From Thermoproteota archaeon (GTDB lineage Archaea > Korarchaeota > Korarchaeia > Korarchaeales > Korarchaeaceae), in contig JAOZFG010000016.1 of NCBI GenBank assembly GCA_027491435.1, positions 1-23,965 on the forward strand: DNA of 23,965 nt, given 5' to 3'. The translations under genes and the position numbers were made by a program. The notes beneath the pieces were generated by a model that saw only the letters and a program-made list of their open reading frames with translations, had not been told where the DNA came from and did no database searches. Within the stretch, counting starts at the first letter, position 1. The number at the start of each line of letters is the position of its first letter. Below, in pieces: positions 1-23,965 of this stretch.

Positions 1-2
1 AC

Positions 3-626
3 GGGCTGATACCTCACTTCTACCAGGGGGAGATGAAGGGCAGGGTTTTGGTGGATGGGGTAGATACCAGGAAGGCCACCGTGGCTCAGTTAGCCAGGAA
101 GGTTGGTTTGGTTTTTCAGAACCCTGAGCACATGTTCTTCTCCGAGACCGTTTACCAGGAAGTGGAGTTCGGCCCTAAATCCTTGGGATATAACGATGAA
201 TTGGTAAAAGACCTTGTTAAACGTTCTCTGGATTTGGTTGGGTTATGGGAACTTAGGGATAGGTCTCCATGGTCGCTAAGCGGTGGGGAGAAGAAGAGGT
301 TGTCCATAGCGGCCGTGCTCTCCATGAACACGAAGTACCTAGCTGTAGACGAGCCTACAATAGGACAAGATCACGTTTCTCAGAGAAACCTTATAGAAAT
401 ATTTCACAGTATAAGGGATGAAGGAAGGTCTGTTATAGTGGTCTCTCACGACTTAGAGTGGTTACTCGACCTCAAACCTAACAATGTAGTGATTATGGAA
501 GGAGGAAGGGTCATAAAGAGAGGGGGTATAGAGCTTCTCTACGACGTAAAGGGGCTCTCGTCCAATGGAATAGTGCCTCCCGTCGAAGCTATAGTGAAGT
601 CTCTAATTGGTGGTTCTTATGATTAA
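3..626 (+). CDS. ecfA: ECF transporter ATPase (EcfA/CbiO family), 5'-truncated by the window
   Basis: Frame is open from the window edge (GLIPHFYQGEMKG...). Contains the Q-loop VFQNPE, signature LSGGEKKR, Walker B variant LAVDEPT and H-loop VVSHD. Adjacent to EcfT. Confidence 0.9.
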   Translation, partial: GLIPHFYQGEMKGRVLVDGVDTRKATVAQLARKVGLVFQNPEHMFFSETVYQEVEFGPKSLGYNDELVKDLVKRSLDLVGLWELRDRSPWSLSGGEKKRLSIAAVLSMNTKYLAVDEPTIGQDHVSQRNLIEIFHSIRDEGRSVIVVSHDLEWLLDLKPNNVVIMEGGRVIKRGGIELLYDVKGLSSNGIVPPVEAIVKSLIGGSYD

Positions 627-1353
627 CCCTGCGTCATTATTGGCGATATTTAAGCCTCCGGGGAGGAGAAGCCCTTACTCCAAGCTTAATCCAATGGCCA
701 GGTTCGTGGCCTTTCTGTCGTTCTTAGTAGCTCCCATAGTGAGCGCTGACGTTCTTTTCCAGTTGTTAGTGTTTGGAGCACAGTTCCCCTTAATTTACTT
801 GTCTTACTCTAAGAGGAGGCTTCTAACCTCGCTAAAATCGTCAGTAATCCTGATAATCCTCATATTCGGGTTAAATTACCTCACCGTCAGAGACCCCTAT
901 TTCAGCGGGTCTATGGTGTTGAGGCTTGTTAACATGATAACGGCTTCCGCTATATTTATGGCTTCCACAGACCCCAGTGAGTTAGGGGATATACTTACCA
1001 AACTTAAGATTCCTTATCACATAGCCTTCGCCTTTGTAATAGCTTTAAGGTTCATACCCACTCTAGCCGAGGACGTGGAGTACGTTATGGCCTCTCAGGC
1101 TAGCAGGGGATTGGAGGTAGAGGGTGGGAAGTTCTTGGAGAGGATCAGGAAGTTAGTTCCCTTGCTTGTTCCCCTGATAATAGTGGCTATAAGAAGAGGT
1201 TACCAGCTGGCTGAGGCTTTAGAGAGTAAAGCATTTGGATCTAGTGACAGGAGGGGCTACTACGTGGTATACAGGTGGGGACTTTGGGACTACCTGTTGA
1301 TACTATATTCACTGACTACAATATCGCTGATAACTTCGACAATCGCTTTATAA
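619..1353 (+). CDS. ecfT: ECF transporter transmembrane component T (EcfT/CbiQ)
   Basis: Hydrophobic protein with ALRFIPTL, SQASRG and AEALESKAF motifs. ATG at 619 follows GGTGG and overlaps the end of ecfA. Confidence 0.9.
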   Translation: MINPASLLAIFKPPGRRSPYSKLNPMARFVAFLSFLVAPIVSADVLFQLLVFGAQFPLIYLSYSKRRLLTSLKSSVILIILIFGLNYLTVRDPYFSGSMVLRLVNMITASAIFMASTDPSELGDILTKLKIPYHIAFAFVIALRFIPTLAEDVEYVMASQASRGLEVEGGKFLERIRKLVPLLVPLIIVAIRRGYQLAEALESKAFGSSDRRGYYVVYRWGLWDYLLILYSLTTISLITSTIAL

Positions 1354-1658
1354 GACACTCACAAGGGTTATTCAACTCTGTCAACTCCCAATTCTCAAAC
1401 TCGGAGTTGAATAACCTCCTTTTCAAGTCCGTCTCACTAAAAGTAGAGATGACAGAGTGGAAAAGAGGGGGAGACTCTCTTTATATGCAGGTGATACACC
1501 TGAAATTAGGGTCGCCTCAGTATTTACTCCAAAAATTATATTATAGCGATAAATGTTTCTTACAAGTTCCATCTTTAATAAGGGCATAACCTTTTTAGTA
1601 GAAGTCATGCAAATGGAGTGGCATATGAGCTTGTTCAAATCGGGGGGAGGCCGCTGGG
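1354..1658. other. Candidate replication origin (oriC) upstream of cdc6/orc1
   Basis: 305-bp intergenic region next to cdc6. Repeated GAGTtGAAtA-like motifs in both orientations, an ORB-like AGTGGAAAAGAGGGGG (1456-1471), an AT-rich core (~1521-1600) and a G-string at 1642-1647. Confidence 0.5.
1366..1416. repeat. Perfect 13-bp inverted repeat GGTTATTCAACTC-N25-GAGTTGAATAACC
   Basis: Arms read directly at 1366-1378 and 1404-1416. Confidence 0.9.
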
Positions 1659-1661
1659 TTG

Positions 1662-2852
1662 ATGGAGGAGTTCATCCGATCGTATAGGGTAAAGCCCCTG
1701 ATAATAAAAGATAAGAGGGTGCTCAGGGACAGCTACATCCCGTCATCCCTTCCAGGCAGGGAGGAGCAGATAAACACGTTCCACAACATCTTGGCTGACC
1801 TGCTGGTGGACTCGCCGCCTGACCACACCTCTTTCACCGGCAAACCTGGCACCGGCAAGACAGCCGTGGCTAAGCACGTGATCAACAAGTACAAGAAGGA
1901 GTACCCCGACCTAAGGGCCAAGTTCATCTACGTGAACTGCAGCCAGGCGAACACCGCTTACAGGGTAATGTACCAGCTCAACAGGGCCCTACAGGTTCTG
2001 GTGCCGCCTTCAGGCTACCCCTACGACGTGCTCTACGACAAGTTCGTCGACGCCTTCTACCAGCTTAACAAACGCTTGGTGGTGGTGCTGGACGAGGTAG
2101 ACCTGTTGGTAAGGAGGGATGGGGGCAGGCTCATTTACTCGCTGAGCAGGCTCAACTACGACCTGCCTGAGGAGCTGAGCTTAACCTTGGTGGTGATAAG
2201 CAACACCGCTGACTTCCTGGAGAGGCTTGACCCCAGGACCAGGAGCAGCTTCGAGCCCACCAGGATAATATTCCCGCCCTACAAGCAGCCGCAGCTCTAC
2301 CAGATACTTCACCAGAGGGCTGAGCTGGGCCTTAAGCCTGGAACCTGGGAGAACGAGGCTTTACACGTGATAGCTGCGAAGGTGGCTCAGGAGTCTGGCG
2401 ACGCCAGACGTGCAATAGACGTGCTCAGGATGGCTGCAGAGCTGGCTGAAAAGGAGGGGGCTGGCAAGCTGACTGTGGATCACGCCAGGAAGGCTTTAGA
2501 TACCGTAAATGAGGAGGAAATTGCTATAACCATAAGAACTTTACCTTTGCACCACAGGCTCATCCTAGCTGCTATAGCTGAACTGATGGAGATGAAGTCA
2601 AGGCAGAAGGTGGACAGGGTGAGCACCGGGAGGATATACAGGGAGTACAGGGATAAGGCCAATAAGATGATGGTAAGCCCCCTTACAATGCGCCGCGTTT
2701 CCGGCATCCTCAGAGAGCTGGAAGCCCAGGGACTCATAGAGATAGTGATGGACTACGGAGGGGCCAGGGGCAACACCAAGGTGGTCAAGGCCATGGCGTT
2801 GCCGCCCTTAGAGATGAAAAAGCTTCTAGCCAGTATGGGGCTAATATTTTAA
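1662..2852 (+). CDS. cdc6: Cdc6/Orc1 replication initiator (AAA+ plus winged helix)
   Basis: YIPSSLPGREEQI, Walker A GKPGTGKT, YVNC, Walker B VVVLDEVD, sensor II GDARRAID and a C-terminal wHTH. Start is ATG 1662 or TTG 1659. Confidence 0.95.
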   Translation: MEEFIRSYRVKPLIIKDKRVLRDSYIPSSLPGREEQINTFHNILADLLVDSPPDHTSFTGKPGTGKTAVAKHVINKYKKEYPDLRAKFIYVNCSQANTAYRVMYQLNRALQVLVPPSGYPYDVLYDKFVDAFYQLNKRLVVVLDEVDLLVRRDGGRLIYSLSRLNYDLPEELSLTLVVISNTADFLERLDPRTRSSFEPTRIIFPPYKQPQLYQILHQRAELGLKPGTWENEALHVIAAKVAQESGDARRAIDVLRMAAELAEKEGAGKLTVDHARKALDTVNEEEIAITIRTLPLHHRLILAAIAELMEMKSRQKVDRVSTGRIYREYRDKANKMMVSPLTMRRVSGILRELEAQGLIEIVMDYGGARGNTKVVKAMALPPLEMKKLLASMGLIF

Positions 2853-4267
2853 AACTCTTTTATTTTTACTTCTAAGTTTGATAGATCAACGATAGGTACT
2901 TTCCCAACAGTAACTTTTATACCCAGGCTTCTTATGTAGGGAGTCTCCTCTTCAAAGGTCCCCGAGTTCACTATCCTTATCCCCTTATATTCACCGACCC
3001 CGTAGACGTGAACGTGGCCCGTGTGCAGCACATCTGGAACCTCGTCTATAAGCAACCAATCTATGGATTCAGGAGATATAGGGTGTTCTCCCCATATAGG
3101 AGCTAGGTGCCTTAACTTGATTAACCACCTCATCGATTCAACCACAGTTCTGGGCTTTACGGGCTGAAGTCCAGGGACTAACTTGAACACAGCGTTTAAG
3201 CTTCTGCCATGATAAACGTAAAACCTTACCCCTAATACCCTGAAGACCGCCGGGTTTCCAAGCATTATCATGTCGGGCAAGGCATCTAGCAGGGGTTCCA
3301 CGTATTTCTTAGGGACCTTGGGTTGAGGCTCTGCCTGCCTGACTGGTTCGTGGTTTCCCGGGATGTAAATGACCCTTACCCTGTCTGGGATCTCTTGAAG
3401 TAGTTCAGCCGCCTTCTTATATTGCTCATATATGTCAGGTATCAAGAGCTCCTCCTCCTGGTTTGGATAAACCCCTATTCCATCAATGAGGTCGCCGCCG
3501 ATTATCAAGTATCTAACGTCGTTAGCTTCATCAGAGCTCAACCATTCCAAGAATTTCCTGAACTTCTTCTCATTAAAGTACTTGCTGCCTATGTGTATAT
3601 CGCTCAAGAGAGCTACCTTCACCGGAACCTCAGCCCTGTTCCTTTCTCCTCCGTTCACGTCGGGGAGGTGTACTTTCTCCCCTATAACTCTGTTACCCGT
3701 GATAACCCCCGTTATGGCCACGACGGAGTCTACTGGTATCCTGTCAACGATTTCCCAGACCTCGTTTCCATAAGGGAAGTAGACTTGAGTAGAGCCCGTG
3801 TCGTCATCTAATTCGACCCTTATCGTCCTGTCCTGATAATACCTCTTCTCCATAATCATTCCTATAATCACTACCTTGTCACCGTTTTTCCTGTTCCCTC
3901 CGTTTATCATGCCGATGGGCAGGGGCTCCACGTGCATTCTCTCCATCAAGACCTCCCTCAACTTGTTGAACCTATACTGCATCAACCTCACGAACTCGTC
4001 CACCTTACCTTCAACCCCTAGGTTGGTGGGATCCCTCTCTATGACGAACTCGTCAGGCAGGCTTGGCAGAGCCGGAGGTTCAACGTCACTTTCATCGCTC
4101 TCCAAGAACTGCTTAACATGTCTTTCCTCTAGAACGACAACTTCCGAGTACCTGTCGACTATCCTATCGAGAAGCTCCTCATCTAAATCCCTGAGAAGCT
4201 CTAAAGCTTCAGGGCTTACGTTGATCCCTCGCCTTATCAGTTTTATTACAAGTTCCTCTGGGGTCAT
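2849..4267 (-). CDS. dp1: DNA polymerase D small (proofreading exonuclease) subunit DP1
   Basis: OB-fold region followed by Mre11-like phosphoesterase motifs SDIHIGS, GDLIDGIGVYPNQ, PGNHE, YHGRSL, RHLAP and HTGHVH. Confidence 0.95.
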   Translation of the reverse strand: MTPEELVIKLIRRGINVSPEALELLRDLDEELLDRIVDRYSEVVVLEERHVKQFLESDESDVEPPALPSLPDEFVIERDPTNLGVEGKVDEFVRLMQYRFNKLREVLMERMHVEPLPIGMINGGNRKNGDKVVIIGMIMEKRYYQDRTIRVELDDDTGSTQVYFPYGNEVWEIVDRIPVDSVVAITGVITGNRVIGEKVHLPDVNGGERNRAEVPVKVALLSDIHIGSKYFNEKKFRKFLEWLSSDEANDVRYLIIGGDLIDGIGVYPNQEEELLIPDIYEQYKKAAELLQEIPDRVRVIYIPGNHEPVRQAEPQPKVPKKYVEPLLDALPDMIMLGNPAVFRVLGVRFYVYHGRSLNAVFKLVPGLQPVKPRTVVESMRWLIKLRHLAPIWGEHPISPESIDWLLIDEVPDVLHTGHVHVYGVGEYKGIRIVNSGTFEEETPYIRSLGIKVTVGKVPIVDLSNLEVKIKEF

Positions 4268-4832
4268 CCTGTCTAATGAAGCTTACCTCATTAAATAGGT
4301 CATCCCACAGAGTTTCACTTCCAGGCAGCACGAGAATCCCGTCATTGCCTTTAAACACAATTAGTTTTTGTCTGATAAAAGCGTATGAAGCTAGTAAGCA
4401 TAACAAAGAATCCTTAAAATCTCTTCCCAATTCCTCGAGGCATTTGAACCTTTCTGGAGGATTTGGAGAACCTATCACCTTCAAGGCACTGGAGGGGTGA
4501 GTTTCGAGAACTGCTACTCCTTGAGAGGAGAGCTCCATCAGTAAACTCCTGCCTAAGTTGGTCAGATCTTTCATTCCCTTAAGGGAGAGGGGCAACAGCT
4601 TGAAACCCCTTCTGATCATTTCTCTCTCAAAATCCCTGAAGGGGGGCTTATAACTGATTGGCGAGTCCACAGAGACAACATTTGCTGACTTTAACGCCCT
4701 CAGCAGGCCCTCAAAATCGACCTTCATTAAGGTAAGAACCCCCTCTCTCAAGTCCAGGACGGACAGAGCAGATCCCCTCTTTACCGAGAGGTCCACGCCA
4801 GCGATTATTGAGATCCGATCCTTCACCTTCAA
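4209..4832 (-). CDS. DUF429-family predicted RNase H-like nuclease
   Basis: GVDLS, VSVDSPIS, RDFEREM and LETHPSS motifs. TTG start preceded by GGAGG. The 3' end overlaps the DP1 start. Confidence 0.75.
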   Translation of the reverse strand: MKVKDRISIIAGVDLSVKRGSALSVLDLREGVLTLMKVDFEGLLRALKSANVVSVDSPISYKPPFRDFEREMIRRGFKLLPLSLKGMKDLTNLGRSLLMELSSQGVAVLETHPSSALKVIGSPNPPERFKCLEELGRDFKDSLLCLLASYAFIRQKLIVFKGNDGILVLPGSETLWDDLFNEVSFIRQDDPRGTCNKTDKARDQRKP

Positions 4833-4842
4833 AATTTATATT
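4831..4842 (+). promoter_or_regulatory. Putative TATA box for tRNA-Ser
   Basis: AAAATTTATATT about 30 bp upstream of the mature tRNA 5' end. Confidence 0.55.
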
Positions 4843-4867
4843 CCTCCTTCGATGAAATAAGGATGGG

Positions 4868-4973
4868 GCCGGGGTACCCTAGCCAGAGGGCCTAGCCCGG
4901 CTAAGAAAGGGGCCGGACTCGAGATCCGGTGGCCGTTACGGCCTCGTGGGTTCAAATCCCACCCCCGGCGCCA
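4868..4973 (+). tRNA. tRNA-Ser(CGA) with non-canonical 18-nt D-loop intron (4887-4904) and encoded CCA
   Basis: Acceptor GCCGGGG/CCCCGGC, D-stem CCCT/AGGG, anticodon arm CCGGA-CTCGAGA-TCCGG, long variable arm, T-arm GTGGG-TTCAAAT-CCCAC, G73 and CCA. Removing 4887-4904 restores the D-loop AGCCAGGAA. Confidence 0.93.
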
Positions 4974-7336
4974 CTTATCTTGTGAAGTCTGACTATATCA
5001 CCCTTAAAGGGCTCCAATTCCTCTGGAATCTCCAATGAAATGGGCTCGCTGAGCCTCATACCCCTCTCCTTCTTCAACTTCCAAACGTAACTGTTGAACT
5101 CCATGAGTTTCTTGCCCAACTTTAGGTACTCGGTGTCCCACTCATCCCTAGGTTCTGGAAATAGCTCCTTGTGGACGCTTCCCCTGTACATCTTCCTCCA
5201 TATGTAATCGGTGATGTGGGGAGTTATAGGGGCCAGGAGCTTGAGGACGCTCCTTAACACATAGTGGAGAGTCCACCTCGCGGCTTTAACCTCTTCTTCG
5301 TTGGGGACTGAGCCATAAGCTCTATCCTTAACTAGCTCTATGTAGTGAGGAGCGAACACGTTCCAGACGAACCCCCTAACCCTGTTGGCTGGATCGAAGA
5401 AGTCGAAGTCCTCGTAACCCTTCATGGAATCCCTGATAACTTCGTTAAGCTCTCCTAAGATCCAAAGGTCAGTAGGAGTCATCCTCTCCGGCTTATCCGG
5501 CTCGGGGAAGTGAGATATAAATCTGGAGACGTTCCACAACTTCTGCAGGAATTTGAAGACTCCAGCTATCTTCTCCTCTGAAATCCTAAAGTCTGAACCA
5601 AGGTGAGCCTGGGCCGCCCCATAGAACCTCAAGGCGTCAGCTCCGTACTTCTCGAAGAGAGGCCAGGGGTATATTATGTTGCCCAGGCTCTTGGACATGG
5701 CCCTGCCCTTCTCATCTAACCCCATCCCGGAGATCCAGACGTGCTTAAACGCAGGTTTCCCTGTCAGCTGGTAAACCCTTAAGAACGTGTAGTGCAGCCA
5801 AGTCCTGACTATGTCCTTCCCTTGGGGCCTGAGGTCACTACTTCCCAGCTTCTCAAACATCTTCGGGTTCCACATATACCCGTTATACACTAGCGGGGAT
5901 ATGCTTGAGTCCATCCAAGTGTCGAAGACCCTCTCCTCACCGATAAAACCCTCGCTGGACCCACAGTGGGGACACTTATTGAAGGGAGGATCCTCCCTCC
6001 AAGGCCTGTAGTACTTGCCTGGCTCTGGAAGAACTGGTTTACCACAGCTCTTACAGTACCAGATGGGTATTTCAGTGGAGTAGTACCTCCTTCTGGAGAT
6101 GGGCCAGTCGCTATCTATCGAGTTCAACCAGTTCATCCAATAGGTGGCCGACCACTCCGGGTGAAATTCAACGAGCTTATCTGTAATGAACTTCCTGAGG
6201 TCATCCACGAACTCCCTCTGCTTTAAGTAGTACTCCCTCATCGGTATTATCTCTAGGGGGGTCTTACACCTCCAGCAGACCGGAGTTCTGTGTTGGATGA
6301 CCTCCACCTTATCCACGAACCCCTGCTCCTTTAGGTCCTGAATTATCCTCTCCTTGGCCTCCTTTATGGTGAGTCCCTGGTACTTCCCAGCTTTCTCATT
6401 CAGCCTGCCATGCTCATCTATTATTATGGTGGGCCTAAGCTTAAGCTCCCTGAACAGCTGGACGTCAGCCCTGTCACCGTAAGAGCATATCATCACCAAC
6501 CCGGTCCCGAACTTAGGATCGGCGTAGGGATGCTCCATGACGGGAATGGCCTTTCCCAACGGGGTTATGACCCTCTTTCCCTTTAACCACTTATACCTCT
6601 TGTCTTCTGGGTTATAAATGACTGCCTCACACGCAGGGAGGAGTTCAGGCCTTGTAGTGGCCACTACAACCTCTTCATCGGAACCCTCAACTCTGAACTT
6701 CAGGTAGACTAACTTAGTGGGCATCTCCTTATACTCGACCTCAGCGTCAGCCAGGGTGGTCTTACACCTCGGACAGTAGTTGTTGGGCCTGTAGTCCTCG
6801 TAAACGTAACCCTTATTCCAGGCGTATATGAAAGTGGCCTGTGTGACTGCCCTCCACATCTCGCTGTCCGTCTGGAAGTAGTTCTTGAAGTCGGCGCTGA
6901 GGCCCAGCCTCTTGCTTATCGAAAGGATGTCCATTTCAGCCTCATCCAAGAACTTCCTACAGAGTTCAAGGAACTCCTCTCTAGGGTACTCAAACATCCT
7001 TATCTTATACCTCTTCTCGGTTTCCACCTCCACAGGCAAACCGTTCCTATCAACCCCAAAAGGGAAGTAAACCTCGTAACCCTTCATCCTCATGGTCCTG
7101 GCTATCATGTCTATCTGAGAGTAGTGTATAGCTGCAGCGGCGTGCCACTTACCGCTAGCGTATGGAGGGGGGGTATCTATTGAGAACTTTGGCTTGTCGC
7201 TGTCCAGGTCAAACTTGTACAGATCCTCTTCCTCCCAAACCTTCTGGATCTCCAACTCCAATTCGGGCTTCCAACGCTTCTCTTCAATCTTGGGTTTTAG
7301 GGAGGCCACATTTAACACCGAGAACCCTAATCCCAC
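4952..7336 (-). CDS. valS: Valyl-tRNA synthetase (archaeal type); true start probably a GTG near 7309
   Basis: FSIDTPPPY, GVDRNGLPVE, VATTRPELL, FGTGLVMICSYGD, DWPISRRRYY, VFDTWMDSS, RPQGKDIVRTW and MSKSLGN. Confidence 0.95.
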   Translation of the reverse strand: MGLGFSVLNVASLKPKIEEKRWKPELELEIQKVWEEEDLYKFDLDSDKPKFSIDTPPPYASGKWHAAAAIHYSQIDMIARTMRMKGYEVYFPFGVDRNGLPVEVETEKRYKIRMFEYPREEFLELCRKFLDEAEMDILSISKRLGLSADFKNYFQTDSEMWRAVTQATFIYAWNKGYVYEDYRPNNYCPRCKTTLADAEVEYKEMPTKLVYLKFRVEGSDEEVVVATTRPELLPACEAVIYNPEDKRYKWLKGKRVITPLGKAIPVMEHPYADPKFGTGLVMICSYGDRADVQLFRELKLRPTIIIDEHGRLNEKAGKYQGLTIKEAKERIIQDLKEQGFVDKVEVIQHRTPVCWRCKTPLEIIPMREYYLKQREFVDDLRKFITDKLVEFHPEWSATYWMNWLNSIDSDWPISRRRYYSTEIPIWYCKSCGKPVLPEPGKYYRPWREDPPFNKCPHCGSSEGFIGEERVFDTWMDSSISPLVYNGYMWNPKMFEKLGSSDLRPQGKDIVRTWLHYTFLRVYQLTGKPAFKHVWISGMGLDEKGRAMSKSLGNIIYPWPLFEKYGADALRFYGAAQAHLGSDFRISEEKIAGVFKFLQKLWNVSRFISHFPEPDKPERMTPTDLWILGELNEVIRDSMKGYEDFDFFDPANRVRGFVWNVFAPHYIELVKDRAYGSVPNEEEVKAARWTLHYVLRSVLKLLAPITPHITDYIWRKMYRGSVHKELFPEPRDEWDTEYLKLGKKLMEFNSYVWKLKKERGMRLSEPISLEIPEELEPFKGDIVRLHKISGAGGGI

Positions 7337-7375
7337 CCCTAATATATAATTTTAGCTCATGAGAGGGGTGTAGAA

Positions 7376-7921
7376 TCAGATATCGGACAGGAGAGAAGCC
7401 ACTATATCAGCTACCCTCAGTGGCTCGGGGATCTTGGACTCTACGGCGAGGCCCCTCACCAGTTTGACGACCTCACCCTTGCTTAAGCCTATCCAGGAGC
7501 AGTAAATGATCCCTAAATTCGTCCTCAAGGGCCTGTATGGGGGGTTCATCCTCACCAAGCCTATCTTATCCTCTAAACCAGCTGATCTCAACGCCTTATC
7601 TATGCTCTCCGGCTTCCTGCTGACACAGGCAATCAAGGGAAGTTCTAACTCCTCATAAACTTTGGTAACGTTCAATATGTTGAGCCCTCCGAATGTGGTA
7701 CCATGAGTCATGATAACCCTCACCTCCTCCTTGACCTTAGGGTGATTGCACAGCCTAATGAGGGCCTCAGAAGAGTCATCTCCATCTACCTCTATTCTCT
7801 CCTTAAGAGCCCCTTCTAGGACAAACCCTCTAAACAACAAGGCCACCAGAAAGGTGTGTTTGTCAACCCCCCTCCTGAAGGGTGCATCGTCCACAGCCAG
7901 AACCCTGGCCTTCTCCTTCAT
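7376..7921 (-). CDS. DUF99 / UPF0215 endonuclease V-like protein
   Basis: VLAVDDAPF, VDGDDSS, GTTFGGLNI and KIPEPLRVAD motifs. Confidence 0.85.
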   Translation of the reverse strand: MKEKARVLAVDDAPFRRGVDKHTFLVALLFRGFVLEGALKERIEVDGDDSSEALIRLCNHPKVKEEVRVIMTHGTTFGGLNILNVTKVYEELELPLIACVSRKPESIDKALRSAGLEDKIGLVRMNPPYRPLRTNLGIIYCSWIGLSKGEVVKLVRGLAVESKIPEPLRVADIVASLLSDI

Positions 7922-7975
7922 CAGATGAAGGTCAAGTAATTAAGGTATTAATTCAATGGGGGGCGAGGTGATCTA

Positions 7976-8713
7976 ATGGGGCCCGTGGAATCTAGGTTAA
8001 ATGAGAAACTGAAAGAAGGAACTTTACTAGCGGTACTCATAGACCCATTTAACGTTGACGGGAGCTCGGCAGAGAGGTTAGCTGCAGAGGTTGAGAGGGG
8101 GGGCGCTGACCTAATACTCGTTGGCGGATCAGTTGGGGCTGGCTTTAAGCTATCCGAAGTGGTTAGGGGAGTGAAGAGGGGTAGCTCCCTCCCAGTCATC
8201 CTGTTCCCTGGGAACGTCGATGGGGTGACCCCTGAGGCTGACGCAATACTGTTCATGTCGTTACTCAACAGCTTAAACCCCTATTGGGTGATACAGGCCC
8301 AGGCTCTGGCAGCTCCCTCAGTTAAGCTATCAGGCCTCGAAGCCATACCCACCGCATACCTAATAGTGGAGCCCGGAGAGAGGAGCGCCGCCGGTTGGGT
8401 TGGTTCAGCTAACCCAATCCCCAGGAGGAAGCCAGAATTGGCTCTGGCCTATGCTTGGGCAGCCGAGCTTCTGGGAATGCGGTGGATATACTTGGAGGCT
8501 GGAAGCGGCGCTGAACAACCAGTCCCCGTGGAGATGGTTAAACTAGTCTCGGAGAAAGCTAACCTTAGAGTCATAGTGGGGGGAGGAATCAGAAGCCCGG
8601 AAGCCGCCAAAGAGAGGGCATCGGCCGGGGCTGACGTTGTAGTAGTGGGCACTCACGTGGAAAGTGGTAGTCCCTACGAGAAGGTCAAGGAGCTCAGCAG
8701 GGCAATAAAGTGA
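7976..8713 (+). CDS. Geranylgeranylglyceryl phosphate synthase (GGGPS/PcrB family)
   Basis: LIDP, VGGS, LPVILFPG, ADAILFMSLLNS, YLEAGSGA and VGGGIRS. SD GAGGTG upstream. Confidence 0.95.
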   Translation: MGPVESRLNEKLKEGTLLAVLIDPFNVDGSSAERLAAEVERGGADLILVGGSVGAGFKLSEVVRGVKRGSSLPVILFPGNVDGVTPEADAILFMSLLNSLNPYWVIQAQALAAPSVKLSGLEAIPTAYLIVEPGERSAAGWVGSANPIPRRKPELALAYAWAAELLGMRWIYLEAGSGAEQPVPVEMVKLVSEKANLRVIVGGGIRSPEAAKERASAGADVVVVGTHVESGSPYEKVKELSRAIK

Positions 8714-8813
8714 CATTAACTAGGATAAAGATAACTTATTTAACTATAATCATGACATTTACCAATTGGTTAACCGCAACGTTTATAGAATCGGTCCTTC
8801 CTAGAGTAGTGGA

Positions 8814-8889
8814 AGCCCCGTGGTGTAGCGGCCAAGCACGCCGGGCTCTGGACCCGGAGACCCCGGTTCGAATCCGGGCGGGGCTACCA
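8814..8889 (+). tRNA. tRNA-Gln(CTG), encoded CCA
   Basis: Acceptor AGCCCCG/CGGGGCT, anticodon arm CCGGG-CTCTGGA-CCCGG, T-arm CCCGG-TTCGAAT-CCGGG. TATA-like TTTATA at 8782-8787. Confidence 0.96.
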
Positions 8890-8964
8890 CCTATTCTCCT
8901 TCTACTTTCAGAACGTTTATCCCGCTCTCCTTAAAACACTGCTCAAGCTAGGGATAAGAACCAG

Positions 8965-9041
8965 TGGCGGGCCCGGGGGGCTTCGAACCCCCGACCTCCC
9001 GGTTAAGAGCCGGGCGCTCTACCATACTGAGCTACGGGCCC
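8965..9041 (-). tRNA. tRNA-Lys(CTT), encoded CCA
   Basis: Reverse complement reads GGGCCCG TA GCTC AGTATGGTA GAGC G CCCGG CTCTTAA CCGGG AGGTC GGGGG TTCGAAG CCCCC CGGGCCC GCCA. Confidence 0.96.
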
Positions 9042-9082
9042 TGTCTAGAAATGGGGGTATGGGATTAAAAAAGTTTATGTTC

Positions 9083-10216
9083 CTAACTGGAGGCCAATTC
9101 CACAGCCGTCTTCACGGCTTCCATAGCCTTTTCAGTGGCCTTAACCCCTATACTAGCCAGTATATCCTTTCCCTCTGGCGCCCTGTTTCCAGACATCCTC
9201 ACCACTATGGGTACCTTAATGAGCCCTTCCTCGTAGACTTCCTTCACCCCGTTAGCCACGTCGACACAGCTGGTTATCCCACATAACGTATTTATCAGTA
9301 TCACTTTGACGTTGGGGTTTTTCAGTATTATCCTGAGGGCATTGGCCACTTGACCAGCGCTAGCCCCACCTCCTACATCGCAGAAGTTGGCCGGTTCACC
9401 CCCTGCGAACTTAACTAGGTCCATGGTAGCCATGGCCAGGCCAGCTCCGTTGGCCATTGTCCCTATATTACCACCTAACTCAACGTAAGCTATGCTCAGC
9501 TTAGCGGCCTCCGATTCCCTAGGGTTCTCCTTCTCGTAAACCTTCTTCTCAAATTCCTTATGCCTGTAAAGGGCGTTGTCATCCACCTCTATTCTGGCGT
9601 CTAGAGCCAGGACCTTACCGTCCTTAGTTATGACTAGGGGGTTGATCTCTATCATCATGGCGTCATATTCCTCTGCCACCTTCCACAATGACATTATGAC
9701 TGATTGGATCTCCTTCAACTTATCTGGGTAGTTCTTAGCGGCGTTCTTGGCCAACTTCCTGGCTATATAAGGTACCATCCCTATTAGAGGTTCAACCGAA
9801 GCTTTGACAATGGACTCAGGATGCTGAGCGGCCACCTCCTCGACGTCCATGCCCCCATAAGGGGAGGTCAGGAAGGTCATGCTCCTAGACTCCCTATCCA
9901 CTATCCCTCCCACGTAAATCTCGGTAAGGGCTTCCACTGGCTCCTCAACCAAAAGGGACTCCGGTTTATACCCGTAAAAGGTCTTTGAGAATAACTCTTT
10001 AGCTACCTCTAGCGCCTCCTCAGGTGAGTTGACTAGCCTTATACCTCCAGCCTTACCTCTCTGACCGTGAGGGATCTGAATCTTGAGGACTCCACGTCCC
10101 CCTAACTTTTCGACTATGTTAGATGCTTCCTCGGGCGTGTACGCTAACTCTCCTCTCGGTATGGGTACTCCCTTACTGGCTAAGGCTAACTTGGATTCAC
10201 CTTCGAGTAGCCTCAT
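9083..10216 (-). CDS. sucC: Succinyl-CoA synthetase (ADP-forming) beta subunit family
   Basis: RGKAGG, GGMDVEE, EINPL, DDNALYRH, NGAGLAMATMD and PANFCDVGGGA. Confidence 0.9.
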   Translation of the reverse strand: MRLLEGESKLALASKGVPIPRGELAYTPEEASNIVEKLGGRGVLKIQIPHGQRGKAGGIRLVNSPEEALEVAKELFSKTFYGYKPESLLVEEPVEALTEIYVGGIVDRESRSMTFLTSPYGGMDVEEVAAQHPESIVKASVEPLIGMVPYIARKLAKNAAKNYPDKLKEIQSVIMSLWKVAEEYDAMMIEINPLVITKDGKVLALDARIEVDDNALYRHKEFEKKVYEKENPRESEAAKLSIAYVELGGNIGTMANGAGLAMATMDLVKFAGGEPANFCDVGGGASAGQVANALRIILKNPNVKVILINTLCGITSCVDVANGVKEVYEEGLIKVPIVVRMSGNRAPEGKDILASIGVKATEKAMEAVKTAVELASS

Positions 10217-10276
10217 AGGTGATCCCTTAACATGTCAAATTTTAATGATTCCACCAGACCATGACAGGGTGTTCCT

Positions 10277-11158
10277 ATGGCAATACTCGTAGATGAAGAC
10301 TTCAAGGTCTTGGTCCAGGGGATAACTGGGAGGCAGGGTAGGCTGCACACGGAGCTTATGTTGAAGTACGGGACCAACATAGTGGCCGGCGTGACCCCAG
10401 GAAAGGGAGGCCAGGAAGTCCTTGGTGTACCGGTCTTCGACAGTGTGGAGGAGGCCAAAGAGGAGGTAGGGCGTGTAGACGCTTCTATAATATTTGTGCC
10501 AGCCCCCTTCGCCTTCGACGCAGTTATAGAATCCGTGAACAACAGCATTCCCTTAGTAGTGGTCATAACCGAGCACATACCCGTTCACGACACCGCCAGG
10601 TTCGTCAGGTATGCTAAGCTAAACGGCACCGTAATCATAGGGCCCAACACCCCCGGAATAATAGCCCCCTCTAAAAAGGTTAAGATAGGGATAATGCCCG
10701 CTGACGCCTTCACGCCCGGCAATGTTGGAATAGTTTCCAGGAGTGGGACACTAACTTACGAGATCTCAATCTCCCTGATGGAGGAGGGCTTCGGGTCGAG
10801 CACCACTTTAGGGCTCGGAGGAGATCCCATCACTGGGCTTAACTTCATAGAAGTGCTGGAGATGTTCAAGGAAGATCCGGAGACAGAAGCGGTAGTCCTG
10901 GTAGGGGAGATCGGGGGAAACGCCGAGGAGAAGGCCGCCCAGTACGTGATGGAGACGGAATATCCAAAACCCATCGTGGCTTATGTGGCCGGGAGGACTG
11001 CCCCTCCAGGCAAGAGGATGGGGCATGCCGGCGCCATAATAACCGGAGGGATGGGGACCGTGGAGAGCAAGGAGAAGGCGTTCAAGGAGGCCGGCATACC
11101 CGTGGCGAAAACCCCGTTTGAGGTGGCCAAACTGGTCAAGGAATCCCTCAGGAAGTAG
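10277..11158 (+). CDS. sucD: Succinyl-CoA synthetase alpha subunit
   Basis: [44 protein letters not shown] and the phospho-His motif RMGHAGA. Confidence 0.95.
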
Positions 11159-11375
11159 GGGGCTCCCCCTTCTCGTCCTCTTTAACCTTCCTGACCAACC
11201 TGTAGAAGGTGTATCCCCCGTGGGAGAAGCTTTCAACGACGCCTTCGCTTATCATCTGATCTAGAACCCTCTTAACCTGTGTGTAACTTGAGTTGAGCTC
11301 TTTTATCAGCTGCCTAATGTGCAGGACTCCCCTCTCCTTGAGTAGGCTGATGACCCTTTCCCTCATGTCGTCCAT
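11148..11375 (-). CDS. Small winged-helix DNA-binding protein
   Basis: HTH-like [34 protein letters not shown] followed by wing [16 protein letters not shown]. Divergent from rpl40e. Confidence 0.7.
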
Positions 11376-11450
11376 AGTTACCCGGTAATTGAGCTTCCCC
11401 TACATAAAATTTTATCAATGGGTTGGTGAGGCTAGATCTGGGGAGAGGAA

Positions 11451-11615
11451 ATGCCCATAGAGGATCCGTTCAAAAGGAGTATAGCCATGAAGGCCCTGCT
11501 AGGATATAAGATATGCAGGAAGTGCGGCGCCAGGAATCCCTTGTCGGCCACTAAGTGTAGGAGGTGTAAGAGTAAGAACCTGAGGCTCAAGAAGACGAAG
11601 CTCGTCAGGAAGTGA
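11451..11615 (+). CDS. rpl40e: 50S ribosomal protein L40e (not in the supplied ORF track)
   Basis: Translated by hand: MPIEDPFKRSIAMKALLGYKICRKCGARNPLSATKCRRCKSKNLRLKKTKLVRK. The KICRKCGARNP..ATKCRRC zinc motif is diagnostic. Confidence 0.95.
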   Translation: MPIEDPFKRSIAMKALLGYKICRKCGARNPLSATKCRRCKSKNLRLKKTKLVRK

Positions 11616-11616
11616 T

Positions 11617-11622
11617 GAGGTG
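11617..11622 (+). promoter_or_regulatory. Shine-Dalgarno GAGGTG, 5 nt before ATG 11628
   Basis: Same GGTG-N5-ATG geometry as GGGPS (7976), sucD (10277), EF-1beta (12970) and rps15 (19314). Confidence 0.65.
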
Positions 11623-11627
11623 TTCTC

Positions 11628-12701
11628 ATGAGCGGGCCCGTGGCTCAGCATGGATTAGAGCGCCGGCCTGCGGAGCCGGAGGTCGGGGGTTCAAGTCCCC
11701 CCGGGCCCGCTTTACTTCTTCTGGTCCTCCTGATAATCCCCACATTTCAAGTGAGCGGACAAGGGCCTGTCTTCGACGCAGTAATAGTTAGGGGGGATAT
11801 ATACCCAGACTGGCTGATAGCGAGCGCTTACGCAGTGACTCACAAGATGTGGGTCATACACCTAACCTCCTACAACGAGCAGGACGTCCTGAAGATGCTT
11901 GAAGGGCTTAAATCGTACAAAAAGGAGGTGCAGGTTCTTATAGTGGGGGCACCAAACGCTGTCTCCCTGGACTTCGAGGGGAAGCTGAGAAGTCTGGGAA
12001 TAATGGTGAGCAGGATAGGCGGGGCCACTAGGTACGATACCTCCTTACTCTTGGCCATAAACTTCTGGCGAGATTGTAAGAAGGTGGTGCTGGCCAACGG
12101 CTTGAGGGTAGACCAGTACATGATGGCCCTGTCCATGGCCCTCAAGGAGAAAGCCCCCATAATCTTCACTAACAATGGGAAACCCCCGGAGGGATTCTAT
12201 CAAGCGCTAGAGGTCCACCTCAAGGAAGTAGAGGAGATTTTGGTGGTGGGAGATAGCCTCTCACCCATAGATAGGGACAAGCTGTTGGACAAAGGGTATA
12301 AAGTCTCTAAGGTGGAAGGGAACCACGAGGTAAAGATAGTGGAGAGCTGGTCCTGGCAATACACTTTAAGGAGCCTTGTAAACCCCTATTCCTTGGCAAT
12401 AGGCCTCCTGATAGGGATAGTGGCCGGATTCACGCTTTCCAAGGTTAGGGGCAAACAAACTCCATCAGTGGACATAAGCGAGTTCCTCACGGTGGATGAG
12501 AGGAAGGTTGTGGAGCTGATAAGGGAGAGGGGCAAGCTCACCCAAGATGAACTGCCAGAGCTGACCGGGTTCAGCAAGCCAAAGGTGAGCAGGTTGATAA
12601 AGGACCTAGTAGATAGGAACATAGTTACCAGGAAGAAGTCAGGCAAGACCTACGTGTTGAGGCTATCGGAGAGGTTCAGAGAGACTGTAAGCGTCGAGTA
12701 G
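11628..12701 (+). CDS. Predicted membrane-anchored regulator: signal peptide, cell-wall-binding-2-like region, TM helix, C-terminal wHTH
   Basis: h-region [12 protein letters not shown]2-like IVGAPNAVS and [34 protein letters not shown], and w[15 protein letters not shown]...[23 protein letters not shown]. The start position is uncertain because it overlaps the tRNA. Confidence 0.8.
11634..11709 (+). tRNA. tRNA-Arg(GCG), CCA not encoded; nested in CDS 11628..12701
   Basis: GGGCCCG TG GCTC AGCATGGATTA GAGC G CCGGC CTGCGGA GCCGG AGGTC GGGGG TTCAAGT CCCCC CGGGCCC G. All stems are fully paired. Confidence 0.95.
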
Positions 12702-12753
12702 TGAGTCAATTTTAAATAACAGAGGGGGAACCCTGAACGGGAGGTCGGTAGGG

Positions 12754-12960
12754 TTGTCAAGCGATCTGCTGGTGTTCCAGCTAGTGCCCCCAGGTGAAGA
12801 GCTGTACTGTACCTCGTGTGGCAGAAGGGTGTCCTACGAGAAGGGGGTAGTCGTGTTCAAATGCCCCAACTGTGGCGAGGCCATCATAGTCAGGTGCAAC
12901 ACCTGTAGGAAACAATCTAACGAGTACGTCTGCCCCAACTGCGGGTTCGTCGGCCCATGA
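12754..12960 (+). CDS. Zn-ribbon RNA-binding protein (DUF1610/COG2888, HVO_2753-like)
   Basis: CTSCG...[33 protein letters not shown], in the conserved position upstream of EF-1beta. Confidence 0.9.
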
Positions 12961-12969
12961 GGTGATTTT

Positions 12970-13239
12970 ATGGCAGAGATAGTGTCCTTTTACAGGCTCC
13001 TCTTGGACGGCAGCGTTCCCGCCGAGAAGGTAATTCAGGAGATAGGGGATAAGCTCAAAGAGATTTCCGGAAAAATAGAGGACCACAAGGAGGAGCCCAT
13101 AGGCTTCGGGATAAATGCCCTTAAGCTAATGATCGTGACTCCAGAGGAGGACGGCATCACCGACAAGATAGCTAACATACTGGAATCGTTACAAGGGGTA
13201 AGCAACGTGGAGCTTGAAATGGTGAGCAGGAGGGGCTGA
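12970..13239 (+). CDS. ef1b: Translation elongation factor EF-1beta
   Basis: EEPIGFGINALKL motif, 89 aa, SD GAGGTG. Confidence 0.92.
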   Translation: MAEIVSFYRLLLDGSVPAEKVIQEIGDKLKEISGKIEDHKEEPIGFGINALKLMIVTPEEDGITDKIANILESLQGVSNVELEMVSRRG

Positions 13240-13240
13240 G

Positions 13241-13489
13241 TTGTCCAAGAATTATCCCCTCCTTTATGCGGTCTACGAGGTCCTCAGGAAAAAGTCCCCG
13301 ATAACTGACAGGGAGCTAATTGACGAGGTGACATCCATATATCCAGGGGCGTCCCTCTCTCAGGTTGAGGAGGCCCTGTTAAAGTTAGAGGTGCTCGGTA
13401 AGATAGTGGTGACACATACTGGGAAAAAGAGGGATCTTAGAATAGAGCTAGCCGAGGGAAGGGCCTTCCTATCGCCTGACGAGGAGTGA
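13241..13489 (+). CDS. Small hypothetical protein, winged-helix-like
   Basis: Starts 1 nt after the ef1b stop. ITDRELIDEV...LSQVEEALLKLEVLGKIVV fits a wHTH pattern. Its stop abuts the FEN1 stop. Confidence 0.65.
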   Translation: MSKNYPLLYAVYEVLRKKSPITDRELIDEVTSIYPGASLSQVEEALLKLEVLGKIVVTHTGKKRDLRIELAEGRAFLSPDEE

Positions 13490-14518
13490 TTAGAACCAGG
13501 CCTCCAAGCTACCTGCTGACAACCTCTTGTAAGCCTCTTCCACCTGTTTCACAACCTTCTCAACCCTTGACCTAGAGAACTCATGTCCCCTGACCATGAA
13601 GTCTATGAGCTCATCGCTTTTTGGCTTCTTCAGTTTCACGCTGTATTCCTCTGTGACCGGGGGGCTCATGAAGAACTCGAATATCCTCACGGGGTCTATA
13701 TTGAACTCCCACTCCACCCTAGAGAAAACCTTTAGGGGATCGTCCCTGTACTTCTTAACTATCTCCAAGGCCCTCTTAGGTCCTATTCCCTTAACACCAC
13801 CGGGGTTATAGTCGGTTCCCACGAGGATTCCCAAAACTACAAGTTGCTCCCTAGTTATTCCCAGTTCTTTGAGCACCTGGTTGAGCTCTATGATCTCAGG
13901 CCTCACCTCAACGTAAACGGGTTTGCCGGGAAGCTTCCTCTTACCCGTTATAGTTAGGTTCCTGACAAGCCTAGGGGAGCCGAACATCAACGAATCGTAG
14001 TCCTGGGAGCCAACCGCCCACACGTCCCCCCTCTTACACATGTAAGCCGCTTGAGCCTCACCCTCGCTGGGGGCCTGAACTACGGGAACTCCCATCAGCT
14101 CCAGGATTTTCTTGGCATCTTCGACCATCTCATCCGTCAGGTTAAGGGCCGCTTGAGCATACTTCCTGGCTTCCTCTAGATCGCCAGCCTCCAAGCTTTC
14201 CAACCACTTCCTCTCCGCCTCTTCCCTAACCTTCAGCCTCTCCATCACCGTCTCCATTTTGAACTCCGGCTTTTCCCCGTCAAAGACGTAAACGGGGATT
14301 ATGCCCTTCTCCAACAGGTTGGCAGTCCTGTAGAATACCCCTGAGTGTACGCTGGTGATCTCCCCCCAACTCGTCATGAGGGGTGTGCCGTCTGGTTGCC
14401 TTATCTTGGCTAGGAACTGGTACATGGCGTTGAAAGCGTCAACAGCTATGGTCTTACCGGCCAGATCCTCTAGATCAACCTCCTTACTCCTCACGAGCTC
14501 CTTTAGTTTGACTCCCAT
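13490..14518 (-). CDS. fen: Flap endonuclease 1
   Basis: MGV start, AVDAFN, QFLAKIRQPDGTPL, VFDG, APSEGEAQAA, SQDYDSL, GTDYNPGGVKGIGPK and a C-terminal PIP-like SLEAWF. Confidence 0.97.
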   Translation of the reverse strand: MGVKLKELVRSKEVDLEDLAGKTIAVDAFNAMYQFLAKIRQPDGTPLMTSWGEITSVHSGVFYRTANLLEKGIIPVYVFDGEKPEFKMETVMERLKVREEAERKWLESLEAGDLEEARKYAQAALNLTDEMVEDAKKILELMGVPVVQAPSEGEAQAAYMCKRGDVWAVGSQDYDSLMFGSPRLVRNLTITGKRKLPGKPVYVEVRPEIIELNQVLKELGITREQLVVLGILVGTDYNPGGVKGIGPKRALEIVKKYRDDPLKVFSRVEWEFNIDPVRIFEFFMSPPVTEEYSVKLKKPKSDELIDFMVRGHEFSRSRVEKVVKQVEEAYKRLSAGSLEAWF

Positions 14519-14558
14519 CGGTCAGGATATTAAAGGAAACAATATACCATTTTCGGTG

Positions 14559-15638
14559 ATGAAGGTAGCCATCGTAGGACCGTACTACCCGCAGGTAGGA
14601 GGGGTACAAGTATACAGCACGATGTTGGCCATAGAGCTACTGAGAAGGGGGTTTAGCGTCACCGTGGTGAGCTACTCCAACGCCCAGCCCTATTCAAAGG
14701 AGAAGTTGGTTAGGGTAAGGACCCCTGGCATAAAAATTGTCAGGGGACTCTCCTTCATACTAGGGGCATCTCTTCACCTAGAGAGCTTCGACGTAGTGTT
14801 GGCCCAGTACGCTACCACCTCTGGTACTGCCGCGTTCCTCGCTAAAATGCTTCAAAGGGCTAAAGGGAGAGATCTAAAGTACCTGGTAACCTTTCACGGG
14901 AGCGACGCCAACCCTTGGTTGCTAAGCCCCATCTGGAAGGCGCTGGTTAAGTCTGTTGGGAAGTCCTCGGCAGGGGTCATAACCGTAAGCCATTACTTGA
15001 AGGAGGTGCTACAAAGGATAGGTTTAGAGGTGAAGGAGGTAATCCCTGGAGGGATAAACCGGGAAATCTACTCAAAGCTCCCTGACAAGGAGGGGGCTAG
15101 AAGGGAGTTAGGACTGGGGGAGGGTCCCCTGATCATCTCAGCTGGATCTTTGAAGAGGCCCAAGAGGTTCGACCTGATACCTGAGATAGCCTCCAAGGTT
15201 GAAGCCACATTCTTAGTGTTGGGAGAAGGTCCCATGAGAAGGTTAATAGAGGAGAAAGCCTCCGAGCTCGGAGTTAAAGATAGGGTGAAGTTGGTGGGCA
15301 AGGTCCGCTATGAGAACGTTCCCCTGTATTACAGGGCTGCCGACATCTTACTACACCCAGTTGAGAGGGAAGGCTATGGGTTGGTGGCCATGGAGGCCCT
15401 GGCGGCAGGAACTCCCGTTGTGGCTTCTAAGGTCGGCGGGATACCTGAGGTTGTGGAGGACGGGGTTACGGGCTACCTGGTAGATCCTAAAGAGGGCGCT
15501 GAAGCCTTTTCTGATCGGCTGCTGAAACTGTTGAGCGATGAGAGGCTCGTGAAGAGGTTCGGAGAGGAAGGTAGAAGGCGTTACCTTAACAGGGACTGGG
15601 GAGTAGTGGCAGAAAGCTACGTTCGGGTGATCTCATGA
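14559..15638 (+). CDS. GT4 (GT-B) family glycosyltransferase
   Basis: MKVAIVGPYYPQVGG, TFHGSD and EGYGLVAMEALAAGTPVVASKVGGIPEVV. Start trimmed to ATG 14559 to avoid overlap with fen. Confidence 0.92.
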   Translation: MKVAIVGPYYPQVGGVQVYSTMLAIELLRRGFSVTVVSYSNAQPYSKEKLVRVRTPGIKIVRGLSFILGASLHLESFDVVLAQYATTSGTAAFLAKMLQRAKGRDLKYLVTFHGSDANPWLLSPIWKALVKSVGKSSAGVITVSHYLKEVLQRIGLEVKEVIPGGINREIYSKLPDKEGARRELGLGEGPLIISAGSLKRPKRFDLIPEIASKVEATFLVLGEGPMRRLIEEKASELGVKDRVKLVGKVRYENVPLYYRAADILLHPVEREGYGLVAMEALAAGTPVVASKVGGIPEVVEDGVTGYLVDPKEGAEAFSDRLLKLLSDERLVKRFGEEGRRRYLNRDWGVVAESYVRVIS

Positions 15639-15991
15639 GGTATAAACAGGTAATAGTGGTGAGGAAGGATCTGAAAATATCTTGCGGCAAAATGGCGGCT
15701 CAAGTGGCTCACGCATCCCTGGAAGCCGCTGAGCTCGTGAAGAACAGAGACCATAAACTCTACAGGGGATGGAAGCAAGAGGGGGCTAAGAAGGTGGTCC
15801 TCTCGGTTGAAAGTGAGGGAGAGCTCTTCGAAGTTTACAGGAGGGCTCAAGAGCTTGGAATACCCTCGGTGCTCATAAGGGACGCCGGCCTAACCGAGGT
15901 GCCCCCAGGAACTCCTACCGCCGTAGGCATAGGCCCGGACAAGGAAGAGAGGATAGACAGGGTTACTGGGAGGCTGAAGCTGTACAAGTGA
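15635..15991 (+). CDS. pth2: Peptidyl-tRNA hydrolase Pth2
   Basis: KQVIVVRKDL, GKMAAQVAHAS, KKVVL and DAGLTEVPPGTPTAVGIGP. Confidence 0.96.
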   Translation: MRYKQVIVVRKDLKISCGKMAAQVAHASLEAAELVKNRDHKLYRGWKQEGAKKVVLSVESEGELFEVYRRAQELGIPSVLIRDAGLTEVPPGTPTAVGIGPDKEERIDRVTGRLKLYK

Positions 15992-17064
15992 GGCCGCCTG
16001 AGGTTGACCTAGACTTGGGAATGCTAGCTTACCTGACCGAAGGGCCTACCTTAACTGGTAGGCTCAGGGAGAAGCCGTCGGACTTCGTGGTGGATGAGGT
16101 TCTGGAGGGGGTAAGGGCCAGCGTCTCCCTAAGGGAGGGGTTCGGCGCAAGCCAGGGGAGGTACGTCTTGCTGGCGGCTGTGAGGATAGGGAAGGACACT
16201 CTTTCTATGGCCTCGATCATCTCCAAGCACTACAAGGACGTCAGGTACTCCGGACTCAAAGATAAGAGGTCAGTGGCCTTCCAATACTTTACAGCTAGAG
16301 GAGCTGAGAGGGAGATAAGGGGAAGGGGCTTCTTGGTTAAACCCGTGGGCAGGAGGAGGCTGCCTCTGCGTAGGGGGGAGAACGACGGCAACTGGTTTTA
16401 CGTAAGGATAAGAGGGGTAAGCGAGGTCAACCTCCCACCTAAATTCCCCAACTTCTTCTCCTACCAGAGGTTCGGGGTGAAAAGGCCCTATAATCACGAG
16501 ATAGGGAGGGCCCTGGTCAGGAGGGAGTTCAAGGAGGCAGTAGAGATGATTAAGCAGCAGGGACACTTGGGAGAGGCGGGGCCCAACCTTCAATCCATAG
16601 TATCGGCTATAGGCAAGGGCCTAACGAGGCTTTACGTCCACTCATATCAATCCTATTTGTTCAACATCTTGCTCTCTAAGAGGCTGGAGGAAGGGCTCAC
16701 TTTAAGGGAAGGGGACTACGTGCTGAAGGAAGGCTGGATCCTGACACATCCTGAGGAGGGGGACCTCCTGCTACCAATTCCAGGCGGCTTCACCAGGACC
16801 TTGGGCGGGTGGCTGGAGGCTACGTTGAACTCCCTGCTAAGGGAGGAAGGGGTCAAGCTTAGGGACTTCCTTTTCAAGGAGGTTCCTGACGTGAGCGGCT
16901 TCGGAGACTTCAGAAGGGCCTTAGAGGTTCCTAGGGGGTTGAAGGTCTTCAAGGTTGAGGACGGATTCATCCTCTCCTTCTTCTTGTCATCCGGCGCGTA
17001 CGCGACCTCTCTCCTCAGGGAAGTTCTGAAACCCCAAGATCCCCTCTCCCAAGGCTTCCTCTAA
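15988..17064 (+). CDS. truD: tRNA pseudouridine-13 synthase TruD
   Basis: DFVVDE, catalytic SGLKDKRS, FPNFFSYQRFG, HSYQSYLFN and GAYATSLLRE. Confidence 0.93.
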   Translation: MRPPEVDLDLGMLAYLTEGPTLTGRLREKPSDFVVDEVLEGVRASVSLREGFGASQGRYVLLAAVRIGKDTLSMASIISKHYKDVRYSGLKDKRSVAFQYFTARGAEREIRGRGFLVKPVGRRRLPLRRGENDGNWFYVRIRGVSEVNLPPKFPNFFSYQRFGVKRPYNHEIGRALVRREFKEAVEMIKQQGHLGEAGPNLQSIVSAIGKGLTRLYVHSYQSYLFNILLSKRLEEGLTLREGDYVLKEGWILTHPEEGDLLLPIPGGFTRTLGGWLEATLNSLLREEGVKLRDFLFKEVPDVSGFGDFRRALEVPRGLKVFKVEDGFILSFFLSSGAYATSLLREVLKPQDPLSQGFL

Positions 17065-17471
17065 AAAACTAAGATGAGCCTTAGTATGGTTTCTCTACGC
17101 TTTAATGACCTAATTACGCTTCTAGGAATGTCCCTAGCCGATGCTTCAGCTTTCACTAGGATCGTCCTATCATCCACGTAGGTGGACTTCCTTATCACGG
17201 CGTCCACTCGATTAGTGAGCTTAAGCTCCCTGTGACCCATTGCCCTGAACTTGAAGGAGCCGGCGAAGGTCACCAGTTCAACCTCAACCTCTCCTCCCTC
17301 CAGCAGGTGCCTTCTCAGGTCTTGAGAGAGGTCCGCGGCCGACTTGTTGGCCCTGACCCCTATTACGCAGTCAGCCCTCCTCGTTATCTCCCCGTCCTTG
17401 GTGACCTGCATGGTCGTCCTATGCCTGGCGCTTATGTTCTCGTGACCATAAGCTAATATTATCTCCTCCAT
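17061..17471 (-). CDS. DUF371 family protein
   Basis: AYGHENISARHRTT, RADCVIGVRA and VIRKSTYVDDRT. Start reassigned to ATG 17471. Confidence 0.88.
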   Translation of the reverse strand: MEEIILAYGHENISARHRTTMQVTKDGEITRRADCVIGVRANKSAADLSQDLRRHLLEGGEVEVELVTFAGSFKFRAMGHRELKLTNRVDAVIRKSTYVDDRTILVKAEASARDIPRSVIRSLKRRETILRLILVF

Positions 17472-17484
17472 CGCTAAAATCTGA

Positions 17485-18156
17485 ATGGACCCACATAAAA
17501 TAATGGTGGAAAGGCTTGTAAGCATGGGCATAATAAAGAGTGAAGAGGTCAGGAGGGCAGCCGAGGCGGTGCCCAGGGAACTGTTCGTCCCCCCTGAGTA
17601 CAGAGATCAGGCCTATGAAGATAGGCCCTTGCCTATAGGTGAGGGCCAGACGATAAGCGCTCCCCACATGGTCTTCCTCATGGACGAGCTCCTAGACCTC
17701 AAGCCCGGTCTGCTCGTACTGGAAGTCGGGGCGGGCAGCGGTTATCAAGCTGCCACCATAGCTGAAATAGTGGCTCCCAAGGACAGGCCCGACGATTGGG
17801 GGCACGTGATATCTGCTGAGATAAACCCCTTCCTATCATCTCTAGCCTTCGAGAACCTGAAGGCGGCCGGGTACTCAGACAGGGTCTCCGTCCTAAACAT
17901 AGACGGAAGTGAGGGCTTCCCCATAAGGAGGAAGGCCGACAGGATCTTGGTCACGGCCGCGGCCCCCTCCATACCTGAACCCCTGCTCAATCAGTTGGCC
18001 GAGGGCGGGAGGATGGTAATACCCGTTGGCCCCGTCAGGGGGTTCCTCTTCGGGCAGGACCTCCTCCTAGTGGTTAAGTCTGAAGAAGGGATCAAAGTTG
18101 AGAAGGTGATAGACGTGGCCTTCGTCCCGCTCAGGGGGAAGTACGGATGGAGCTGA
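17485..18156 (+). CDS. pcm: Protein-L-isoaspartate O-methyltransferase
   Basis: VPRELFVP, AYEDRPLPIGEGQTISAPHM, VLEVGAGSGY, DRILVTAA and FVPL. Confidence 0.96.
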   Translation: MDPHKIMVERLVSMGIIKSEEVRRAAEAVPRELFVPPEYRDQAYEDRPLPIGEGQTISAPHMVFLMDELLDLKPGLLVLEVGAGSGYQAATIAEIVAPKDRPDDWGHVISAEINPFLSSLAFENLKAAGYSDRVSVLNIDGSEGFPIRRKADRILVTAAAPSIPEPLLNQLAEGGRMVIPVGPVRGFLFGQDLLLVVKSEEGIKVEKVIDVAFVPLRGKYGWS

Positions 18157-18731
18157 TATATAGAGGAGCCGAGGCTGAGATCTACAAGTCCCACTTCATG
18201 GGAATGCCCGTGATCATAAAGAGGAGAATTCCTAAGGGATACAGGATTCCAGAGTTGGACAAAGAGCTCAGGGAGAGGAGGACCAGGAAGGAAGCGAGGC
18301 TCATAGCCAAGGCCAGGAGGGGAGGAGTTCCCGTTCCAGCTGTGCTGGACGTCTGGAAGGATTCCTTGATGCTGGAGTACGTCGAAGGAACCCCGCTTCA
18401 CAGGAGGCCGGAGTTGAACTTGTTTGAGGAGCTCGGCAGAGTGATTCTCAGGCTTCACAAGGCTGGAATATCACACAACGATTTAAGCCTCTCTAACGTG
18501 CTAGTCACGGGTAAGGGGATCTGTCTAATAGATTTCGGGCTTGCTGAGGCTTCTAGAAGCGTTGAAGACTTTGCAGTTGACCTGTACGTCCTAAAGAGGT
18601 CGATAAAATCCTTGGTTGAAGGCTGGGAGTCAGCTTGGAAGGCCTTTTTGGACGGCTACACGGCGGACGAACTGGCCGACAAGGTTGTTAAAAGGTTGGC
18701 TGAGGTCGAGTCTAGGGGGAGGTACAAGTGA
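18147..18731 (+). CDS. bud32: KEOPS kinase Bud32
   Basis: RGAEA, KRRIPKGYRIPELD..LR..RT..EAR, HNDLSLSN, IDFGL, AVDLYVL and a C-terminal RGRY. Confidence 0.95.
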   Translation: MELIYRGAEAEIYKSHFMGMPVIIKRRIPKGYRIPELDKELRERRTRKEARLIAKARRGGVPVPAVLDVWKDSLMLEYVEGTPLHRRPELNLFEELGRVILRLHKAGISHNDLSLSNVLVTGKGICLIDFGLAEASRSVEDFAVDLYVLKRSIKSLVEGWESAWKAFLDGYTADELADKVVKRLAEVESRGRYK

Positions 18732-19276
18732 AGGTCAGGTTCGTCACCTCTAACGAGCACAAGTTCCAGGAGGTGAAGAGGATGCTCTCCAGGGTGGCAG
18801 AAGTCATTTGGGTGAACATAGAGTACCCAGAGGTTCAAGCAGCCTCACTGGAGGAGGTGGCCACGTTCTCGGCTAGGTGGCTAGAGGACAAGGTGGAGAG
18901 GCCCTTCTTTCTGGAGGACTCAGGCCTGTTCATAGAGGCCCTAAACGGATTTCCAGGCCCCTTCTCCTCATACGTATTCAGGACCATAGGGAATGAGGGC
19001 ATCCTCAAGCTCATGCAGGGGGTCAGCCATAGGAGGGCTACCTTCAAATCAGTTATAGCCTTGATGGATCGAGAGCTCCACTTGTTCGTCGGTTCATCTC
19101 CAGGAGAGATAGCCGAGGAGATAAGGGGTGGAGGATGGGGCTTTGACCCCATATTCATTCCCGATGGTTCTAACGGACTCACGTTTGGCGAACTAGGCGA
19201 GAGAAAGGACGAGTTCTCCCATAGGGGCAGGTCGGTAAGGGAGCTCCTGAACTACCTAGTCCGACGGAACAGTTAA
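18728..19276 (+). CDS. rdgB: XTP/dITP diphosphatase (RdgB/HAM1)
   Basis: [31 protein letters not shown] and SHRG. Confidence 0.95.
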
Positions 19277-19313
19277 AAACGATGTAACCCCTCTCCTAGG
19301 CGAAGGTGTCGGT

Positions 19314-19769
19314 ATGGCTAGGATGCACAGCAGGAAGAGGGGTAAGTCCGAGTCGACCAGGCCTCCCCGGGAGACCGACTTGAGCTGGGTGCCCCTCAGC
19401 AAAGAGGAGATAGTGGATCTAGTGGTTAAGCTGGGCAAGAGGGGCATACCTCCGAGCCAGATAGGTATGATCCTCAGGGATGAGTACGGCGTCCCTTTGG
19501 TCAAGAGGGTAGTCGGCAAGAAGATCACAGAAATACTCGATGAGCACGGGGTAGCTCCTCCCCTGCCTGAAGACCTGCTCTCCCTAATAACCAAGGCCTA
19601 CAAGATAAGGAAGCACCTGGAAGTTCACAGGAAGGACTTCCACGCCAAGAGAGGGCTTATACTCACCGAGTCAAAGATAGGTAGGTTGGTTAAGTACTAC
19701 AAGAGGGTAGGCAAGCTGCCTCCTGACTGGAGGTACTCTCCGGAGATAGCAGAGTTGTATGCGGCTTAA
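19314..19769 (+). CDS. rps15: 30S ribosomal protein S15 (uS15)
   Basis: [25 protein letters not shown] and [12 protein letters not shown]. Confidence 0.97.
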
Positions 19770-21120
19770 GAGGTTAGGTAACAGGGCCTCTCAGCTGGAC
19801 GAACTTGTGGAGAACTTTGCTGAGGCCCTGTACAACTCTTTATCTGGACCAGTCAGGTTGGTATCCCACCTAGATGCTGACGGGCTTAGCTCGGCTGGCG
19901 TCATGATAAGGCTCCTAAGCAGGTTGAACGTCCCCTATCACCTTTCAGTGGAGAAGTACCTTAGTCCCGAACTGGTAGAGAAGCTGTCCAGCGAGAGCTA
20001 CGAAGTCTACATATTCACTGATATGGGGTCAGGCGAATTAAACCTCCTGTCCTCTCTCAAGGGAAAGACCTTCGTCATAGATCATCACAACATCGCTGGG
20101 GGCGTCGGTAACGTGCACCTGCTAAACCCCTTCTTATCAGGTTTGGACGGGGATGTCGAAGTTAGCGGGGCTGGCACTGCCTTCCTGCTATACTACGAGA
20201 TGTTTGAAGACTTGGAACCTGTAGTCCAGGCGATAACCGGGGCCCTAGGCGACTTGCAGGACAGGAACGAGTTTAAAGGTCTTAACAAGGAGCTCGTCGA
20301 GTTGGCGATCAAGGAGGGGATCTTAGAGATTAGAAAGGACATAAGGCTCTTTGGGGGACCTGACTATCCGCTGGTCTCAGCCCTGGAGAGGACCACAGAC
20401 CCCTACCTTGAGGGAATTTCCGACAACTCGTCAGGGGCCCTTAAGCTGGTTGAATCTTTAGGCATCCCAGTGAAGATAGGGGACAGGTGGGTTACCCTAT
20501 CAGACCTAACTGAGGATCAGAAGAGGGACCTGCTTAACGAGCTGGTTAAGAGGGCCGGTGGTCTGGAAGAAGCCAAAAATCTAGTAGGTCCGGTCTACCT
20601 AAACCTGGGAGAGCCCCCAGACTCCCCACTTAGGGAGTTGAGGAGCTTTTCCACTTTGCTCAACGCCTGTGGTAGGATGGGGAAGGGCTTCTTGGGAGCC
20701 CTTCTGTCTGCTGGCTTCAGGGGAAAGGTCTTGGAAGAGGCTTTAGAGACGCTCAAGGAGTACCGCAGGGAGCTATCTGAGACCGTCAAGAGGGTTAAGG
20801 AGAACTTGAGGAGGGAGGGTAACGTGGTCTTCATAGATGAAGGGGAGGTGAAGGACACCATAATAGGGACCGTCGCCTCAATACTCTCAAATGAGGTCGA
20901 GGCGGACCTCATAGTTGGATACGCCAAGACCGACGGGGGCATGCTCAAGGTCTCGGCCAGGCTGGTAAAGAAAGGATCCGTGGACCTAAGCGATCTGCTG
21001 AAGAAAGCATCGGAAAGCGTTGGTGGCGTTGGAGGGGGGCACAAGAACGCGGCTGGAGCTCAAATACCTGAAGAGGGGAAGAGGAAGTTTGAGGAAACCC
21101 TTCTCAAGTTCTTATCCTAG
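19759..21120 (+). CDS. RecJ-like DHH/DHHA1 nuclease (GAN/Cdc45-like)
   Basis: SHLDADG, FTDMGS, IDHH, GALGD, LLNACGR and GGGHKNAAG, in the conserved position after rps15. Confidence 0.9.
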
Positions 21121-21452
21121 CTGGTCCCAGTTAGCATCCTGTTCAACGTCTGCCTGAGGTCCTCTTCCTTCTTCTCCAGGGATTCCATGCTCTTCTCTAA
21201 GAACTCCTTCATTCCCTTGAGCTCCAGGATCACGTCCTCCTTATCCCTCTCAACGAAGACAGCTCCGGCCCTCTCAAACACCTTATCCCCCTCATATTTA
21301 TCCAGCCTAGTCAAGGCCTCCTTTATACTCTCCAGCTGTGCTGCTAGAGAAGACTTCTGAGTTATCACCTGTTGAAGCTCGTTAACCAGCTCTTCCGCTT
21401 TGGCCTTAAGGTATTCATCCGACATAGGGATCACCAGACTATCGCCCTCCAT
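21117..21452 (-). CDS. pfdB: Prefoldin beta subunit
   Basis: Coiled coil, beta hairpin (KVFERAGAVFVE), coiled coil; about 110 aa. Confidence 0.8.
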   Translation of the reverse strand: MEGDSLVIPMSDEYLKAKAEELVNELQQVITQKSSLAAQLESIKEALTRLDKYEGDKVFERAGAVFVERDKEDVILELKGMKEFLEKSMESLEKKEEDLRQTLNRMLTGTS

Positions 21453-21471
21453 TATTATTTATTTCCTCGTG

Positions 21472-21481
21472 TGACAGCACT
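21472..21481. repeat. Solo IS6-like terminal repeat fragment TGACAGCACT
   Basis: Reverse complement AGTGCTGTCA matches the ends at 21491, 21960 and 23495. Confidence 0.5.
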
Positions 21482-21490
21482 CAACCAAGA

Positions 21491-21960
21491 AGTGTTGTCA
21501 ACTCTTCCGAGCGAGTGGTATATCTCATATGAGAGGACAAGCCTCCTTCACCTTATTGTAAGAGTTTTCGCCGTTAGATTGGGCAGAGCTGACCTCTTAG
21601 AGGCATGTTAATGCCGGTTTTAACTGTCCTCTCCCAACCTTCCTGGGATCCTATGACTTAACTCCTAGCTCATTTAGCCAGATCAAGATCTCTGGGTTCA
21701 GCGCCACTAAGTAAATCTTCACTGGGTTTACCGGCGTTTCATCTGCAGAACTACTCTCACTCTAACGTCATGGCTCGCCCTAACTCAACCGTACCTTCCC
21801 TACTTAATAGCTCATTAACTTTACAAGGCGAAACCAGCTGACACGCCTAAGGCCGAGATCAAAAAAGAAAGGACATAAGTGCAGGGACTCCCAACGGAGT
21901 TGGGTTTCCTTTACATGAAGTCATCAGCCCCCTTATAACAAGCCTTAAGCTGACAACACC
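21491..21960 (-). mobile_element. Internally deleted, decayed IS6-family element (~470 bp, MITE-like)
   Basis: Terminal inverted repeats AGTGTTGTCAACT (21491-21503) and AGCTGACAACACC (21948-21960). Minus-strand fragment DETPVNPVKIYLVALNPE (~21690-21743) aligns with DETVVNFAVRFTGVALDPE of the second remnant. Confidence 0.7.
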
Positions 21961-22003
21961 AATTAAAGCTCGGCGTTACCTTGGATAATGAGGTATAGAA
22001 ACC

Positions 22004-22417
22004 ATGAGGGATGAAGCGGGAAGGTGGTTCTCTGAGGCTGAGTGGAACCTAGAGACTGCCAGGATACTACATGAGAGGGGCAGATACAATGCTGCCTGTT
22101 TTTACGCTCATCAGGCTGCCGAGATGGCTGTTAAAGCCCTTCTCATAAGTAGGAACGAGTCACCTTGGGGTCATGGGGTAAGAGCATTGCTCGAGAGGTA
22201 CTCAAAAATTAGTGGAGAGGAGGTATCTCACCTCTTAACTCACGCCAGGGAGTTAGATAGGCATTACATCCCTTCTAGATACCCCAATGCTCACCCCTAT
22301 GGAACGCCTCATGAGGCTTATGACGAACCAACTTCTGCCAAGGCAATAGAGAGCGCGGAATTAATATTGAGGTATGTGGAGGAGAGGCTCTATGGACCTG
22401 AACAAACTAGTAGATGA
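22004..22417 (+). CDS. HEPN domain protein (HEPN-MNT module)
   Basis: W...AE..LE.A, ACFYAHQAAEMAVKA, WGHGV and LDRHYIPSRYPNA. Confidence 0.92.
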   Translation: MRDEAGRWFSEAEWNLETARILHERGRYNAACFYAHQAAEMAVKALLISRNESPWGHGVRALLERYSKISGEEVSHLLTHARELDRHYIPSRYPNAHPYGTPHEAYDEPTSAKAIESAELILRYVEERLYGPEQTSR

Positions 22418-22790
22418 GATAAGGAGGAGGTACAAAGTATATGCAATAATACTCTTCGGCTCTAGGGCTAGAGGGGATTGGCTTCCCCATAGCGACTACG
22501 ATCTACTTGTCGTAGCCAACTTCAAGAAACCATTCCTCGATAGGATTTACGAACTATCAGGATTGACAGAAAGTTACGTAGAGTTTCATCCCTATACCCT
22601 GAGTGAAGTCAAGGAATTGTTAAAGAAGGGCGTACCGTCGATCGTGGACGCTCTTGAGGAAGGCTTAATTCTATACGAGGAAGAGGGGTTTGAGGAAGTG
22701 AAGGAGCTTTTCAAGGAGATGAAGAAGAAAGGGCTCAGAAGGAGTAATGTTACGATCATATTGCCTAGAAGCGATGAATTTTCTAACTAA
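22392..22790 (+). CDS. Minimal nucleotidyltransferase (MNT)
   Basis: LFGSRARGD...SDYDLLVV (GS-x10-DxD). Overlaps the HEPN 3' end; ATG at 22392. Confidence 0.92.
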   Translation: MDLNKLVDEIRRRYKVYAIILFGSRARGDWLPHSDYDLLVVANFKKPFLDRIYELSGLTESYVEFHPYTLSEVKELLKKGVPSIVDALEEGLILYEEEGFEEVKELFKEMKKKGLRRSNVTIILPRSDEFSN

Positions 22791-22963
22791 TATTCAATTT
22801 AATTTTAATAATTCCACCAATAAGGAGCGTGCTTTTTGACCTACCGCCTTAAGGATGTCTCTCATGGCGTGAGCTCAGAAGTATTCTCATCATTTATCAT
22901 AAAGCTTTTGGTTCCTCGTTGAGGTCAGCCTCAGAAAGGAGAAGAAAGGGACGAAGTTCTGGA

Positions 22964-23389
22964 TCATCTCTCAAGCTCCAGAAGAGCCCCCCTCTCCATT
23001 GCAATGGCATCACGGTTGTCGGTACACAGAGATTCTTCTGAAGGTCCGTAAGTTTCGTCAACGACGTTAAGCAATATGAGTTTCCTAAGTAGCCAGGACA
23101 GACAGTCATCAGGGTCTTTACACATTTTGACGACAGCCCATCGGTCACCTTTAAGCTCTTTAAGCTTAGAAATTTCCCTTATACCCGTCACACAGGCTAA
23201 CATCTCGTACTTAAAATACTTGGATATAGACTTACCGGCCTTAAGGGCCCTGCACGCCCTATGGGCTGCTAACACTAAGTGCCTTCTTGAGGTTAATAGC
23301 TCAGCGGGTACCGATGATACGTCAGACTCGTTTACTGGCTCTTTAGCCCATACAACAACAAAGTATGAGCAAGGGGTTCTGAACAACAT
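22964..23389 (-). CDS. cgi121: KEOPS subunit Cgi121
   Basis: HLVLAAHRACRA..GKSIS...EML..VTG.REIS and C-terminal ERGALLEL match the Cgi121 pattern. Confidence 0.75.
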   Translation of the reverse strand: MLFRTPCSYFVVVWAKEPVNESDVSSVPAELLTSRRHLVLAAHRACRALKAGKSISKYFKYEMLACVTGIREISKLKELKGDRWAVVKMCKDPDDCLSWLLRKLILLNVVDETYGPSEESLCTDNRDAIAMERGALLELER

Positions 23390-23494
23390 CGACTATTGGG
23401 GGCGAGTCGGAAAAATTAAGCATTCCGGAGTCTCAGTGGATCACAGCGCGCCTGTACAAGATGAGCAAGAGAATTACTGAAATTGCCAGGATAA

Positions 23495-23965
23495 GGTGCT
23501 GTCAACTTAAAGCCACCTCCACGCTTTGCTCGCCAGCATGGGCATTTTCAGCCATCAGGCCGATACGAGGTACTGGCTCTCTTGAGGGTCATGTGGCTGA
23601 CGAAGTTTAGAGGACATGAACCGAAGCCTTCCTAGCCGTTAGCAGGTAACGCTTGCTGGGGAAGTAGACTCGAATCCCCTAAGCCTGTCTTATGGCCTAT
23701 GACCTTAACGTAGCTCCTCTCGCCACCGCTCATCATGTATCTAAGGCAAGGGAGGCTGCAGCACGCCTGTACCACCTCCGTTCGTGATGACCGCTGACGC
23801 CCCTCCCCCTTGACCTTCTTAGAAGGCCCTGGCATCATCCCAGCTCCTTCCTTCGGTAAGCTCAAGCTAGAAAGCCTGTCTCAGGGTCCAGCGCCACCCC
23901 AGTAAACCTTACAGCGAAGTTCACAACTGTCTCGTCCACGACAGCCACTCCCTTGCTTTTAACAG
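23495..23965 (-). mobile_element. Degraded IS6-family insertion sequence (one end; continues beyond the window)
   Basis: Terminal repeat GGTGCTGTCAACTT at 23495-23508 with IS6-type GG..CTGT start, plus transposase fragments on the minus strand. Confidence 0.8.
23572..23965 (-). pseudogene. IS6-family DDE transposase pseudogene (multiple frameshifts and stops)
   Basis: Collinear fragments across frames: AVVDETVV, VALDPET, ELTEGRSWDDARAF, AVITNGG, WYRRA, GGERSYV, DRLRGF, VYFPS and NFVSHMTLKR. These follow the order of archaeal IS6 transposase motifs. Confidence 0.8.

Follow-up and report, generated by a model that had tools for sequence, protein, structure and literature searches.

In the bacterial tRNA-tufB operon, a tRNA and the mRNA downstream of it share one promoter and the tRNA lies outside the ORF. 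Nesting a tRNA within a protein gene goes further and appears to be rare. In Alphaproteobacteria, selC, the gene for tRNA-Sec, is predicted to lie inside the selB ORF, a proposal made by comparative genomics (Mukai 2021, PMC8124441), and the discussion of that paper also cites mitochondrial tRNAs in protein genes, e.g. tRNA-Lys within cox1 of Armadillidium vulgare. Our search of the full-text literature outside subscription journals returned this paper as its only report of nested tRNAs and nothing for archaea; selC-in-selB is the closest precedent that we found.

Here we describe an archaeal locus at which an intact tRNA-Arg(GCG) gene appears to sit, on the same strand, between the real start codon of a regulator gene and the export signal of its product. 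The arrangement was proposed in an initial annotation of this DNA, and comparison with relatives strongly supports it. If ribosomes do translate across a working tRNA gene, the same nucleotides obey two unrelated constraints, a cloverleaf and a reading frame.

The locus and the regulator protein

The window, i.e. the whole stretch of DNA that was analysed, comprises 23,965 nt of a Thermoproteota archaeon (assembly GCA_027491435.1, contig JAOZFG010000016.1, forward strand, positions 1-23,965). The host is free-living, with a 1.6-Mb genome whose assembly is 99.46% complete. The positions initially given for the rpl40e stop, the Shine-Dalgarno (SD) motif, the ATG, the tRNA and the 357-codon ORF were all correct when the sequence was read again (Table 1). 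The regulator ORF (11628-12701, 357 aa) passes through the tRNA in a single, stop-free frame, in which positions 11634..11709 read [25 protein letters not shown](A). The next canonical start, GTG at 11751, would drop the hydrophobic stretch, as had also been noted.

Table 1. Features of the locus, in window coordinates.
Feature	Position	Strand	Basis or remark
AT-rich TATA-like box	11404..11415	+	sequence reading; upstream of rpl40e; likely promoter of an rpl40e-tRNA-regulator transcript
rpl40e (ribosomal protein L40e), 54 aa, TGA at 11613-11615	11451..11615	+	PF01020, 28.9 bits against a cut-off of 23
Shine-Dalgarno-like GAGGTG	11617..11622	+	5 nt spacing to the ATG
Proposed start codon ATG	11628..11630	+	6 nt ahead of tRNA position 1; conserved in relatives
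tRNA-Arg(GCG), 76 nt, without encoded CCA	11634..11709	+	ARAGORN; Rfam RF00005
Hydrophobic core LLLLVLLII of predicted signal peptide	11712..11738	+	begins at the first full codon past the tRNA
Polar tail PTFQVSGQG of predicted signal peptide	11739..11765	+	alignment to sister-genus c-regions
GTG, first canonical in-frame start past the tRNA (rival start)	11751..11753	+	without SD; 3' of the hydrophobic core
Extracytoplasmic CWB2-like domain	11775..12317	+	PF04122; Foldseek
Transmembrane helix, then basic residues KVRGK	12384..12449	+	AlphaFold helix 253-274 and sequence
Predicted cytoplasmic winged helix-turn-helix (DUF7343 / MarR-like)	12474..12689	+	PF24034, MarR_2; Foldseek

The protein, named hypothetical at NCBI, carries two recognizable domains on either side of a membrane helix. 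Its N-terminal domain matches PF04122 (CWB2; 46.8 bits, cut-off 24.9), is modelled with a pLDDT of ~90 by AlphaFold and is matched by Foldseek to Cwp6 (5j72_A, E 1.1e-7, 196 aligned columns), SlpA and Cwp8 of C. difficile. The winged helix-turn-helix (wHTH) matches PF24034 (DUF7343; 46.4 bits against 27.6) and MarR_2 (PF12802; 29.3 against 27), and its Foldseek matches are of the MarR family. None of the solved structures matched by Foldseek combined a CWB2-like domain, a transmembrane helix and a wHTH. The resemblance of the N-terminal domain to extracellular CWB2 modules fits a need for export.

A predicted export signal can be read directly behind the tRNA. AlphaFold places a helix at residues 26-36, over the hydrophobic core, and the core and the tail (LLLLVLLII, ..VSGQG), read by eye, line up with sister-genus signal peptides, the tail with the c-regions VSTQQ, TSAQA and SSAQP. 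This tail probably holds the signal-peptidase site, and the mature protein is predicted to begin near residue 45-47. The front of the peptide is another matter: its 28 residues include 2 Arg and 3 Glu and by count carry no net positive charge, whereas sister-genus n-regions are short and basic. Such an n-region is atypical for a Sec signal, and this counts against read-through.

A maintained, single-copy tRNA

The tRNA is called Arg(gcg) by ARAGORN and scores 65.8 bits against the Rfam model RF00005 (cut-off 29), over its full length (model positions 1-71). Among relatives, all 189 of 189 stem pair cells hold standard pairs, three pairs show compensatory double changes, and the covariation score of 0.122 (0.047 in shuffles) was matched by 0/500 shuffles. 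On this comparison the cloverleaf is maintained by compensatory changes and the tRNA is probably functional. (A further tRNA called by ARAGORN in intron mode, at window positions 4868-4973, is unsupported by Rfam.)

Whether this is the only Arg-GCG gene had been posed as a check, and the answer for the assembly is yes: no second gene or paralogue was found in the 99.46% complete sequence, and in 5/5 congeneric genomes the anticodon-arm motif occurs once per genome, in a search that is blind to copies with another anticodon stem. The codons concerned are in use (480 CGY among 297,608 codons sampled) and rare, at 1.6 per 1000 against 48.9 for AGG. In one relative (L009 = G018) the anticodon GCT replaces GCG, a change that is synonymous in the ORF. 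The genome encodes the RNase P proteins Rpp29 and Pop5; for the RNase P RNA, RF00373 gave no match and RF02357 a sub-threshold one (29.7 bits against 60).

Start region and downstream coding sequence in relatives

An open frame through a tRNA is weak evidence by itself, and we rejected it as an argument on its own, since 3 other tRNA predictions of the 48 in this genome also run open into a downstream gene that has its own ATG past the tRNA. Stop avoidance at tRNA loop column 23, where T or C occurs and A or G would create TAA or TGA, is non-discriminating because untranslated sister-genus tRNA-Arg genes also carry T or C there. What appears to exceed chance is the comparative pattern among relatives.

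That pattern begins with a conserved start region. The genus census covered 21 species genomes, 18 of them with the whole region; an in-frame ATG stands at -6 or -9 relative to the tRNA in 17/18 and an SD match is present in 15/18. The two ATG positions differ by exactly one codon, so the frame is preserved. At the level of loci, 23 of group A were examined and 20 were distinct (the exact duplicates L038, L039 and L042 were dropped). An in-frame start lies 6 nt ahead of the tRNA in 19/20, including L012, which has TTG at -6 and ATG at -9, and in 16/20 five or more nucleotides match the SD, with 5-8 nt between match and start. Per-position conservation over 19 loci sets the start apart from its surroundings: A at -6 in 18/19, T at -5 and G at -4 in 19/19, positions -7 to -13 variable, and -14 to -18 G-rich. 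The SD consensus is the generally known one, as the assembly lacks a 16S rRNA from which to read the anti-SD; in this genome its 5-mers peak 3-8 nt before the first ATGs of long ORFs (30.5%, against 13.3% of internal ATGs).

The exception is L011 (= G025), whose upstream ATG is out of frame and which has a TAG. It looks like a chimera with a tRNA-Arg(CCG) locus and was excluded from the codon counts and from the per-position conservation. The initial annotation had named stops, frameshifts or a missing ATG in relatives as what would speak against nesting; instead, ATG and open frame are kept in 17/18 congeneric genomes. A whole same-strand tRNA thus lies within an uninterrupted, conserved ORF in 17/18 genomes and 19/20 distinct loci, the coding part upstream of the tRNA being the start codon plus one codon behind a conserved SD.

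On the other side of the tRNA, the hydrophobic stretch evolves, as judged by its substitutions, as coding sequence from the first codon onwards. The minimum numbers of changes at codon positions 1/2/3 are 9/1/14, T occupies position 2 in almost all of the first nine codons, and pairwise differences follow the order position 3 > 1 > 2 (e.g. 6/1/10 and 4/1/10). Linkers behind the tRNA come in six lengths of 62-83 nt, all 2 mod 3. It had been cautioned that a pyrimidine-rich tRNA trailer might simply read as a run of Leu; this does not explain a T at position 2 with positions 1 and 3 free to vary. In 9/20 loci (9/18 genomes) no in-frame ATG, GTG or TTG occurs between the end of the tRNA and the conserved FDAVxVRGDIY, and the GTG at 11751 is not conserved among loci. 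NCBI and JGI records place the protein start past the tRNA, and database entries that avoid the tRNA open within conserved sequence (MIVRGDIY, VRGDIY). Where a pipeline does not allow a CDS to overlap a tRNA, the regulator is cut back into its conserved domain.

Origin of the arrangement and transcription

Sister genera carry the same gene 12-54 nt past a tRNA, either Arg-CCT or Ile-GAT. There it starts at an ATG or GTG of its own, and its signal peptide is of the usual kind, with a basic n-region of the form MKLRN.., MNRAS.. or MRHSF... Group A forms one clade with support 90/87 in a tree that left out identical proteins and any shorter than 250 aa; L013, truncated within the tRNA, is of the group A type though labelled 'B'. 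Because sister genera have their own starts and signal peptides, sequence comparison marks the fusion as derived, with a single origin; positive cases are confined to one genus, so its lineages are not independent. This suggests a route to nesting: the family keeps the gene just behind a tRNA, and one genus lost the spacer and the gene's own start. The new start would have arisen beyond the tRNA, in the most sequence-tolerant part of the protein, the front of the signal peptide.

The gene directly upstream of the tRNA is rpl40e in all 18/18 group A loci that could be assessed, the two being 18-64 nt apart. In the window they are separated by 18 nt without an AT-rich box, so the tRNA precursor must include the SD-ATG; no AT-rich element was found in the 40 nt upstream of the tRNA either, and the tRNA must therefore be transcribed from further upstream. 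In 9/20 loci (L001/L003/L037, L041/L043/L044/L045, L012 and L011) a TATA-like box stands 21-29 nt before tRNA position 1, about the spacing of tRNA promoters in the sister genera and in the window genome. From such a box the RNA would begin near tRNA +1 and exclude the ATG, which counts against read-through.

Alternative readings

We considered whether the overlap could be a gene-caller artefact, the tRNA being a mere upstream neighbour of a protein that starts at GTG 11751 in the window without a cleavable signal peptide, and the open frame and Leu run arising incidentally, from the GC richness of the tRNA and the pyrimidines of its trailer. The three chance open frames, the placement of the start in NCBI and JGI records and a tRNA fold beside the ATG that is unfavourable for initiation all lean this way. 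We nonetheless hold it to be unlikely: the coding-type substitution sets in directly past the tRNA with T fixed at position 2, the SD and ATG are conserved while their spacer is not, the GTG is not kept and 9/20 loci lack any canonical start ahead of the conserved domain. In addition, annotations that avoid the tRNA cut into near-invariant residues, and where the sequences align, sister genera carry a genuine signal peptide. A second possibility is a start at the first codons past the tRNA. After a tRNase Z cut, or transcription from a tRNA promoter, the RNA would begin with the hydrophobic core and be translated, nearly leaderless, from ATH, TTG or GTG. The first codon after the GCN is ATC, ATA or ATT in 11/19 loci and TTG in the exceptional L011, while L001/L003/L037, L041 and L043 have a TTG or GTG among their first 3 codons; these potential starts count against read-through in some lineages, as do the TATA-like boxes at -29 to -21 in 9/20 loci. 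However, the window, L036 and L043-L045 have TTA as this first codon and L012 has TCC, none of them start codons; no SD lies at a usable distance; and the conserved SD-ATG before the tRNA, with its frame-keeping one-codon shift, is left unexplained. We regard this as improbable, and more so than an artefact.

Two further readings are less probable still. The tRNA might be removed like an intron, with the archaeal splicing endonuclease cutting a leader-trailer helix and ligation of the two flanks joining the ATG to the hydrophobic core. In the folds predicted for L001, L012, L002 and the window, the SD or AUG of the leader does pair with the trailer, and L001 (z = -2.65) and L012 (z = -2.05) are individually suggestive against shuffles. 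But z lies above -1 in 6/9 clade representatives, and over these nine, cognate leader-trailer pairs, at -13.3 kcal/mol, are no better than non-cognate ones at -12.4 (permutation p ~0.12), on which we rejected the stem as a general feature. Base composition by itself lets purine-rich leaders pair with trailers made of Leu codons, no bulge-helix-bulge motif was identified, and exact removal of the 76-nt tRNA would, on reading the sequence, shift the frame into a TGA. This makes tRNA removal very improbable. It is just as hard to credit that the tRNA sequence has become a relic with a purely coding role, Arg-GCG function being supplied elsewhere. The rarity of CGY codons and the GCT anticodon of L009 would fit a relic, yet the nearly complete genome has no other Arg-GCG gene, the motif occurs once per genome in 5/5 congeneric genomes, and the changes that keep the cloverleaf alter the encoded residues.

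Translation through the tRNA

Translation through the tRNA sequence is the reading that best fits these comparisons, and we consider it probable. In our proposal, the regulator gene would have lost its own start codon in this Korarchaeum-like hot-spring genus and would now be translated from the SD-ATG that precedes the single-copy tRNA-Arg(GCG) gene by 6 nt. Ribosomes would read the 76-nt tRNA in its one suitable open frame, and the resulting extension of ~26-28 residues would run on without a break into the signal peptide's hydrophobic core and cleavage region. Removed together with the signal peptide, it would leave the mature protein unaffected, and tolerance of such a disposable extension would explain why the tRNA could settle there. 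A working tRNA would still be made from the same DNA, which the compensatory changes and the coding-type substitutions place under dual constraint, with transcription entering from upstream via rpl40e.

Translation and tRNA processing would then compete for the RNA. An RNase P cut at tRNA position 1 would remove the SD-ATG, so that RNA processed first could not be translated. The initial annotation had suggested that each transcript is either translated or processed, coupling regulator output to tRNA maturation; this may be so, and one transcript could also do both in turn. Ribosome loading would have to contend with folding as well: the predicted fold of the 151-nt region starts 6 nt past the ATG and has a free energy of -68.6 kcal/mol (37 C) or -24.5 kcal/mol (75 C). 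Such high stability would be expected to impede the 30S subunit, unless ribosomes load ahead of transcription of the 3' half.

One could go further and imagine a self-referential switch, in which the same RNA serves either as the leader of the regulator mRNA or as the precursor of tRNA-Arg(GCG), regulator synthesis thereby depending on, and reporting, tRNA supply and the speed of ribosome loading behind rpl40e. We find this unlikely, though it would amount to tRNA-sensing translational control without a riboswitch or attenuator. The tRNA-coded leader does contain a rare CGC codon (CGT in some relatives), followed by a rare CGG. The CGC/CGT codon would, on this switch reading, be readable only by tRNA-Arg(GCG).

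Comparison with known systems

In its protein, the locus resembles known families: Pfam and fold matches link it to DUF7343 membrane-tethered wHTH regulators and to the CWB2 modules of Cwp6, Cwp8 and SlpA. In its layout, it departs from co-transcripts of the tRNA-tufB type, whose arrangement is exactly that of the sister genera, by having the start codon upstream of the tRNA.

The likeness to selC-in-selB is closer. That case (PMC8124441) also has a whole same-strand tRNA in a stop-free ORF, was also inferred by comparative genomics and also comes with the idea that full-length protein would no longer be made once the tRNA folds and is processed. There, however, the host is bacterial, the tRNA lies in a C-terminal extension past the functional protein, and tRNA and protein are functional partners. 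The present case is archaeal, its regulator has no evident link to Arg decoding, and its tRNA lies two codons past the start codon, in the n-region of the predicted signal peptide, so that translation of the whole protein would depend on reading through the tRNA. With the mitochondrial cases cited in the same source, it shares a same-strand tRNA nested in a coding region; those concern reduced tRNAs in compacted organelle genomes, whereas here a full 76-nt cloverleaf is nested in a free-living 1.6-Mb genome. If our reading is true, translation and tRNA processing compete naturally here for one RNA, in the first archaeal example that we found.

The locus and its open frame

Features of the nested locus, in window positions
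Feature	Position	Strand	Remark
rpl40e	11451-11615	+	PF01020
GAGGTG (SD-like)	11617-11622	+	5 nt before ATG
Proposed start ATG	11628	+	followed by one codon, AGC, then the tRNA
tRNA-Arg(GCG), complete	11634-11709	+	ARAGORN; Rfam 65.8 bits, cut-off 29
Stop TAG of regulator ORF	12699-12701	+	ends the 357-aa frame

A single frame leads from the ATG across the tRNA to the stop of the regulator. Its product carries a CWB2-like domain (PF04122; pLDDT ~90), matched by Foldseek to the extracellular modules of Cwp6, Cwp8 and SlpA, then one membrane helix (residues 253-274) with a basic stretch behind it, and a DUF7343/MarR-like winged helix. Residues 1-25 are predicted to be disordered and residues 26-36, a Leu/Ile run, to form a helix. 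The coordinates, tRNA call and open frame reported in the initial annotation, which had proposed that this DNA serves both as tRNA and as mRNA, all proved correct on re-examination.

By itself, an open frame across a tRNA is not meaningful in this genome (1.64 Mb, 99.46% complete). In fact, three others of its 48 ARAGORN tRNA predictions (Leu-GAG, Arg-CCG and Gly-TCC) have a frame open into the downstream gene, each such gene having its own ATG 3' of the tRNA. Thus, the case must rest on relatives. The same-strand genes, which follow these three tRNAs (G000:C41:36638-36725, C10:101982-102056 (-) and C5:31258-31334) at a distance of a few dozen nt or less, code for an L18e-like protein, a small protein rich in Cys and an unknown protein; gene callers may over-extend them too. 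Elsewhere in the window, tRNA-Gln(CTG) (+) and tRNA-Lys(CTT) (-) converge within 76 nt (8814-9041), and a listed ORF crossing tRNA-Gln (8710-8934) looks like an accidental frame. An intron-containing tRNA-Arg(CCG) proposed by ARAGORN's intron mode at 4868-4973 finds no Rfam support at the gathering threshold.

A conserved putative start before the tRNA and a protein-like sequence behind it

We searched species-representative genomes, metagenomes and all 38 genomes of the order. In the window's own genus, represented by 21 species genomes (one record bears the title Candidatus Korarchaeum sp.), the order is rpl40e, SD-ATG, tRNA-Arg(GCG) and hydrophobic core, with zero spacer. The 23 nested loci give 20 distinct sequences, and in 19 of these an in-frame start codon lies 6 nt upstream of tRNA position 1 (in one locus, L012, an ATG at -9 is followed by TTG at -6). 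The whole region is present in 18 of the 21 genomes, two others being cut or fragmentary and one lacking an assembled ortholog. The initial annotation had staked its proposal on relatives keeping the upstream ATG and frame, and 17 of the 18 genomes retain an in-frame ATG at -6 or -9, any shift being exactly one codon. An SD-consensus match of at least 5 nt, spaced by 5-8 nt, precedes it in 16/20 loci and 15/18 genomes; in the window's genome, such SD 5-mers are most frequent 3-8 nt upstream of the first ATG in long ORFs, where they accompany 30.5% of first ATGs and 13.3% of internal ones.

Across 19 nested loci, A, T and G at -6 to -4 are conserved in 18, 19 and 19, respectively, while positions -7 to -13 vary freely, -14 to -18 are G-rich and the rpl40e-to-tRNA spacer ranges from 18 to 64 nt. 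In this alignment, such a combination is characteristic of a translation start and not of sequence that was simply inherited. The base at -1 (window 11633) is C in all 19, despite occupying the third place of its codon (AGC, GGC, AAC). This base is able to pair with discriminator G73, and its invariance hints at a constraint acting on the RNA, possibly through 5' processing.

Immediately 3' of the tRNA, the first full codon opens the hydrophobic stretch. Among eight equal-length loci, the first 10 codons of this stretch require a minimum of 9 changes at the first codon position, 1 at the second and 14 at the third; the second position is almost always T, and pairwise differences are ordered third, first, second. 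The linker from tRNA end to conserved mature domain has six lengths (62, 68, 71, 74, 77 and 83 nt), every one 2 mod 3. By these measures the stretch evolves as protein. The initial annotation had cautioned that the Leu run could be a translated pyrimidine-rich tRNA trailer, but this does not account for the period-3 pattern, which a trailer would not give.

In 9/20 loci and 9/18 genomes, no in-frame ATG, GTG or TTG lies between the tRNA and FDAVxVRGDIY, a motif that is nearly invariant. The window's sole canonical start in the linker, GTG 11751, falls 3' of the hydrophobic core and has no SD. In the window the first post-tRNA codon is TTA, in L012 it is TCC, and hence neither lineage can initiate at that codon. 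Among 29 homologues from the protein search, 20 begin with M-x-GPVAQ, that is, 6 nt before the tRNA; those named by NCBI and JGI have a later start, and annotations avoiding the tRNA start at MIVRGDIY or VRGDIY, within the conserved domain.

Origin of the nesting

Relatives show two layouts. In the four sister genera the same gene lies 12-54 nt 3' of tRNA Arg-CCT (often intron-bearing) or Ile-GAT, stops intervene, and the gene starts at its own ATG or GTG with a short, basic n-region (MKLRNLALACF, MNRASLAIAAL, MRHSFLMVPL). These upstream tRNAs have a TATA box at about -30 to -23. The 12-54 nt between tRNA and same-strand gene leave little or no room for a promoter (L014-L022, L029, L046-L056 and L106-L116), and the ancestral arrangement of the regulator gene seems to have been a tRNA-mRNA co-transcript. 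Judged from these layouts, a place directly behind a tRNA is the habitual one for this gene in the family. In a maximum-likelihood tree of mature proteins the nested loci form one clade (support 90/87); one of them, L013, is assigned by type, its contig being cut inside the tRNA. As the sister genera are unfused, the tree indicates that nesting evolved a single time, from an unfused state.

Two relatives are peculiar. In L009:2507-2582 (= G018, L093) the nested anticodon is GCT instead of GCG (G36 to T), a synonymous change in the ORF (Ala GCG to GCT) that would give an Arg-type tRNA body the anticodon for the AGY codons of Ser; either an error in the consensus or a genuine peculiarity could explain it. 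In L011 (= G025, L104; 1161-1235) the 75-nt tRNA has anticodon CCG, while the upstream ATG lies in another frame, which ends at a TAG. The 5' half and anticodon of this tRNA are of Arg-CCG type, whereas its 3' half and the linker that follows are identical to the Arg-GCG locus of L041, whose layout is normal. The 5' flank of L011 is syntenic with the tRNA-Arg(CCG) neighbourhood of the window's genome; therefore, L011 is a hybrid, produced either by chimeric assembly across the 3' half that two Arg tRNAs share or by recent recombination.

The nested tRNA

Pairing is standard in 189/189 cells across nine distinct nested tRNA sequences, and both sides have changed in three pairs (27-43 C-G/U-A, 49-65 G-C/C-G and 50-64 C-G/G-C), and these compensatory changes alter encoded residues. 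The genome holds no other Arg-GCG gene, and 5/5 near-complete congeneric genomes each carry the anticodon-arm motif a single time, at this locus. CGY codons are rare yet used (0.66 + 0.95 per 1000, against 48.9 for AGG). By its pairing pattern, then, the nested tRNA is still a tRNA. Two rare Arg codons adjoin in the tRNA-coded leader (window 11661-11666), CGC (CGT in some relatives) followed by CGG. In a genome whose Arg usage is dominated by AGG (48.9 per 1000, against 0.95 for CGC), no tRNA except the one nested here can read the first of the two. The genome encodes the RNase P proteins Rpp29 and Pop5. The archaeal RNase P RNA model RF00373 has no match in the 99.46% complete assembly, and the short type-T model RF02357 matches at full length but below threshold (29.7 bits against 60; G000:C17:36850-37021 (-), locus L117); this match could be an RNase P RNA that is divergent or shortened.

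How one transcript could serve both ends

Between rpl40e and the tRNA the window has no AT-rich box and no promoter room; therefore, the tRNA must come from a transcript in which the SD-ATG is already present. We envision that loading and folding probably compete, which might couple regulator output to tRNA maturation or ribosome loading, as the initial annotation proposed. A ribosome loading early, while the 3' acceptor strand, 70 nt further on, is still untranscribed, or behind a ribosome ending on rpl40e 12 nt upstream, would read across the tRNA sequence to give a precursor whose tRNA-coded front is removed with the predicted signal peptide. Should the tRNA fold first, RNase P would cut away the SD-ATG. 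One molecule might also meet both fates in turn, its tRNA folding once the last ribosome has gone. In L001 and L012 (approximately 2486-2603 and 2175-2300) the leader, with SD or AUG, is complementary to the first post-tRNA codons (z = -2.65 and -2.05 against shuffled controls), and tRNA folding might also hide the start region there; such complementarity beyond shuffles is not general across the genus.

Several points stand against dual use. A very stable predicted fold adjoins the ATG, the n-region is long and lacks a net positive charge, L011 departs from the rule, and all nested cases share one origin. Moreover, 9/20 loci have a TATA-like box at -29 to -21, from which RNA would begin near tRNA +1, without the ATG; such a box may be a relic or else a second promoter serving the tRNA alone. 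Weighed together, the comparison supports well the reading that this DNA is both tRNA and coding sequence, and we hold it to be likely.

Comparison with known systems

The closest report we found is selC, predicted to be nested in the C-terminal extension of selB in Alphaproteobacteria (Mukai 2021, PMC8124441), there termed the first such case in bacteria, with mitochondrial examples cited. No archaeal nested tRNA was found in the openly available full-text literature. Compared with selC-in-selB, the present case is archaeal, not bacterial, and its tRNA is an ordinary single-copy elongator. This tRNA sits two codons past the proposed start, within a predicted signal peptide, rather than in a C-terminal extension, so the whole protein would depend on read-through. 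Unlike for selC, the unfused precursor state is preserved in sister genera. Gene overlaps of this kind are known but very rare.
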